From a virus, in IMG/VR virus record IMGVR_UViG_3300027709_000056, positions 96,001-160,000 of that record: a DNA stretch of 64,000 nucleotides, one strand, 5' to 3'. The translations under genes were made by a program, and so were the position numbers. Positions within the stretch are counted from its first letter, which is position 1; each line of letters begins with the position of its first letter. Under the pieces are notes generated by a model, which ran no database searches, had not been told where the DNA came from, and was given only the letters and a program-made list of their open reading frames with translations. Below, in pieces: positions 1 to 64,000 of the stretch.

Positions 1-50
1 TTTTAAATTAATATTTTTGTCATAGCATACATTTTGAGCCAAACTAATCA

Positions 51-647
51 TTAATATGATCCTCTCATTATAGGCCCTTTGCCTTCATTTATTCTATGCA
101 TACCAGGTTGCTTACTTTGAATATTTAGAACTTTAATGTAAGGATTTTCAACTATTGTTTTAATGTGTGCTACAATGTCATCAACAGTAATACCATTAAG
201 GTGTGGATATTGTTCTAGTTCTCCATTTCCATCTATATGACTTATGTTAATAATTTTTGAATCTAAATAACTATTAAAGAATGCTTTGGCAAAATTAATT
301 TTTTTGTTAGTTAAATTTAATAATTGTTTTTCTAAATCAGCTGTTCCTTCAGGATTATGTAATACAGCTAATCCTAAATAACTTCCTATATTAAGAACTG
401 TATGTTTTATTTTTTTAGTATTACAATATTGATATAAGTCAACTAAAAGTTTGCTGGCTCTAAAACCGTACCCTGGACAAAAATTAATTGTTAGATCATA
501 CTCTTCTGTTTTATCTAAGAATAATTTAATATCAACATCAAAGTTTATATCCCAGCCAGACTCTCTGCTGTAAAAACTAGTAGTATATAGTTTTGCTATT
601 TCTTTTCCTAGCCAATGATTTGGATTACTGGTTATTCTAGCTCTCAT
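51..647 (-). CDS. Hypothetical protein, degenerate short-chain dehydrogenase (Rossmann)-like
   Basis: 198-aa ORF; N-terminal strand plus Gly-containing helix and VLNIGS motif recall SDR fold; canonical catalytic YxxxK not evident. Confidence 0.4.
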   Translation of the reverse strand: MRARITSNPNHWLGKEIAKLYTTSFYSRESGWDINFDVDIKLFLDKTEEYDLTINFCPGYGFRASKLLVDLYQYCNTKKIKHTVLNIGSYLGLAVLHNPEGTADLEKQLLNLTNKKINFAKAFFNSYLDSKIINISHIDGNGELEQYPHLNGITVDDIVAHIKTIVENPYIKVLNIQSKQPGMHRINEGKGPIMRGSY

Positions 648-1524
648 AATTTGCTCTCGTATATGGTAGTATAACAGCAGACGACGAATCTAATATTTTA
701 AATAAAGGTTCTTTATTAGTATTAAGGCTACCAACGTAATAATAAACATTACTTAACCACACGGCTGTTCTTTCATTGCAATTGTATAATAATCTTTCCA
801 GGTCATCTTCACGCCTAATATCACAAAGTCCATACTCTACATTACAATCCTTTAAAAAATTATAGTATTTTTGAACAGTTTCAATGTCTATTTGTTTAAT
901 ATCTTCAACGGTTGCTGAACGTTTTCCTGTATGTAGTACAGGAAGAAACCTATCGTAAACTTCGTTTATATCGTCAGCTTGTATTAGTTCCCTTTGAAAT
1001 TTTAAACTTACAGGACTATAATCATAAAATTCAATATCTTTTATATTATTTTCGTATGCCCATCTAGCCATCATTGTTCCACTAGCTAGGCCAACTAGTC
1101 TGTCATAGTCACCTTCAAGTTTAAAGTACTTTTCAGTATTTTTATAATAGACTCTTTCTTTAACAAGTGGTTCAAATTCTTGTAGTTTCTCTTTTAGCGT
1201 TTCTCTATTATTAGCATTATATAGATCTAAGTAGTCTATAGGATTATCAATGTGAGTAACTGGGTAATCATTAGATAGTCTTTGTTCAAAAACTACTTTT
1301 CCATTTACAGATACAAATACATTCCAACCAAGAGGGCGATCAAGAATAGTATATAGTGTTTTGTCTGTAAACAAACATCCTTCTTGTATTTTTATATAAG
1401 GGAATTTAGGTTCTTTAGCATTACCTACAACAGTAAATGGAGCGTTCATAGGATTTATTATACCACAGAAGGTAAGTGTTTCCTCTAGATACTTGTCTTC
1501 AATGTTGTCAATATATACATTCAT
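637..1524 (-). CDS. Hypothetical protein, possible SAM-binding fold in C-terminal half
   Basis: 295-aa ORF; LVGLASG followed by IEFYDYS resembles methyltransferase motifs I/II. Confidence 0.35.
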   Translation of the reverse strand: MNVYIDNIEDKYLEETLTFCGIINPMNAPFTVVGNAKEPKFPYIKIQEGCLFTDKTLYTILDRPLGWNVFVSVNGKVVFEQRLSNDYPVTHIDNPIDYLDLYNANNRETLKEKLQEFEPLVKERVYYKNTEKYFKLEGDYDRLVGLASGTMMARWAYENNIKDIEFYDYSPVSLKFQRELIQADDINEVYDRFLPVLHTGKRSATVEDIKQIDIETVQKYYNFLKDCNVEYGLCDIRREDDLERLLYNCNERTAVWLSNVYYYVGSLNTNKEPLFKILDSSSAVILPYTRANYES

Positions 1525-1537
1525 CCGTTTTTGTCTT

Positions 1538-1545
1538 TATAAATA
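1538..1545 (+). promoter_or_regulatory. T4-type late promoter (TATAAATA)
   Basis: Exact T4 gp55 consensus TATAAATA 22 nt upstream of ATG at 1568; a TAAATA on the minus strand at 1553-1558 faces the divergent gene. Confidence 0.65.
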
Positions 1546-1567
1546 TTACACATATTTAAGGTAAAAC

Positions 1568-2056
1568 ATGGAATTTTTTAGCAGAACTGATATAAAGGTA
1601 GATCTTAATAGGATTACTAATGACTATTTGGACAACAAGGATACGTGGCCTTGGTCACACAATAAGGTTGCTATTAATAATCATACTGGTTCACCCGACG
1701 AAACTGATACAAAATATAAACTTGTCTATACAGAATATAAATTTATAAATCCAATATTCAAAAATTCTATCTGGGAAGAAACAATTAATCAATTACCGAT
1801 TAAAAAAGGTAGAGCAAGACTACAAATTATGAAACCGTTTAGCATTTTAACTGCACATAGAGACTTTGAACAAAGATATCACCTTGCTATTAAAACAGAC
1901 CCAGCTTGTCTATTTGTTGATGTTAATGAAAATAAAACTTACCATATTCCTGCTGATGGATATTTTTATAAAGTTAATACTATGAAACTCCATACAGTAT
2001 TCAATGCCAGTAATAATTGTGACAGGCTTCATTTAGTTGTGAGCGAATATGTATAA
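1568..2056 (+). CDS. 2OG-Fe(II) oxygenase (aspartyl/asparaginyl beta-hydroxylase-like)
   Basis: HRD ... HTVFN ... R facial-triad pattern with jelly-roll spacing. Confidence 0.75.
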   Translation: MEFFSRTDIKVDLNRITNDYLDNKDTWPWSHNKVAINNHTGSPDETDTKYKLVYTEYKFINPIFKNSIWEETINQLPIKKGRARLQIMKPFSILTAHRDFEQRYHLAIKTDPACLFVDVNENKTYHIPADGYFYKVNTMKLHTVFNASNNCDRLHLVVSEYV

Positions 2057-2324
2057 TACATTTTTGAATATAGAGCTTTCTAAGGAGTTTGATCTTGATG
2101 CCACTGATGAAAGTATATCTTGGTCTAAAAAAGCAGATCTAGTGTCTATAGTTAATCAATATATTACTAATAAGCAACTAGTAGAAATATTAAAGGTAAA
2201 CGAGGATTATGTATTTACTTGGGATAATCAAGATAGTTATAAAAAATTTATAACCGAAAACCTATTTGTAGAAATGTTCTTTTTGTTAAAGAATTCAGGG
2301 GTGTTTATTTCATGGAAGGAATAG
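2049..2324 (+). CDS. Hypothetical protein
   Basis: 91-aa ORF overlapping the stop of the oxygenase gene. Confidence 0.55.
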   Translation: MYNTFLNIELSKEFDLDATDESISWSKKADLVSIVNQYITNKQLVEILKVNEDYVFTWDNQDSYKKFITENLFVEMFFLLKNSGVFISWKE

Positions 2325-2637
2325 CAGTACTTCTATATTGAGCTTCAACTTCGTTAGGCCAGAACCAAACAGTATCAACAATATTCTTAATATCTAAGTT
2401 TTCAATGTAGTTCTCTATTGATCGTTTCATGTCATCAGTAGGACTTACAGCATATATCGTTGTAATAGTTCCGCCCCAGTCAGTAAAGCCACTTCTTAAC
2501 ATCTGTTTCCAACCAAAGACAGTTGCATCAAGTTCAGCAAAAGTATCATCAATAGATATGACTACTACGTTGTGTATTTTATTTGATAATTGTGATTCGT
2601 CTGGAATAGACCAAAATACTGTTATGTCATTACGCAT
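2305..2637 (-). CDS. Hypothetical protein
   Basis: 110-aa ORF preceded by a TAAATA motif at 2643-2648. Confidence 0.55.
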   Translation of the reverse strand: MRNDITVFWSIPDESQLSNKIHNVVVISIDDTFAELDATVFGWKQMLRSGFTDWGGTITTIYAVSPTDDMKRSIENYIENLDIKNIVDTVWFWPNEVEAQYRSTAIPSMK

Positions 2638-2680
2638 AAAAATATTTATGTTTGATATATTTTGGATTTAGTGATTATGA

Positions 2681-4054
2681 TTAAGTGTGTAAGTCTACCC
2701 AAGCTACGCCTGTACGTCCTTGGAATTTATTATCGGTAGTATTATAAATTATCATACCAGCCGCCGGAGTTAATGCATCTCTTTCAACAGTTGTTAGGTT
2801 ACCAAATTTTGTATAACCGCTTACTATTGCATCACCATTTACATCGAGGTTAGCACTTGCTTCTTCTTGGTTAACAGCCATTCGACCCCTGGAATCAAAA
2901 TTAAATTTCTTAATTGCATCACCATCAACACCAGACGCTACAAGAATATGAATCTTTTGATCAAGTCTATCAACTGCAATAGTTCCGTTTGGATCAACCT
3001 GTGCAAGTATAGTACTTATTTGTCTATTATTATTTCCTGGACTATCTTGTCCTGAAAAAGCATAACCGCCTAGAATGTCACCAGCAACGAGCTGTGTTGG
3101 AGTTTCAATAGATCCTTTATAACCTTCTAACTCCATTCTTCGAAGATCAGGTAATCCAGTTTTAACATCTGCAACATTTGAAGGTGTTGCTGTTAGTGTA
3201 GCAACAATCAGCGGTGCTTTATCTAAGCTACCTGGCCAAATTGTAAGTCCACCAAAATCGCCTGCCGCCGGTCTAGCATCAAGCATCGTATGTCCACTAA
3301 GGTTAGTAGCACCAAAAACGGCTCCACTATTCATTACCATAGTGTTGTTAATAGCATCTATAACTATTGATGAATCGTCATTAAAGACTGATCCTAAAAC
3401 ATCACCTGTTAAACTTCCAGTAATTTGATTTGCTTGTATATTACCTGCAAACGTTCCATCATTTGCTGTAACATTTTTTGTTGTAGCATTATAAAAATTT
3501 GAATTGTCAGCGGCATCTACATCACCTGTAAGTTTACCACTAGCATTTAAGGCTCCAGTTGCTTTATTAAGTAAGACAGTACTATCGTCTCCAACAACAT
3601 TAGCATTAATAACTGCGGCACTAATATCGTCGTTAACGTGTACAGTTTTAAACCAACCTTGATTAAATCTTGATGTTCCAGCACCAATGTTTCTTGCACC
3701 ATCTACGTCTGGAATAATATGACTTTCTACTTTCGCAGTAAAGGCAACAGTATCAGTTGAAGCGTCACCTATATTAAGGTTTCCACCAAGTGTAAGATTA
3801 CCATCTGCTGTAATGTTACCTGTTATAGTAATGTTACCAGTAGTATTAATGTTACCAGTACCTACTAAATCAAAGTTATTTAAATCAACATTGGAACCAT
3901 AAGCCGTTCCAGCTGTGTCAACTGGGTTCCCACCAACAGTTAAACCATCGCCTATATATAGTCTTTTGGTGTCTGTAGTGTAGACTAATTCACCATCTGC
4001 TGGTGTAATTAACCCTCGTTCGCTGTCTGTTCCTCTGCGTAATCTTAAAGCCAT
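2681..4054 (-). CDS. Tail fibre / baseplate-associated virion protein with Mtd_N (hyaluronidase-like) N-terminal domain
   Basis: MALRLRRGT...DGELVYTTDTKRLYIGDG start; Gly/Asn/Thr-rich beta repeats; C-terminal GMIIYNTTDNKFQG motif. Confidence 0.75.
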   Translation of the reverse strand: MALRLRRGTDSERGLITPADGELVYTTDTKRLYIGDGLTVGGNPVDTAGTAYGSNVDLNNFDLVGTGNINTTGNITITGNITADGNLTLGGNLNIGDASTDTVAFTAKVESHIIPDVDGARNIGAGTSRFNQGWFKTVHVNDDISAAVINANVVGDDSTVLLNKATGALNASGKLTGDVDAADNSNFYNATTKNVTANDGTFAGNIQANQITGSLTGDVLGSVFNDDSSIVIDAINNTMVMNSGAVFGATNLSGHTMLDARPAAGDFGGLTIWPGSLDKAPLIVATLTATPSNVADVKTGLPDLRRMELEGYKGSIETPTQLVAGDILGGYAFSGQDSPGNNNRQISTILAQVDPNGTIAVDRLDQKIHILVASGVDGDAIKKFNFDSRGRMAVNQEEASANLDVNGDAIVSGYTKFGNLTTVERDALTPAAGMIIYNTTDNKFQGRTGVAWVDLHT

Positions 4055-4083
4055 TTAATATTCACTCCTGGATATCTTACTAG

Positions 4084-4090
4084 TATTTAT
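4084..4090 (-). promoter_or_regulatory. Late-type promoter ATAAATA
   Basis: Minus-strand CATAAATAC in intergenic gap upstream of tail fibre gene. Confidence 0.6.
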
Positions 4091-4104
4091 GCCGTTAAAC
4101 ATAT

Positions 4105-4425
4105 TTATTTGTTCTTCTTCAAGAAGCCTTTGGTACGCTTTTGCACATCCTTTTTCACACGATCTGTATCTACCCTGAAATCGATGTGCTTGATGCTATT
4201 ATCATAGCCAGTAAATAGCTCGTGTAGAGTACGTTCAAGCTTCTGTAAAGGGTTATTTTTTGAGTTCCCGTCTTTTACAAGTATATCCCAGATTTTGCCA
4301 TTCCCGAATTCAACCCTTACAGAGTGTAAGTATTGGAGAGGAATGGCTTTAATATCTATATCTTTAAATACTTCTGGCCACTTGTTAATGACATCTTGCG
4401 GTAGCCTCTTCTTAGGCTTTGCCAC
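4105..4425 (-). CDS. Hypothetical protein
   Basis: 106-aa ORF coupled to upstream gene. Confidence 0.7.
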   Translation of the reverse strand: MAKPKKRLPQDVINKWPEVFKDIDIKAIPLQYLHSVRVEFGNGKIWDILVKDGNSKNNPLQKLERTLHELFTGYDNSIKHIDFRVDTDRVKKDVQKRTKGFLKKNK

Positions 4426-5011
4426 TGGCTTTAGCTTTAGTGCTAGGGCTCAGCTTTTCAGCATCTTTACGAAGCTGTTCCGCTTCTTTAAACAATGCGT
4501 CAGCATCTTTACGCATATTAGTAGCTAAATCTTCGTCTGATAAAGCCTTTTCTTTAGTGGTTACAACATCATCTACCGTTGCAGATGGTACAGACTGAAC
4601 TGTGCCTACTTCTTCTACACTAGATTGGTTAACCGCTAAATCTTTAACTTGTACGCCTTTTTGTTCAGCAATTTGACGATTGATTTCATCAAGGCCTATT
4701 GCTACTTGCGTATTAGGTGTCATTTCAATGTCAGCGGTACTAACCTTAACTAGGTTTCCTGCTGTATGAAAACGTGCTAACATAATACTACCATCGGTTA
4801 ATGGTGTACGTTGCATCGCATCTGCTAACTCATGTGCCGTTTGACCAGCATTACTTTCGATTAAATTCATCAAAGTATCATGGTCTTCGTCTTTTAAGTT
4901 TTCAGTTTGACAAACTAATGCACTATCAGGGTCGTCTGGTAAAGTACGAAATACAACCGCACATTTACGTTTGCTTTTTTTGTACCGACCAATGTGTTTT
5001 AAATCAGCCAT
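4412..5011 (-). CDS. Hypothetical protein with C-terminal coiled coil
   Basis: 199-aa ORF; TAATG overlap at 5011. Confidence 0.75.
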   Translation of the reverse strand: MADLKHIGRYKKSKRKCAVVFRTLPDDPDSALVCQTENLKDEDHDTLMNLIESNAGQTAHELADAMQRTPLTDGSIMLARFHTAGNLVKVSTADIEMTPNTQVAIGLDEINRQIAEQKGVQVKDLAVNQSSVEEVGTVQSVPSATVDDVVTTKEKALSDEDLATNMRKDADALFKEAEQLRKDAEKLSPSTKAKASGKA

Positions 5012-5367
5012 TATTTGTCTCCTGTTGGAGTAGCTGGCTTGGCTGGTGTTGCCGGAGCATTACCTTGTGCCGCTACTTGTTGATTTTGTATACTAGTTAG
5101 AAATGTTTCTAACTTGGTATACGTTTTGCCAATTGCTTCTAGTTCGTTGGCTTTAAAGGCCCCACGACTTTGAGCAACTTCGATAATTGTTTTCAGTACT
5201 CCTAAATCTTGAACAGTGAGTTCAGGATTGCCTGCTGGGGGAGCCCCGTCGGGCCCTGGAGTAGCTGAAGGATTTGTAACGCCTGGAGCCGTAGGTGCTA
5301 CTGGTGCCGCCTGAGGCGGAGTTGCACTAGTACCTTCTGGTGCCATCGCTTGTTTTCCATCTGACAT
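5011..5367 (-). CDS. Pro/Ala-rich hypothetical protein
   Basis: 118-aa ORF with SD AGGAG; disordered ends around a central helical core; TAAATA motif at 5411-5416. Confidence 0.75.
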   Translation of the reverse strand: MSDGKQAMAPEGTSATPPQAAPVAPTAPGVTNPSATPGPDGAPPAGNPELTVQDLGVLKTIIEVAQSRGAFKANELEAIGKTYTKLETFLTSIQNQQVAAQGNAPATPAKPATPTGDK

Positions 5368-5416
5368 ATATGTTCTCCTTTAATAGTCTTGTATAGTTAT
5401 ATACGTATATTATTTA

Positions 5417-5755
5417 TTAATACTTTAAATGTGGACACGCCAACATGAAATATGAAAGCTCTTTTGGGTCTTCAAAACCGAGATTAATCATGGTGTTTAT
5501 TGTGTTGTCATTATCTATAGCTACCTTTTTGCCTATAAAAAATCTGCTCTTTAAGTTCTTTAGTATCCATTTTGCCATAGCCTCTTCCAAATTGTAATTT
5601 TGTTTGAGTGTAATATATTCAAAATGAGGTGGAGCCACAGACAGTTGTCTTAGCTCAAAAAAGTTTAAGGCATTTGGTTGCCCTGTTTTATGTAGCATTA
5701 TATCTTGCATTCCTTTAAATGTATTTGGTTGTTTCTTTTTTTGCCCACCCTTCAC
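5417..5755 (-). CDS. Hypothetical protein (true start probably 5710 or 5698)
   Basis: ORF; the first 15 codons overlap the upstream gene and are probably not translated. Confidence 0.65.
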   Translation of the reverse strand: MKGGQKKKQPNTFKGMQDIMLHKTGQPNALNFFELRQLSVAPPHFEYITLKQNYNLEEAMAKWILKNLKSRFFIGKKVAIDNDNTINTMINLGFEDPKELSYFMLACPHLKY

Positions 5756-5921
5756 CAGACAGATCTGCTAATGGATCTTTTATTTCTTTAATGTTAGTAA
5801 CTAGGTTAGGCGCAAATCGTTGTTCTATATCTGTTCCTGTATCGCTATAAACAAAGGATTTAATAGTCCTAACTTTAGATGGATGCATATATTTTAGTTT
5901 AAAACTCCAAGCCTTTGTCAT
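5715..5921 (-). CDS. Hypothetical protein
   Basis: 68-aa ORF, ATGA overlap with VWA gene stop. Confidence 0.55.
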   Translation of the reverse strand: MTKAWSFKLKYMHPSKVRTIKSFVYSDTGTDIEQRFAPNLVTNIKEIKDPLADLSGEGWAKKETTKYI

Positions 5922-7219
5922 TTTGAGTCTTCGTAGTGTGCCGTAACTCCGAATGGTGCCTTTAAGTTCTTGTCATGATGTCCGTGAATGATGAATACTG
6001 TTTCACAGTAGTTTTCATCACCCCAGCTATCCCAAGGATAACCATCTGTAAACATTATGAAACGTTTTGGATTAATACCGTTCTCTTCCATATATTTCCA
6101 ATTCGCCATAAAGTCTGTTCCGCCACCGCCTTTAATTTCGTAGTGTTCAAGTTCACTACCATTATCAGCAGTAAAGTCTGCTTCGTTATATACTTTAGTA
6201 TCAAAGCACCATAGCTTAATTCTGTAGTCCTGGTACTCTTGCATAATGCCTTGTACTTCACTTAGAAACACTTTAGCTTGATCGTTTCCAATTGATCCAC
6301 TCATATCAATTCCAATACAAATATCAATAGTTGTATCAAAAGTCATACCTGGAAGAATTGCTCCCGTGTGCCATCCTTTACGTGAAGGACGTTGGAAAGA
6401 ATAATCATTTTTAATAGTGCTTTGGATCTGTTGACGTAACAGTTCACGCCAGTTCATTTTAGGTTCAGTAAGTTCTTTAATAAAACGATCAACTTCACCA
6501 GGAACATTACCAGCACCTGCGGCCTGTGCCGCCCCTAGCATACTTTCCTTAACTTCATCACGGATTTTACGAAGTTCGTCTTTAGAATATTTTGGCGGTC
6601 CTTTTTTGTCTTTCTTCTTGTTCTTTTTATCTTTAGAATTAGATGGGCTTTTATTTTCGTTATCTTTATCCCAATCAATATGATCATCAAGCAACTCGCC
6701 TAATTGCTCAAGTTCTTCTTCATCATATTTCTTATAAAGCTCATCGTAAACTTTCTCACTAGTCCAACCTTCATATTTGAAGTCTTGGAAAATTTGTATA
6801 TCTTTTGGTTTTGTTCCGATTGAATCACGCACCAAAGTATTATTAACAATATAATCTGATGCAATATTATGAACCTGTGGATCTCTATCTTCACGTCTTG
6901 TCATATGATCAAAAACGCAATGAAGAATTTCGTGGGCTATAACAAACTCAATTTCTTTGTTTGTCATTTTAGCGAAAAACTGTGAATTATAAAATAAGTG
7001 TCTACCGTCAGTTGCGGCAGTTCCACACCAGTCATCACATTCTTTTATAATAAGCCTTGTAGCCATATTACCAAAAAATGGGTGGCGTAAAAGTAATCCA
7101 ACTCGTGCTACGATAATTTTGTCCAAAACTTCAGCTCGAAGATCTTTCAATTCTTCTGGTGAAAGTTTAACTTCTTCTGTTTTTGGTTTGTCTAAAGTAA
7201 TTGTAGTCATCTGTGCCAT
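5918..7219 (-). CDS. Metallopeptidase-VWA protein (DUF2201-type), partner of MoxR-like ATPase
   Basis: HEILH zincin motif; DMSGS MIDAS motif; GGGGTDF and TDG VWA motifs. Confidence 0.85.
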   Translation of the reverse strand: MAQMTTITLDKPKTEEVKLSPEELKDLRAEVLDKIIVARVGLLLRHPFFGNMATRLIIKECDDWCGTAATDGRHLFYNSQFFAKMTNKEIEFVIAHEILHCVFDHMTRREDRDPQVHNIASDYIVNNTLVRDSIGTKPKDIQIFQDFKYEGWTSEKVYDELYKKYDEEELEQLGELLDDHIDWDKDNENKSPSNSKDKKNKKKDKKGPPKYSKDELRKIRDEVKESMLGAAQAAGAGNVPGEVDRFIKELTEPKMNWRELLRQQIQSTIKNDYSFQRPSRKGWHTGAILPGMTFDTTIDICIGIDMSGSIGNDQAKVFLSEVQGIMQEYQDYRIKLWCFDTKVYNEADFTADNGSELEHYEIKGGGGTDFMANWKYMEENGINPKRFIMFTDGYPWDSWGDENYCETVFIIHGHHDKNLKAPFGVTAHYEDSK

Positions 7220-7243
7220 TCCTCAATTTCTTATTATATGTAT

Positions 7244-7272
7244 ATTATACTATATTTAATGTTCATTGTCAA
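7244..7272 (-). promoter_or_regulatory. sigma70-type promoter
   Basis: TTGACA-17 nt-TATAAT, perfect consensus, upstream of 7219. Confidence 0.85.
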
Positions 7273-7275
7273 CCG

Positions 7276-7310
7276 AAAAATGGAAGGGGATTAATTAAAA
7301 TCCCCCTCCA
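7276..7310 (-). terminator. Intrinsic terminator after AAA ATPase gene
   Basis: 12-bp stem TGGAGGGGGATT/AATCCCCTTCCA (one G:U), 6-nt loop, followed by TTTTT on minus strand. Confidence 0.75.
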
Positions 7311-7321
7311 AATGACGCCTG

Positions 7322-8416
7322 TTAGGCCGACGCCTCGCCTTGTGCGGCTTTAATATACTTGCCAAAACGTTCATGGAACTCATCAAAACATTCAACTTCG
7401 TCTGGATCGATTGGAAGTTGATATTGTGTAAGAGCTAATTTGATACCCATAACTACTAGTTCAGTATCAAAGTTGTCCATTGCGAACCTTAAGAAGTTAT
7501 TAACTTTGTCATCAAACTTCTTATCGTTCTTATCACAAGCTTCTTTAAGCTCGTAGCATAAAGAGACTGTTAAGGAATACATGGCACTGATTTCTTTAGT
7601 CTCTAGCTTCTTAACCTTCGCAGTAAGAATGTCGCTTGGGTTAGGAAGATCTGCGGCTACTTTTCTGTGAGCCATGAATTTTACAGCAAGTCCTTCGCCT
7701 ACTGCACCACTAACTAAATCTGTAGTGGTGTTCTCATCGTCGTCATCTTCCAAAAGTTCGGAAACAAACGACCAAGAACGGGGTGTAGCAAATGAACGAC
7801 TCGGTGATTTTGGATCAAAATCATATAAGTCCTTCTTGCTAAATGTTAGGTAACCAACTACATCCTGGTGTTGGTTGTTTTTTACTGCCCACTCAAACCA
7901 GTCATCAAAATCAACTTTAAGTTCTAAGTGAACAAAACGGTTAGCCAACGGAGCAGGCATTCTATATGTAACGCCTTTATCAGCTTCTCTATTACCCGCC
8001 GCAACGATCAAAACGTTGTCAGGTAATACATAAGTGCCAACCCTACGATTTAGGATTAACTGATAAGCCGCCGCCTGTACTGCTGGTGCCGCCGAATTCA
8101 TTTCATCCAAAAACACAATAATATATTTGTGCTTTTTAGCCATCTTAGCATCTGGCAATTCGCTTGGGGGTGCCCAAACCATTGTACCTTGCTTTGAATC
8201 GAAATAAGGGATACCTTTAATGTCTGTTGGTTCCCATAAGCTCAAACGTATATCGATAACGTGAGCTTCCATATTATCGCCGATCTGTTTAACGATGTCT
8301 GATTTTCCAATACCTGGGGGACCCCAGATAAAGATTGGACGTTTCTTTTTAAATGCTCTGACAACACTTGCCTTTGCATTATTTGGACTTACTTGCCTTA
8401 CTGCTAGATTTTCCAT
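7322..8416 (-). CDS. MoxR-like AAA+ ATPase
   Basis: Walker A GPPGIGKS, Walker B VFLDEMN, AAGN sensor, PLANRF arginine finger. Confidence 0.9.
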   Translation of the reverse strand: MENLAVRQVSPNNAKASVVRAFKKKRPIFIWGPPGIGKSDIVKQIGDNMEAHVIDIRLSLWEPTDIKGIPYFDSKQGTMVWAPPSELPDAKMAKKHKYIIVFLDEMNSAAPAVQAAAYQLILNRRVGTYVLPDNVLIVAAGNREADKGVTYRMPAPLANRFVHLELKVDFDDWFEWAVKNNQHQDVVGYLTFSKKDLYDFDPKSPSRSFATPRSWSFVSELLEDDDDENTTTDLVSGAVGEGLAVKFMAHRKVAADLPNPSDILTAKVKKLETKEISAMYSLTVSLCYELKEACDKNDKKFDDKVNNFLRFAMDNFDTELVVMGIKLALTQYQLPIDPDEVECFDEFHERFGKYIKAAQGEASA

Positions 8417-8471
8417 TTATTTGTACTCCTTCTTTTGCCTTTGTTATGTTCAGTGCCTTATTGTTATATAC

Positions 8472-8500
8472 ATTATACGTTCATTATCGTCAAAGGTCAA
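8472..8500 (-). promoter_or_regulatory. sigma70-type promoter
   Basis: TTGACC-17 nt-TATAAT upstream of 8416. Confidence 0.8.
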
Positions 8501-8551
8501 CCAGAATCTGCGAAAAAAGTGTGGTTTTTTAAGAAAAAATATGTAATAAAA

Positions 8552-8947
8552 TCAAGAGTTTACAGTTTCATTTGTCCGTTTTAGAGCTTTATTCAATCCA
8601 TATTTTCGGACATCTCCTGAAAATAGATGTAATTCGAGTGCTTTTTTCTCGTTTAAAACTGTAACACTTCTATTAGTAAGGTAATATGGACAATCTATAA
8701 ACTTATCCAAAAAAATTACAATTTGGGTAGTCACTTTAAAGTTCTCTGGAAATGGAACTTCGTAATTTGTTAACTCTAACTTATTCACAGTAAAGTCTAA
8801 TCCGTCTTCAGTTAATCGTAATCCTCCAACTTTTTTTGCTCTAGTATTCTGCCACCACATAGGCATATATTCTTTTAATGTACTTTCATTAATTGAGATG
8901 CCTGCTTGTTTTAAGAATACCTTGGTATAGGTTTCTTTTAAGTTCAT
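8552..8947 (-). CDS. Hypothetical protein
   Basis: 131-aa ORF, ATGA coupling. Confidence 0.7.
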   Translation of the reverse strand: MNLKETYTKVFLKQAGISINESTLKEYMPMWWQNTRAKKVGGLRLTEDGLDFTVNKLELTNYEVPFPENFKVTTQIVIFLDKFIDCPYYLTNRSVTVLNEKKALELHLFSGDVRKYGLNKALKRTNETVNS

Positions 8948-9234
8948 TTTTCTACTACTGTTTCACCAGATACTAGTTTGACTACTGTAAAATCTTCAGA
9001 GTTAAAAAGATCATTAAGTTTCTTTGCAAGGTTGTGAGCATGACCAGGATTACTAAAACTAACCTTCTTATATTTTGGCCCTGGATAATTTGTTAATACA
9101 TTTGACGATTTTAAATTGAATGGTTTGTTTTTGTGGAAAACCGCCCATATGGCTTCTGCATCCAAAACTTGTTCTGAACGATAAGTTTTCTTATTAACGT
9201 GCTCTAATATTATCTCTGGCTTTGGCCTACTCAT
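8944..9234 (-). CDS. Hypothetical protein
   Basis: 96-aa ORF; GATAAATA motif at 9261-9268 upstream. Confidence 0.7.
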   Translation of the reverse strand: MSRPKPEIILEHVNKKTYRSEQVLDAEAIWAVFHKNKPFNLKSSNVLTNYPGPKYKKVSFSNPGHAHNLAKKLNDLFNSEDFTVVKLVSGETVVEK

Positions 9235-9326
9235 AATTTATTCCTGTTATCTACTACTATTATTTATCTCAATATAGCAGTTATATACGCAGTTTACTTT
9301 ACGAGTAAAACTATGTTATAGAGGGG

Positions 9327-9569
9327 TTATTTCCAGTCTCCGCCGCCATCCATTGTAACGTTAACGACATCTTCTGTTTTATTAGCTTGATCTATTAGCT
9401 TTTCTAAATCACCGTGTAATCTAGACATTACACTAGCTATTGTGAATGCGAGGTTTTTAGCTTCTTTTAATTCTATTTTAACTTCAACTTGCTTAGAGTT
9501 ATCGGCAACCTTTACTTTATCAATAAATTGTTGTAAAGGAATAGTGTTTAAAGGTTTAACGGTTTGCAC
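9327..9569 (-). CDS. Hypothetical protein
   Basis: 80-aa ORF in operon. Confidence 0.6.
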   Translation of the reverse strand: MQTVKPLNTIPLQQFIDKVKVADNSKQVEVKIELKEAKNLAFTIASVMSRLHGDLEKLIDQANKTEDVVNVTMDGGGDWK

Positions 9570-10068
9570 GACTTAACTCCTGACGCATTTCTAATTCAGT
9601 TTTAAAAGGTCCTTTGTGTTCATATTTTTCTAAAGTGACTTCTTTCGGACAAAAACTTTTAACCCAACCCTTGTCAAAATGGATTATAAAGTATCCTGCA
9701 CAATATAAACTTTTAGATTTTTTGCTTTTAGTAAATAATGCTCGTTTCTTTTTAAGATCATACATAGCATTGTAAGGTACTGTACTAGTTGCTAAATGAT
9801 AAATTTCTTTTGAAACTGTTTTATTAGCATCACTTATTGTAGCAGAACTCCAAAGAATTTCACCGCCGATTCCTTCTTTAAGATCTGGTAAGCAATTATA
9901 ATATTCAGTTCTTGACCTGCAACCTACTGGTTCACATGGTCGCTGACAACAATACATATAATGATTGTTTTCGTCTTTAGATAATGTGCCTAGTTTTTTT
10001 CCGTGAACAGCATCTTCAATTATCCAGAATTTATTTTTTAAAATTTCCTTTGCTTTTACATCTGTCAT
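9556..10068 (-). CDS. Hypothetical protein
   Basis: 170-aa ORF, ATGA coupling to RNase H gene. Confidence 0.7.
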   Translation of the reverse strand: MTDVKAKEILKNKFWIIEDAVHGKKLGTLSKDENNHYMYCCQRPCEPVGCRSRTEYYNCLPDLKEGIGGEILWSSATISDANKTVSKEIYHLATSTVPYNAMYDLKKKRALFTKSKKSKSLYCAGYFIIHFDKGWVKSFCPKEVTLEKYEHKGPFKTELEMRQELSRANR

Positions 10069-11051
10069 AATACAGGGTACCTCGCTTGTAATGGCTCAGC
10101 ATACGCCTGAGCATTATCAGTTATTCTTTGCATATCATAAATTGCACAGAATTTCATTAATCGCAAACCTACTTGCGGTATGTTTTTAGGTTGTGCGTTT
10201 TCAATTATTGTATTCTTAATTTTTTCTTTAATATATTCAGGTTGTGCAGTTAAGTCACATAGTTCTACATTTCTATTATAATCATCTAATACTCTATGCT
10301 CTTTGCCTTCATGATCAACCCAACGTTGTAACATCAAATTATTCCAACTGTAACCTTTTGTAGTCATATCATTAAATGCTTCTTCTAAGCCTACCTTGTT
10401 TCTTGTGCCTGATTTTCTTACACCAGGATATGCAGAAAAGACATTATCACTAGTATCACCTCGTACACATTTTTCAAATAATAGCCATTCTGGATTAGGT
10501 GCTGGTTTATCTTTTCCTGTCTTTTTATCGATTACTCGTTTTCCTTTTTCGTCAAAATATCCTTCGTGTGTAATAGTTACATTTGACACACCGTTATATT
10601 GACACACCTTAGGTGAAATTAATTGTGCAAAATCACCATCTGTTGATATAATTGCGTGTTCGTCATTAGGATGATGGTCAATCCAACCTGCAATTAAATC
10701 ATCAGCTTCTAATTCGTCATGCTGTAAAACAGTACAATTTGTTTTATTTGTTATAAAGTCTCTAAAGTTATCAAACGTTTCCCAAAAGACTTGTTCTTCT
10801 TCTTGTTCTTTTTCTGTTAGAGCATCACGTGCCGCTTGCCTATTTCTTTTATATGGTTCATAAACATCTTTACGCCAACTACGTCCTTCTAAACAAAATA
10901 CAATATGATCTGCATCAAAGTCGTTCCAGGCTTTCTTTAAACTATTAAAAGTAATATGGAAAGCCATACCTACCTTCATATCAGTTTCACCACGTACTAC
11001 ATGACGAGCTCTAAAGAACGTATTTGCTGTATCAACTAAAACATATTTCAT
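10065..11051 (-). CDS. rnh: T4-type RNase H / 5'-3' exonuclease (FEN-like)
   Basis: VDTANTFFR, EADDLIA, STDGDFAQL, GDTSDN acidic motifs. Confidence 0.85.
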   Translation of the reverse strand: MKYVLVDTANTFFRARHVVRGETDMKVGMAFHITFNSLKKAWNDFDADHIVFCLEGRSWRKDVYEPYKRNRQAARDALTEKEQEEEQVFWETFDNFRDFITNKTNCTVLQHDELEADDLIAGWIDHHPNDEHAIISTDGDFAQLISPKVCQYNGVSNVTITHEGYFDEKGKRVIDKKTGKDKPAPNPEWLLFEKCVRGDTSDNVFSAYPGVRKSGTRNKVGLEEAFNDMTTKGYSWNNLMLQRWVDHEGKEHRVLDDYNRNVELCDLTAQPEYIKEKIKNTIIENAQPKNIPQVGLRLMKFCAIYDMQRITDNAQAYAEPLQARYPVL

Positions 11052-11428
11052 TATGAAATCTCACTTTTACCATCCTTATTAGGCGAGCCTACATTAATAT
11101 AACCTGCACCTCTTGATGGATCTAATCCTTGTTCACTTAAAATATTTCGTGCAACGTCTTTAAACCAACCATCAACTATTTGCTCATTAGTTTCGCCTTT
11201 ATAGCCAGCATCTAATAATTGTTCAATAAATTCGTTGTTCCAATCAAGTTCAAAGAATCCGTTTTTAATGTCTTTTGGATTTACGTGAGTTTCTAAAACT
11301 GCTACCCAAGGCTTTTTAGCCTTTTCAGCCGCTTTCTTTTCTTCCATTAGTAAAGTAAGACGATCCTTTTCCTTTGGATTCTTTTTTACTTTTGGAAGGT
11401 TAAGTAATTCTTTAATTTTATCTAACAT
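11051..11428 (-). CDS. Hypothetical protein
   Basis: 125-aa ORF, TAATG overlap. Confidence 0.7.
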   Translation of the reverse strand: MLDKIKELLNLPKVKKNPKEKDRLTLLMEEKKAAEKAKKPWVAVLETHVNPKDIKNGFFELDWNNEFIEQLLDAGYKGETNEQIVDGWFKDVARNILSEQGLDPSRGAGYINVGSPNKDGKSEIS

Positions 11429-11461
11429 AATTATATTCCCGAATGTCTAATTTTTTCCATA

Positions 11462-12328
11462 TCAAGTTCCCCAGGAGTTTCCGAAGATATCGACGTGTAG
11501 TCTGGGTGTGTATCTCCATCCTCTTCCCATTGCAAGTTTGGCGACTGTTTTTGCGTTTTCTTGGTATTCTTCGTAACACCCACCCACGGCCATACAGTAA
11601 ACTGGACACTCAACCCCGGCAGATTTGTACTCGTCCACAGCTTTAGTAACTTCGTCCACATCCACTTCGTCAGCCACGACAAACTTAAGATACAAGTGAG
11701 TCCCAGGGACAGTAAAATATGAATCAGCAACTTTAGGCTTGATAGCATCACTCCATAACTCACCACTGACAGTAAGTTTCGGAGAGCACGACCAAGTAGT
11801 ATGAAATCTTGCTTTAGTTGAGATGTAGTCTCTGAAATCATCTCTAAGCTCTTGTGTAGTGTTTGTTTCAAACGTAACATTCTTTAAATCTCCCATTTTT
11901 GGATGTTCAAACAGGTCTACATACATCCGTTGCCATCCAAGCAAAGGTTCACCCCCTGTTATTACAAGGTGAATATCTTGTCCATTATTACAAGTCCATT
12001 TGCCTTCTGGTGTAAGAGAAAGTAATTCATCAACTAGATCGTCTAATTGGTAATCCGTAGTAAACTTTTTAAATCTTGGATCCCATGATGCATAAGAATC
12101 ACAACCCCTATGCACTAATGGCAAATCTTTCAATACTTTGTACTTATCCGGGTTTTCCTGGTGGTCTTTAGCAATCAGGTTGTAGTCATTAGCCAATTCA
12201 CCTCTTGGCATACCAAAACCACGGCATTTAAAGTTGCACCCATACATACGCAGGAAAACCGAAGGTACACCAACAAAGCGACCTTCTCCTTGCACACTAT
12301 AGAATGATTCGCACACTCTAGCCTTCAT
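11462..12328 (-). CDS. queE: 7-carboxy-7-deazaguanine synthase (radical SAM)
   Basis: ESFYSVQGEG, VFLRMYGC, ITGGEP, ETN, SPK, PRLH motifs; cysteine motif is CX3CX40C. Confidence 0.9.
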   Translation of the reverse strand: MKARVCESFYSVQGEGRFVGVPSVFLRMYGCNFKCRGFGMPRGELANDYNLIAKDHQENPDKYKVLKDLPLVHRGCDSYASWDPRFKKFTTDYQLDDLVDELLSLTPEGKWTCNNGQDIHLVITGGEPLLGWQRMYVDLFEHPKMGDLKNVTFETNTTQELRDDFRDYISTKARFHTTWSCSPKLTVSGELWSDAIKPKVADSYFTVPGTHLYLKFVVADEVDVDEVTKAVDEYKSAGVECPVYCMAVGGCYEEYQENAKTVAKLAMGRGWRYTPRLHVDIFGNSWGT

Positions 12329-12476
12329 ATATCTTCTCCCTTATAACAGCCTTATCATAGCCTAATCTGGACATTTCGTCCAAAAACTTTTCTTCTGTCC
12401 AAGCACCATACTCAAACATTTGTATTGCTTTATTCACTTTACGATTCCAAAACTCTCTTACAGACGAAACACTCAT
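12318..12476 (-). CDS. Small hypothetical protein (52 aa; not in ORF track)
   Basis: Read manually: MSVSSVREFWNRKVNKAIQMFEYGAWTEEKFLDEMSRLGYDKAVIREKIYEG; fills the folE-queE gap with overlaps at both ends. Confidence 0.65.
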   Translation of the reverse strand: MSVSSVREFWNRKVNKAIQMFEYGAWTEEKFLDEMSRLGYDKAVIREKIYEG

Positions 12477-13159
12477 TTTGAATGTCCTTTCATGCTTAAA
12501 CAGATATCATAAAATTCTTGTTTTAGTGCTGGGTCTTCACTAAATGCACCTAGCATAATTGCAGTAGTCATATCTGATTCGTGTTCTTTTACACCACGTT
12601 GTGTCATACAATGGTGTTCTGCTTTAACTACAACCGCTACGTGTTTTGTTTTTGCAAACGTTGAAAGTTCATTTGCAATTTCTGTAGTCATTTCTTCTTG
12701 TATTTGTGGGCGTTCGGCGATGTGATGTACTAGTCTATTAAACTTACTCAGACCAATAACTTCTTCTTCAGGTATAATGCCAACCCAAGCATTACCTACA
12801 ATATTTTGAAAGTGATGGGCACAAGTGGACCGAACACTTATTGGTCCACTCGTATACAAAGATTTGTAACCCATATTGGGAAAACTTGTTACCGCAGGTC
12901 GCGGATTAAACCGACCTCCGAAGATTTCGCGAACATACATTTTTGCAACACGTTTTGCTGTATTGCGAGTATTATGATCGTTTTCAGTATCTATTACGAG
13001 AGAATCAAGAACTACTTGAAACGCTTCCTGAACTTCCGTTTCAAGTTGTTCTTTCTCATATTCATAGATATGTTCGCTGATATTATCATTCGCATGAAAT
13101 CTTATGCCTGCGTCTATCAGCCTTTGTCGAATTTGTGTACTTACTTTTCCCAATGTCAT
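12473..13159 (-). CDS. folE: GTP cyclohydrolase I
   Basis: TAKRVAKMY, STCAHHF, GLSKFNR, QIQE, HHCM..RG motifs. Confidence 0.95.
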   Translation of the reverse strand: MTLGKVSTQIRQRLIDAGIRFHANDNISEHIYEYEKEQLETEVQEAFQVVLDSLVIDTENDHNTRNTAKRVAKMYVREIFGGRFNPRPAVTSFPNMGYKSLYTSGPISVRSTCAHHFQNIVGNAWVGIIPEEEVIGLSKFNRLVHHIAERPQIQEEMTTEIANELSTFAKTKHVAVVVKAEHHCMTQRGVKEHESDMTTAIMLGAFSEDPALKQEFYDICLSMKGHSK

Positions 13160-13201
13160 TCTCCGATGTTAAGGCAGTGGATTGCCATAATCTAATATAC
13201 T

Positions 13202-13230
13202 ATTGTATAGTATATTTAGGTTTTTGTCAA
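13202..13230 (-). promoter_or_regulatory. sigma70-type promoter
   Basis: TTGACA-17 nt-TACAAT upstream of folE. Confidence 0.75.
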
Positions 13231-13235
13231 GCATT

Positions 13236-13433
13236 TTAGAAATGTTTGTTAGCCATTTCAAGCATATCATTATACTTGGCAATTAATTCAATTTCAGTAC
13301 TGATCGTACTGATCATGTCAGGATGGTCTGCTACGCCGGTAGTATTATTGAGTAGTACCTCAACATTAGCTACTGACTTTGCAATTTGGCCTGCCATGTG
13401 TGCCTTAAAAGCTTCTAAGAGTTTCTCTCTCAT
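13236..13433 (-). CDS. Hypothetical helical protein
   Basis: 65-aa ORF with SD GGAG. Confidence 0.65.
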   Translation of the reverse strand: MREKLLEAFKAHMAGQIAKSVANVEVLLNNTTGVADHPDMISTISTEIELIAKYNDMLEMANKHF

Positions 13434-13435
13434 AG

Positions 13436-14317
13436 TTATTCTCCTTTCAAAGGGTTAAATTGTGATGGTAGATATTCTAAAGCAATTTGTTGATGAATTT
13501 CTTCATCAAAGTGTTCGCCATCTTTAGTGTGCTTTAGTATGTCTACTTGTTTATTCTGCAAGAACCAATCTTCTACAGAATCTGGTGCTACTTGAATACT
13601 ATCAAAATTATAAAAATCATTCATCATAGGTGGTATCCAAGTCCATTTATTTAAACCAAAAAGTTTCAGTTCGGCTCCGTATTCTTTACAAAGTGTTTGT
13701 AAAATATATATTTCTTTAAACCAATCTCGCTGATTCTTTAGGCTCATAATCTCCATCCAAGTTTTAACTTGCATATATGGGGTATCTCTTAAGTCAGGAG
13801 TTTTCCAATGAAATGCTGGTTTCATTTCTATTTCTAACTCTGGTTTCTTTTTCATATCAACTGCATGAACTTGTAATGGCATATCAAATGCTCTAAATAA
13901 AGATAGATTACGTTCATTAAGTGCTATATGTTTACTCCAACAATCGATATTTCCTTTTGTTGTTTCTTTAAAAAATAAGTCTTCGTATTGAATAACATTT
14001 TCATAGTCTGGTGGTTCTACCCAAGTTACTCTAAAACGATTCCAATATGTATTTTGTATTACAACTTCTTTAATGTCATCATATTTTCTAAAAAGAAAAC
14101 TTAACCATTCGCTATATTCCCACCAACCATTAGATGGGTTTGCAAATATAACACCATCAGCACCTTTACTATTAATATAAAACTCAGCCCAATTATTATC
14201 ATTCCATCTACCTGAGAATGGCCAAGTTTCAAAATTTAATGGTGTATTGTCATCAGCAGGCATATCAGCTATATGATATCCACAAGTATGACTACAACCT
14301 AGTGCCGCAATTCTCAT
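13436..14317 (-). CDS. SGNH/GDSL-like hydrolase-fold protein
   Basis: N-terminal LGCS and C-terminal DGEH (DxxH) motifs. Confidence 0.55.
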   Translation of the reverse strand: MRIAALGCSHTCGYHIADMPADDNTPLNFETWPFSGRWNDNNWAEFYINSKGADGVIFANPSNGWWEYSEWLSFLFRKYDDIKEVVIQNTYWNRFRVTWVEPPDYENVIQYEDLFFKETTKGNIDCWSKHIALNERNLSLFRAFDMPLQVHAVDMKKKPELEIEMKPAFHWKTPDLRDTPYMQVKTWMEIMSLKNQRDWFKEIYILQTLCKEYGAELKLFGLNKWTWIPPMMNDFYNFDSIQVAPDSVEDWFLQNKQVDILKHTKDGEHFDEEIHQQIALEYLPSQFNPLKGE

Positions 14318-14724
14318 TCAAACAGCCTCATTTGTTTTTCGTCGTCGTCTTCAGCAAACTCATTCCAGTCTTTTTTATAGTTCCCTTTATCAGGAATAGC
14401 ATGACGCACTCCTCCAGTCGGATCAGATACATCAGCTTTACGTCTAGGAATTAAATGTACGTGAGCATACATTATAGATTGTCCTGCTTCACGCCCAACG
14501 TTTTGTCCAATGTTATAAGCATCACAATATCCTTTTTGCACCCAATCATAACCCCATTGGTAAGCGGCCTTATAACATTTTGCTAAATGTTCCCAGTCTT
14601 CTATTTTAGGAACAAATAATAAATGTCCTTCAGTTACCGGATACTTGTCTTTCCATACATAAAAGTCTTTAGTTTTAATTAAAGGTTCATTATTTAAATA
14701 CCAAACGGTTTCTTCAAGTTTCAT
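14314..14724 (-). CDS. HIT family nucleotide hydrolase
   Basis: DKYPVTEGHLLFVPK, NIGQNVG...AGQS, HVHLIPRR. Confidence 0.9.
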   Translation of the reverse strand: MKLEETVWYLNNEPLIKTKDFYVWKDKYPVTEGHLLFVPKIEDWEHLAKCYKAAYQWGYDWVQKGYCDAYNIGQNVGREAGQSIMYAHVHLIPRRKADVSDPTGGVRHAIPDKGNYKKDWNEFAEDDDEKQMRLFE

Positions 14725-14966
14725 TTGTCATGCTCCTCAACCCATTCAAGTACATTCATCATTGTATGCAATCGTTTACGGGCTTCATTAAGATTAAGTG
14801 CAGGTACCCAAGCAGTACCTTTATTTTGTTGCATCTCTAACATAATGTCCTTATGCTTATCTCCTTTTGTAAATTTAATAACGTCTGATGTTTTAAATTT
14901 TAAAACGAAGACTTCTTTTTTCTTTTTAAATGGTATAACATTAGTCATCTTTATAACTTCCAACAT
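14721..14966 (-). CDS. Hypothetical protein
   Basis: 81-aa ORF in operon (true start may be the second Met). Confidence 0.55.
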   Translation of the reverse strand: MLEVIKMTNVIPFKKKKEVFVLKFKTSDVIKFTKGDKHKDIMLEMQQNKGTAWVPALNLNEARKRLHTMMNVLEWVEEHDK

Positions 14967-15423
14967 TTTCCCAAGGGTATACTAACCATACATCATCTTC
15001 GGCTTTGTTTACTTCGTGAGCCCAATACTTAACATCTTGGAATTCACTTGATAAATTTTCAGTTAAAACTGCAAAGCGGACATTGTTCATACTAGAATTA
15101 ATACACCAATCGTGTCTAATCCAATTAAAAGTAGCACCTGTATCATTAATGTCATCTATTACTAAAATATTTTTTCTTTTTGATACAGCGTCTTCGGCCA
15201 TCCATGTATTAGATTCATTTTTTCTAGCATGATCACGTAAAGCAACCTTTAATGATTCACATCTAATATCTAGCATATTACTTAATATAGCCGCAGGTAT
15301 ATTGCCCCCTCTTGTGATTCCTACAATGTATTCAGGTATCCATTTATCTTTGTACATACCAAGTACAATTTGTTTACACATATTTTCTATGTTAGTCCAA
15401 CTGTAATAATGTTTTTTAACCAT
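14941..15423 (-). CDS. Type I phosphoribosyltransferase (Gpt-like)
   Basis: VGITRGG, LVIDDINDTGAT PRPP-binding loop, WLVYPWE. Confidence 0.9.
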   Translation of the reverse strand: MVKKHYYSWTNIENMCKQIVLGMYKDKWIPEYIVGITRGGNIPAAILSNMLDIRCESLKVALRDHARKNESNTWMAEDAVSKRKNILVIDDINDTGATFNWIRHDWCINSSMNNVRFAVLTENLSSEFQDVKYWAHEVNKAEDDVWLVYPWENVGSYKDD

Positions 15424-16048
15424 TTATAATCCTTATATTGTCTTCCGGCGTACGACCTTCTATTCCATTACCTGGATATTTTAAAGGCGTCTCAAGCCAA
15501 GCTGTTCTTCGCTTGTTCATCACCTCTTGTGACACAAACTTTAATGCAGGTGTAAAACGTTGTCTACCTCGTAACCCTGTTGCTGTATGCGACATTGTAC
15601 TTGGGAACGTCATAATACGTCCTGGAATCGGTGCTACACTATGAATAATCTGTTTAGGATCTATTAAAATTTTAGTTTCACCTCCTTCATTAATATCCCA
15701 AAAAGTTTGTGGATAAAATAATAGTGTCATTGCTTTAGGGTCTGCATCATCAGTATGATAATAAGCATTTTCTCCCGGAGCAAAAAAATTACAAGAAGAT
15801 TTAAAAAGAACTAGTCCGTTAAGTTCTGGACAATGTTCTTCACAAAATTTCCATAACAATTTAAAAGTTTCTGTATGTGTTATTCCTTCACAAGCCAGTC
15901 CTGTTGGAACAGGATTTTCTTTATTATCATATGCTCCAAAACTAAAAAGTAAACTTGAATTTTCTACTTCTAGTTCTCTAATTTTTTCAATTGGAAAAAC
16001 ATCGTCGTATATTTTAAGTCTACCATCAATGTGACTACCTATTATCAT
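15416..16048 (-). CDS. 2OG-Fe(II) oxygenase
   Basis: HTD ... GGET ... PGRIMTFPS..SHTA ... R. Confidence 0.85.
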   Translation of the reverse strand: MIIGSHIDGRLKIYDDVFPIEKIRELEVENSSLLFSFGAYDNKENPVPTGLACEGITHTETFKLLWKFCEEHCPELNGLVLFKSSCNFFAPGENAYYHTDDADPKAMTLLFYPQTFWDINEGGETKILIDPKQIIHSVAPIPGRIMTFPSTMSHTATGLRGRQRFTPALKFVSQEVMNKRRTAWLETPLKYPGNGIEGRTPEDNIRIING

Positions 16049-16473
16049 ATTCCGTATTTTTCCTTTAAATACTGTTCATTATTAATCCATTCACCGTTTC
16101 TTATAAATCCCCAGTCTTGTTGTTTTTGTCCCATAAAGAACAAACTCCAACACGGTATTTCGTTACCGTCTGTATCTTTTTTAAGTTCTAGTCTATGTAA
16201 AGATTGTGCTTTACAAAAACGAAAATGTCCTGGACCACGCCAAAATTTACCTTCAGGTGTGTGTTCGTAATATCCACCTTTTAAAATAATTGTAACATAA
16301 TCCCATGGATGATCATGTAAGTCATCTAAGTCGCTAACTAAAATTTTATGTAATGTGAGGTTAAACGGAAACCTTTTTCTATCTTTTAAAAACAAATAAT
16401 ACCTAACCAAATACGGAATTTTATTATACCGATCATATATAACTCGTTTTCTATTTTTAAACAGACCCATCAT
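16045..16473 (-). CDS. Cupin-fold protein
   Basis: LHDHPW, ILKGGYYE, HRLEL, WSLF cupin motifs. Confidence 0.75.
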   Translation of the reverse strand: MMGLFKNRKRVIYDRYNKIPYLVRYYLFLKDRKRFPFNLTLHKILVSDLDDLHDHPWDYVTIILKGGYYEHTPEGKFWRGPGHFRFCKAQSLHRLELKKDTDGNEIPCWSLFFMGQKQQDWGFIRNGEWINNEQYLKEKYGI

Positions 16474-16810
16474 TTACAGGTTCCTCGTATGTATAATCAT
16501 CTTTAACTAGATCATAGACAGTTTTAAATTTTTCATATTGCAATTTAAGTCCAGGATATTTTTTAATCATATCCTCAATAACTACTTCTGATGGCCAATT
16601 GTCAAATGTCTGTCTCTGCCATTCAGTTCCTAAAGCATTATTATCTATGTTTATACTGATAGGTGTACTAGGTGCTGTTACAGTACCATAGTTTGTACTA
16701 GCATCAAATGATACAGTAAGACTAGAATCAGAGTCTCCTGCTATAGATGGAGTAGTATCATATGATATTTTATACTCAGGTTTTGGAAGTGTTGATGTAT
16801 CAACTGTCAT
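16457..16810 (-). CDS. Hypothetical protein
   Basis: 117-aa ORF, Ser/Thr-rich N-terminal half. Confidence 0.65.
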   Translation of the reverse strand: MTVDTSTLPKPEYKISYDTTPSIAGDSDSSLTVSFDASTNYGTVTAPSTPISINIDNNALGTEWQRQTFDNWPSEVVIEDMIKKYPGLKLQYEKFKTVYDLVKDDYTYEEPVNDGSV

Positions 16811-17882
16811 AGTTTATTCCTTCATAAAGTTTTTTACCGCTAAAATAATCTGCTTTTAATTTAGCGACTTGCTTTTGTATTAAAGGAAGGTAACTATCAT
16901 AATTTTCTATATAATTCGTAATTCTTTCTCTAATATCTGCTTTGTGATGCGTGTATGCTTTAAATGTCGTTGTCCATTCTGACGGATATTTAAATTCTTC
17001 TAATCCCATTTCTTTATAACTTAAACGATCTGGGACCATCGGGATTGCATTAACTAACGCACCTTCATACCAACTAATACCTAATGTTTCTTGTAAGTTA
17101 GCACTAAACACAATTTTAGCACGACCTAATAGGTTATGATATTCATTCTTTGTTAAAGTTTGATCTTGACATACAACAAATTCATAATCTGGTAATTGTG
17201 TTCTTAAATCTCTAAATATATCTGGTTGTTTTTCTGGAGCAATTCTATGTGGGAAAAGAATTAAATTTTCTTTGTCCATATGTTTGTAACTATCTAAACT
17301 TTTTGCTAGATACTCCATAGGCCATCCAGTACGTATAACTTTCTTTTTACTAGCTTGTGGAGTTAATCCAATATGGCTTTCTACATTATCAAATGTACTA
17401 GCAAACATATCAATATGGAAATTGGTTGCAAAGTAATTATGATCATATACTTCAAACATAGATTGTTCTGCATATCTGCACCAAGGTGCATCGCCAATTA
17501 ATCTACCTAAAAAGTCTGCTGGATCATAACTACCGGCGTGCCACATACCACCTATTTTAATCTTAACGCCTAATAGTTCTGCCATATATTTTAATTGTAT
17601 AACAGTAGGATTCCATGCATCTGTATATAAGAAATAATCACCATGATGTATTCGTCCTTTACAGAACATTTCGCCTATTTGTTCTAACTGATTACTTTTG
17701 TAAACGTTAGTTCCGCCAAAGTTAAGAAAAGCCCCCGGCGTTGTAGCCTGCGGGGCCTCTCCTCCACTTATAACTACGACATCTTTACCTGTAGCTTTCC
17801 GTAGTTGTACTGGCAGGTACTCTTTCCACTGTTTAGTGTACCTTGTATCAACTGCTTCTATGTCTACAATATAAATTGTCAT
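16800..17882 (-). CDS. GT-B (GT4-like) glycosyltransferase, start re-assigned to MTIYIVDIE
   Basis: FPHRIAPEKQP and ETLGISWYEG (E-x7-E-like) motifs; ATGA overlap at 17879-17882. Confidence 0.75.
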   Translation of the reverse strand: MTIYIVDIEAVDTRYTKQWKEYLPVQLRKATGKDVVVISGGEAPQATTPGAFLNFGGTNVYKSNQLEQIGEMFCKGRIHHGDYFLYTDAWNPTVIQLKYMAELLGVKIKIGGMWHAGSYDPADFLGRLIGDAPWCRYAEQSMFEVYDHNYFATNFHIDMFASTFDNVESHIGLTPQASKKKVIRTGWPMEYLAKSLDSYKHMDKENLILFPHRIAPEKQPDIFRDLRTQLPDYEFVVCQDQTLTKNEYHNLLGRAKIVFSANLQETLGISWYEGALVNAIPMVPDRLSYKEMGLEEFKYPSEWTTTFKAYTHHKADIRERITNYIENYDSYLPLIQKQVAKLKADYFSGKKLYEGINYDS

Positions 17883-18091
17883 TGTCTTCGTTTGTTCCTT
17901 CTTTGTCGGCTTCGTTGTTGTCGTTCTCTTCGAGCCTTTTCGGGGTCTAAGAACGCCTGCCAAACTTTTGACTTTTTATTATATAAATCTCTTTCATCAA
18001 ATTTATATCCTTCAAAACGACAAAAGTCTCTTAGTTTATCTAGATCATCAAAGATCTGTACTACGTCGGGTCGAGTTGCAAAATAGCCCAC
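17879..18091 (-). CDS. Small basic hypothetical protein
   Basis: 70-aa ORF with SD AGGAG; Arg-rich C-terminus. Confidence 0.7.
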   Translation of the reverse strand: MGYFATRPDVVQIFDDLDKLRDFCRFEGYKFDERDLYNKKSKVWQAFLDPEKARRERQQRSRQRRNKRRQ

Positions 18092-18108
18092 AATGTGTTC
18101 TCCTTCAT

Positions 18109-18549
18109 TTAGCTACGTGCATATTGAATATGGCAACCATTTTCGCCATCTTCAGAAATGTCAATGTTTACTGCTCGTGATTGATAACGTTCTGATATTT
18201 TATTATATAAATCATCAGCCATCATTTCACAAGATTTAAAGTCTACATTTAGTTCCCCTTCATATAGTTCCTCCAACCATCTTTTAAATTGTATAAACTC
18301 AATATCCCTATCATCGTGGAATACTTCGATCGCTACTTTAAAGTGGAAAATATGTCTGTGTAAATATCCTAAGAAAGATACATCAAACTTATCTCCAGTA
18401 GCTAGTTTTGGATCATCAAGTGCCGCAGGATACTTATGCATCCCTTCTTTGCGGAAGGTAACCCAAATCATTCTTGACGCAGATTGCATAATCTTTTTAT
18501 GTCTATCTTCGTCCATTTTTTCTAATACCATAGTGTCCATAGTACTCAT
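18109..18549 (-). CDS. queD: QueD-like 6-carboxy-tetrahydropterin synthase (T-fold)
   Basis: EGMH, HRHIFH, IEF..FK, SCE motifs; context with folE/queE. Confidence 0.7.
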   Translation of the reverse strand: MSTMDTMVLEKMDEDRHKKIMQSASRMIWVTFRKEGMHKYPAALDDPKLATGDKFDVSFLGYLHRHIFHFKVAIEVFHDDRDIEFIQFKRWLEELYEGELNVDFKSCEMMADDLYNKISERYQSRAVNIDISEDGENGCHIQYARS

Positions 18550-18578
18550 ATTATACTGCTTTCATTGTTATTTGTCAA
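18550..18578 (-). promoter_or_regulatory. sigma70-type promoter
   Basis: TTGACA-17 nt-TATAAT; -10 abuts the first ATG of the queD-like ORF. Confidence 0.8.
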
Positions 18579-19107
18579 CCTCTAGTTTTTCATCTTTAGA
18601 GTATTGATCCCAGTTTGTAAATTTTTTTCGATCCATCAAGTCGTGTATTTGGTGTATCCAAACCCCAGGATTAGTTGCGTCAAAATTCTCATCATCAATT
18701 TTAATACAAGCATTATAGTTTAACTGATCAATGTTTGGTAATTTAACACTAATCTGTGAAATAAATCTTTCATAATCATTATACTCTTGTTGTACTACCC
18801 AATTGTGATATTTAATATCATAATCAAGAGTTACCCAAAATCCTTTGTCGAGCAATCCTAATATGCTCTCAGACCATAATTTAATTTCACCTGAATGATT
18901 TTGTATTAAGTCTACGTGAAAACTGTGATTAGCACCAAGATAGATATGTTCGTTACCTTGATGTTCTGCGTGTTTAAGAATATCATCTAAAGACTGTGGT
19001 CCAACAACAAATAATGTGTCCATATCAAATGCAGGAGTTTTTTCTACTTCAAATCCAGTAAAAAATTTTACATCGGATTCTGTACCACTGCTATAAACAC
19101 GTTTCAT
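18568..19107 (-). CDS. Hypothetical protein within deazaguanine cluster
   Basis: 179-aa globular-looking ORF; HIYLGANHSF motif. Confidence 0.7.
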   Translation of the reverse strand: MKRVYSSGTESDVKFFTGFEVEKTPAFDMDTLFVVGPQSLDDILKHAEHQGNEHIYLGANHSFHVDLIQNHSGEIKLWSESILGLLDKGFWVTLDYDIKYHNWVVQQEYNDYERFISQISVKLPNIDQLNYNACIKIDDENFDATNPGVWIHQIHDLMDRKKFTNWDQYSKDEKLEVDK

Positions 19108-19424
19108 TATTTGTCATTCCCAGGATCTGTTTCGTCGCCATCAATTTGATCAATTGGTGCTTCACCTGTACCTTCATTCAGGACTTCCAAATTAGGTTTT
19201 TCTGTACAACCAACATGGACTAGTTCAACGTCCCATCCTTCTTTTAACATATCCCGGACAGCATCTAAGCCTCTTGATCGGATAGTATTTCCCCAATCTT
19301 CTACAAATTCAACACATTCGGGTTTAGTATCAAAATGTCTAGAAAGAACATTTACTATTTCGTCCCTTTCTACTCCACTTGGCTCTGTTAATGTAAATGC
19401 CAAAAGTAGCATAAAAGTTTTCAT
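19107..19424 (-). CDS. Hypothetical protein with possible signal peptide
   Basis: 105-aa ORF, MKTFMLLLAFTL start, SD GAGG. Confidence 0.6.
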   Translation of the reverse strand: MKTFMLLLAFTLTEPSGVERDEIVNVLSRHFDTKPECVEFVEDWGNTIRSRGLDAVRDMLKEGWDVELVHVGCTEKPNLEVLNEGTGEAPIDQIDGDETDPGNDK

Positions 19425-19467
19425 TGTTTTACCTCTTGTTTGCCTAAAAAAATACGATTACAATAAT

Positions 19468-19495
19468 AGTATAACACAATATACTTAAATGTCAA
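19468..19495 (-). promoter_or_regulatory. sigma70-type promoter (extended -10)
   Basis: TTGACA-16 nt-TATACT with TG upstream of the -10. Confidence 0.6.
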
Positions 19496-19686
19496 GCATC
19501 ATTGTTTTCTAATTGTGCCAATTCGTCTTTGACCTTAAGTTTCATTTTTTTGTGTCTCTTTATTATTGCCTTTGTTTCCCAATTTCTATTGCCTTTTTCA
19601 TCTCGTTCTTCTTCCATTTGTTCAACTTTTCTATGTAAGTAGTCGAACTCTTTTTTAAGTCGTACCGCTTTTTTACTTTTGCTCAT
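19492..19686 (-). CDS. YdcH/DUF465-like small coiled-coil protein
   Basis: H..L..V..ME ... IKRHKKMKLKVKDEL pattern. Confidence 0.6.
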   Translation of the reverse strand: MSKSKKAVRLKKEFDYLHRKVEQMEEERDEKGNRNWETKAIIKRHKKMKLKVKDELAQLENNDA

Positions 19687-21214
19687 ACTCCAGTTCCTCT
19701 AGTTTGTGCTCTTGTTCTTCAGTGAACTCGTCATCTTCAACTAGTGGCGTTGTACCATCGGATACATCAAATAGTGAATTAAACTGAGCACTTGCATTCA
19801 CAGTTCGTTTGCCTGTCATACCTCTAGTTCCTATCACTGAAATCCAAAATTTATTAAATTCTTCTATTACTGCCATTGCAGTATCTTTACTATCTGTTGC
19901 AAATATAGCCTCTATAATATCTCTAAAGTAAACTCTATCAAAACGTTCATCAACTAGCATTTTTGGAATAACATTATTATCATATTGTCTGTTTGCTTCT
20001 TGTACTGCATTAATATGATGCCAAACATTATGTCCCATTTGAATTGCATAACTAAATGAATCCCAACTAGTTCTACCTTCTTTACCTATCTTATTTAGGT
20101 CACCTGGCTTATAACAACATACATCTGAAACTTTTAATCCATCCGTTATAGGTGAATTTTCAAAGTTTTTAAATACACCATCTTGTAATACTGCATCTTT
20201 AAATGAACGAGTATCTGTAGCATACTTTTTATCATCTATACTCGGTACCATTCGGTACACCCATTTAGATCTATCTTCTGTTTCTGTTTGAATATAAACT
20301 TGTCCATTTGCAGTTGCTAAGAAAGGACTTGCACAATCAAATGTAACTGTAAAGTTTGGATTATGATATTTACGAACTGCTCGTTGTACGTCAGTTAGTA
20401 AGGCCGCCCATTCAAGTTTAGATGTACCTAAGAAGTGCATGAAGTCATGTTTACCTGTTTCTAATAGTCCATCAAAACGTAATGCTACAAGTCTTTTTAA
20501 TACTAGGTGTATGTCACACATATTTTGACCACCCATTGACCAACCTTTAAAATGATCGCTATATTTTTTAGGATCACAATAGTCTTTCATTTGCTGATAC
20601 CAATCTTCTGCATCAGCATGGTTTTCGCCTTGTAAAACATTTAAGAATTTACAATTACCATTTTGTTCTTTCATAAAGTAATCGTTATTAATGCGTGTAG
20701 CATTAACGGCATCTTGATAATTGTCAATTCCTGTTGCTTTTGCTCCTGCTGGAGAACGTGATACCCAAGCTGGAATATCTAAAATCATTCCATAGTCCAT
20801 ATACTCATCCATCCAAGCAAGAACTTGTTCACGTTTCTTTTTAGCTTTAGGACAGTTAGGATCTTTCCAATCGCCTTCCCAAACACCTTTACCAATTTGG
20901 AAACCACCTGAGTCACCAAGTAGCCAACTATTCTTACGATCCCTGTTTCGAATCATATCTTCTTTAGGTGAATGTTTGTTTATATCTAGTTCGGCGTGTC
21001 CCGCACTATATAGACTCCAATGATATTTGAATAAACCCTTTTGTGGGTTTAACCAGTTCATACTTTCTACATCGTTCGGGAAGTTTGATGGTACTCTAGT
21101 TTTTTCAACATACTCTGCGTGTCGTTGCTTTCCTATATAAGTTGCAAAGAAGCCACTTATTGCTGGAAGGAATATTGCATAATCCTTTTGTGCAGTTGTT
21201 AAGTCTGTATTCAT
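19673..21214 (-). CDS. dpdA: TGT-fold guanine transglycosylase, DpdA-like (probable DNA 7-deazaguanine insertion)
   Basis: GDSGGFQ, MILD, VLQG, MGG, HFLG, TFDC (nucleophile Asp), GHN motifs; located in folE/queD/queE cluster. Confidence 0.8.
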   Translation of the reverse strand: MNTDLTTAQKDYAIFLPAISGFFATYIGKQRHAEYVEKTRVPSNFPNDVESMNWLNPQKGLFKYHWSLYSAGHAELDINKHSPKEDMIRNRDRKNSWLLGDSGGFQIGKGVWEGDWKDPNCPKAKKKREQVLAWMDEYMDYGMILDIPAWVSRSPAGAKATGIDNYQDAVNATRINNDYFMKEQNGNCKFLNVLQGENHADAEDWYQQMKDYCDPKKYSDHFKGWSMGGQNMCDIHLVLKRLVALRFDGLLETGKHDFMHFLGTSKLEWAALLTDVQRAVRKYHNPNFTVTFDCASPFLATANGQVYIQTETEDRSKWVYRMVPSIDDKKYATDTRSFKDAVLQDGVFKNFENSPITDGLKVSDVCCYKPGDLNKIGKEGRTSWDSFSYAIQMGHNVWHHINAVQEANRQYDNNVIPKMLVDERFDRVYFRDIIEAIFATDSKDTAMAVIEEFNKFWISVIGTRGMTGKRTVNASAQFNSLFDVSDGTTPLVEDDEFTEEQEHKLEELEYEQK

Positions 21215-21217
21215 TTG

Positions 21218-21760
21218 TTACCCCAAATGTTCAATTGCCTCATAGCCAAACCATAAAGCAAATATAAGAAACGTATATCTTGTAATTGAAAATAGTGTTT
21301 GTGTTTTAATGTGTTTTCTTATTAACGGAAAAGCACCAAATACTAATGCAATGGCAAGTCCTGCCCCTAACCATCCATCGCTTGTATTGTTTACTGATTG
21401 AAACATAAAAATAAATATTTCCATAAATTCTCTAGCAAAAATAAAGAATATTGTAAACATTCCTACAAGCAAACCTGTTTGTCCACTTTTAATATAGCTG
21501 ACGTGTTGTTTAATATGCGCCGCCATATTCTTACTATTAAAGAACAAATAAAACATTAATAAAGAAAGTAATGCATACATACCTACTTCGTATGCCTCTA
21601 ATGCTTCACCTAAAAAGATTCCAGATGCTAATCCTGTTAGTAATCCTATAAAAGCTGGTACATATACTTTCCAATTTAAACCTATAGCTGTAGAAACCAT
21701 GACAGTTAAAAACATCATTTCTAAAGCCTCACGCCCTACATAAACAAAACTTGCTAACAT
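21218..21760 (-). CDS. FTR1/EfeU-family iron permease (short form)
   Basis: Two RExxE motifs (GREALE, AREFME) in a multi-TM protein. Confidence 0.8.
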   Translation of the reverse strand: MLASFVYVGREALEMMFLTVMVSTAIGLNWKVYVPAFIGLLTGLASGIFLGEALEAYEVGMYALLSLLMFYLFFNSKNMAAHIKQHVSYIKSGQTGLLVGMFTIFFIFAREFMEIFIFMFQSVNNTSDGWLGAGLAIALVFGAFPLIRKHIKTQTLFSITRYTFLIFALWFGYEAIEHLG

Positions 21761-22494
21761 TATTTGCTCTGTGCAGGTAAAATATAATTGTAATCAGTTA
21801 GTCCTGAATCTACACTGATTTGCATAGCCCCTTGATCTGAAATCTTCATAGTTAGTTTTCCATCAAGACTTAATATAGCTTGGACTTGTGCTACAGGCCA
21901 ACTCCACGAATGTTTTAATTCGGTTTCAATTCCTGTATGTTGAAATACAAATGATCCTGCGTGTGTTGAATGATCACCAAAGTAAAATACTAATGTATTG
22001 TTTTCTGTTTTAACTGTAAAAACAGTTTCTTCGGCGTGTGCGGCACTTTGTAATTTCATTCTGTTAATTGATGCCATTGTTGGTTCAAATTCAACTTCCC
22101 AAGTTGCACCTTTAAATTTAACAGACTTTAATTTTTCATTAATAATTTCGCTATTCATAAAACGATAATCATTTTGGAAATCTCCTGCTTCATTTTCAAA
22201 GTGAATATGTGTTGGAATAGTTACTCCGTTTCTATCTGCTTTTTCTACAGATAGTTTTGCATTTTTCTGATATTCAGGATTTTTTAAATGCAAAGCTAAC
22301 TTATCTAAGTTTGGCATACCAAATGTTTCTTTAAATTCTGAAACAGGATTTTTTGCTGTTGCTGTAAGAATTACAGAACGATCCTCAGCCATACTCTCAA
22401 TAGTAGTACTTTGATCGTCACCTGTAACCTTAACTAGATTTAAAAAGCCTAGCGAATGTGTATGGGCAACGATATCTTGTAAGATGTCTTTCAT
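21760..22494 (-). CDS. Putative DNA polymerase sliding clamp (gp45/PCNA-like)
   Basis: 244 aa, two-domain beta/alpha pattern, C-terminal YNYILPA; replication context. Confidence 0.55.
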   Translation of the reverse strand: MKDILQDIVAHTHSLGFLNLVKVTGDDQSTTIESMAEDRSVILTATAKNPVSEFKETFGMPNLDKLALHLKNPEYQKNAKLSVEKADRNGVTIPTHIHFENEAGDFQNDYRFMNSEIINEKLKSVKFKGATWEVEFEPTMASINRMKLQSAAHAEETVFTVKTENNTLVFYFGDHSTHAGSFVFQHTGIETELKHSWSWPVAQVQAILSLDGKLTMKISDQGAMQISVDSGLTDYNYILPAQSK

Positions 22495-22517
22495 ACGATT
22501 TTCTCCATTAAGTGTTT

Positions 22518-22546
22518 ATTATACGTGTCTTTTATTATAAAGTCAA
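22518..22546 (-). promoter_or_regulatory. sigma70-type promoter
   Basis: TTGACT-17 nt-TATAAT upstream of 22494. Confidence 0.8.
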
Positions 22547-23313
22547 GCATTTTTTTGTAGTCCTCGCTCATTAAAATACTCAAATATATCGAGCGTAGGT
22601 TTCCAGCCAGACTTTTTTAATATTGAAATGTCTGCTTGATTATCAGTTCGTTCGTGTTTATCTCCGATTTTTAATTTAGGATATAAACCCAAATGGTCTG
22701 TAATATCTTTTAGTTTGTGTGATTTTCCTGTGCCCAAATCGATTACACCTGTTAATCGTTTGTCCATTAAATGAATTAGTGCGTCACAAATATCGCTAAC
22801 GTGGATAAAATCTCGTTTATGGTTGTTGTTTATAAAATCAATTTCTCGTCTTAGAAGTTTTGGTATAAACATATCTGGCCTAGGTTCTTGGTCTCCATTG
22901 TATATAGTCGTAAATCGCAGGCCTAAAGCTCTTCGTGGCGCAACACGTTCAATTGTATGTTTTGATAACGCATATGGATTTCTCCAAGGTTCTTTTGCAG
23001 TACTTGAACTTGCATATATAATTCTTGCTTTTGGAAATGCTTTAAATAATCTCTTTGATGCTAGTACATTATGTTCCCAATATTCTTTTGGGTGTGTAAG
23101 ACTTCTTCTGACACCGCTCTTTCCTGCTAAATGAAATATTACATCTACATCATAATCTAAATCACAATCTCTAAGATCTTGACCATCTAAAATATCAAGC
23201 GTATGAATTTCATGATCATATAACAATCTTATTCTTAATTCTGAGCCAACCATTCCTTGGCTACCAGTTATTAATATTTTTTTTGAATGACGATCACGCA
23301 CCATATTCTTCAT
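22543..23313 (-). CDS. NAD-dependent epimerase/dehydratase (extended SDR)
   Basis: ITGSQGMVG, HLAG, ASSS, YALSK, RDFIHVSD. Confidence 0.9.
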   Translation of the reverse strand: MKNMVRDRHSKKILITGSQGMVGSELRIRLLYDHEIHTLDILDGQDLRDCDLDYDVDVIFHLAGKSGVRRSLTHPKEYWEHNVLASKRLFKAFPKARIIYASSSTAKEPWRNPYALSKHTIERVAPRRALGLRFTTIYNGDQEPRPDMFIPKLLRREIDFINNNHKRDFIHVSDICDALIHLMDKRLTGVIDLGTGKSHKLKDITDHLGLYPKLKIGDKHERTDNQADISILKKSGWKPTLDIFEYFNERGLQKNA

Positions 23314-24250
23314 CTAATTTCGAAATGTCAAATGAGTTTTCAATATGACCTTTAGCTTTCCAATAGTCGCCGGCTCTTTCCCATTCAGCTTTAAAGTCAT
23401 TTACTACATCTAGATCTGATACGTCTTGACAATTTTTTTTATTAAGTAAACTTGTTTTAATATAAAGTTCTATTTGTGTATGTTTTAATAGCTTTATTAC
23501 ACCAAGTCTACGTTTATGTATACATTCGCCCCAATCTAATCCAGTAATAAGCCACTTACCATAATTTAATCCTTTATCATTAAATTCTTCTAACGTTGTT
23601 ATATGGTGTGTGTGTTCAACTGTGTTTATACTGTATAGTATAGGATGTAACGGTCTATCTTCACCGTGTCCGTCATATGTTGCAAAAACAATATGCGTTG
23701 GTGGACGTTTTGTAAAAAATTGTTGTAAACGATTATAAAGATTTACAGAGTTTGGACTATGCTTATTGGTCCAGTCGCCACCCCAACAATCTATTACAAT
23801 TGCACCATCAAATGCAATAGTTATACTTTTATTAAGAACATTGTTAGTAAGAACTCTTTGTCTTAAATCTGTACTAGAAAATCTATGATTACGTTTATTA
23901 TAATAATGTTCTATGCCTAAACGTTCGCCTACTTCTTTACCACTAAAGTTTTTACCTTCATATTCAACACCTAGTATACGTACATGAATACCATTCCTTA
24001 AATTAAGGATATCATCTATATCCCTTTCTTTAACATAAGGAATAATTTCATCAACATAACGTACACCTTTTAATTGCGTGTATCGTTCAACTATAGTTTG
24101 AACAGGTTTATTTTTTTCTGGTCTATCAATTGTTGGATCAACTTGTATTCCAGCAATAAGATAATCACATTGTTCTTTTGCTTCACGCAACATAGCAATA
24201 TGTCCTGCGTGTAGTAAATCAAATGTACTAAATGTTATACCAACTCTCAT
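23294..24250 (-). CDS. Glycerol-3-phosphate cytidylyltransferase-like domain fused to a C-terminal isochorismatase-like domain
   Basis: TFDLLHAGH and FSSTDLR for the TagD domain; AIVIDCW and LITGLDWGECI for the C-terminal domain. Confidence 0.75.
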   Translation of the reverse strand: MRVGITFSTFDLLHAGHIAMLREAKEQCDYLIAGIQVDPTIDRPEKNKPVQTIVERYTQLKGVRYVDEIIPYVKERDIDDILNLRNGIHVRILGVEYEGKNFSGKEVGERLGIEHYYNKRNHRFSSTDLRQRVLTNNVLNKSITIAFDGAIVIDCWGGDWTNKHSPNSVNLYNRLQQFFTKRPPTHIVFATYDGHGEDRPLHPILYSINTVEHTHHITTLEEFNDKGLNYGKWLITGLDWGECIHKRRLGVIKLLKHTQIELYIKTSLLNKKNCQDVSDLDVVNDFKAEWERAGDYWKAKGHIENSFDISKLDEEYGA

Positions 24251-25128
24251 TCTATAAACCTATTTGTTAGTTCTGTTACTAATTCATATTTGTTTGCAAC
24301 ATTAGATAAATCTTCGCCATCTCTAAAAGATTGTTTGTCTAATTGTTTGTTAGGATCACCATCTGGCCAAATACGCCAGCTATCATTGTCAACAACATCA
24401 GATAGTACTAAAAGATTGTCTTTAGTTCTCCATCCTAATTCAAATTTTATATCTACAAGATGTATATCAGAAATATTTCTCCAACTTCTTTCTATAGCTT
24501 CAAAGGCAGGAAGAACAATTTTAAAAATTGCACTATCTAATTCTCGATCGTTAAGTAAAATTCCAGTATTCATTAGAGGTTGACCCTGAATAGGATCTTT
24601 TGCAGAATACAATTCCCATCCGTTTCCAATTTTAATATATGGATCTGTATATACACCGTCGGCCCATTTACCTTCTACTAAATATTTTTCTCTAGCTTCA
24701 TTTTCATCCATCTGCATAGGTTCATGTACATTAGGTGGCATTACAACAGAATGTTTATGAAATATTTCCCATACAGGTTCTGCAAAGTTCCAAGGGCCAC
24801 CTGGTCTCGTTGCAAATCCTGGGTTGCGTTTTAAGTAACTGCCATAAGCATAACGTCTAACAACAAACTCAAGTGGCAACATATCGCATTCGTTGTGTAG
24901 CATTGTACTTGGGTCTGTTTGTTTAATAAAAGATGTAGGCACATCATTTTCTTCAAGCATTTTAAATACATTTGATGCTTGTTTTGTTTTTTGTATTCCT
25001 ATATCAGTAAGTTCTTCTTTTTGAGCGGCATCACCGCCTGTCAAAAAATCTTTTGCTATCATATTAACTGTAAAGGGTTCATCACCCTTTTGAATTAATT
25101 TTGTTTTACCTTCAATTAAGGTAGTCAT
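24247..25128 (-). CDS. purC: SAICAR synthetase
   Basis: EGKTK, PLEFVVRRYAYGS, VDIKFELG, DVVDNDSWRIW, DKQSFR. Confidence 0.92.
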   Translation of the reverse strand: MTTLIEGKTKLIQKGDEPFTVNMIAKDFLTGGDAAQKEELTDIGIQKTKQASNVFKMLEENDVPTSFIKQTDPSTMLHNECDMLPLEFVVRRYAYGSYLKRNPGFATRPGGPWNFAEPVWEIFHKHSVVMPPNVHEPMQMDENEAREKYLVEGKWADGVYTDPYIKIGNGWELYSAKDPIQGQPLMNTGILLNDRELDSAIFKIVLPAFEAIERSWRNISDIHLVDIKFELGWRTKDNLLVLSDVVDNDSWRIWPDGDPNKQLDKQSFRDGEDLSNVANKYELVTELTNRFIE

Positions 25129-25912
25129 TTAATTTTCTCGCTCCATAAGATATCATATAATCCGCACCAGCTCTTTTAAACACATGGTACGTTTCTACTA
25201 ATTGTTCAGGTGTATCTATACCTAAGTATTCACCTGAGGTTTGGAATGCACCACAGGCTTTTCCTGTGATTTGTTTTATAGGTTCTATTAAATCTATACT
25301 AGTCATACCTGGTTTAACCATTAATTCATTTGCACCATCATCTGCATATTTTGTTGAACGTATTATAGCACCAGTTCTATCAGAAACATCTAATTGATAA
25401 GGTCTTACTATACCTTTTTTTATTCCCATTACATTACGCCAACCACTATAAAAACTAGATCTAAATTTTGTACTATAACTCATTACAGGAATATCTGGGT
25501 TTTTATTTTTAATATTTTTAACAGTATTTGGTTGACAATCACTAGGAGCAATTGTGGCCCCAGAAGCATTGTATATTTCTACTGCTTGTTCTAATAATAG
25601 TTCGTCTGTTTTATCTTGATCACCTGTAACGCAACAATGTCCATCATATGTATATGCACATAAGCATATATCTACATTTAGTTTAATATCAAGTTTAGCA
25701 AGAGCTCGTGCGGTCTGTGATACTAAAACAAAGTTATCTTCTTCCTTTAATTTATAATCTGGAATATAAAATAGTAAAAATTCTTTAACTCCTAAATCAA
25801 TATCTTTCTTAACTCGTTCAATAGTATCTATATGACCAAAAACTTTGTTATCTTCACCTAGTCCTGACTCATGTGTAGTAGGACTAGAAAATAGTGTTTG
25901 TATTACTCTCAT
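25112..25912 (-). CDS. hemB: Porphobilinogen synthase (ALA dehydratase), shortened Zn-type
   Basis: DICLCAYTYDGHC Zn triad, APSD, YSTKF and MVKPG Schiff-base lysines, FQTSGEY, AGAD. Confidence 0.9.
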   Translation of the reverse strand: MRVIQTLFSSPTTHESGLGEDNKVFGHIDTIERVKKDIDLGVKEFLLFYIPDYKLKEEDNFVLVSQTARALAKLDIKLNVDICLCAYTYDGHCCVTGDQDKTDELLLEQAVEIYNASGATIAPSDCQPNTVKNIKNKNPDIPVMSYSTKFRSSFYSGWRNVMGIKKGIVRPYQLDVSDRTGAIIRSTKYADDGANELMVKPGMTSIDLIEPIKQITGKACGAFQTSGEYLGIDTPEQLVETYHVFKRAGADYMISYGARKLNDYLN

Positions 25913-26439
25913 CGTGTTATTCCGAAGTGTTTATACGTTTGCTGTACGCATTTAGCTTGATAGTAAGAGTCTGCTAAGGCGTTGTGTGCGTCGCTCTGTA
26001 TAGCTTTACGAGGGTCTTTAGGCATCATACTAAACAATGTACGGCTATCACGTATTTGCCAGAAGTTCCAAGGTACTGGTTTACCCAGTTGTTCATATAA
26101 GTGTTCTAACATACCAAAATCAAATAAAGGACCTTGACACCATAAGTAATCTAAACCAACACACCATTTATTTAGGCGTTTGGTTAATTCATTCAGGCCA
26201 ACTCTGTCTTCATCACCTAGAGCTTCATCTCTAATACTTGCTTTTTGTTTGCCCCACCAGTTTAATGTATCTTGATCGATTGTACGACCTAGTTCCGTTT
26301 GGTCGTCTACATTAATACGTAGGTATAATCCATCATGTGGATCAACGTCTGTATATGGATCAAACTTAATTGCTCCGAGTGTTAGTATAGCGGAATTAGG
26401 TTTAACTCCTAATGTTTCTAAGTCTATCATTCCGTGCAT
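25909..26439 (-). CDS. DEDDh 3'-5' exonuclease (Rv2179c/DUF5051-like)
   Basis: IDLETLG, WCQG..FD, HNALADS. Confidence 0.85.
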   Translation of the reverse strand: MHGMIDLETLGVKPNSAILTLGAIKFDPYTDVDPHDGLYLRINVDDQTELGRTIDQDTLNWWGKQKASIRDEALGDEDRVGLNELTKRLNKWCVGLDYLWCQGPLFDFGMLEHLYEQLGKPVPWNFWQIRDSRTLFSMMPKDPRKAIQSDAHNALADSYYQAKCVQQTYKHFGITR

Positions 26440-29114
26440 TATTCTTCTCCTCCTCCAAAATCAAATAGTGATTGAAATGTATTATGTTGGAGTGTACTTG
26501 CTATATCCCAGTTTAATACGCCAATTAAGTTGCCTAGTTTATTATCAATAATAGTTTCTTCCATAGCTTCGTTATCAAATGGAAGTTCTTTAAACCAATC
26601 AGGTAAACGTAATTCATCTGTTGGATATGCAACACTTGTATACCCTAATGGATTTTGTTTTAGTTTACAAACAATAACTTTCATACCATCTACAATTGTT
26701 TGACTATACTTGTCGCCATTCATACGTTTTAATGTATTCCAGTTAATACTTGCTCGAACGTGTCCGGGCATATTTGCCTTACCTGCTTTTTCTTCTTTTT
26801 TTCTATATTCTGTAACTTTATTAGCACGTTTAGGAGATCCTTTTTCATATCCAGGACGTAACTTAAAGTCTTTTCTAAATGCTGTAATACGTTCTAATAC
26901 TTCAGCTTCTGGTTTGTCAGTTAATACCATAAGCAATAACTCACTTAAAAAGTTTTGCATAAACTCTGGTGTATCAGAACGTTTTAAATCAAGACCCATA
27001 GCTTTTACTTTACCTGGGCCATCAATATCTTTGCGTGTACCTTCGTCATCATATATTAATGTCGCATAACGTTTCTTTGTAATATACAATCCGTTTTCTG
27101 CAACCATTTCTCTACCTGCTTGAATTACATCTGCACGAGATTTCGGACAATGAAATGCTTTACCCATAAAGTCAATAAATGTTTTATTAACTTCTTCTGC
27201 TACTTGGTCATATAATTTAATAACACTTTCTTTAGTCCAAGGTATTGCTCCAGATTCTATTTCTTTTTTCAAAATTGGAAATGCTGAAAAGTATACAGAG
27301 TCTGTATCACCATAAATTACAGAGTCACCAACATGATCATATGTGCCTGTAATAACTTTATTAGATTCTGCCGCCATATGTTTTGCAATTTGTCTACCTG
27401 TTAATGTAGTTGATTGTCCAAGACGTTTATCAAAGAATCTGCAACCAGGATTTAAAAGTGCTCCATATAAACTGTTTAAATTAATTTTTTTAACAAGTTG
27501 TCGTTTATCCCAATATTCGATTTCAATTTTATTGCTGGCATCAATTGCTTTTTGTTTCATTTCTTGCAGTTCTTTACGTTCTGCATACCAACGTTTTAAT
27601 AATCCTGGAATAACACCATCAAACTCAGTTGTTAAAATTGTTCCATTAGCTGTTAACATCCAAGGCTTACGACTATCAAATATTATTTTATAAACTTCTG
27701 CCGCACTCATTATTTCTGGATCTCCACCTTCCCAATCAATTGTAATGTCAAAATCTTTACGTTTTTCCATTACAGCTTCATATTCAAGTGTTCCAAAATG
27801 ACCTTCCCAAGCACCTGCAAAAGATTTTTTCTGTAAAGTCATTGCTTCATTAACCATTGCATCTGTGTCAACTGGTCTTAGTTGTCCTACAATAGTTGCT
27901 GGGTCCATATTCAATGCTCTAATAACAGATGGATACAGAGAATTTAAGTCCATTGACCCAATCCACTTGTGTAATCCTTTTTTAGGAAATGCAACATAGG
28001 CTCCTGCCGCAGTTGCAGTTTCACGATCGTGTTTAACTCTATTAGGTACTTGTAATCCTCTACCGTGTGCTTCATTAATAATTGCTTGTTCTGTAACTGC
28101 TACTGCACCCATTGTAGTTTGCAGTAATACAGTATTTGCGTGTGCTAGTTCATTACTAAGATCAATAAACTTTAATTTCTTATCTAGTTTATCTAATAAT
28201 GCAACGTCTTGTCTATTATATTCAATAAAGGTTTTAAAATCGTTTTTATAAAGTTCATCTAATGTACCTTCATAAACAGTTTTCTTTTCACCTATCTCAG
28301 CTTCACCAATTGCATCTAATCTATAAGAATGTGTTTCTGAATATGTATATTTTCTATACAACTCTAAACTATCTAAATGTACACGACCTACTAAATCGTA
28401 TGTTTCAAGTTTACGACCATACTTTTCATATTCACGTTTCTTTGGAAGTTGTTTCCAAAGACAAAATCGTCTTGTATCGTCTTTGCTTAATATTTTAGAT
28501 ACTCTATTAATTGTATAAGGAATATCATAACCTTCTGAGTTCCAACCACTTAAAATGTCAGCATCTTCAATTAAATCAAGAAATGTTTTTAACATCTCTT
28601 CTTCTTTTTCAAATAAATGTGTATTCGGAAAGTCTTTAGTTTGCTCTTTTGCTTCTTCCATTGTAATTGTTTTCGGCGGAACTGCTAAAGTAACAAGTGT
28701 ATCCAGCCATTGTAAATGTACACTAATTGCAGTTATTGGCATAAATGGATCTGATGGATCAGCAAAACCACGTTCAGGATCAAAGTCTGTTTCAATATCC
28801 CAAAATGCTACGTTAAGTTTCGGAGCATCATGATTAAGATAATGTTCGCTTAAACATTGAAAGATAGGATTAACATCACTTTCAAATAATTGCTTTGTAT
28901 TATTGATAGCGAGTTCTTTACGGAAGTCTTTAGTTGACTTAGATACTATTCTATTTAAAGGATCACCATAAATGCTTTTATGTTTACCGCGAGGGTCTTT
29001 ATAATAAAATGTATATTTTATAGGATATTCTGTAAAATGGCGTTTGCCTTCTTTACGTTCAACAACACGAATTATATCTGCTGTTCTATCAAATAAAGCA
29101 TCTACGTAACTCAT
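26439..29114 (-). CDS. Family B DNA polymerase (T4 gp43-like)
   Basis: DIETD exonuclease; DLNSLYPS, KINLNSLYG, YGDTDS polymerase motifs; uninterrupted. Confidence 0.97.
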   Translation of the reverse strand: MSYVDALFDRTADIIRVVERKEGKRHFTEYPIKYTFYYKDPRGKHKSIYGDPLNRIVSKSTKDFRKELAINNTKQLFESDVNPIFQCLSEHYLNHDAPKLNVAFWDIETDFDPERGFADPSDPFMPITAISVHLQWLDTLVTLAVPPKTITMEEAKEQTKDFPNTHLFEKEEEMLKTFLDLIEDADILSGWNSEGYDIPYTINRVSKILSKDDTRRFCLWKQLPKKREYEKYGRKLETYDLVGRVHLDSLELYRKYTYSETHSYRLDAIGEAEIGEKKTVYEGTLDELYKNDFKTFIEYNRQDVALLDKLDKKLKFIDLSNELAHANTVLLQTTMGAVAVTEQAIINEAHGRGLQVPNRVKHDRETATAAGAYVAFPKKGLHKWIGSMDLNSLYPSVIRALNMDPATIVGQLRPVDTDAMVNEAMTLQKKSFAGAWEGHFGTLEYEAVMEKRKDFDITIDWEGGDPEIMSAAEVYKIIFDSRKPWMLTANGTILTTEFDGVIPGLLKRWYAERKELQEMKQKAIDASNKIEIEYWDKRQLVKKINLNSLYGALLNPGCRFFDKRLGQSTTLTGRQIAKHMAAESNKVITGTYDHVGDSVIYGDTDSVYFSAFPILKKEIESGAIPWTKESVIKLYDQVAEEVNKTFIDFMGKAFHCPKSRADVIQAGREMVAENGLYITKKRYATLIYDDEGTRKDIDGPGKVKAMGLDLKRSDTPEFMQNFLSELLLMVLTDKPEAEVLERITAFRKDFKLRPGYEKGSPKRANKVTEYRKKEEKAGKANMPGHVRASINWNTLKRMNGDKYSQTIVDGMKVIVCKLKQNPLGYTSVAYPTDELRLPDWFKELPFDNEAMEETIIDNKLGNLIGVLNWDIASTLQHNTFQSLFDFGGGEE

Positions 29115-30172
29115 TGTGGTACTCCGAACTTATTGTAAATTTCTGGAAAAACATCTGCATATATTATTTTGTCTTTATTGTATCGCCAAAATTCTTCTGG
29201 AATTGATTTTTGATCATTAACAATTTCTTGTAGTCTATTATAATTATAATTAACAGTTGCTTTTGCTGACTGATAAAGAGTTTTATAATCTTCATGGGCT
29301 AGAGATTTAATTTGATCACATATTGATGTAATACGTCCTTTTAAATTCATATCTCTATCAAAACTATAATCAAATAATTCGTTATATAATTTAAACCCAA
29401 GGTTTTCTAATCTTGTATGAATTCCTTGTTCGCCTAAAATTATAAACGGCTTCTTAGCCAATACAGCTGAATAAGTTTTTTCAGTTAGGAACGGACTTGT
29501 ATGAGTTGACTCTAATATAAGATTAAAAACTGTTTTAAAATAATGCTCTGGCAACATTTCTTGACAAGCACCTCGTGTTAAATCCATATCATAATCATCT
29601 AAAACCATTTTTTGATTTTTAAATGCTTGGAACTTATAAGGCTGTAACATTTCTTTTTTGTGCCAAGATATATGTCCGTATCGTAATAAATCTCTTTTAG
29701 CTAATTCATCCATCATCGCACATCTATGATAGTGGGCACGATTGTTAAGTGATATATAAAGTTTATTAATATTTCTAACTTTCTTGATAGTGTCTTTGTG
29801 TGTTCTATACCAAGTATGATGTATCCAATACGTAGGCCAGGTTTTTATAGATACATTTGGCATATCATTAAGATAAGCTATTTTATTTGATAGCCTGCCA
29901 AGCATAAATTCTAAATGAATATTATTTTGTTCAAGAATAGTTTGAGCATCGTGTCTTAGTTGTTCATCGCGAGCCCAATAGTTATCACAGAAGGGTGAAT
30001 GTTCTTCAGGATTCCAAATTATTAATCTGGTATCATTATACTGCCCTAACCAGTTTAAAAGTTTCTGGTGAGTTTTAAAAACCCGCTTGTCAGGAATCGG
30101 GCAGAAATAGTTAATGTTCATTCCTTTATTTGCGGAGGCCTTTAGGGCCGTACCAAAAGTATTCTCTATCAT
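29111..30172 (-). CDS. Hypothetical protein, glycosyltransferase-like (true start probably 30121)
   Basis: FNLILES...FLTEKTY...KPFIILG pattern seen in GT-like phage proteins; exact activity unclear. Confidence 0.5.
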   Translation of the reverse strand: MIENTFGTALKASANKGMNINYFCPIPDKRVFKTHQKLLNWLGQYNDTRLIIWNPEEHSPFCDNYWARDEQLRHDAQTILEQNNIHLEFMLGRLSNKIAYLNDMPNVSIKTWPTYWIHHTWYRTHKDTIKKVRNINKLYISLNNRAHYHRCAMMDELAKRDLLRYGHISWHKKEMLQPYKFQAFKNQKMVLDDYDMDLTRGACQEMLPEHYFKTVFNLILESTHTSPFLTEKTYSAVLAKKPFIILGEQGIHTRLENLGFKLYNELFDYSFDRDMNLKGRITSICDQIKSLAHEDYKTLYQSAKATVNYNYNRLQEIVNDQKSIPEEFWRYNKDKIIYADVFPEIYNKFGVPQ

Positions 30173-30443
30173 TTATAGCCTTGTCATCTATCCATACATC
30201 ATAATGGGGTTTGCCTACTTTAATTGATGTTGCTTTAACTCCCCAGCCTTCTAATTGTGCCTTAGTAAACTCTATATAATCTTTACCGGACCTTGCACCT
30301 CTGGCTGTCCAATAATGTACCTCGTTACCTTCATCAAAGAGTTTATTTAAAATTTCTATTCTTGCCTTAATTGGTTTGCTTTCTTTATAATTACTACCGT
30401 CAGTATAACATATTGTTCCGTCTATGTCTACCACATATATCAT
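30126..30443 (-). CDS. Small HAD-superfamily phosphatase
   Basis: VDIDGTIC, WTARG, GKP, IDDKA; start re-assigned via ATGA overlap. Confidence 0.85.
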   Translation of the reverse strand: MIYVVDIDGTICYTDGSNYKESKPIKARIEILNKLFDEGNEVHYWTARGARSGKDYIEFTKAQLEGWGVKATSIKVGKPHYDVWIDDKAINDREYFWYGPKGLRK

Positions 30444-30724
30444 AAAAATAATCGCCAAATCGCAATACCGTTCATTATTGAAAACCACGAACATAAGAGT
30501 ATTACAAATGCCGCCTTTCGAATAACTGCACTAACTACACCCAACATAGATCCAACAAAATACATCGGAATAAAAAGTTTGGTTGCAGGATCAAGTACAG
30601 TATAGGTTAATATTGCACTAGCTGAAATCAAAAAAGTTGCTTCAACCATTTCACAATAAAATGCCGTAGGACTTAACCGGTGACTTTCTTTTAGGAAATT
30701 TGTTACTTTACTTAAAATTATCAC
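30440..30724 (-). CDS. Small membrane protein
   Basis: 94 aa, about three hydrophobic segments. Confidence 0.65.
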   Translation of the reverse strand: MIILSKVTNFLKESHRLSPTAFYCEMVEATFLISASAILTYTVLDPATKLFIPMYFVGSMLGVVSAVIRKAAFVILLCSWFSIMNGIAIWRLFL

Positions 30725-30981
30725 TTATCTTTGCCGAGGGTAACAACTAATGTCTCCAAGTCATCAAATGCTTCTGCGTGGGCTGTCCAATCTCTTTTAT
30801 GGGCAACTTTAATTGCTTTATTAATCAAAGCAGGTTTCATATCCAATTCTTCAGCTACTGCTTTCACAGTATCTTTAAGTCCAGCTTGAAGATCTTCAAC
30901 TTCTTGAAGAACGTTACTACCTTCGTTCACTAGTCTTGTTAATTTGTCCTTTTCATCTGGACCGTATACTCGATCACTCAT
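30721..30981 (-). CDS. DsbA-like double-stranded DNA-binding protein (T4 DsbA/GapR-like)
   Basis: 86 aa; coiled coil plus VAEELDMKPALINKAIKV helix pattern. Confidence 0.6.
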   Translation of the reverse strand: MSDRVYGPDEKDKLTRLVNEGSNVLQEVEDLQAGLKDTVKAVAEELDMKPALINKAIKVAHKRDWTAHAEAFDDLETLVVTLGKDK

Positions 30982-31004
30982 GTGATTCCTCCATTTAATT
31001 GTTT

Positions 31005-31033
31005 ATTATACTACCTCATAGCCTCATTGTCAA
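31005..31033 (-). promoter_or_regulatory. sigma70-type promoter
   Basis: TTGACA-17 nt-TATAAT; SD GGAGG follows. Confidence 0.85.
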
Positions 31034-31592
31034 GTACTATTTTTGAATTAGCTTGTTCAACTTTTTGGCAAAGATTTCCAGATATACAAACTCTATTATG
31101 CTCACATTCTTGTTTTGGTACCATATGTGATACCCCACCTGGAAAAATTATTACTAAACCTGTATTTGGTTTAATAGCTTTTTGAGCCCCAGGGAAAACT
31201 AATGGTGCACAATTTGGACAAGCATCTACATAATACGTAAATGAATATGTTGCTGGCCAATGTGCGTGTTGGTTAGTTGTATCTCCCTGTTTGTAATTAA
31301 TACCCCAACAATCGATACAATAAAGTTCTGATGTCTTTAATGGTGAAGAAGGAGTATCACCTTCTTTTAGAGTTTCAATAACCCAATCAATTATAGGTAC
31401 AAAGTGTTCATTTGAAAACATATCCCAAGCCGTCATATTTGCTTGGACATTGGTTCTTCTGTATTGCTGATCGCCAGAACTCTTAATAATTTGTGTGAGA
31501 GTTTCTTTTACTTCTTCAGCTTTAGGATATACGTTAGTATAAACATCGTGCGGTTCAGTAAATAAAAGGTTTTCTATTCTTAAATCTTGCAT
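31011..31592 (-). CDS. Putative 2OG-Fe(II) oxygenase
   Basis: HAH, YYV, IIFPGGVSHMV, RVCISGN. Confidence 0.8.
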   Translation of the reverse strand: MQDLRIENLLFTEPHDVYTNVYPKAEEVKETLTQIIKSSGDQQYRRTNVQANMTAWDMFSNEHFVPIIDWVIETLKEGDTPSSPLKTSELYCIDCWGINYKQGDTTNQHAHWPATYSFTYYVDACPNCAPLVFPGAQKAIKPNTGLVIIFPGGVSHMVPKQECEHNRVCISGNLCQKVEQANSKIVLDNEAMR

Positions 31593-31601
31593 TAACAGTA
31601 C

Positions 31602-32270
31602 TTATGTACTGCTATTGTCCTTGGATTCGTCTTCCGACTTGTATGCCCAATCGTCAGTATGTCCTACTGTCCATTTATCTGTATTTTCAACTTTATAGTT
31701 TTGACTACAAACTTTAAAATCACAAGGAAGAGTTTTTTCTGGAATTAAACTAGCATCCGTCCATATTATTCTATTATTCGGTTGTGCCGCAAATTGTCCA
31801 TTGTCTAGTCTAATAATATTAAATGATTTATGTTCCGGATCGTATTCAGCAAATCCTAAATTTACATGGTTCATATCTGCATGACAATTATCTATCGTAA
31901 ACATATACTCGCCTTTATGCATTTTACGATCCTTGCCATAAAATTGACAAGTGCCAAGCATTTGTTTTTCAATAACTGTAAAGTCGTAGTCAAAACAATC
32001 CCATAGTTGTAAGATATGTAATGGTAACGGTTCTGATACTTCTTCTTTCCATACAAACGCTGATAAAGGTAATTTATCATATAACGCCCCGTATTCAGTT
32101 AATAATGTTTCGAAGTATAATGCTTTTCCTAGTACACTTTTTACGCTAATCCATATACCCGGAGTAAGTTCTCCGTGACCTTTTTCCAGGTCATATAAGT
32201 ATTCTTTTTTAACAAGTACGTGTATTGGTGGTATAGAACCAACAAGAAAAGCCATACGGTCTCCATTCAA
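31602..32270 (-). CDS. Conserved-looking phage hypothetical protein
   Basis: 222-aa ORF; AATAAATA motif at 32275-32282 upstream. Confidence 0.75.
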   Translation of the reverse strand: MNGDRMAFLVGSIPPIHVLVKKEYLYDLEKGHGELTPGIWISVKSVLGKALYFETLLTEYGALYDKLPLSAFVWKEEVSEPLPLHILQLWDCFDYDFTVIEKQMLGTCQFYGKDRKMHKGEYMFTIDNCHADMNHVNLGFAEYDPEHKSFNIIRLDNGQFAAQPNNRIIWTDASLIPEKTLPCDFKVCSQNYKVENTDKWTVGHTDDWAYKSEDESKDNSST

Positions 32271-32297
32271 GATATATTTATTAAAAAAGGATTATTG

Positions 32298-33071
32298 TTA
32301 AGCCTGAGCCTGATTGGCTTTAGCTTGTTTCATTAGTAATTTGAATTTACCAAACAGTTGTGGATCTTGCATCATTGTTTGAATGCTTTGTGTATAAGGT
32401 GCTATTGCTTTTATTAAGTTAGGAGGTAATGTGCTTCCTGCACCCACTTTATCTAATCCTTTAGCTACCATACTTCCACTTGCACTACCGCCAGCAACAC
32501 CTTTTAATGCTGTGGCTCTTTGTGCAACTTTGGCTGTTGCTTTTGGATCTATTGGTGCTTGATCTGATCCTGGTGGAATTTCTTGTGCTGGTGTTTGTGC
32601 TTGTTGTTGTTTAAAACCTTGTGCCGCCTGTTGTGCTACACCTTTAACTTTATCAACACCTTGTCCAACTGCCGCGCCTGCCTGTTGTGCAATTGCTCCA
32701 ACTCCGCCTGCGGCGTCAACAGCTTGTCCAACGGCTTTGGCTCCTTGAGCAATTCCACGTCCAGCCGCTTTGGCTCCTTGACCAGCCGCCTTAGCTCCTG
32801 CTTTAGCTCCTTTAACAGCTAACTTACCAGCCGCCTTAGCTCCTGCTTTAGCTCCTTTAACAGCTAACTTGCCTCCAGCCTTTGCCGCTTTGGCTCCTAC
32901 TTTACCAACACCTTTTGCTACTGCTCCTGCACCCTTCGCCGCCATTCTTCCTATGCCAGCAAGTGCAGGTAATATTTCATTTATTTCTTCGTCAGACATA
33001 CCTTCAGTAATGTAGCCGTGCTTCTTACCGTAATTAATTAAAGCATCTCTTTCAAATTGTTGAAATCTCAT
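32298..33071 (-). CDS. Ala/Gly/Lys-rich low-complexity protein with capsid-targeting-like N-terminus
   Basis: MRFQQFE start; AGAKAAG repeats. Confidence 0.75.
   Translation of the reverse strand: MRFQQFERDALINYGKKHGYITEGMSDEEINEILPALAGIGRMAAKGAGAVAKGVGKVGAKAAKAGGKLAVKGAKAGAKAAGKLAVKGAKAGAKAAGQGAKAAGRGIAQGAKAVGQAVDAAGGVGAIAQQAGAAVGQGVDKVKGVAQQAAQGFKQQQAQTPAQEIPPGSDQAPIDPKATAKVAQRATALKGVAGGSASGSMVAKGLDKVGAGSTLPPNLIKAIAPYTQSIQTMMQDPQLFGKFKLLMKQAKANQAQA
32781..32870. repeat. Perfect 2 x 45-bp tandem repeat (encodes KLAVKGAKAGAKAAG twice)
   Basis: accagccgccttagctcctgctttagctcctttaacagctaactt at 32781-32825 and 32826-32870. Confidence 0.95.
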
Positions 33072-33188
33072 TTATTTTTTCTTCTTTAACCAGTTTAACG
33101 GATTAAGTTTGCCAGCTAGGTCTTCAACTTTTTCGTTTACCCACCAACCAACTACAAAACCGATTATAAATCCTATTGTTAAAAACAT
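33072..33188 (-). CDS. Small membrane protein (38 aa; not in ORF track)
   Basis: MFLTIGFIIGFVVGWWVNEKVEDLAGKLNPLNWLKKKK exactly fills the gap between neighbours. Confidence 0.7.
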   Translation of the reverse strand: MFLTIGFIIGFVVGWWVNEKVEDLAGKLNPLNWLKKKK

Positions 33189-33587
33189 TTATGCCCCACC
33201 TTTTTTAAGTTGTATCATTAATTGATTTATTTGTTTCTTTAATTCTGCATTTTCTGCCGCGAGTGCTTTAAGTTGTTTTTGCACATTAGGATCTGCTTTT
33301 GCTCCTTTATCCGCTTTCCCTTTTGCCTTAGGATCTGCAAAAGGAATTCTTCCTTTTTTATCCATCGCCTGACCTGGTAAGATACCAGTTGGGTCTTTTG
33401 CTTTTACGGCAGAGCCATGTTTTTTATTAAACATATCCGCATAGCCACTCATTTTATTTGCTATGTTTGAGCCACGAACTGATTTATCAAGTTTTGTGAT
33501 TGGACCACCTTGTGTCCAACCAGCTTTGGCTTTTTGACCTACAGCTTTCGCAAAAGGACCTTCGCTAATTAAATCGCGAATTTTCAT
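33189..33587 (-). CDS. Basic hypothetical protein, putative internal virion protein
   Basis: MKIRDLISE start; C-terminal coiled coil. Confidence 0.7.
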   Translation of the reverse strand: MKIRDLISEGPFAKAVGQKAKAGWTQGGPITKLDKSVRGSNIANKMSGYADMFNKKHGSAVKAKDPTGILPGQAMDKKGRIPFADPKAKGKADKGAKADPNVQKQLKALAAENAELKKQINQLMIQLKKGGA

Positions 33588-34081
33588 TTTACAGCGTCCT
33601 TTAATTTGTTATGTAATGTTTCTTTATAAGTAGATTCTTTGTTTACTAAATCAGTTAAAAATTTATTAACTTTTTCTATAGTATCAAATTCACCTACTAG
33701 TTTATTATGTTGGAATACTTTAAAAGGTTCACCTTTGAATTTTGTAGTATGAATTCCATACTTATTCATTCCTGGACCATAAGGATCGGCAGGTTTAGTT
33801 CCTTCTGTAACGCCTGCTGAATCAAATTTTGTTGCATAATCAAGATGATGATAAACTGTACTTAAATAATCTGATGCTTTAGTAATTTTAGCTGAAACCC
33901 ATCCGTCTAAGCCTTCTTCTTCAGACATAGTTTTCATCATCTCATGAAGTTTAATAGAATATTTTGCGGCTTTATATAATTCAGCTCTAGCGAGTTGGAT
34001 TTCGTGGTCTTGCTCAACTTTATGAGCCAAGTCAGCTAAATCTTCTTGAACTTCTTGTTTTGTTATTTCTTTTTCTCGCAT
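33584..34081 (-). CDS. Hypothetical protein, putative internal virion protein
   Basis: 165 aa; GATAAATA motif at 34099-34106 upstream. Confidence 0.7.
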   Translation of the reverse strand: MREKEITKQEVQEDLADLAHKVEQDHEIQLARAELYKAAKYSIKLHEMMKTMSEEEGLDGWVSAKITKASDYLSTVYHHLDYATKFDSAGVTEGTKPADPYGPGMNKYGIHTTKFKGEPFKVFQHNKLVGEFDTIEKVNKFLTDLVNKESTYKETLHNKLKDAVK

Positions 34082-34101
34082 AGTGTTTCCTTATTGTATA
34101 T

Positions 34102-35991
34102 TTATCGCTTTACAGGTGTGCCACCCATTAAATTATTACCCATATCTAAGGCGTTTACTGTTGTACCGTCAGCTTTTTTCTTTTGTGGTGCCTTAGGTGC
34201 TCCAAATTTACCTTTTTTCTTAGGATTATGATATGCAAGAACAGGATTAGCCACTGTAGCAATAGCACCAGCACTAGTTGAACCAGCTGTAGCTGTTTCG
34301 CCTATTTCTTTCATACCATCATATATTTGTGATTCATAATTTTCAGCGTTTTCTTTATCATAATTAACTTTCCACGTTGCTAATTCTCTATATCTACGTC
34401 TTACTTCATCAGCAAGTTCCGGATCGCTTTTCATATAGCGTTCTAAACTATAAAGAGTTTTCATTTTTTCTCTATAGTCTTCTAAATCTGTAACGCCAAA
34501 TTTTTCTTCAGACATAAATGCTTCCTTTTTATCTTTTGATAATGTTTTTGCTTCTTCTTCATCATCGTCATCATATTCACGTCCTGGAACATTTGTTAGA
34601 TCACGTGCGGCAGTACCAAATTCTTTTTCATCATCATCTGTCCAGTCGTCATCTTCTGGATCTCTATTACTAGGATGATCTGGCCAATTCATTTCATCAT
34701 TTGATGGATCAATACGTCCCCAATATTGGTGTTCGCTTGAGTAGTCTTTAGTTGAATCATAAAATTCGTGGTCTTGAACTCTATCACTATTTTTGCCATC
34801 TAGCCATTTATCAAATGCTTCGTCATAATTTTTTGCAGGTACTTTATAGATGTGCATTTCTGTTGGTGTATCAGTAATCATATGCGTACCTTCTGCATCG
34901 GCATCATAATCATCTGGATCTAACCAGTTACGTCCGATCGGATTTGATTTGTGCCACATTGATGAATATGCTTTATGCGATTTTGAATCAAGATCTTCGT
35001 TTGCTCTTTTTAATGCGTTAGCAACGTCTGGATGTTTTGATAATCCTTTTTTAAGTTTTTCAATAGTATTTGATGCTCCAGTGTAATTGCCATCTTTATA
35101 TCTTTTATCAAAAGCAATACCTTTTGCTTGTTTAATTTCTTTATCAGTTGGTTTTTCTTTATCTTCTTTAATTGCATTACAATCACAATGAGGACAATCT
35201 GGTGGACAATGACATTCGCTAACTGGCACACCACAACAGGCTTCAGGACACATTTTTTCTTTTGCTTCACCTATATCCCATGGATGTTTCCAATCACGTC
35301 TTTTAGTAGCTTTACCTAATGCATCTGTAGGATGTTCAAGATCTAGTTCATCGCGGTTCATATACTTTGTGTCACCGTTTTGAAATTCTACTTTATATAC
35401 TCCAGCTTTAGGATCAGCTTGTATTATTTTTACTCTACGTCCTTTAATTGTTCTTACAACTGTTCCAACTCGATCGTCAATAAATTCTTTAATGCTTTCG
35501 CCGTTTGATCTTGTTTTATATACGTTATGTATTTTGTCAATTGCGTCTGGCCAACCGTCTACAATAACTCTTGACATACTTTCAGCAGGACCGTATTTTT
35601 TATCTAATACGTGTTGAGCTAGTTCTAACCCATAGCCTAAATGAGCTTCAGCAACTCCTAAAAGTCTTGCTGGAGCATTGTCATCAGCTTCTGATACATT
35701 CGTTTTATGTTTGATATATGCTTGGATAATTTCATCATCCATATCGTGTAGAGCTTTCCACTCTGGCATATCAGCATATGGCTTTGCAATTGGATTGTCT
35801 TTATCTTGTTTTATAGGACTTTCTTCAATGTCTTTGTCTTTGTATTTTGCTTTGCGTGGAATTTCTTTAGTTTTATCACCATGAGAACCAGACGCACCAC
35901 TCTTTTTAAGATCTTGCATCTGTTTCCAATTAGGATCGCGGGGTTTTACTACTCTGCCATCCTTATATTTTTTAAGCTCGTTAAATCTCAT
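34102..35991 (-). CDS. Large modular protein, putative internal head polyprotein
   Basis: MRFNEL start; modules separated by hydrophobic-x-E sites; includes a Cys-rich segment; CATAAATAC motif at 36009-36017. Confidence 0.75.
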   Translation of the reverse strand: MRFNELKKYKDGRVVKPRDPNWKQMQDLKKSGASGSHGDKTKEIPRKAKYKDKDIEESPIKQDKDNPIAKPYADMPEWKALHDMDDEIIQAYIKHKTNVSEADDNAPARLLGVAEAHLGYGLELAQHVLDKKYGPAESMSRVIVDGWPDAIDKIHNVYKTRSNGESIKEFIDDRVGTVVRTIKGRRVKIIQADPKAGVYKVEFQNGDTKYMNRDELDLEHPTDALGKATKRRDWKHPWDIGEAKEKMCPEACCGVPVSECHCPPDCPHCDCNAIKEDKEKPTDKEIKQAKGIAFDKRYKDGNYTGASNTIEKLKKGLSKHPDVANALKRANEDLDSKSHKAYSSMWHKSNPIGRNWLDPDDYDADAEGTHMITDTPTEMHIYKVPAKNYDEAFDKWLDGKNSDRVQDHEFYDSTKDYSSEHQYWGRIDPSNDEMNWPDHPSNRDPEDDDWTDDDEKEFGTAARDLTNVPGREYDDDDEEEAKTLSKDKKEAFMSEEKFGVTDLEDYREKMKTLYSLERYMKSDPELADEVRRRYRELATWKVNYDKENAENYESQIYDGMKEIGETATAGSTSAGAIATVANPVLAYHNPKKKGKFGAPKAPQKKKADGTTVNALDMGNNLMGGTPVKR

Positions 35992-36012
35992 AGTTTTTCC
36001 TAGCTTTAGTAT

Positions 36013-37764
36013 TTATGCTTTTGCTAGTTTCGTAGCTGTAGCATACATAACTGCTTTAGCGTCATCGCCATAGCGTTTTGTGAAGCCTTTTTTGTCTTTT
36101 TTCATGCCCTTAACAATACGTTCTTTGCTTTTTTCTTCACCCTTTGAAAGTTCACGCTCTGTAGCTGGATTTCTACCTTTTCTAGCGTGTGCTCTAGGCG
36201 AATGTTCATCATCATGTATAGTATAGTTTTTACCATCCCACGTTACATCATGACCTGAAAGAAGTTCATATATTTTCTTTAATAACCTTGGGTCATATTC
36301 TGATTTGCCATATCCTTTTTGTGGCTGTCTAACTTTATCAGCAACAAAGTCTTTAAAATCGCTGTATTTCATTTTTAAAGGACCTTCACTAATAACTATA
36401 CTTTCTGGAGTATCGTATCTAGTATCTACATTGCCGTCTACATCTTTAGTTTTATATCCTATACGTTTTAAATTTTTCTTTAAATGTTTCTTTTCACCTT
36501 TGCCACCATAAGGTGCTATCATAACGCTAGGGTCACCAGCATTTTTATCATCTTTTTTTGATTTTTTTACATTTGCTATATTTGTTCCTACTCTAAGAAA
36601 ATCTGATGATGAATCTGTATCTACAGCAAAGCTGTTTTTAGGATTAGGAATTAATTCACCTTCTTTAAAATATTTTTCTAAGTTTTTAGCAGTTCTTTCG
36701 AACTTATGATCTTTATGTTTAAATCCTATTCCACCAGCACCTTCCCATTTAGCAACATTTTGCCCAAAGTCATCAATTAAGATGTTTGGTGTTCCATCTT
36801 TTTGTACAGCATATTGTTTTTTATTAGTTGTAATAATAACATCATCGGGTGGAAATGCTTTTAAATTCTTTTGCACCCATTCTCTTTTACTAGGCTCAAC
36901 TCTATGATCGTCTGCCATCGGTGCAGAAAGAATTATGTAACTTCCTTTAATTTGTTTAATAATGCCTAATAGATTATCGGCATTAGATGTTGGTTTTAGT
37001 TTAGTCCAAAAGTCTGGAGTATTTCTAATTTTATCAAGTCCTACATTTACATTCGAAATGTCTTTCCAAGTTTTAACTCCCATTAATTTAGTCCAAGCAC
37101 CAAAGAAATCTACAAGTACTCCATCCATGTCTACATAAATTTTGCTGTTACTTGATAAACCTTTAGCTTCTTTTTCTTGTAGGTTATCTGGAACATCAAA
37201 TTGCCATACTTTACCCTTACCAGTTGTTCTTATTGCCGCGGTAAGTCTTGTATTACCACCTACAAGCTCTAACCATCCATCACTATAACTTGCAACAATA
37301 GGTAATTCAATTTTACCTGTTTGTAATTGTTGTACTACTCTTTTTTTCCGTACAGGATCTATTTTATCCCAATCTTTTACGTTACCAGCTTCAGTATTTT
37401 TAATCTTTTTAACTGTTTCAGCATCATAGTCTACTACTTTACCTTTTTTAGCAAGAGCAATCCATTTATCTTTACCTATATTTTTAAATTCCTTGTAACG
37501 TTTTGCTTCGCCCCATTCATTATCAAAGTTAGGGTCAGTATATGCAATAGAGTTTTTTGATTCTGACATTCCTAAATTAAAAAGTGTATTAGGGTTAGTA
37601 TTTTTGTATGCTTTATCGTGCATAAAGTAGCCAGGACGGCCATCTTTGTCAACTTTGTTTCCGAATTTAGCGGCTTGTTTTTTAATTTCGTCAGGGCCTA
37701 CGTCAGATGTTTGATTCTGCTTTGTAATTCTGCCGACACCTTCGTATAACTGACGTAATTTCAT
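36013..37764 (-). CDS. Modular protein with ParB/Srx-like and HAD 5'(3')-nucleotidase-like domains
   Basis: MKLRQLYE start (TAATG overlap); LPIV..LELVGGNTRL; IYVDMDGVLVDF ... ILIDD. Confidence 0.75.
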   Translation of the reverse strand: MKLRQLYEGVGRITKQNQTSDVGPDEIKKQAAKFGNKVDKDGRPGYFMHDKAYKNTNPNTLFNLGMSESKNSIAYTDPNFDNEWGEAKRYKEFKNIGKDKWIALAKKGKVVDYDAETVKKIKNTEAGNVKDWDKIDPVRKKRVVQQLQTGKIELPIVASYSDGWLELVGGNTRLTAAIRTTGKGKVWQFDVPDNLQEKEAKGLSSNSKIYVDMDGVLVDFFGAWTKLMGVKTWKDISNVNVGLDKIRNTPDFWTKLKPTSNADNLLGIIKQIKGSYIILSAPMADDHRVEPSKREWVQKNLKAFPPDDVIITTNKKQYAVQKDGTPNILIDDFGQNVAKWEGAGGIGFKHKDHKFERTAKNLEKYFKEGELIPNPKNSFAVDTDSSSDFLRVGTNIANVKKSKKDDKNAGDPSVMIAPYGGKGEKKHLKKNLKRIGYKTKDVDGNVDTRYDTPESIVISEGPLKMKYSDFKDFVADKVRQPQKGYGKSEYDPRLLKKIYELLSGHDVTWDGKNYTIHDDEHSPRAHARKGRNPATERELSKGEEKSKERIVKGMKKDKKGFTKRYGDDAKAVMYATATKLAKA

Positions 37765-38366
37765 TATGCCGCCCAAACATGAGTTGCACCACGTTGTTTT
37801 CCAATACGTGCAATTTTATTCATCATCATTATTACTTCATTAAAGTAACCTTCACGTTTGCCGCCACCAATCATTGTAGCACCGCCGCCACTTTTATCTA
37901 CTGTAGTAGGTTCCTCTGCTGAACGTTTGCCTATATGTCGTTTTAACCATTGAGTAGTGAATGCAATGAACTCGTCTATAGGGACATTAGAGTCCGGATC
38001 TCCAAATCCAAGCTCGTCAAACACTTCACGCATATTTGAATTAGACAAATTTAAATCTAGTTCTGGATCGTAATCAGGATTTTCAGGTGGTTCTTCATCA
38101 CCATACATATACTTGTCTGAATTTTTATAAAAGTCATCACCATAACGGCTTCCTGAATCAGTATCGCTAGTCCAGTAACCTTTTTCTTTGTCTTTATGAC
38201 CAGCGGCAAAGCTCATACTTTCATTAGCTTTATTATTGCCTTTGTTTTTAAAGTCAAATCTGTTATTTGGACCAATACCTTTTTTATGTATTAAACCTTG
38301 TGGCTTAATTGTTTGAGGCATTATTATCCATTCTTGTTTGTAACCTAAAACTTCAGTTATTTTCAT
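37764..38366 (-). CDS. Hypothetical protein, putative internal virion protein
   Basis: MKITEVL start; 200 aa. Confidence 0.7.
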   Translation of the reverse strand: MKITEVLGYKQEWIIMPQTIKPQGLIHKKGIGPNNRFDFKNKGNNKANESMSFAAGHKDKEKGYWTSDTDSGSRYGDDFYKNSDKYMYGDEEPPENPDYDPELDLNLSNSNMREVFDELGFGDPDSNVPIDEFIAFTTQWLKRHIGKRSAEEPTTVDKSGGGATMIGGGKREGYFNEVIMMMNKIARIGKQRGATHVWAA

Positions 38367-38581
38367 TTTTTACGCCCCCTAAATGGTACGTTACTTGCAA
38401 CCATGAAAGGTCTACTAAACCAAAGTTTGAACCAATCTTCTGTACCTGGTTTAATACCTTGTTCTTTTTCTTTTTTCTTTAATGCCGCGGCAGTTATACT
38501 AGGATTCTCGTCTATTTTGTATTCAGAGTATCCTTGAAACTCGTTAACCCCTGCTAATTGTTTTAATCTTTCTATATCCAT
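38363..38581 (-). CDS. Hypothetical protein
   Basis: 72 aa, MDIERLKQLAG start, ATGA coupling. Confidence 0.7.
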   Translation of the reverse strand: MDIERLKQLAGVNEFQGYSEYKIDENPSITAAALKKKEKEQGIKPGTEDWFKLWFSRPFMVASNVPFRGRKK

Positions 38582-38582
38582 T

Positions 38583-38750
38583 TTACTTTTTATCTATTCC
38601 ACAATATTTACTTGCTTCGTCTACTTTGCCCATGCTAATTTTATGAAATGTTTTCATAATGTTTTTATGCTTTACGTTATTCGGACATGAACATTGCCAT
38701 TGATACATCGCTTCGCATTTTACACAATATCTAGACTTTAGTTTACTGAT
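38583..38750 (-). CDS. Small Cys-rich protein with apparent ATC start (55 aa; not in ORF track)
   Basis: AAGGAG-6 nt-ATC then SKLKSRYCVKCEAMYQWQCSCPNNVKH...; fills the gap exactly. Confidence 0.5.
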   Translation of the reverse strand: MSKLKSRYCVKCEAMYQWQCSCPNNVKHKNIMKTFHKISMGKVDEASKYCGIDKK

Positions 38751-39753
38751 TAGAATCTCCTTCTATTCGGGTTACGTTACTTGCGTCAAAGATTAATAAA
38801 CCTTCAACAGCTTTATCACTAACTACTCCATCATATCCTGCTTCTTTTAAGTCCATTGTTAGTATTGCTGAGTACATTTTATCTCCAGTATACTCCCAAG
38901 GTTTAAGTCCCATTTTTGCTTTGATATCTGCTACTTCGTCGCTTTGATAATCAGCTATTTTTAACCCTGGCTTTACTTTATACTTAACAATCTCACCATC
39001 AGCACCATGATGTATTGAAAATGCATTCGCGGCAGACTCAGTCCATGTAAGATAAACTCCTCTACCTAATGCACCTAGTCCTAAACCTTTGCCCCCTTTA
39101 CCTTCTCCTCGGTAAAATACGCCGTCTTCTTTCTTATATAAATGTGGATAAAAATCTGCTTCTGATTCTATTATTTCACCTTCTTTGATTCCCATTCCAT
39201 CACGTACTTTATTGTACAACATTGTTGCTACTTTAGGATCTGTACTACATACACCTGATTTAAAAGTTTGAAGATCACCCTCAGCCGCCGCAGTTTTCAT
39301 TTTAGTTGCACTCATTCCTTCAGCACCTTCGGCATCTGGATCACGTTGTCCTGCACTTACAACATTTATAGAACTAAATGTATAATCATCGCCGCCATTA
39401 TATTTGTTTAATAATTCATCAAAACTTTTTACACGATCATCGCCCGCAACATATATAATATCTGTAAATCTTCTAGCATATAGGAACTTCATAGCATCTA
39501 TAATAGTTCTAACACTATCGTGGCCTATAGAGATACCGTCACCGAAACACTTACGGGCAAAAAAAACTTTTTCTGCAAATGTTAATGGATCTGTTTTAGG
39601 TTTTTGTGTGTGGGTTAAGAATAAAAAAGGACTGCCTGGTTGTTGCTTTACTACGTCTGCTAATTTGCCATGACCAATAGTAGGTGGGTTCATTCGCCCG
39701 AAGGCAAATACCGCAGTTTTTCCGTCTGCTTCAAATACATGGCGTAAACGCAT
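38743..39753 (-). CDS. HIGH-family nucleotidyltransferase fused to ADP-ribosyltransferase-like domain
   Basis: FAFGRMNPPTIGH and GMSATKM in N-terminal domain; FYRG...GRGVYLT...AGYDGV...LLIFD in C-terminal domain. Confidence 0.7.
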   Translation of the reverse strand: MRLRHVFEADGKTAVFAFGRMNPPTIGHGKLADVVKQQPGSPFLFLTHTQKPKTDPLTFAEKVFFARKCFGDGISIGHDSVRTIIDAMKFLYARRFTDIIYVAGDDRVKSFDELLNKYNGGDDYTFSSINVVSAGQRDPDAEGAEGMSATKMKTAAAEGDLQTFKSGVCSTDPKVATMLYNKVRDGMGIKEGEIIESEADFYPHLYKKEDGVFYRGEGKGGKGLGLGALGRGVYLTWTESAANAFSIHHGADGEIVKYKVKPGLKIADYQSDEVADIKAKMGLKPWEYTGDKMYSAILTMDLKEAGYDGVVSDKAVEGLLIFDASNVTRIEGDSNQ

Positions 39754-40097
39754 TAATAATCACCTTGTCTTATTAACTCCATTTCCTCACCATAGATTTT
39801 TTCAACTAAAGAATCTATTTCTTCTTGTTGTAGCAAATCTTCAGGCTTTCGTGGAATGTTATACTTGGCACAATAATGGTTAATGCCTTGTTTAACCATG
39901 GGTAACATCGCTAGTTTCGTATCAATCGGATTGCCTGACTTTAAGTTGTCCTGCATACCAGCAATTGTTGGATAATATTGTTTACGATAAAACATAGGAT
40001 CGTTCTTCATATGAATATGAAGGTCCTCTACAACATTAAAGCCTAACTCTGGCTTCTCGGCTGGGTCTTGTTTATCTATAAATTCAGTTATTTTCAT
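39753..40097 (-). CDS. Hypothetical protein, putative internal virion protein
   Basis: MKITEFID start; 114 aa. Confidence 0.7.
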   Translation of the reverse strand: MKITEFIDKQDPAEKPELGFNVVEDLHIHMKNDPMFYRKQYYPTIAGMQDNLKSGNPIDTKLAMLPMVKQGINHYCAKYNIPRKPEDLLQQEEIDSLVEKIYGEEMELIRQGDY

Positions 40098-40099
40098 AA

Positions 40100-40204
40100 T
40101 TAGTCTTCTGTCCTAGTACAGCATTCACAACGCATTTGAGAGGTGCATTCGCATGGATCACACGTACATCTATCGCTGGAACATTGGTCGTTATTACAAG
40201 CCAT
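40100..40204 (-). CDS. Metallothionein-like Cys-rich peptide (34 aa; not in ORF track)
   Basis: MACNNDQCSSDRCTCDPCECTSQMRCECCTRTED; 9 Cys; AGGAGG SD 8 nt upstream; late motif at 40227-40234. Confidence 0.8.
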   Translation of the reverse strand: MACNNDQCSSDRCTCDPCECTSQMRCECCTRTED

Positions 40205-40226
40205 AACAAAATCCTCCTATATAGAG

Positions 40227-40234
40227 TATTTATC
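40227..40234 (-). promoter_or_regulatory. Late-type promoter GATAAATA
   Basis: Minus-strand GATAAATAC immediately upstream of the metallothionein-like gene SD. Confidence 0.65.
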
Positions 40235-40245
40235 AGACTTAATGA

Positions 40246-40515
40246 CTATACGGAAATTTCTACGTCGAAGTGATTGTAGCCTAAATCGAATAATTTATTG
40301 GCAATACGTTCAGCTACTATTGTGGATTCGGAGTCTTTAAGGGCTTTATGTGTTTCTACAGTTAATACAAGTCCACCCTGTTCAGTTTCCATTAGTTGAT
40401 AGTTTGTTTCATCTTCAAGTAATGCTTCATCGGCGCAATTAATAACTGCATCAGCAACTACTCCGTCTACATCATCAACTTTCTTTTCCCAAACTACGTT
40501 AATAAAGTGTTTCAT
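40246..40515 (-). CDS. Hypothetical acidic protein
   Basis: 89-aa ORF with SD AGGA. Confidence 0.65.
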   Translation of the reverse strand: MKHFINVVWEKKVDDVDGVVADAVINCADEALLEDETNYQLMETEQGGLVLTVETHKALKDSESTIVAERIANKLFDLGYNHFDVEISV

Positions 40516-40524
40516 GCTATATTC

Positions 40525-40866
40525 CTAATGATTTAACAGTATAGACGTTACTGTACCGGCTGTATATGTGACGTAAGCCCTAACAAATACAAAGTTGCCT
40601 GTAAAGTTCTTAAAATAACTGTTTCCTGACCCTGATTCTTCTGTACCAGCAATATCTCCCCAATCAGCATCAACCGGCGTTGTTGCTAATGTACCCTGCA
40701 TTTTAATAGTACCATTAAAATCGACAACATTATACTGAACAGTATGAAATCCATCTGCTCTACCATAATAGCCATCGCCTTTAAATGCTTCCCCAACTAC
40801 TGTTTGAGGAGTACTATCTCCGGGATGTACATTCTGTGTTAAAATTGTTTCGCTTATACTGGACAT
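40525..40866 (-). CDS. Hypothetical beta-rich protein, possibly virion-associated
   Basis: 113 aa; GATAAATA motif at 40872-40879. Confidence 0.7.
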   Translation of the reverse strand: MSSISETILTQNVHPGDSTPQTVVGEAFKGDGYYGRADGFHTVQYNVVDFNGTIKMQGTLATTPVDADWGDIAGTEESGSGNSYFKNFTGNFVFVRAYVTYTAGTVTSILLNH

Positions 40867-40870
40867 ACTA

Positions 40871-41551
40871 TTATTTATCTATATCCTGCTTTACAATTAT
40901 TGTGTCTACCCTACTAATATTGCCAGATAAAAATAACATAGCAAGAGTGAACACTTTTTCGTCACGTAGATATAGATATTTGCCCTTTACGTACCCTCGT
41001 TCGCCGATAGCTTTAAGAAGCCCTGGACTTACTCGTACTTTGTCTGGATTTGATTTTGCCCAGTCATAAAAATTAGGGTCAATTTTGCCAGATCCTAATG
41101 TTACTTTATACTGGTACGCAAATGGAATATTTCTAACTAAAATATTCTTGTTTTCAAGGAGTAAATTTGCTGTAGATTCTGCTGGCTCGTAAAAATCACA
41201 AACACAATCGAGTTTTTTACCTATAAGTTTAAGCCATGTGTCATTATTTGAAAATATTCCAACTTTACGTTGTTCGCAACGCACCATAAAGTTTTCTGCT
41301 TCTTGGAATTGTGTTAATAAGTATTTTAAATCGTGTAATTCATCTACATTAATATCGATATGCCGTAAAGCATCTGCACACGTTTTATATTGTATTGGTT
41401 GGTCTTCTTCTTGATGTAATTGTAGTTCGTCGATCACTGCTCGGGCGTGGGTGAGATTTTTATTGCGGAATATAAATCCTAAAGGATTATATACTCCCAA
41501 TTTATACAGATACTTGTCATAGAATAATTTTTTAGTTTCATATTTTATCAT
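40871..41551 (-). CDS. Hypothetical protein (start re-assigned to MIKYETKK)
   Basis: SD GGAG 5 nt upstream of ATG at 41551. Confidence 0.7.
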   Translation of the reverse strand: MIKYETKKLFYDKYLYKLGVYNPLGFIFRNKNLTHARAVIDELQLHQEEDQPIQYKTCADALRHIDINVDELHDLKYLLTQFQEAENFMVRCEQRKVGIFSNNDTWLKLIGKKLDCVCDFYEPAESTANLLLENKNILVRNIPFAYQYKVTLGSGKIDPNFYDWAKSNPDKVRVSPGLLKAIGERGYVKGKYLYLRDEKVFTLAMLFLSGNISRVDTIIVKQDIDK

Positions 41552-41561
41552 GCATACTCCC

Positions 41562-43811
41562 CTAATGGATTGTATGTTCAACTTCTTCTATATTTAATAC
41601 AAATTCCTTATCTTTAACGGCTATGTTAACTTTTCCACCATCTTTTAATTTACCAAACAATAACATCTTAGATAATGGACGTTTAATATCATTATCTATA
41701 ACTCGCTGTAATGGCCTTGCACCCATTTTTTGACTAAAGCCTTTATCAACTAATACATCTATAGCTTCATCAGAAATAGTAATGTCAACATCTTTATCTT
41801 TTAACATAGTTTTTAATTGTACTAAGAACTTACCAACAATTTTTATCATTGTATTTTTATCTAATTTACTAAATGTAACAACACCATCTAATCTATTTCT
41901 AAACTCTGGTGGAAAGAATCGTTTAAGTTCAGCATCTTCAAAGTCAGGCTCTTCAGAACCAAATCCTATTAGTGTTTTTTCTGCGTCTTCGGCCCCTAAA
42001 TTAGTTGTTAATATTAAAATAATATTTCTACAATCTGCTGTTTTACCGTTACTACCTGTAATAAATCCGTTATCCATTATTTGTAATAACAATGAACTAA
42101 CATCAGGGTGTGACTTTTCAATTTCGTCTAGTAATAAAACACAATTAGGTGTTTCTTGTAATGCTGTAATAAGTTGCCCTGCATTTTCTTCAAATCCTAC
42201 ATATCCTGGAGGTGAACCAATTAGTTTAGCAACAGAATGCTTCTCTTGGAATTCACTCATATCAAATCTAACAAGTTTTACACCTAGTTGGAATGCAAGT
42301 TGTCTAGCAGTTTCAGTTTTACCTATACCTGTTGGACCCATAAACACAAAAGAACCAATTGGTTTACGTTCTTCTTTAAGTCCTGCTTGGGCAACAAGAA
42401 TTTTATCAACTACATTTTTAAGAGCTTTATCTTGTCCATAAATTTCACCCTGAAGATTCTTCTCTAAATTAGCAAGATTACTTGTTTCTTTTTCTTTAAT
42501 TTGCTCTTCAGGAAGATTAACCATTTTTGCTAATTCAAATTGTATTTCTTCGGCCTGAACAAATTTATTATCCGGAGTTGTAACTGATTTAATATTAAAT
42601 CTAGAACAAGCACAATCAAGTAAGTCAATAGCTTTGTCAGGTAGCTTTTTATCTGTTTGATATTTGATGCTTAACTTAATTGCGGCATCAACAGCGTCTT
42701 CTGTAATAGTAGTATTATGAAATTCTTCATAATATTTTTTAATTCCCATTAAAATTTCTTTTGTAATTTCTTTACTAGGTTCATCAACAGTAACTCTAGC
42801 AAATCTACGCATTAATGCCCTATCATTTTCAAAGTACTTGCGGAATTCTTCCCAAGTAGTAGATGCAACTACTTTAATATTGCCTCTAGTTAATACAGGT
42901 TTTAACATATTTGCAAGATCGTTTGAACTGCTACTACCAGCCGCTCCTGCTCCACTAATCATATGTGCTTCGTCGATAAACACAATAGTTTTACCACGTT
43001 TCTTTAATGCTGTAATTACTAACTTAAAGCGTTCTTCAAAATCTCCTCTATACTTACTACCGGCTAACATAGAACCAATGTCTAAATTATAAACATTATA
43101 TTCTTGTAAAAATACAGGACATTCTTTCTTTACAATTTTCCAAGCAAGTCCTTCTGCTATAGCAGTTTTACCTACACCAGGATCACCAACAAGTAATACA
43201 TTATTCTTTGAACGTCTACCAAGTGCTAATGCAATTGTATCTAATTCTTCGTGTCTACCTACTACAGGATCAATTTTACCTGCATCAACTGATTGATTTA
43301 AGTTTGTTGTAAATGAACGTAATGCTCTAGTAGCCAATCCTGATACTTCTTCATCTTCATAATTGGCTTCTAATTCGTTGTTTAAATAATCTGCAAATTT
43401 AGTCTTATCAACATCTGCTTTAGCAATATGAAAGTATGCCCATGATTTAGTTTCGTTCATCATACTAAGAAATACGTCTGATATTTCAATATGTTGTCGT
43501 CCACTAAACAATACCTGTGTAAATGCTCTATTAAGAACACGTTCAACAGCATGAGTTTTCTTAGGCTTGTATTTTTTACCTTGAACTTCAGCAGTTTCGA
43601 TAGCTTGTAAGTTGTTTTTTAGATAATGCTCAAGATTCTTTTTAATTAATTCGTGGTCAGTTCCGAATCCTTCTAAAATTTTTGCGAAGCTTTCCTCACA
43701 GAGCATGGCAAACAATAAATGTTCAATAGTTACGTATTCATGCTTTAACTTTTTTGAAACATCTACTGCTTTATCAAAAACCAACTGTAATTGTTCACTG
43801 GGTTCTACCAT
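41562..43811 (-). CDS. clpA: ClpA-type AAA+ unfoldase
   Basis: Clp N-domain; GDPGVGKT/FIDEAH and GPTGIGKT/LLDEIEK; GYVG pore loop; no ClpB M-domain; 749 aa. Confidence 0.9.
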   Translation of the reverse strand: MVEPSEQLQLVFDKAVDVSKKLKHEYVTIEHLLFAMLCEESFAKILEGFGTDHELIKKNLEHYLKNNLQAIETAEVQGKKYKPKKTHAVERVLNRAFTQVLFSGRQHIEISDVFLSMMNETKSWAYFHIAKADVDKTKFADYLNNELEANYEDEEVSGLATRALRSFTTNLNQSVDAGKIDPVVGRHEELDTIALALGRRSKNNVLLVGDPGVGKTAIAEGLAWKIVKKECPVFLQEYNVYNLDIGSMLAGSKYRGDFEERFKLVITALKKRGKTIVFIDEAHMISGAGAAGSSSSNDLANMLKPVLTRGNIKVVASTTWEEFRKYFENDRALMRRFARVTVDEPSKEITKEILMGIKKYYEEFHNTTITEDAVDAAIKLSIKYQTDKKLPDKAIDLLDCACSRFNIKSVTTPDNKFVQAEEIQFELAKMVNLPEEQIKEKETSNLANLEKNLQGEIYGQDKALKNVVDKILVAQAGLKEERKPIGSFVFMGPTGIGKTETARQLAFQLGVKLVRFDMSEFQEKHSVAKLIGSPPGYVGFEENAGQLITALQETPNCVLLLDEIEKSHPDVSSLLLQIMDNGFITGSNGKTADCRNIILILTTNLGAEDAEKTLIGFGSEEPDFEDAELKRFFPPEFRNRLDGVVTFSKLDKNTMIKIVGKFLVQLKTMLKDKDVDITISDEAIDVLVDKGFSQKMGARPLQRVIDNDIKRPLSKMLLFGKLKDGGKVNIAVKDKEFVLNIEEVEHTIH

Positions 43812-43815
43812 TTAG

Positions 43816-44343
43816 TTACCTTCTATTATATAATTTATCATATTTTTTAAAGTACTTCTGTCGCTTCTTTTTAGCCATATTGAGCTTTAGCTTACTTACT
43901 CTATCTATAAAATTAATTCCGTATAAATGGTCGTATTCATGCCCAAATATTCTAGCATTCCAACCTTGTAACTCTATTGTACACTCTTTTTGCTTACTGT
44001 CAAGACAATCTATTATCAATCCAGCTGGACGTTTTACTTTAATATATAAAAAAGGAAAACTTAAACACCCTTCTTCACCTATAATTGTTTCTTCTGTTAC
44101 GTGAGTTATTTTGGGATTAATTATAGCAAATGCTTTGTCATCTTCATAGCCTTTTAATTCTACAGGCTTCATAATAAAAATTTGTGCATCTAATTCTACT
44201 TGATTAGCCGCCAATCCGACACCGTGTTTCTCATCCATAATAGATATCATATCGCGTTCTATATCTAAAGCATTATGCTCAGTAAAATCAAACGGCTTTA
44301 CTGTTTTTTCTAACCAACTATTTGGAGCTTCTATTAATTTCAT
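43816..44343 (-). CDS. def: Peptide deformylase
   Basis: GVGLAANQV, EGCLS, HEYDH. Confidence 0.95.
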   Translation of the reverse strand: MKLIEAPNSWLEKTVKPFDFTEHNALDIERDMISIMDEKHGVGLAANQVELDAQIFIMKPVELKGYEDDKAFAIINPKITHVTEETIIGEEGCLSFPFLYIKVKRPAGLIIDCLDSKQKECTIELQGWNARIFGHEYDHLYGINFIDRVSKLKLNMAKKKRQKYFKKYDKLYNRR

Positions 44344-45188
44344 CGTAATAAGTTTTTTAATTTTTTTTGTGTTTGTTTGTCGTTAATATTAGGTGTAATG
44401 CCATTAATCTTAATAAACAATGACCCAGTTCTTCTAGTTCTATGATCTGGTAACCCTTGTTCGTGTACACTAAACGTTGTACCAGGGTTTGAACCAGCCG
44501 GGATTTGTACATTTAATTTCTTTCCATGGATTGTGTCAACGGCAATACTTGTGCCTTGGATAAGATCAATAACATCAACATTTTTATTTACATAAAGGTC
44601 TATACCATCTACATCATATATGGGGTGTTTCTTTACACGTATTTTAACATGAAGATCCCCTGGTTGTCTACCTGGAAAGTACTCATTTCCACCCATACCT
44701 CTAAAATTTATTGTATCTCCAGGGCGTACTCCTCTAGGTATATCAATATTAACTGTATGCTCTTGTCCATTCTGTTGCCTAAATGATGCAATAAAACTTT
44801 TACCTGTTATAATATCTTCTAATTCAATATCTGCGGCTATTGTTACATTTTGATTTCGTCTTTGTTGAAAGCCACGTCCGAAAAATGGATTATCGCCTCC
44901 ATTAAACATTTGGTCAAATATATCTCCTACGTTAATGTTATCACCATGAAAATGATATTGTTGTCCTTGAGGTCTATGTTGGTGTGGATCAGTAGTACCG
45001 AATTGATCGTACATTGATTTTTTCTGTGGATCTTTTAAAGTATCGTATGCTTCGTTAATTCGTTTGAATTGTTCTTCGTTTCCACCTCGGTCAGGATGGT
45101 GCGTCATCGCTTTTTTCTTAAAAGCGTTTTTAATATCCGTTTCTGAAGCATTTCGAGGAATCTCTAGTATGTCATAGTAATTTGCCAT
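44340..45188 (-). CDS. dnaJ: DnaJ/CbpA-type J-domain co-chaperone (no Zn finger)
   Basis: NYYDILE, HPD, GDLHV; GATAAGTAC late-motif variant at 45193-45201. Confidence 0.9.
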   Translation of the reverse strand: MANYYDILEIPRNASETDIKNAFKKKAMTHHPDRGGNEEQFKRINEAYDTLKDPQKKSMYDQFGTTDPHQHRPQGQQYHFHGDNINVGDIFDQMFNGGDNPFFGRGFQQRRNQNVTIAADIELEDIITGKSFIASFRQQNGQEHTVNIDIPRGVRPGDTINFRGMGGNEYFPGRQPGDLHVKIRVKKHPIYDVDGIDLYVNKNVDVIDLIQGTSIAVDTIHGKKLNVQIPAGSNPGTTFSVHEQGLPDHRTRRTGSLFIKINGITPNINDKQTQKKLKNLLR

Positions 45189-45231
45189 ACTAGTACTTAT
45201 CTTAACAATTAATGATAGTTAAAAATGCTGA

Positions 45232-45549
45232 TTATTTGCGTTTGGGCATTGATGCACCAGGCTTACCAACATACAATCCAAAGAATGCCGCGCCAGCACC
45301 AACTATAGTTGAGATAAACATAGCTTGAGAATTAGTTGGATCTGGTAAAGCCATAAACCATGTAACTGATTGATAGAATGCCATGATGTAAGCTAACATA
45401 ATTAGTCTAGGTATAACTCTAAACTTATCAAGAACGCCAGCTGTTTGATTATACCAAGTACCGTCTTCGTCACCAGATGCAGGAACTAAATCTGCTTTAT
45501 CTAATTCATATTCCCGACTAGTTTCTTTTACTTGAATTTTATCACTCAC
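45232..45549 (-). CDS. Two-TM membrane protein, possible holin
   Basis: Two hydrophobic helices, basic C-terminus, near lysis genes. Confidence 0.5.
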   Translation of the reverse strand: MSDKIQVKETSREYELDKADLVPASGDEDGTWYNQTAGVLDKFRVIPRLIMLAYIMAFYQSVTWFMALPDPTNSQAMFISTIVGAGAAFFGLYVGKPGASMPKRK

Positions 45550-45953
45550 TTCTTGTCTCCATTTTTAATTTTTTTAATCTCTTCGCGATTATCATGAATC
45601 GCTGATCTATTATTATGAGGAGTATGATCAAAAACAACTTTTTCTAATTTTAGAAATGGTATTCTATCATTGGGTACATAACGCCAAATATAGTCGCCAT
45701 CCCATTCACCACCTGTTTTAGTAATACCGAATACAGTTTCAGTCATTCCTATTTTAACAATTAAAGCTCTTTCGCCATCGAGTATAACTTTATCACCTTC
45801 TTTAAATTGTGGGTTTAATTTAAATGCTATACCTTTGGCAAGTTTAGTAGCCCAGTCTTTAAACCAAATAGCTATCATGATGGAGATTAGAATTCCTATC
45901 CACGGCATCATTACATCTGTCAACTGTAAGGACAGGTCGTTTAATTCATTCAT
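45546..45953 (-). CDS. Minimal MscS-like mechanosensitive-channel protein
   Basis: TM helix followed by FKEGDKVILDGERALIVKIG (MscS beta-domain pattern). Confidence 0.6.
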   Translation of the reverse strand: MNELNDLSLQLTDVMMPWIGILISIMIAIWFKDWATKLAKGIAFKLNPQFKEGDKVILDGERALIVKIGMTETVFGITKTGGEWDGDYIWRYVPNDRIPFLKLEKVVFDHTPHNNRSAIHDNREEIKKIKNGDKK

Positions 45954-46198
45954 TATTTTTTCTCCAACTTGTTAATGCGTTTTTCCATAGCCTCTAGTTT
46001 TTCTTTAAGAATAGGGAATTTTTTCATCTGCTTTTCTTCGTCTGTTATCAGTTTTATGTGGTAGCGTTTTGCCGCCCAAGTGTATAATTCATCTATTTTA
46101 TTATAAAACCAGACACCTAGTTTTGTGCCGCGAAACCATTTTTCAGTTGCGCCGCCTAAAATACTTCCTGCAATAGCTTTTATAAGAAAAAACCACAT
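45953..46198 (-). CDS. Small hypothetical membrane-associated protein
   Basis: 81 aa; SD AAGGAG; GATAAATA motif at 46224-46231. Confidence 0.7.
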   Translation of the reverse strand: MWFFLIKAIAGSILGGATEKWFRGTKLGVWFYNKIDELYTWAAKRYHIKLITDEEKQMKKFPILKEKLEAMEKRINKLEKK

Positions 46199-46241
46199 AT
46201 TTGCTCCTTTAATAATATACTATTATTTATCAGGATGTGGT

Positions 46242-46955
46242 TTATGGAATAACGTTGGTACTGCCACCTCGATCGGTAGGTAATTGCTGTTCTTGTGTGT
46301 TATTATTAGTATCTGGGGTACCATCAGGGGATACTAAAGACTCTCCCCCGAGCCAACCGTCAGCTGTTGGTTCATTAAGAGGTACTGGTTCTGGTTCTTT
46401 ATATGTTTTTTCAAGTTTAAAGTTTTCTGGTAGTATGTATGGAACAAATTTTTGACGTTCTTCGTTTGTACCTGTATGTGATTCGCCTTTGCCTTTTTTC
46501 TTACCAATTTTTACAGCTATTGTTCCGCCTTTACGTTGTTCGTCAAGACCCCTTAATTGCTTATGCATTTGTCTAGTATATGGTATAACCCAAGCTCGTG
46601 GTACAGTAGTATTAACCACTAATCCTAACTTATCTATCCATTCCATTTTTTTATCTTCTTCTTTTTTAGGTATTAACCACAAAAAGATGTTACCCTTATT
46701 ACCAGTTTTAGGGTTAGGTTCTACAATATAAGAGCCAACAAGGTAATAACTTTCGTTATTAGGGTGTGCATTATACGGAAAGCCATATATTGCTCTTAAT
46801 CCTATCCAAGCACTTGATATAGATAATAATAGTGTTATAGTAACTATAGCTTTAACAAACCATCTAGATCTAGATGCAGTAATAAAGATCCATAAGGTTA
46901 ATGCACCAAGTAATAATAGTACAAATACTAAAAAGATGTGTCCTTGTATAATCAT
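46242..46955 (-). CDS. Membrane-anchored protein with Pro-rich tail, third gene of the ExbBD-like cassette
   Basis: Two N-terminal TM helices; KEPEPVPLNEPT near C-terminus; TAATG coupling. Confidence 0.7.
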   Translation of the reverse strand: MIIQGHIFLVFVLLLLGALTLWIFITASRSRWFVKAIVTITLLLSISSAWIGLRAIYGFPYNAHPNNESYYLVGSYIVEPNPKTGNKGNIFLWLIPKKEEDKKMEWIDKLGLVVNTTVPRAWVIPYTRQMHKQLRGLDEQRKGGTIAVKIGKKKGKGESHTGTNEERQKFVPYILPENFKLEKTYKEPEPVPLNEPTADGWLGGESLVSPDGTPDTNNNTQEQQLPTDRGGSTNVIP

Positions 46956-47620
46956 TAATTGTCTCCCTGGGAATCTAAGCCACCCATACCTTGAACTATT
47001 TGGTAAGGTAATTCATTAATATCTGTAATTTTGCCATCTTCGTCTACAGTAAATCTAAGAACAGTTTTTTCTTCACCTTTTATAGTTAACATTACTTCTT
47101 TAATATAAACGACACCATATGGGTTTAATTTTTCAACATTAACCCTTACAGGTATTATTTCAAAATAATCATTTTTTGCAACATCGTGTCTAGGAGTACG
47201 TCTATATAAATGTACGTTTACAATATATTCTCCAGGAATGATGCCTCTAATTGTTACGTGTTCTATATTTTGACGGACATAAATTTTGTCGCCAGATGTA
47301 GTTGTAATAGTGTCATTAGATCTACCTAAGTCATCTCTATCTAGATTCATTAAGCCACGATCTTTTTGTTTAAAGCCAACTATATTGCCAGCCGGGTCTT
47401 TGACCCAAGTATCAATATCGTCTGCACTATTATCAGGCCAGCTAGTTGTTATAATAAATTCTGCAATTACTTCTACATTAGATTTTTTAGCAACTGGATT
47501 TATTAAGATAAAAGCTAAAACAAAAAGGAAAACAAAACCCACTAAGGTATTAAATAGCAAATCAATAAATGCTATTTGGGAACCGTATGTTCTAATTCGA
47601 TCAAGTCGAAGAAATCTCAT
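46955..47620 (-). CDS. ExbD/TolR/MotB-like bitopic protein with YfaP/DUF2135-like soluble domain
   Basis: AFIDLLFNTL TM with conserved-position Asp; W...DIDTWVKDPAG...LDRDD...E...GEYIVNVHLY. Confidence 0.65.
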   Translation of the reverse strand: MRFLRLDRIRTYGSQIAFIDLLFNTLVGFVFLFVLAFILINPVAKKSNVEVIAEFIITTSWPDNSADDIDTWVKDPAGNIVGFKQKDRGLMNLDRDDLGRSNDTITTTSGDKIYVRQNIEHVTIRGIIPGEYIVNVHLYRRTPRHDVAKNDYFEIIPVRVNVEKLNPYGVVYIKEVMLTIKGEEKTVLRFTVDEDGKITDINELPYQIVQGMGGLDSQGDN

Positions 47621-48131
47621 TCCTGTACCTTTCGAGGTCTTGTTGGAGCCTAAAGTACTGGAATTTTAATAGTGTGCTTGTTATTAAACCGGTAAGTGTA
47701 GTGTAAAGAGCAGTAGACATTCCTACTGCCATGTTTGCCAGTGCTTGTTGAACTGATGATACATCTGATATATTGATTCCATGAAATGCTCCTGCTAACA
47801 TCAATATGAAACCAGCAACAGTACCAATTAGCCCCATTGTTAATAAAACATCCGAAGCGAACCATCCTGTTTCGTGTCGAATGTCTACGTTTTTAATTTC
47901 GTCTAATTCTTTATTTGCTAGTTTACTTAACAACCAGGATTCATAACCGCAATGAACTGTCATACCATAGAAGATGGCCAAGATGAAAAACGATAGTTTC
48001 GTTTTATCTTGTATCCAAAGAGTAGTGTGTACGTCGAATAAAAATAGCCCTATAGTCGCAACTATTAATAAACTGAAGAACCACCACCACTTCAAGAAGA
48101 TAGTGTGTTTCCTAATAGTCGATATGTCCAT
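47601..48131 (-). CDS. MotA/TolQ/ExbB proton-channel family protein
   Basis: TMGLIGTVAGF and GMSTALYTTLTGL signature helices; four TMs. Confidence 0.85.
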   Translation of the reverse strand: MDISTIRKHTIFLKWWWFFSLLIVATIGLFLFDVHTTLWIQDKTKLSFFILAIFYGMTVHCGYESWLLSKLANKELDEIKNVDIRHETGWFASDVLLTMGLIGTVAGFILMLAGAFHGINISDVSSVQQALANMAVGMSTALYTTLTGLITSTLLKFQYFRLQQDLERYRNEISST

Positions 48132-48139
48132 GACAATAG

Positions 48140-48146
48140 TATTTAG
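48140..48146 (-). promoter_or_regulatory. Late-type promoter CTAAATA
   Basis: Minus-strand CTAAATAC 8 nt upstream of ATG at 48131, downstream of a terminator. Confidence 0.5.
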
Positions 48147-48175
48147 TTTTTTTTATTCCGGGTGGTCTTATTAAG

Positions 48176-48203
48176 AAAAAAATAGGCATAAGATATGCCT
48201 ATT
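48176..48203 (-). terminator. Intrinsic terminator after spanin genes
   Basis: Perfect 10-bp stem AATAGGCATA/TATGCCTATT, 3-nt loop, U-tract on minus strand. Confidence 0.8.
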
Positions 48204-48217
48204 AAGTATATAGATAA

Positions 48218-48604
48218 TTATTTTTTATTTTTATCGTCTTCGGATTCGTAATATTCTTTGTACTGATTAATTATTTCTCTTTGTTTAATAATATATGCTC
48301 TTATTTGTGCAAAATTTATACTAAGAGTTTCATAACCTTCATCTGTGAGTCCGAACAGAACTGGATCGTGACCAGATTGTTTAACCTTTTCAAGAACTTC
48401 TGAAGCATTTTCTGAATTAATTATATACCACTTTAAATCCTCTACTTTAAGCGGATCAGGAAGTTCTAGGTTGAGCGGTTGACGTTCAACTTCTGTTTTA
48501 AAAATGTCCAGCTTTTTTACGGTACTACAACTAGTTGTAAGGAACGTAATTGGGATTAGCAATACTAGGACACTCAGGATTGATCTGAGACTTCTTCGTT
48601 GCAT
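48218..48604 (-). CDS. o-spanin (Rz1-like lipoprotein)
   Basis: Signal peptide with LTTSC lipobox-like site; Pro-rich; overlaps i-spanin 3' end. Confidence 0.7.
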   Translation of the reverse strand: MQRRSLRSILSVLVLLIPITFLTTSCSTVKKLDIFKTEVERQPLNLELPDPLKVEDLKWYIINSENASEVLEKVKQSGHDPVLFGLTDEGYETLSINFAQIRAYIIKQREIINQYKEYYESEDDKNKK

Positions 48605-49025
48605 TTTTCTCTTTCTCCGTTAAAGGTGAACCTGTAGCGATTTCAAAACATCTATTCGCATTTGCGGTACCTTTGTTAATGACTTTTTCCATAATTTTTG
48701 CTTTTTTAAGAGCAAGGGCGCCTACATCACGCTTTTTGCCTGATGCATTTACTTTATTAAATTTTTCTTCTGTATCTGCTAGTTCTTTAGCAAGTGTTAA
48801 GTTTGTTTCTTGTAATTTTTTACTAATTTCTTGTTGTTTTTTAAAATCAGCTTGTACTTGTTCTATAACAGCTCTTTGATCAGAAATGCTTTGTTCTAAT
48901 TTCATATTATTAGCTTCACTAACAGCCAGGTCAGCTTTAAGTGTTTTTACATACACATAAGCACCACCAATACCGCTGAGTATTGCTAATATTATTAAAA
49001 TTTTAACGGTACTAAATATTCCCAT
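48531..49025 (-). CDS. i-spanin (Rz-like)
   Basis: N-terminal TM then long coiled coil; start at TAATG overlap. Confidence 0.7.
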   Translation of the reverse strand: MGIFSTVKILIILAILSGIGGAYVYVKTLKADLAVSEANNMKLEQSISDQRAVIEQVQADFKKQQEISKKLQETNLTLAKELADTEEKFNKVNASGKKRDVGALALKKAKIMEKVINKGTANANRCFEIATGSPLTEKEKNATKKSQINPECPSIANPNYVPYN

Positions 49026-49246
49026 TAACAACTCTCCGCTAATTTAATTATATCATCTACAGTAACAAGATGTTCCATTTTATCTTCAGGCATAGTAATA
49101 CCTGCTTTTTCTTCTATGGCACAACAGATCTCAATCATATCCATATCGTCGCCATCTAAGTCGTCGATTATACTATGTTTAGGTTCTATTACTACATCTT
49201 GTCCAAAATGTTCGTGTAATGCTTCCATTACTTTTTCTTTAATCAT
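49025..49246 (-). CDS. Acyl-carrier-protein-like protein lacking the phosphopantetheine Ser
   Basis: 73 aa acidic; DLDGDDMDMIEI replaces DLGADSLDxVEL; EE..GITMPE...TVDDII ACP tail. Confidence 0.8.
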   Translation of the reverse strand: MIKEKVMEALHEHFGQDVVIEPKHSIIDDLDGDDMDMIEICCAIEEKAGITMPEDKMEHLVTVDDIIKLAESC

Positions 49247-49248
49247 TT

Positions 49249-49401
49249 TTACTCCATATCTACAGTAGCCTGGCCCCAGGCTGATTCTTCGTATCGGGCG
49301 TGGTAACAAACTATAATTTCTATTGGTTTATTATCGCCATCTTTAAATTCTTCAACTAATCTACCTTCGTGTTCACGTCCACAGTTTTGACACGTTCTCA
49401 T
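49249..49401 (-). CDS. Small CxxC zinc-binding-like protein (50 aa; not in ORF track)
   Basis: MRTCQNCGREHEG...VCYH...; ATGA overlap with endolysin stop. Confidence 0.65.
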   Translation of the reverse strand: MRTCQNCGREHEGRLVEEFKDGDNKPIEIIVCYHARYEESAWGQATVDME

Positions 49402-49922
49402 ATCATATTTAAGGCTATGTTCGATGTTTCGCTTACTCGTCTACTCCAGCCTCTTCCAAATGTTTCAAATGTGGATAAACTTTCGTAATATCCTTGCCTA
49501 GCATCTTGGTACTCACGGATTGCTATTTCTACACCGTTTGCTTCAACAAATTCGTTTACTTTACTAATTGTATTTGGGCCTATAGCCCCATCTACTCCTG
49601 CTCCGACTAGCTCTTGTAGGTATCTAGCGGCTCGTCCTGTGCCAGCGTTTACGCCAAAGTCGAATACGCACAGATCTAGACCGGCGGGCAAATCGTTTGC
49701 ATGAACTCTGCCCCAGTAGTTCTTTTCATAGATAGGAGCAACATCATCTTCAGTTAATGCTTTCATAGTGTCAGCATCAACTTCGTGTCCTACCCATTCT
49801 TCATAAGTCCGTTTAGTAACACCCATATTAGTGATACCACCCGGGTCTTTAGGATGATTAACGTAACCACCTTCATGGTCTAAGATTATCGAAAGTGCGT
49901 CTCTGTAATTCTCTCTCGCCAT
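49398..49922 (-). CDS. Endolysin, glycoside hydrolase family 108 with PG-binding domain
   Basis: HEGGYVNHPKDPGGITNMGVT, FDFGVNAG, FGRGWSRR. Confidence 0.92.
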   Translation of the reverse strand: MARENYRDALSIILDHEGGYVNHPKDPGGITNMGVTKRTYEEWVGHEVDADTMKALTEDDVAPIYEKNYWGRVHANDLPAGLDLCVFDFGVNAGTGRAARYLQELVGAGVDGAIGPNTISKVNEFVEANGVEIAIREYQDARQGYYESLSTFETFGRGWSRRVSETSNIALNMI

Positions 49923-49931
49923 TTTAATCCT

Positions 49932-50645
49932 TTACTGTTTTGATAATACTAATGTGTAACCTGTGTTTTCAATTAAATACTTGTCACCATATTTTGCAAT
50001 ATCATAATCTCCTAAATATTTAGTAAGGAAAATAATCTCTGCAAAAGAATTGGCGTCATATGATTCAGTAATTTTATTAAACATATCTGTTGATTTACCA
50101 AAATCATTAACTTTAAATCTTATTGGTTCTGCGTACTGTTTTTTAAATGTGAGGTTGTCTTGCAATAATTCAATGCTGTCTACATAGCTTTTTTTGAAAA
50201 AGTTTTTATAGTTGTTTAAGTTATTTTCGTTAACTCTAATTTCATACCCTTCAACATCTAAAGGTACTGTTTCAGCTATGTTTATTTCATCAGCTTTTAA
50301 GCTATCAAAACTTTTGTAGTATCTAAATTTAAGGTCATCTAAATCGGCTAGTTTTTGTACACCATCAACTATTTCAGTAATTTGTGATGGAATATCTCTT
50401 CCACGTTCTAGTTCAACAAAAACTTTATATGTTCCGTCAGGTTGTTCACCTGATGTTACATCTGAATCTAATACAAATGGATAACCTTTTTCTAGAAAGT
50501 TCATTAAGTCTTTTGCTGGCTCTTGTGCCGCAACAGAAAAACTTAATACAACAATATCTTTATCTTCACCCATTTTTGATTTAAATGAGTCAATTTCAAA
50601 AATATCATAAACTAAATTTCTAAGATCTTTTGCTTGTAAACCCAT
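49932..50645 (-). CDS. Hypothetical protein
   Basis: 237-aa ORF, TAATG coupling. Confidence 0.75.
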   Translation of the reverse strand: MGLQAKDLRNLVYDIFEIDSFKSKMGEDKDIVVLSFSVAAQEPAKDLMNFLEKGYPFVLDSDVTSGEQPDGTYKVFVELERGRDIPSQITEIVDGVQKLADLDDLKFRYYKSFDSLKADEINIAETVPLDVEGYEIRVNENNLNNYKNFFKKSYVDSIELLQDNLTFKKQYAEPIRFKVNDFGKSTDMFNKITESYDANSFAEIIFLTKYLGDYDIAKYGDKYLIENTGYTLVLSKQ

Positions 50646-51199
50646 TATACTTCGCCTTCAACTGGTACTGGAGCCGCCCCTAGTTCTGCGCCTGGCTCTG
50701 CTACTACTTCATCAGCTGGTTGCATTTCTTGGTCTACTGCTGGTGCAACATCTGTAGCTGGTTCTGAAACCATATCTAATTGTTCTCTATATCCGCTATA
50801 AATGTTAATAATTAATTCTTTAGGCATTTGGATTTTAACTACCCAAACAGGATGTCTATCTAATTTGCCTTTTTTAGTACCTGGACGCATATCGCCAGGC
50901 TCTAGTATTTTACGTGGTTTAAGTACTGCTGTTTTTTCGTAACTAACTTTGCAGTCGTAATCTATTAGGCGTTTTCCACCCATAGGATCTGGCATTTTAT
51001 CTTTAGGCCACATAAATTCGCACGTTACCCAATGCTTTTCTATGTTTGGGCCTGATGCTAATTCACCATCTTCCCAATTTTCGTATACGTAAATATCAAG
51101 CTCATCTAAGACTCGTTCAAAGTCTTTTAGAACGCTAAAAGCGGTATCGCTTTCGTAGATACTTTCGATGTTTTTAACAATGTCCATTACGTCGTGCAT
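50645..51199 (-). CDS. Hypothetical protein (start re-assigned to MHDVMD)
   Basis: SD AGGAG 10 nt upstream; CTAAATA motif at 51222-51228. Confidence 0.75.
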   Translation of the reverse strand: MHDVMDIVKNIESIYESDTAFSVLKDFERVLDELDIYVYENWEDGELASGPNIEKHWVTCEFMWPKDKMPDPMGGKRLIDYDCKVSYEKTAVLKPRKILEPGDMRPGTKKGKLDRHPVWVVKIQMPKELIINIYSGYREQLDMVSEPATDVAPAVDQEMQPADEVVAEPGAELGAAPVPVEGEV

Positions 51200-51275
51200 A
51201 GATCTAAGACTCCTGTACACTTATTTAGCTATTCTGCATTCATATAGTAGCAGTTTAGTTTTTCCCCGTACTCAG

Positions 51276-51282
51276 TAAATAC
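51276..51282 (+). promoter_or_regulatory. Late-type promoter TAAATAC upstream of phoH
   Basis: Motif match in the divergent intergenic region. Confidence 0.5.
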
Positions 51283-51364
51283 TTATGTAGAGGCAACTTT
51301 GTTGTGTTTACGGCACAATAAGTTGTTCTTTATAGTCTTAAATTGACTCATAAAGGAGGACTGC

Positions 51365-52075
51365 ATGAGTAATAAACGAGCCAAACGGCATCTTCAAAAT
51401 ACGAGTAATATTATTAACTTTCAATCACATAGAAAAGACATTAAAATACTTCCCCGAAACAGAAACCAAGAATCTTATATGCTAAAACTAATGGATCCGC
51501 AGAAAGACATAGTCTTCGGAATTGGTCCTGCAGGAACTGGTAAAACGCTTTTAGCGGTACAGGTGGCAGTTAAGCTGTTTCAAGGTGGTATTGTGGATAG
51601 AATTGTGGTTACTAGACCGGCGGTAAGCGTCGACGAAGATTTAGGATTTTTACCTGGAACATTGGAGCAAAAGATGGCTCCATGGACAATGCCAATTTTT
51701 GATGTATTTAAAGAACATTATACCCAACACCAAATTCAAGGTATGATTAATGAAAATATTATCGAGATTGCACCATTGGCCTATATGCGAGGTAGAACTT
51801 TTAAAAATGCTTTCATAATTGCAGATGAAATGCAAAATGCTACTACAGGTCAAATGAAGATGTTATTAACACGGTTAGGAACAAAATCACAAATGGTAGT
51901 TACTGGTGATTTGCGTCAAGCAGATAGAATGTCTAGTAACGGACTATTAGATTTTATAAAACAATTAGAACGATTTAATAAAACTAGGCATATTGATGTT
52001 GTACGTTTCCATCAAGGAGATATTGAACGTCATAATGCTGTACGAGAAGTTCTACAAGTTTACGGAGATGAGTAA
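51365..52075 (+). CDS. phoH: PhoH family ATPase
   Basis: GPAGTGKT, VTRPAV, LGFLPG, AYMRGRT, ADEMQN, GDLRQ; SD AAGGAGG. Confidence 0.95.
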   Translation: MSNKRAKRHLQNTSNIINFQSHRKDIKILPRNRNQESYMLKLMDPQKDIVFGIGPAGTGKTLLAVQVAVKLFQGGIVDRIVVTRPAVSVDEDLGFLPGTLEQKMAPWTMPIFDVFKEHYTQHQIQGMINENIIEIAPLAYMRGRTFKNAFIIADEMQNATTGQMKMLLTRLGTKSQMVVTGDLRQADRMSSNGLLDFIKQLERFNKTRHIDVVRFHQGDIERHNAVREVLQVYGDE

Positions 52076-52088
52076 TAATAAATAAAGA

Positions 52089-52172
52089 ATGAATTGGGTA
52101 TTTCAAATAAGTCAATTACTATTAGGAATTATAATCATTAGCGGATTTATAGCACTAATTTATTACGTCTAA
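52089..52172 (+). CDS. Possible 27-aa single-TM peptide
   Basis: MNWVFQISQLLLGIIIISGFIALIYYV fills gap after phoH; weak SD. Confidence 0.35.
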   Translation: MNWVFQISQLLLGIIIISGFIALIYYV

Positions 52173-52918
52173 TCAGTATCGCCTGGCAGGTGTGTATCGT
52201 GGGCATCTACGACATAATCCTTTTTCTCGTGTTGCCAACGAGTCCATCCGGCAAATATGATATTTTTTAATCCTATAATAGCATTGTGTCGGTCCACTGT
52301 TGATTTACGCATATCACCAGTTCTTGCGATAATTTTTTCTCTTTTAATAGGAATTATTTGACATAAGGGTTCGCCCATTTTAATAGTAGTAGGTTTAATT
52401 TCTTTTAACATTATATTAATTGGACTCATTAATGCACCGATGTCGTGATCAATGATACCTGGTATAACGTCATAGTTTTTATTTTCAAAATACCACATTG
52501 GTTGGTAAAGTAAACTCCATCCTGGAGCCGCATACATTTTCCACGGATTATCTAATTTTACTGCACATCTTACTTTATATTGTGGTAGTATATCATCATT
52601 AAGTTGATCAGCTGGATGCCAAGCATGATTGTATGTAGGATCAGAATATCGTCCCTCACAAGTTAATCCATCTGGACTAGGATTAAGCTCTATATCACAC
52701 CAAGCAGGTATAATATACCCTGTTGACATATAGTCACCAATTCCTGGACAGGCTTTTACAGTCTTATCGCTATCGATTGGGTACGGACATTTTTTAGTAT
52801 AAACTTGTTGGTTAGCCCAAGATGGCGGTACAAAGTCTTTAGCAGGGCGTATAGGTGCGTGTTTTCTGACAGCCCAACGTTCAGTTTCAAAATAAAAATG
52901 TGGTTTTTCTTTAGTCAT
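52169..52918 (-). CDS. Hypothetical protein
   Basis: 249 aa; KACPG...GYIIPAW and GEPLCQIIPIKR motifs, beta-rich. Confidence 0.7.
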   Translation of the reverse strand: MTKEKPHFYFETERWAVRKHAPIRPAKDFVPPSWANQQVYTKKCPYPIDSDKTVKACPGIGDYMSTGYIIPAWCDIELNPSPDGLTCEGRYSDPTYNHAWHPADQLNDDILPQYKVRCAVKLDNPWKMYAAPGWSLLYQPMWYFENKNYDVIPGIIDHDIGALMSPINIMLKEIKPTTIKMGEPLCQIIPIKREKIIARTGDMRKSTVDRHNAIIGLKNIIFAGWTRWQHEKKDYVVDAHDTHLPGDTD

Positions 52919-53579
52919 TTAATTCGTTTATTATAGGAAAAATTCCTGCAATTACTTTGGCACAAGCATGAGCAATATCCATATGTTCTTTTTGTGTACC
53001 ATGCCCGCCACGTAATTCAATATAATGAACCCACGAACGAAGTGTGCCATTCATATATAGTCGTGTTTTAGTTAGTCCTTCAGGCAATACGGCTCTTGCT
53101 TGTTCTTTAGCAATACCCTGGTCTAATGCCCAGTTGTATGCTTCTTTACATTGTTCAATTATTCCTTTTTGTCTGGCTCCCCAAGCTATTTGTAATGCAT
53201 CATCATTAGCTTCTATAGAGTTTTGTCTATTTTTTGGATCTTGTAAACGTGCTTCTCTAAAAGTAAATGCTTCTTTCATATCTTGTGGGTCTGCATAACG
53301 TTGACTAAATTCTTGAAAGGAAAATGATCTGTGTCTTACTATTTGGTGGGCTATATCTCTTGTAGTATTAATTTCAAGACAGGCACTAACCATCTCTAAT
53401 GGTGACCAATGTTTGTGCTTAATCAAATACTTAATAAGTTTTGCACTTGTTTCAGTATTCATTTGATTAGCAGGATTACTAACCCTAGCACAAAAGGCGA
53501 TTAAGTCTTGTGCGTCTTCTAATCCTTCTTCTAAAAAATCATCTGATGGTTTCGAGTACGAAACTAATTTTACACTCAT
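52911..53579 (-). CDS. thyX: FAD-dependent thymidylate synthase
   Basis: HWSPLE, RHRSFSFQEFSQRY, EQARAVLP. Confidence 0.95.
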   Translation of the reverse strand: MSVKLVSYSKPSDDFLEEGLEDAQDLIAFCARVSNPANQMNTETSAKLIKYLIKHKHWSPLEMVSACLEINTTRDIAHQIVRHRSFSFQEFSQRYADPQDMKEAFTFREARLQDPKNRQNSIEANDDALQIAWGARQKGIIEQCKEAYNWALDQGIAKEQARAVLPEGLTKTRLYMNGTLRSWVHYIELRGGHGTQKEHMDIAHACAKVIAGIFPIINELND

Positions 53580-53893
53580 CCTGTCCTCAAAATAATATGT
53601 ACACCAAATGGTGTAATACAAGGAGGGCCTATGTCATCTTTTTGGATATTTTTACAGGCCGCTGAAAATTCTATTACCATAGACTCTTCTTCAAACCAAC
53701 CAAGGTCGCCTCCTCGTTCTTTACTTGGACAAGCACTATTTTCTCTTGCCGCTTGTTCAAAAGATAATCCGCCACTTTTTATTTCGCTTATTAATTGTTC
53801 AGCTACATTCATTGCTAAAGCAATTCCGCGAGTATGTGTAGGAGGATTTGCATCTTTATGACTTAATAAAATGTGTGATGCTTTTAATCTCAT
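53576..53893 (-). CDS. ppiC: Parvulin-type peptidyl-prolyl isomerase
   Basis: ASHILL, SACPS..RGGDLGWF, TPFGVHII. Confidence 0.9.
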   Translation of the reverse strand: MRLKASHILLSHKDANPPTHTRGIALAMNVAEQLISEIKSGGLSFEQAARENSACPSKERGGDLGWFEEESMVIEFSAACKNIQKDDIGPPCITPFGVHIILRTG

Positions 53894-53895
53894 AT

Positions 53896-54237
53896 TTAAT
53901 CTCCTTTACCTGGAGCCTCACTAAAATGTTCCATTTTTCCTTTTACGCCTTCCCACTCTTTAACATCAGCGGGTACGTCTTCTTCACGTTTTCTAGAAAT
54001 GTTTGGCCATATACTAGCATACTTTTCGTTTAATATTAACCATTCACCACTATCGTCCATGTTATCCGAAATTATTGCTTCTACAGGACACTCTGGTTCA
54101 CATACACCACAATCTATACATTCGTCTGGATGTATGACCAGCATATTTTCGCCTTCGTAAAAACAATCGACTGGACAAACGTCAACACAATCCATATGCT
54201 TACATTTGATACAGTCCTCATTTACAAGGTATGTCAT
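53896..54237 (-). CDS. fdxA: 7Fe-type ferredoxin (FdxA family)
   Basis: [43 protein letters not shown]. Confidence 0.92.
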
Positions 54238-54280
54238 TTTTGCTACTCAGTTCCTTTTTTATTAACTACTAATAAGCTAT

Positions 54281-54883
54281 TTAACTGGCTGACAAACTCT
54301 CTTGGATCCATGTGGTTAAGATATACTTGGTTGTCTTACCAATTGGTGGATTACCTCTATGCGTATGGGACCAATCAGCTGGCCATACTAGGACTCTATT
54401 TTTCTTAGGTGCAAATCTTTTATTTTGATATAAAAATTCTGTTTCACCTGCTTCGTCGATATCATTTAAATACATTTGTATTACAACTTTTCTAGCAGGT
54501 TGATCTTTTCCAGATTCATAATGCCAATCATGAAATCCACCGCCTGGCTTAATACGTTTCATTTTTAGTCCATCAGCTTCCATACGTGCATTTTTTAATA
54601 TGCTAAATTTATTTGTGTATATAGGCCAAATATCTTCCCAGACCATTTTGAAAAAATCTTGTAAAAATATTCCATGAACTCGATGTATCATGTGTTGTTC
54701 TATAAACTGGACTTCACCCATATCTCGTTCGTGTGCTGGAATATAATCTTTAGTAGCTTGTATGAATCCTGTGTTATCTAGTTCTTCAAAATATTTTATA
54801 ATATCTGTTATATAATTATCAGGAAGTACATTATCAAAAATTCCTATAAAACCCTCAATTGAATGTGTAAAGTTTTTATCCAT
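54281..54883 (-). CDS. 2OG-Fe(II) oxygenase
   Basis: FHDWHYE, MYLND..EAGETEF, WSHTHRG..K. Confidence 0.85.
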   Translation of the reverse strand: MDKNFTHSIEGFIGIFDNVLPDNYITDIIKYFEELDNTGFIQATKDYIPAHERDMGEVQFIEQHMIHRVHGIFLQDFFKMVWEDIWPIYTNKFSILKNARMEADGLKMKRIKPGGGFHDWHYESGKDQPARKVVIQMYLNDIDEAGETEFLYQNKRFAPKKNRVLVWPADWSHTHRGNPPIGKTTKYILTTWIQESLSAS

Positions 54884-55796
54884 TTAAATTATTTAATTTT
54901 ATCATTGTTGCGGCCAAGTTAATTTCTGGATCTACAACTAAAGTATGATCAACTAATCCTTGTTTAATTATAATAACAGCTTGGTCTTGTTTTTCTACAT
55001 CTCCAAACAATTCTATGTTGTCATAAAGCCAACGATATACATCTTCCATTTCTTCTGCTTTTGCAGAACTACAAACTAACTTTCTTGCTTCAGTTATTTT
55101 ACCTGCTTTAAATAACTCAACCATATCTAGTTTCCAATCAGCTTCTCCTTTATCCATTTCGTTTGGTTTAAGAAGAATACCTTCTTGGCTATTCATTTGT
55201 GCCATATTAATACATTTACGTAAGTCTGGATATGTTGCTTTTACATAAGTGTCAAGTGTATCTATATCTGGAGTAACACCTTCTGTAATAAGAATTTCTG
55301 CTACACGAGCCGTAAACTCGTTTTGATCAATACGTGCAATATGAAAGCCTTGACATCTGCTATGAATTGCTGGAATAACTCTGTTAGGATAATTACACGT
55401 TAAAATAAAACGTGATGTTAAATGATATTCTTCCATTACGCCACGTAATGCCGCTTGTGCGTTTGGACTTAAATAATCTGCTTCATCTAGTAATACAACT
55501 TTAAAATCACCAAACGGTATCATCTGCACAAAGTTAATAATTTTATCTCGTACATCATCAACACTATTAGTTCTACTTGCATTTATTTCAAGTATATCAT
55601 AGTCGTTGACTTCTAATTCATTAAAAAGAATTTTTGCAAGAGTTGTTTTACCGATACCAGCATTACCACTAAAAAGTAAATGCGGAATTGATTTCTCTTT
55701 AATCCAGTTTTTTACTTGTGCTTTTTGGTGTTCATCTCTAAACACATAACCATCTATAGTTTTTGGTCTATATTTTTCTACCCAAAGTTCTTTCAT
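54876..55796 (-). CDS. Clamp loader subunit (RFC small/gp44-like)
   Basis: WVEKYRP, GNAGIGKT, LLDEAD, SRC; start re-assigned to MKELW. Confidence 0.93.
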   Translation of the reverse strand: MKELWVEKYRPKTIDGYVFRDEHQKAQVKNWIKEKSIPHLLFSGNAGIGKTTLAKILFNELEVNDYDILEINASRTNSVDDVRDKIINFVQMIPFGDFKVVLLDEADYLSPNAQAALRGVMEEYHLTSRFILTCNYPNRVIPAIHSRCQGFHIARIDQNEFTARVAEILITEGVTPDIDTLDTYVKATYPDLRKCINMAQMNSQEGILLKPNEMDKGEADWKLDMVELFKAGKITEARKLVCSSAKAEEMEDVYRWLYDNIELFGDVEKQDQAVIIIKQGLVDHTLVVDPEINLAATMIKLNNLNG

Positions 55797-55954
55797 TTGC
55801 CTCGATTCTCCTGTCCAGCCGCAACCAAAATTATAAACACATATAAAATTGGCCAAGCCCAGCCTATTAAATGTCCTGTAATATGTAAAACCATTAGTGC
55901 AATACCTGTTGCCCCAGCAGTTCCTATACTAAATCTTTGACTCGGTAATTGCAT
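55793..55954 (-). CDS. Small two-TM membrane protein (53 aa; not in ORF track)
   Basis: MQLPSQRFSIGTAGATGIALMVLHITGHLIGWAWPILYVFIILVAAGQENRGK; ATGA overlap with clamp loader. Confidence 0.65.
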   Translation of the reverse strand: MQLPSQRFSIGTAGATGIALMVLHITGHLIGWAWPILYVFIILVAAGQENRGK

Positions 55955-55975
55955 AAAGTTTCCTCAGTTTATAGT

Positions 55976-56004
55976 ATTATAAACTAAAATTAGATGTGTG
56001 TCAA
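55976..56004 (-). promoter_or_regulatory. sigma70-type promoter
   Basis: TTGACA-17 nt-TATAAT. Confidence 0.85.
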
Positions 56005-56012
56005 GTATTAAT

Positions 56013-56612
56013 TTAAGATTGTATTGGTAATCCGTTAAAAATAAAGCCAATTGTACATCTTGGACTTATTTCTTTTGGCGGCAATCCTTCGTGTAGATAA
56101 CTGCTTGGAAATATAATGCAACGGCCTTTTTTGAAATCAACTTCATGAAACATTTCGTCTTTATTCCAAAATCGTGTACCTGTATCACCTTGTACATAAT
56201 ATACCATTGTGTGTGACGGTAACCAATTTGGATCGTTTTCAATAAGTTCACTATCGTCAGGTGCGTCAGTATGCTTTCCACCAAAATGTTCTTCTGTAGT
56301 TAAATTGATTTGTGCTTGATTTAATTGTAAGTTTTCTGGAATATTTTTAAAAATATCTGTTTTAGTATGATGTATAATTGACCACATTGTTTTAAGTTCC
56401 CAAGGCATATCAGCTAGAAAATTAGTATGACTAACTTCAAGTCCGTGTTGAACTTCACGTGTCCATTGTTCACTAAATGTTTTGTATCCTTCGTCGTATC
56501 CTAATCCCCTATGTCCAAATCGTAATGGAAGATGGGGAATGACTGCTTCTATTTGTTCTTGTAAGTACATAGGTATTAGATCATCAAAAACTAAAATATT
56601 ATTTTTGTTCAT
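56013..56612 (-). CDS. 2OG-Fe(II) oxygenase (short paralogue)
   Basis: HTD ... IFPSSYLHEG ... R. Confidence 0.8.
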   Translation of the reverse strand: MNKNNILVFDDLIPMYLQEQIEAVIPHLPLRFGHRGLGYDEGYKTFSEQWTREVQHGLEVSHTNFLADMPWELKTMWSIIHHTKTDIFKNIPENLQLNQAQINLTTEEHFGGKHTDAPDDSELIENDPNWLPSHTMVYYVQGDTGTRFWNKDEMFHEVDFKKGRCIIFPSSYLHEGLPPKEISPRCTIGFIFNGLPIQS

Positions 56613-57456
56613 TCGTAACTCCCCAATTATCTATATTATCTTGGTTAAAAATAGAATGAATAATTCTACGTTCTTTTGCAAATGGTGTAGCTTCGCCACT
56701 AAAAATAAATCCAACTGTAACTCTAGGACTTGTTTCTTTTATCGGTAAGCCTTGATGTATATATTTGCTAGGAAATATAACCATTCTTCCTTCTTTCCAA
56801 GGAACTGAATGAACTTTATATGAAGACATTTCTCCTGGATGATTTGCAAAATCATCTTCATACCAAGTTCCGTCTTTTGTGCGTAATCCACCATCTTTGT
56901 TAGCCATCTCTTTTGTTCGTTGGAGTTCAGCATCTACTTCAGCTTCAGTAACTTTTCCTTGAGTTACACCGTGCGATAGTTCTGCTAATTTAGGATTTAA
57001 ATGTTCAGGATTGTTAGACCAAAATTCTAGGCCTGTATCGCCTTGTAAGAAATATACCATTGTATATGCAGGGCAATCGTCTTGAATATCAACGTGTAGT
57101 CCACCGGAATGTTTTTTAGTTGTTAAATTTACTTGTATTTGATTGCATTGAATGTTGCCAACAATTGGAGAAATAAGATTTTTATTTTCTTTTAATATTA
57201 ACCATATAGCCCATAATTCCCAAGGAGTATCATTTAATTCTTTATTAGCATTAGCATCGCCCCATTGGTCAGACCAAAATTGATATCCTTGATATGGTCC
57301 AAGACCTCTATGGCCGAATTGTAAGGGTAAGGAAGGTATTGTTTCTTTTGCTTGAGTATGTAACCATTTTGGAACAAGATCGTCTAGTACATAAATGTCG
57401 TCGGATAGTTTTTTAAAGGTCTCCGGTACTTCTATTTTCTGAGTGATGGATGTCAA
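56599..57456 (-). CDS. 2OG-Fe(II) oxygenase (long paralogue; TTG start inside mazG)
   Basis: HVD ... IFPSKYIHQG ... R; AGGAGG 5 nt upstream of TTG at 57456. Confidence 0.75.
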   Translation of the reverse strand: MTSITQKIEVPETFKKLSDDIYVLDDLVPKWLHTQAKETIPSLPLQFGHRGLGPYQGYQFWSDQWGDANANKELNDTPWELWAIWLILKENKNLISPIVGNIQCNQIQVNLTTKKHSGGLHVDIQDDCPAYTMVYFLQGDTGLEFWSNNPEHLNPKLAELSHGVTQGKVTEAEVDAELQRTKEMANKDGGLRTKDGTWYEDDFANHPGEMSSYKVHSVPWKEGRMVIFPSKYIHQGLPIKETSPRVTVGFIFSGEATPFAKERRIIHSIFNQDNIDNWGVTNEQK

Positions 57457-57823
57457 ATTTTCCTCCTGGGTACCTTGATTCAAGTTTTTTAACATTCTCT
57501 GCAATTACTTCATTAGGATCAAAGCCAAGACTCCGACAAGCAGAAGCCCAGTACCACATAATATCGCCCAGTTCTCGCTTGAGATGAAATACAGTTTCAT
57601 CGTTAAGTGGTTTACCTTGGAACAAACATTTTTTAACAATTTCACTAAATTCTCCTCCTTCACTGGATAATCCAATTGATGCTGTTAATAGTAATGATAT
57701 GTTAATTCCGGTTGTACTTTCTAGTTCTTGTACTCTACCAAAGAATGCACCGGACTTATCACTTTCTACTGACGTAACACCTTTAACAAACTCAACGTAA
57801 CGTTCTAAGTTAATGTTTTCCAA
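57413..57823 (-). CDS. mazG: MazG-like NTP pyrophosphohydrolase
   Basis: GLSSEGGEFSEIVKK, ELGDIMWY, KLESRYP. Confidence 0.9.
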   Translation of the reverse strand: MENINLERYVEFVKGVTSVESDKSGAFFGRVQELESTTGINISLLLTASIGLSSEGGEFSEIVKKCLFQGKPLNDETVFHLKRELGDIMWYWASACRSLGFDPNEVIAENVKKLESRYPGGKFDIHHSENRSTGDL

Positions 57824-57834
57824 CTTAATTTCCT

Positions 57835-58233
57835 TTATTTAGATATGTACGCATTATCAGGTTCTTCTTTCTGATAACCTATAATACCCGTAGGATCAAT
57901 TGTGCGTAAAACACAAACTTCGTCTTCATCTGGAAGTTGCATATTAAATCCTCTTGTCCAACGTCCGTGTTCAACAAGAATCCAATCACCAACTTCAAAT
58001 TCGTCTTTATTCTCGTGGCCTTTAGCATACACCTTGCCCCAGCGAGGTTTAATGCCACGATCTTTTCCATCATCGTGTGTAAGAATAATGCCGCCTTGAG
58101 TTTTCATTTCACCGAAGTGCATTTCTCTAACAATAACTCGATCATGTAGAGGTCTAATATGACCTTTATAAATTGTTACGGGTTTGGCTGGGCCACCCAT
58201 ATCCTCCATGTCAACATTACTGAAATGTTCCAT
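57835..58233 (-). CDS. groES: GroES-like co-chaperonin
   Basis: IRPLHDRVIV, GGIIL, VGDWIL; N-terminal extension. Confidence 0.8.
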   Translation of the reverse strand: MEHFSNVDMEDMGGPAKPVTIYKGHIRPLHDRVIVREMHFGEMKTQGGIILTHDDGKDRGIKPRWGKVYAKGHENKDEFEVGDWILVEHGRWTRGFNMQLPDEDEVCVLRTIDPTGIIGYQKEEPDNAYISK

Positions 58234-58646
58234 TAGTCACCTTTTTTTACAAAGTTGCCATCGTCGTCTTCAACCCATTCAGCATCTTTCTCTGCTTCTA
58301 CTACTGGGTCTGGTGTTACTTCAGTTTTAGCTTCAACTTTTGCTTTAGTTTTGCGTGATGTTTTTGTAGGTTTAGGTACAACAACATCTTCTTTTTGAAC
58401 TTCGTCAACACCACGTCCAGGCACTTCATCTGGAACTGCCTGTGGATGGTCTCTGTAATAATCGGCCATGACTTCTTCACGCTTACGGACAATTTTGCCA
58501 CCTGGGCCTAATTCATCGCCGCGAGCATTTACACGAACATTACCAACTGCTGGAGTTAATTCGTTTTTCTGACGTAAAAGATCCATATCAATAGCTTTAC
58601 CTTGCATTGATACGTGTTGTTTACGTCCAGTTTGTTTAATTGCCAT
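58233..58646 (-). CDS. Hypothetical protein
   Basis: 137 aa; SD AGGAG; GATAAATAC motif at 58667-58675. Confidence 0.75.
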   Translation of the reverse strand: MAIKQTGRKQHVSMQGKAIDMDLLRQKNELTPAVGNVRVNARGDELGPGGKIVRKREEVMADYYRDHPQAVPDEVPGRGVDEVQKEDVVVPKPTKTSRKTKAKVEAKTEVTPDPVVEAEKDAEWVEDDDGNFVKKGD

Positions 58647-58670
58647 TTTGGTCTCCTATTATGTACGTAT

Positions 58671-59195
58671 TTATCTCATGAACTCATTGTACTCTAGTCC
58701 ATACTGGATTGAGTTAATTTTGTGTATTCCAATTAAGTATAGCACATAACTAGCTACACTTGAACCTCGTCCTACACCCCATACAATCTTATTTTCTCTC
58801 ATTATATCTACCAAATATACAAGAAATCTTAATAAATTAAATAGTCCACGCTTTTTATATTCGTCCATTTCATCACGCACCCTTGTTATTTCTTTAGGTT
58901 CAGATGCTTTGTTTAAAACGTAATTGTAGATATCTAAATCTTTATACTTGTCCGGCATAAACCATTCTGATTGAAGAGCTTCGTCGAACTGTTTTTGATC
59001 ATATGGGAGTGGTTGGTATTCTTTTAATGGTAAAAGATCTACACCAAGTTTTTTTAGGTATTCGTTATATAAATCGGCATCACCACTCTTCTCTACTAAA
59101 AGTTTAGAAAGTTTGTCACCTTTTCCTTCATAAATTAAATTTACGATATCAAGCTGACTGAAGCGTGGAACTCCAAGCTCATCTAATTTCATCAT
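58671..59195 (-). CDS. Stand-alone fragment homologous to DNA polymerase III alpha (DnaE) palm region
   Basis: RVRDEM...GVGRGSSVASYVLYLIGIHKINSIQYGLEYNEF mirrors RL..EL...GPGRGSGAGSLVAYAL.ITDLDP...LLFERF. Confidence 0.75.
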   Translation of the reverse strand: MMKLDELGVPRFSQLDIVNLIYEGKGDKLSKLLVEKSGDADLYNEYLKKLGVDLLPLKEYQPLPYDQKQFDEALQSEWFMPDKYKDLDIYNYVLNKASEPKEITRVRDEMDEYKKRGLFNLLRFLVYLVDIMRENKIVWGVGRGSSVASYVLYLIGIHKINSIQYGLEYNEFMR

Positions 59196-59203
59196 ATTAA
59201 CTT

Positions 59204-59232
59204 ATTTTAACTGATATCAACAAGTTTGTCAA
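59204..59232 (-). promoter_or_regulatory. sigma70-type promoter
   Basis: TTGACA-17 nt-TAAAAT upstream of the mini-DnaE gene. Confidence 0.7.
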
Positions 59233-59434
59233 GATCTTTATTGCCGGAATTGTTCATTCTAGCTTTAATTTGGCGTTCACTCACTTCTAGTTTGTGGGCA
59301 TTTAGCATTAAAGAAATTTGTCTTTTTGCTTCTGGGTTCCGGGTTTGGAAATATTTTTTGGTAAGCTCTGCGATTTTTTCATCGATTTCTTTATCAGAGA
59401 GTACCGCTAAATTTTCTGCTAAAGGATGGATCAT
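59207..59434 (-). CDS. Hypothetical helical protein
   Basis: 75-aa ORF. Confidence 0.7.
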   Translation of the reverse strand: MIHPLAENLAVLSDKEIDEKIAELTKKYFQTRNPEAKRQISLMLNAHKLEVSERQIKARMNNSGNKDLDKLVDIS

Positions 59435-59444
59435 TTATTACCTA

Positions 59445-60011
59445 TTAAGTAAACGTACTAACATAGTGACCAAATACTGTAGTTCCACCGTCTGAAGTCC
59501 AAAAGTCAATAACCATTGGATTTACATTACTTGCTACGACAAATGGGCTAGGAAAACTAGCATCGTATTTAATTGTTCCACCACCTGATGTTGCCCAAGT
59601 AACTGTTCTTGCAGTACTGTCACCTAAAGTATCTAATAACATTAATCTTATTTTACCAACTTTTCCTGCCGCTGGCCAATCAGTAAAAGTTAGTGTAATA
59701 TTTGCACCAATAGTAAATGTTTGGAAATTACCATTAGTGAAACTAATATTTTGAGGTCCAACTACTGTTCCACCTGCATACAGTTTTTCTGTATTAGCAG
59801 TAAGTGTTGCACCAGTAACTTCATTACCTAGAAAGTCATTATCAGCATTAAGTTTAGCCGTGTTTGTTTGTAGATCTTCGATTTCACTTTTGGCCGCAGT
59901 AAAGTTGTTCTTTATTGTGCTAAAGTTATTACGAAACCCTTGGCTATCGTTATCCTGGCCTGCTATAGGATATGTAGCATCAATGCTTGTATTGTCAATA
60001 TTACTTGCCAT
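59445..60011 (-). CDS. Putative virion structural protein
   Basis: 188 aa, N-terminal coiled coil then beta-rich; GATAAATA motif at 60034-60041. Confidence 0.6.
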   Translation of the reverse strand: MASNIDNTSIDATYPIAGQDNDSQGFRNNFSTIKNNFTAAKSEIEDLQTNTAKLNADNDFLGNEVTGATLTANTEKLYAGGTVVGPQNISFTNGNFQTFTIGANITLTFTDWPAAGKVGKIRLMLLDTLGDSTARTVTWATSGGGTIKYDASFPSPFVVASNVNPMVIDFWTSDGGTTVFGHYVSTFT

Positions 60012-60045
60012 TATTTTTCCTCTCTAGTATATATATTTATCGCCT

Positions 60046-63000
60046 TTAAACATTAAAGGCATAGTTCCCGAAGGGAATATATTGCTCATAGCTATTTCCT
60101 TCGGTTGCGTCTATTATGTATCTATCAATTTCAAAGTCTAATTGTCTAAAATTGAACTCGCTATTAGCGATATTTAGTAATATAGTAGCACTAGTTCCTG
60201 GTTTACAGTAGCATAATGGAACACCTGTAACAAATCCTAGCTCTTGTACTGAATTGCTTTGGGAAGTAGTCATCCATAATGGTAAAAAGTCACGTTCTGT
60301 AAGTCCAACTGTTTTTATATTATTACGCATATTTGTAACATTACTAATATATCGTTTACTGTTAGTAATATCACTAATTTGTATAGCATCACTATCTGTT
60401 TTAATTGGTGTACCTTGAGGTCTCCATCTAAATGGATCACTTGTTGTTGTAGCAATTTGTTGGGCAGTTACAGTATCACCATTTAATAACTGAACTGTTA
60501 TGACACCGTTCGCATCATAAATTACAGTTCCTGTTCTAGTAATAATTTCGAGATCGTTACCAAATGCTAATACTTGAATAATCTGTCCTGTTGCATTTAC
60601 AATTTCAAATACGGCTACACCTGCTCCTTGTTTAGTAACATCATCAAATGCTTCATAGTCTACACTATCAACTGTAATTTGCTCTTCAGTTTTCATTCTT
60701 ACTGAAGATTTAACGTCAGTAGATCCTGTTGATTCATACGGGTCAAATACTTCTAAATAAACTACTTCATATTCAATATCGTTACTACCGGCTTTTTTAG
60801 CAACCGCAGTTTTAACTTGACCTAGTTTAAATTGTTTTCTAGAATGATTCTTTCTTGATACTGCAACATATTCTCTAATAGATTTTGTTTCAATTCCAGC
60901 ATATATTAACATTTTAATTTGTTTTTGTAAACCAAACGAAGGATCATTGGGTCTGTAAATACTTGCAGGTGTAAAGATATTAGGATCACCAATAAAGTTA
61001 TTATAAAGAGTTCGTTGTGCTGGCTTCATAAAAGGCTTAACAGATATATTACTATAAGTTATATTATCTGGATCACTAACTACAACATTAAATTCTCTTG
61101 AAATAGCACTGAATCCAAAACGGTCTCTTGCTTCTATAGTAAATCTAAATTTTCTATCTAAAGTAGTTGTAGAACCATCTAGTTGAAATGCATTTTTATC
61201 AATTGTTGATAATCCTTTTTCCCATAGTTCTGATTCTGAGTTAAATTTTCTAAACTGATTAACTTTACCAACAAGTTCTCCATTTGGATTTAATTTTAAT
61301 CCTGGAGGTAATTCGCCAGCAGTAACTCTATATAATAATGCACTAAGAATTGATTGGTCAAGTATTTTTGCTACAACACTAAACGTACTAACAAAGTTTG
61401 CATTAATACTTCCTAAACTTGCGGCAGTTGTCCATTCGATAGAAGTTTCTACTTCTCCTAAAATATTAACTGTAAATGTTTTTGGCTTTTCTGCTAATAA
61501 AACATTTGCTCCAGTAAAGCGTCTTGCTTTAACTGTAAATTTATATTCTTTTGTAACTGCTGGTTGATAAGGAACTCGTCCTGCAATTTCTCCTGTAGCA
61601 ACATCTAATACCATTCCTGGAGGCAACACACTAGCAGAATTATCATCGTTGTATTGTTGTAACTCATATGACAATGCACCAACAATAGTATTTGGATCAA
61701 ATACATCTAAGTAAATTGTTACATAATTGTTTGCTCGTTTATATCCTATGTTAGCAGGAGTTAACCAAACTGGAGTTCTAAGGAATGTATTATCAGCTGT
61801 AAATATTCCTGTACCAACTTGCATAATTGTATTATCTGCACGTAAGAAATCATCTCCAACTAGGAATATTATAAATTTTCTTTTTTCAACAGTATCACCG
61901 TCACTAACACTTACAGTAAATTCAAAAAATCTATTAAGTTTCTTTGGACTTTGAGTTTCTATAGCAGAGTCATAACCTTGCGTATCATAAAAATAACTTT
62001 CGTATCCGTTAGCACTTCTTAAACCAAAGTCGAATGGATATTTGTCAAATATTGTAGTATCATAAAATCCGCTACCAGCCGCTAAATCTAATGCTAAAAT
62101 AGGTTCAACAATTCCAACAAGTCTACCATCTTTAGTTAATTGTATTCCTGGAGGTAATACGCCATCTCCATCTGCGAGATAATATTCTAAATTGTCTCCT
62201 GCTGGTAAGTCAGGATCAATTGCTTCAAGTTGAAAATCAACAATACTGCTATCGATAATGTAAAAAGAATTATTAGGACCTATTGGAAGTTTACCTTCGT
62301 TAGTTGTCCAAACTGGAGCATCAGGTCCATTTACAGTAATTTTATATGTTCTATCTTGAATACCTGCGGCATTTGTAGCACGTAATACAAATTCGTATTC
62401 TGTACTACGTTGAACTTCGAATGGAGTTCCTACAACTTTATTTTCTTCTAATCGCATTCCTGGCGGCAATGTACCACTTATTAAACTTACAATGTTAGTA
62501 TTAAGTGTAAATGTTGTTGTTGATCCTGCTTCTAAATAAATGTCAGGAGTACTAACGTATGCATACGCCATAAAGCTCTTTACAATTACTTTCATAAAGT
62601 CTTCTAGAGTATGTGCCGCACCAGCTTTATAATGAGTTACTTGTCCACCTAAGTAACTGTAATAATATGTAGCATTTGTACCATAAAATATTCCGCCTGC
62701 ATCTGGAATTATAGCACCTGTGTATCCTTGGCTTTTTGCTAAAGCATACGTAGAATCTTGTGCAGATAAAAATGTTACACCATTAGCAACACCACCACTA
62801 TACGGAATAGTTGTATCAGTTGCTCCGTGAATAGTTAATAGTCTTTTATTTTGTAATGGAACTGTTGCTGTGTTATAGTCAGAAGCTGTATTACCAGTCT
62901 CTCCTGATGGAAAATAAAATATATCATTTCGGTATTGTGGGTCAAATAGTTGTGACGCAATTGTTACATATGAATGAACATCAGGATCGTCAATTTCAAG

Positions 63001-63546
63001 AAATGCTCTATGCACCATTGCTGACCCGAGGCCGAATCCAATAAATTTTATTCTTGTTTGATCAACATTATTAAAACCTTTTAATGCTGTAATTAAATCT
63101 TTAAGCATATCTATATCAGGTGCTTTAGACGTTTCAGTTGCAATATTCCAAGAACTGAGATAGCCAGTTGGAGCAACTATAATATGATCGCCTACATAGT
63201 TTTCCCATTCAGAAATTTGAGATGTTCCATCGCTACCATCGTCGTGTAGTATAATAGCTACTGGAATTTTTTTACCAGTTAATGCCGGAATAGTAGGTGT
63301 TCTAATAGCTACAGGATATGTATAGCCGCTAGGTTGTTGTGACCAAGTTTTAGTTATACTTAGGTCTGTTGAATTTGTTAATGTAGGTAATGGTTCGCTA
63401 CTTAAATCTGTTATGTCAGGTTTAAATAAAGACCCAAGATCTTCACTTGACGCATCTAAAGGTAGAGTAATTGATGTTGTTACCCTTTCCTCTAGTGTTG
63501 CTAGTGTGTGTCCTGATAATTCTGTCCAAACTGGTAAATTTGCCAT
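60046..63546 (-). CDS. Large virion/baseplate protein with Ig-like repeats and an inserted alpha/beta-hydrolase domain
   Basis: Repeated G.LPPG..L...G.I.G motifs; esterase-like domain with GFGLG in place of GxSxG; GATAAATAC motif at 63572-63580. Confidence 0.75.
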   Translation of the reverse strand: MANLPVWTELSGHTLATLEERVTTSITLPLDASSEDLGSLFKPDITDLSSEPLPTLTNSTDLSITKTWSQQPSGYTYPVAIRTPTIPALTGKKIPVAIILHDDGSDGTSQISEWENYVGDHIIVAPTGYLSSWNIATETSKAPDIDMLKDLITALKGFNNVDQTRIKFIGFGLGSAMVHRAFLEIDDPDVHSYVTIASQLFDPQYRNDIFYFPSGETGNTASDYNTATVPLQNKRLLTIHGATDTTIPYSGGVANGVTFLSAQDSTYALAKSQGYTGAIIPDAGGIFYGTNATYYYSYLGGQVTHYKAGAAHTLEDFMKVIVKSFMAYAYVSTPDIYLEAGSTTTFTLNTNIVSLISGTLPPGMRLEENKVVGTPFEVQRSTEYEFVLRATNAAGIQDRTYKITVNGPDAPVWTTNEGKLPIGPNNSFYIIDSSIVDFQLEAIDPDLPAGDNLEYYLADGDGVLPPGIQLTKDGRLVGIVEPILALDLAAGSGFYDTTIFDKYPFDFGLRSANGYESYFYDTQGYDSAIETQSPKKLNRFFEFTVSVSDGDTVEKRKFIIFLVGDDFLRADNTIMQVGTGIFTADNTFLRTPVWLTPANIGYKRANNYVTIYLDVFDPNTIVGALSYELQQYNDDNSASVLPPGMVLDVATGEIAGRVPYQPAVTKEYKFTVKARRFTGANVLLAEKPKTFTVNILGEVETSIEWTTAASLGSINANFVSTFSVVAKILDQSILSALLYRVTAGELPPGLKLNPNGELVGKVNQFRKFNSESELWEKGLSTIDKNAFQLDGSTTTLDRKFRFTIEARDRFGFSAISREFNVVVSDPDNITYSNISVKPFMKPAQRTLYNNFIGDPNIFTPASIYRPNDPSFGLQKQIKMLIYAGIETKSIREYVAVSRKNHSRKQFKLGQVKTAVAKKAGSNDIEYEVVYLEVFDPYESTGSTDVKSSVRMKTEEQITVDSVDYEAFDDVTKQGAGVAVFEIVNATGQIIQVLAFGNDLEIITRTGTVIYDANGVITVQLLNGDTVTAQQIATTTSDPFRWRPQGTPIKTDSDAIQISDITNSKRYISNVTNMRNNIKTVGLTERDFLPLWMTTSQSNSVQELGFVTGVPLCYCKPGTSATILLNIANSEFNFRQLDFEIDRYIIDATEGNSYEQYIPFGNYAFNV

Positions 63547-63585
63547 TATGCTTTATATCCCTTAACTTACAGTATTTATCGGATA

Positions 63586-63999
63586 TTAAGCATACTTGTC
63601 TAGATTGTTTTCGAACTCATGTAAACGCTTCCATATACTGCGAAGCTCTGTAATAGTGGTCCAGTTCTCTAAAAATAATGCAAATCCACCATGAACCTTC
63701 TGGAAAGCATTTGATACTTGCACAACTACGCCTAATAGTATAGCACCTGTAAATAAACTAGGTCCAACAATTAAGTACGGTACAATTATCATAAATTGAT
63801 CGTAAGTAATACGCCAAGTATCAAAGTACCCATAATGCATATAAAGTCTATGATAATTGAAGCGTATACCAGTGAATAAACTCCATAGTGTTTCCGGTTG
63901 TGCATAATTGTCTTTGTCATCTTCACCTAATACTAAATCTTTTCTAAATGCGGCTTCTACTTTTTGATTATTATATTCAAGCCCTGGAAGTTTCCATCC
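63586..63999 (-). CDS. sbmA: SbmA/BacA-family peptide transporter, C-terminal part (runs off window)
   Basis: Frame open to window edge: GWKLPGLEYNNQKVEAAFRKDLVLGEDD...LFTGIRFNYHRLY matches the SbmA/BacA signature region. Confidence 0.85.
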   Translation of the reverse strand, partial: GWKLPGLEYNNQKVEAAFRKDLVLGEDDKDNYAQPETLWSLFTGIRFNYHRLYMHYGYFDTWRITYDQFMIIVPYLIVGPSLFTGAILLGVVVQVSNAFQKVHGGFALFLENWTTITELRSIWKRLHEFENNLDKYA

Positions 64000-64000
64000 A

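Follow-up and report, generated by a model that had tools for sequence, protein, structure and literature searches.

A three-gene module shared by marine phages and bacteria as a candidate ion-driven envelope machine

The window analyzed here is a 64,000-nucleotide stretch of a marine T4-like phage genome (IMG/VR record IMGVR_UViG_3300027709_000056, positions 96,001 to 160,000), and all coordinates refer to it. Three coupled open reading frames lie on its minus strand and are called genes A, B, and C, or together the trio. Gene A (47601..48131) encodes a 176-aa protein, a short channel subunit of the MotA/TolQ/ExbB family. It overlaps gene B (46955..47620) by 20 nt. The 221-aa product of gene B is predicted to be bitopic, with an Asp (Asp20) in its transmembrane helix and a DUF2135/TerD-like beta-sandwich in the periplasm. 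Gene B in turn shares 1 nt with gene C (46242..46955), which encodes 237 aa. The core of C (residues 1-185; 46401..46955) is predicted to comprise a transmembrane hairpin, a small periplasmic alpha/beta domain, and a flexible linker, together with a conserved P..LP..K motif (P176, K183). The remainder (residues 186-237 plus the stop codon; 46242..46400) is an extension rich in Pro and acidic residues.

The upstream neighbors of the trio are genes for Rz-like spanins and a GH108 endolysin. An intrinsic terminator on the minus strand (48181..48203), with a 10-bp stem, a 3-nt loop, and a T run, closes this spanin/endolysin unit; terminator-like sites number nine in the region against 2.6 expected. 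A late-type promoter-like motif, CTAAATA (48140..48146, minus strand), follows, its last base 9 nt ahead of the gene A ATG. Of 93 crudely called genes, 20 have a TAAATA no more than 45 nt upstream, compared to 2.6% of background windows, an approximately 8-fold enrichment. The layout described in an earlier sequence-only reading, with three coupled genes behind a terminator and a TAAATA motif and beside endolysin and spanin genes, was borne out. The trio would be expressed from its own promoter-like motif, perhaps late in infection, and would represent a long-held accessory module outside the lysis cassette. Searches of INPHARED by blastn and tblastn, with the region and with A, retrieved no close phage relatives.

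Judged by sequence, protein A is a bona fide member of the MotA/TolQ/ExbB family. It matches the Pfam MotA_ExbB model (PF01618) at E 1.9e-9 with 37.8 bits, above the curated cut-off of 22.9 bits, and the match was repeated on the genome record. The A profile aligned with E. coli TolQ at an hhalign probability of 76.8% (E 2e-5), pairing T104 and T145 of A with T145 and T178 of TolQ. Likewise, the profile matched TolQ, MotA, PomA, ZorA, and ExbB across the two pore helices, conserved Thr and Gly residues included, and among PDB entries it matched MotA at E 0.0027 and PomA at E 0.017-0.02. Direct phmmer searches of PDB sequences with A and with B gave chance-level matches only. Nine residues are invariant in the A family (G100, G103, G107, G137, A141, L142, T144, T145, and G148), and T104 is retained in 90% or more of the sequences.

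How many times does A cross the membrane? The signature helices of the family are present as previously proposed, but strong hydrophobicity is confined to two segments, and the count of four transmembrane helices depends on the distribution of charges for the others. A probably adopts a four-helix topology with its N-terminus inside. In this arrangement, and in the adjacency of the A and B genes, the pair resembles MotAB and PomAB (PMC9389320, PMC12505986), and the two pore helices with their conserved Thr are also found in TolQ and ExbB. Unlike TolQ and ExbB, A probably has four transmembrane helices and almost no cytoplasmic domain, and unlike MotA, it does not have a large cytoplasmic torque-generating loop. 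Because the cytoplasmic loop of A is very short, a classical torque-generating or Ton-type interface is absent. Models of ZorA from the Zorya anti-phage system also match A weakly, at E 1e-5 to 0.01, in the stretch of the pore helices. However, it scores at most 22 bits against an NCBIfam cut-off of 500, and at 176 aa it has no long ZorA tail. Furthermore, no ZorC, ZorD, or ZorE genes are present, B is unlike ZorB, and B and C have no PADLOC match.

Protein B has a single transmembrane helix with its N-terminus predicted inside (four Lys and Arg residues in the N-terminal segment). The Asp of its AFIDLLFN motif, Asp20, is invariant among 71 homologues, as are W61, D68, D70, D96, G99, E120, and G130, which upholds the proposal of a bitopic protein with an Asp-bearing helix. 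The AlphaFold2 model of B (pLDDT 89.6) places the transmembrane helix at residues 15-39 and contains a confident beta-sandwich. Two structure aligners relate this model to TerD: Foldseek gave E 3e-4 with probability 1.0, and VIA gave Z scores of 9.1 and 8.8, with the next match at Z 6.0. The Pfam TerD model (PF02342) did not match B despite this TerD-like fold. At the level of profiles, the B family aligned with E. coli YfaP, a DUF2135 protein (hhalign 89.8%, E 1.8e-6, 81 columns), with residues 51-158 of B corresponding to residues 139-222 of YfaP, and one bacterial B homologue bears the name YfaP (DUF2135 family) in its source record. The Pfam DUF2135 model (PF09906) itself matched two of the 71 homologues at E 0.002 or weaker and had no significant match to the B of the window.

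The Pfam ExbD/TolR model (PF02472) did not match B and matched one of 71 homologues at E 0.005. hhalign found no match to TolR, and its alignment with ExbD covered 17 transmembrane columns at a non-significant probability of 1.4%, with D20 aligned to D25 of ExbD in an F-I/L-D-L context. No OmpA-family match was found for B in Pfam or NCBIfam. Neither B nor C matched a family in PHROGs, PADLOC, or NCBIfam, and an Atlas search with B and C returned no named cluster, only weak DUF2135 and PPC leads. By sequence and model, the periplasmic sandwich of B is probably related to YfaP/DUF2135, as the earlier reading had proposed, with a TerD-like fold, and is neither OmpA-like nor ExbD-like. B shares with TolR and ExbD the single N-in helix with an Asp and with MotB and PomB the position of this Asp near the cytoplasmic end of the helix. 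Unlike MotB and PomB, it lacks an OmpA-like domain for wall binding, and no plug is recognizable. The sandwich resembles E. coli YfaP in its sequence profile and the Ca2+-binding sandwiches of the TerD family (PDB 2kxt, 2qz7) in its modeled fold, it has invariant acidic residues, and it probably binds a cation. The equivalent domain of ExbD and TolR is of another type. Nowhere in this analysis or in the papers searched does a YfaP or TerD protein carry an Asp-bearing transmembrane helix or pair with a MotA-like gene.

The third protein has the two hydrophobic helices and the EPEPVP stretch described for it previously; the latter spans residues 187-192 and lies in a tail restricted to close kin of this phage. 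The AlphaFold2 model of C contains helices at residues 2-26 and 32-57 and a domain at residues 60-150, and the remainder is disordered. The positive-inside rule predicts that both ends of C are periplasmic. G58, R120, and P176 are invariant, and C is 44% identical to the C of another phage. In fold searches with C, VIA alignment matched the transmembrane hairpin only, and Foldseek returned weak OB-fold-like hits at E 0.13 or worse. A TonB-like identity of C was considered and rejected on the basis of the hairpin, the lack of a TonB_C match, and the lineage-specific nature of the Pro-rich stretch. Relative to TonB and TolA, C has a hairpin instead of one helix, neither TonB_C nor TolA domain III, and an LP..K motif of its own.

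Some relatives of C connect it to the cell wall. One other phage clade encodes C as a fusion with a T4-type lysozyme; the Phage_lysozyme model matched at E 5e-47 to 6e-50 in L145, L154, L158, and L167, and the truncated L055 has the fusion too. A sequence search for longer or fused forms of C found none; this search was insensitive and missed the lysozyme fusions, which occur in more distant phages. Of 68 bacterial C proteins, 36 terminate with the Lys of the motif itself, and 55 have no more than three residues after it; the C of other phages likewise stops at this Lys or up to three residues beyond it. An L,D-transpeptidase gene adjoins the trio in some bacterial lineages, and in 10-11 gammaproteobacterial loci the second gene upstream, which has the same orientation, is a YkuD gene. 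C would be directed at the cell wall, because both of its ends are predicted to be periplasmic, lysozyme fusions exist, and a near-terminal Lys is conserved.

The trio is not specific to phages but is common to phages and bacteria. Carriers include marine phages and the chromosomes of Alpha-, Beta-, and Gammaproteobacteria and of Desulfobacterales, among them isolates such as Methylibium, Noviherbaspirillum, and Caldimonas as well as Pelagibacteraceae MAGs. At least 76 of the 80 bacterial loci fetched are chromosomal, and the idea that the module is an invention of the phage is therefore not supported. The B family comprises 1815 clusters at 50% identity and was found on 313 IMG/VR contigs and 476 bacterial stretches. 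Gene B is next to gene A in 163 of 167 loci. The order A-B-C is kept in phages and bacteria alike (83 of 87 loci of the first set, 76 of 80 IMG/VR loci), and the exceptions sit at contig ends, except for one locus (L058). In a tree of B, viral sequences group in deep, diverse clades, none of which is nested in any bacterial clade. The B of the window falls in a marked clade of 51 entries, of which 50 are viral and one comes from a probably misbinned contig. Purifying selection acts on each of the three genes (dN/dS 0.05-0.37; 0.05-0.08 for A). Literature searches on DUF2135/TerD together with MotA/ExbB/TolQ, and on phage, pelagimyophage, and PedA1A2BC contexts, found no study of the trio.

Known 5:2 ion motors power flagella, Ton-dependent uptake, the Tol-Pal system, gliding and type IX secretion, and Zorya defence. 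Their 5:2 assembly, the Asp on which they depend, and the binding of TonB and TolA to the ExbB and TolQ ring have been described (PMC9389320, PMC12215075). The trio follows the order seen in TolQ-TolR-TolA and ExbB-ExbD-TonB (PMC12215075), that is, a channel subunit, an Asp-bearing bitopic subunit, and a membrane-anchored periplasmic arm. In contrast to MotAB, it has an obligatory third subunit, and no flagellar genes are nearby. The most probable reading, to which we would give odds of about 60%, is that the trio is a phage-borne copy of a widespread three-subunit ion-driven envelope machine of the MotAB/ExbBD/TolQR family. In such a machine, A would build a ring-shaped inner-membrane channel in a 5:2 assembly with B. 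B would sit within the ring, its conserved Asp serving as the ion-binding site and its acidic, probably cation-binding sandwich projecting into the periplasm. C would be anchored through its hairpin, probably outside the A ring in the manner of TonB and TolA, and its small domain and flexible arm would extend toward the wall as the output of the motor. Driven by the flow of ions, C would shift relative to B, and this movement would act mechanically on the wall or envelope. Against this reading, no conserved fourth gene and no outer-membrane partner was found in the neighborhoods that would point to the target of the motor, the cytoplasmic loop of A is very short, and the likeness of B to ExbD is confined to transmembrane columns.

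What, then, would the phage use it for? The sequence-only reading had offered three options for a stator-type complex, namely lysis timing, action on the envelope, and interference with host Ton/Tol systems. One model is that the trio is a lysis device, in which the motor would respond to or exploit the membrane potential so as to set the time or place of wall hydrolysis, and C would hold or position a muralytic activity until the membrane is de-energized. The trio is directly downstream of endolysin and spanin genes in the window and in its closest relatives (L089-L092), and the lysozyme fusions of C fit such a role, as does L114, where a separate lysozyme gene follows 0.6 kb downstream of C. 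However, L089-L092 are the only ones among 87 viral or metagenome loci with GH108 endolysin and spanin homologues within 5 kb of the trio, and a terminator separates spanins from the trio in the window. In seven more loci (the five fusions, L114, and L150), a T4-type lysozyme is either part of C or encoded nearby, and the remaining loci have neither. The usual neighbors in other phages are ClpP, ClpS, HSP20, NifU, SbmA, and S21; the fusion loci themselves sit amid genes for ClpP, S21, and exonuclease and not among lysis genes. The bacterial copies, being chromosomal and without prophage context, also argue against a lysis device. A lysis link does not hold as a general property of the trio, and a dedicated lysis function appears unlikely.

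A second possibility is that the trio is a host-type periplasmic accessory for metal or nutrient supply, with the motor helping to provide periplasmic enzymes with Ca2+, lanthanides, or some other substrate. The phage copy would keep this host activity going during infection. In 30 of 80 bacterial loci (Alpha-, Beta-, and Gammaproteobacteria), genes of a PQQ-alcohol-dehydrogenase system lie within 5 kb. The set consists of a PedA1/A2/C-type ABC transporter (TIGR03861, TIGR03863, and TIGR03866 above or near cut-off) and PQQ-ADH (PF01011), and the ATPase model TIGR03864 scored just under its cut-off. The TerD-like fold and invariant acidic residues of the B sandwich are in keeping with this idea, as a solved TerD binds Ca2+. 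On the other hand, none of the viral loci has PQQ-system neighbors, 50 of 80 bacterial loci do not have them either and lie in other settings (GT20, or YkuD, DUF302, and VWA-FHA), and the phage record contains neither a TonB-dependent receptor nor a TonB_C domain. This role is somewhat less probable still than a lysis device.

Exclusion of superinfecting phages or sabotage of host Ton/Tol systems through mixed or competing complexes is improbable. Some phages and colicins enter via Tol or Ton, and A has a general family likeness to TolQ and ExbB, with nothing more specific. But TolQ, MotA, PomA, and ExbB all stand at about the same distance from A, which is always accompanied by its own B and C, and bacteria keep the trio beside ordinary genes; these observations give no hint of mixing with host Tol or Ton. 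Finally, a functionless passenger recently inserted from a host, as the identities to Pelagibacteraceae copies (48% for A, about 52% for B, and 29% for C) might suggest, is the least credible reading. The deep viral clades, the 313 viral contigs with the family, and the selection on all three genes speak against a recent, sporadic, or decaying insertion, and the trio has its own promoter-like motif.

Of the three options, action on the envelope is the one that stands best, because the lysozyme fusions of C in another phage clade connect the trio to the wall; lysis timing as a general role and Ton/Tol interference are not supported. A further and rather improbable refinement, drawn by analogy, is that the C arm of the envelope machine is tethered to peptidoglycan. 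The C-terminal Lys of Braun's lipoprotein, Lpp, is cross-linked to peptidoglycan by L,D-transpeptidases of the YkuD family. Similarly, the near-terminal Lys that most bacterial C proteins carry after a flexible linker could be cross-linked by an L,D-transpeptidase such as those encoded near some of the loci, and the fused lysozyme could substitute for this attachment in some phages. Unlike Lpp, to which it has no sequence relation, C is predicted to be an inner-membrane protein. The C of the window has 54 residues after the conserved Lys, so the terminal-Lys mechanism would not apply to it unchanged. If the tether exists, a MotA-type ring would gain the wall contact that MotB gives to flagellar stators, and the motor of large marine phages would couple membrane energization to wall remodeling or breakdown. 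The terminal Lys and the lysozyme fusions make a wall-directed role directly testable in cultivable carriers.

The envelope machine proposed here would add to the 5:2 ion motors a compact and widespread branch with a different inner subunit, of the DUF2135/TerD-like type, and an obligatory third subunit. It would also supply the first mechanistic context for the orphan DUF2135/YfaP domain. For phage biology, it raises the question of why a virus carries a membrane motor of its own.

Three coupled open reading frames at 46242-48131, proposed by the sequence-only reading, were all found on the minus strand. They encode the MotA/TolQ/ExbB-family protein A (47601-48131, 176 aa), the bitopic protein B (46955-47620, 221 aa), and the third membrane protein C (46242-46955, 237 aa); A overlaps B by 20 nt and B overlaps C by 1 nt. 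Upstream of this trio lie a GH108 endolysin gene (Pfam E 7e-30; PHROG endolysin E 1.7e-48) and two mutually overlapping Rz-like spanin genes (PHROG E 1e-10 and 9e-10), which are followed by a terminator with a 10-bp stem (48203-48181). A CTAAATA motif (48146-48140) ends 9 nt short of the ATG of A. TAAATA occurs at most 45 nt upstream of 20 of the 93 crudely called window genes, compared with 2.6% of background windows, an enrichment suggesting that the motif behaves like a promoter element, with a T4-like late-promoter element being probable. The window corresponds to positions 96001-160000 of an IMG/VR virus record (199,810 bp; CheckV completeness ~56%) whose major capsid protein is of T4 type (Pfam Gp23, E 6e-79). 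The minus strand holds 87 of the 93 called genes of the window (1-64000), and no tRNA genes were found in the same stretch.

Protein A matches Pfam MotA_ExbB over the curated cut-off. When a profile of 34 A sequences was compared with solved structures, it matched TolQ (E 6e-4), MotA (0.003), PomA (0.02), ZorA (0.08), and ExbB (0.27), which makes A about equally distant from every known branch. T104 and T145 pair with T145 and T178 of E. coli TolQ, respectively, in an hhalign comparison (probability 76.8%), and Gly and Thr are invariant in both pore helices of A. Phage, SAR11-like, and Desulfobacterales copies are of a short form (150-200 aa); those of Beta-/Gammaproteobacteria and Geminicoccaceae carry 60-70 additional cytoplasmic residues.

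Protein B had no match in Pfam, PHROG, NCBIfam, or PADLOC. AF2 modelled it confidently (pLDDT 89.6), with one TM helix (15-39) and a beta-sandwich (55-202). TerD proteins rank first for this model with two independent aligners, Foldseek (2qng, 2qz7, and 2kxt, each with a probability of 1.0) and VIA-align (Z 9.1 and 8.8 for TerD; next match 6.0). At the profile level, the B family matches E. coli YfaP (DUF2135) with a probability of 89.8% (E 1.8e-6), and one bacterial homologue carries the source label 'YfaP (DUF2135 family)'. The sequence-only reading was therefore probably right in calling the domain YfaP/DUF2135-like. Across 71 diverse homologues, D20, W61, D68, D70, D96, G99, E120, and G130 are invariant. 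D20 of the TM segment stands opposite D25 of ExbD in an alignment that spans 17 columns only and is not significant. The acidic TerD/DUF2135-like sandwich is probably a cation binder. Longer viral B proteins of 250-309 aa exist (L130:5013-5879, L148:5001-5930), and their C-terminal extension is without a Pfam match.

The model of C comprises a TM hairpin (2-26, 32-57), a small alpha/beta domain (60-150) whose fold had no assignable match, and a disordered remainder. Because the loop that joins the helices is positively charged, both termini of C would lie in the periplasm. A conserved P..(L/F)P..K motif, preceded by a Gly/Lys-rich linker, marks the C terminus. Among 68 bacterial C proteins, 36 end on its Lys and 55 have no more than three residues beyond it; many viral copies share this near-terminal ending. 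The window lineage carries 54 further residues beyond K183, with an EPEPVP stretch and a C-terminal block kept among near kin. In one phage clade, C is fused near residue 165 with a lysozyme of T4 type (PF00959, E 5e-47 to 6e-50), which stands exactly where the linker and LP..K tail would be (L145:2768-3661, L154:2454-3356, L158:2382-3278, L167:735-1622, and the truncated locus L055:5600-6256). At another locus, L114, a separate lysozyme gene lies 0.6 kb downstream of C. Through the lysozyme fusions, a wall link of the trio does appear independently of the lysis neighbourhood of the window.

B forms 1815 clusters at 50% identity (E <=1e-3). With a pattern scan, the family was located on 313 IMG/VR contigs and, among species genomes of bacteria and archaea, in 476 stretches. 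Synteny was counted on ORFs called in every one of the 167 fetched loci, with A, B, and C as jackhmmer queries. The order A-B-C was present in 83 of the first 87 loci and 76 of the 80 IMG/VR loci; the loci lacking the full order are all at contig ends, except for L058. An S-adenosylmethionine decarboxylase gene (1650-2081, PHROG E 1e-16) sits between A and B at L145:1165-2768, the one interrupted trio among the loci seen. Bacterial trio loci include real chromosomes. A Pelagibacteraceae trio lies on a 68-kb contig with SufBCD and ABC transporters, a Desulfobacterales trio lies on a 6.97-Mb chromosome, and isolates of Caldimonas, Noviherbaspirillum, Methylibium, and Methylohalomonas carry it. 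Public annotation of the three proteins reads 'hypothetical' or gives the YfaP label. Several 'genome' contigs look misbinned: L055, L087 (binned as Nanoarchaeia), L071 (an actinomycete bin) and the almost identical L076 (Hyphomicrobiales), and L006, a 'Euryarchaeota' MAG with phage-style genes (ClpP, ClpS, HSP70, porin).

In a tree of 167 B sequences, whose root is not fixed, the window copy falls in a starred clade of 51 rows, 50 of them viral; the other row, L055 (binned Chloroflexota), is nested among phage lysozyme-fusion loci. Another 37 viral rows cluster with short-form bacterial copies; the long-form copies of bacteria are set apart in their own starred clade. The phage copies are old and diverse and are not a recent offshoot within any bacterial lineage. 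Compared with close kin, the three genes have dN/dS values of 0.05-0.08 (A), 0.17-0.22 (B), and 0.18-0.37 (C).

Only in L088-L092, the loci of the closest relatives (B identity 78-85%), do homologues of the window endolysin, spanins, and small downstream membrane proteins lie within 5 kb of the trio, so the position beside lysis genes is a trait of the window lineage only. In other phages, the genes that recur around the trio encode ClpP, ClpS, HSP20, NifU, an Fe-S assembly protein, SbmA/BacA, aldehyde dehydrogenase, S21, and GDP-mannose dehydratase. Three small membrane-protein genes downstream of the trio (45232-46198; 81, 135, and 105 aa, the last matching phrog_10198 with E 4.5e-21) have their own TAAATA motif and are kept only in L088-L092; they are therefore not part of the module. 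Directly beyond them, 41562-45188 encodes a putative ClpA-like AAA+ protein (749 aa), a peptide deformylase, and a DnaJ-like protein, as read from sequence. ClpX, ClpP, ClpS, HSP20, IF3, and S21 lie near the trio in relatives. Together, these genes suggest that the phages concerned carry a large set of genes for proteostasis and translation.

No universal fourth gene was found beside the bacterial trio. Genes of the PQQ-alcohol-dehydrogenase system, for a PedA1/A2/C- or PedA1/A2/B/C-type ABC transporter and PQQ-ADH, lie within 5 kb of it in 30 of the 80 bacterial loci, which span three classes of proteobacteria (L009:564-4345; Burkholderiales loci such as L056 and L070); no viral locus has such neighbours. 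In 10-11 Gammaproteobacterial loci, same-strand YkuD (L,D-transpeptidase) and DUF302 genes lie upstream and a VWA-FHA gene downstream (for example L053:2880-3509, L022:3809-4294, and L049:6290-7816), which may make a six-gene operon.

How might the three proteins work together? In known systems, a MotA/ExbB/TolQ pentamer encloses a dimer of Asp-bearing helices, ion binding at the Asp drives relative rotation, and TonB and TolA dock on ExbB or TolQ subunits and relay movement to the periplasm (PMC9389320, PMC12215075). A and B would form an ion-driven unit of this type with C as its output arm, because of family membership, the invariant Asp, and the obligatory gene triad. To judge by the topology of C, its fusions to lysozyme, and the Lpp-like Lys at its end, peptidoglycan is what C may touch. 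For the role in phage, control of wall hydrolysis ranks second, and support of host periplasmic metal-dependent metabolism ranks third. The role ranked first is a long-held accessory envelope function.
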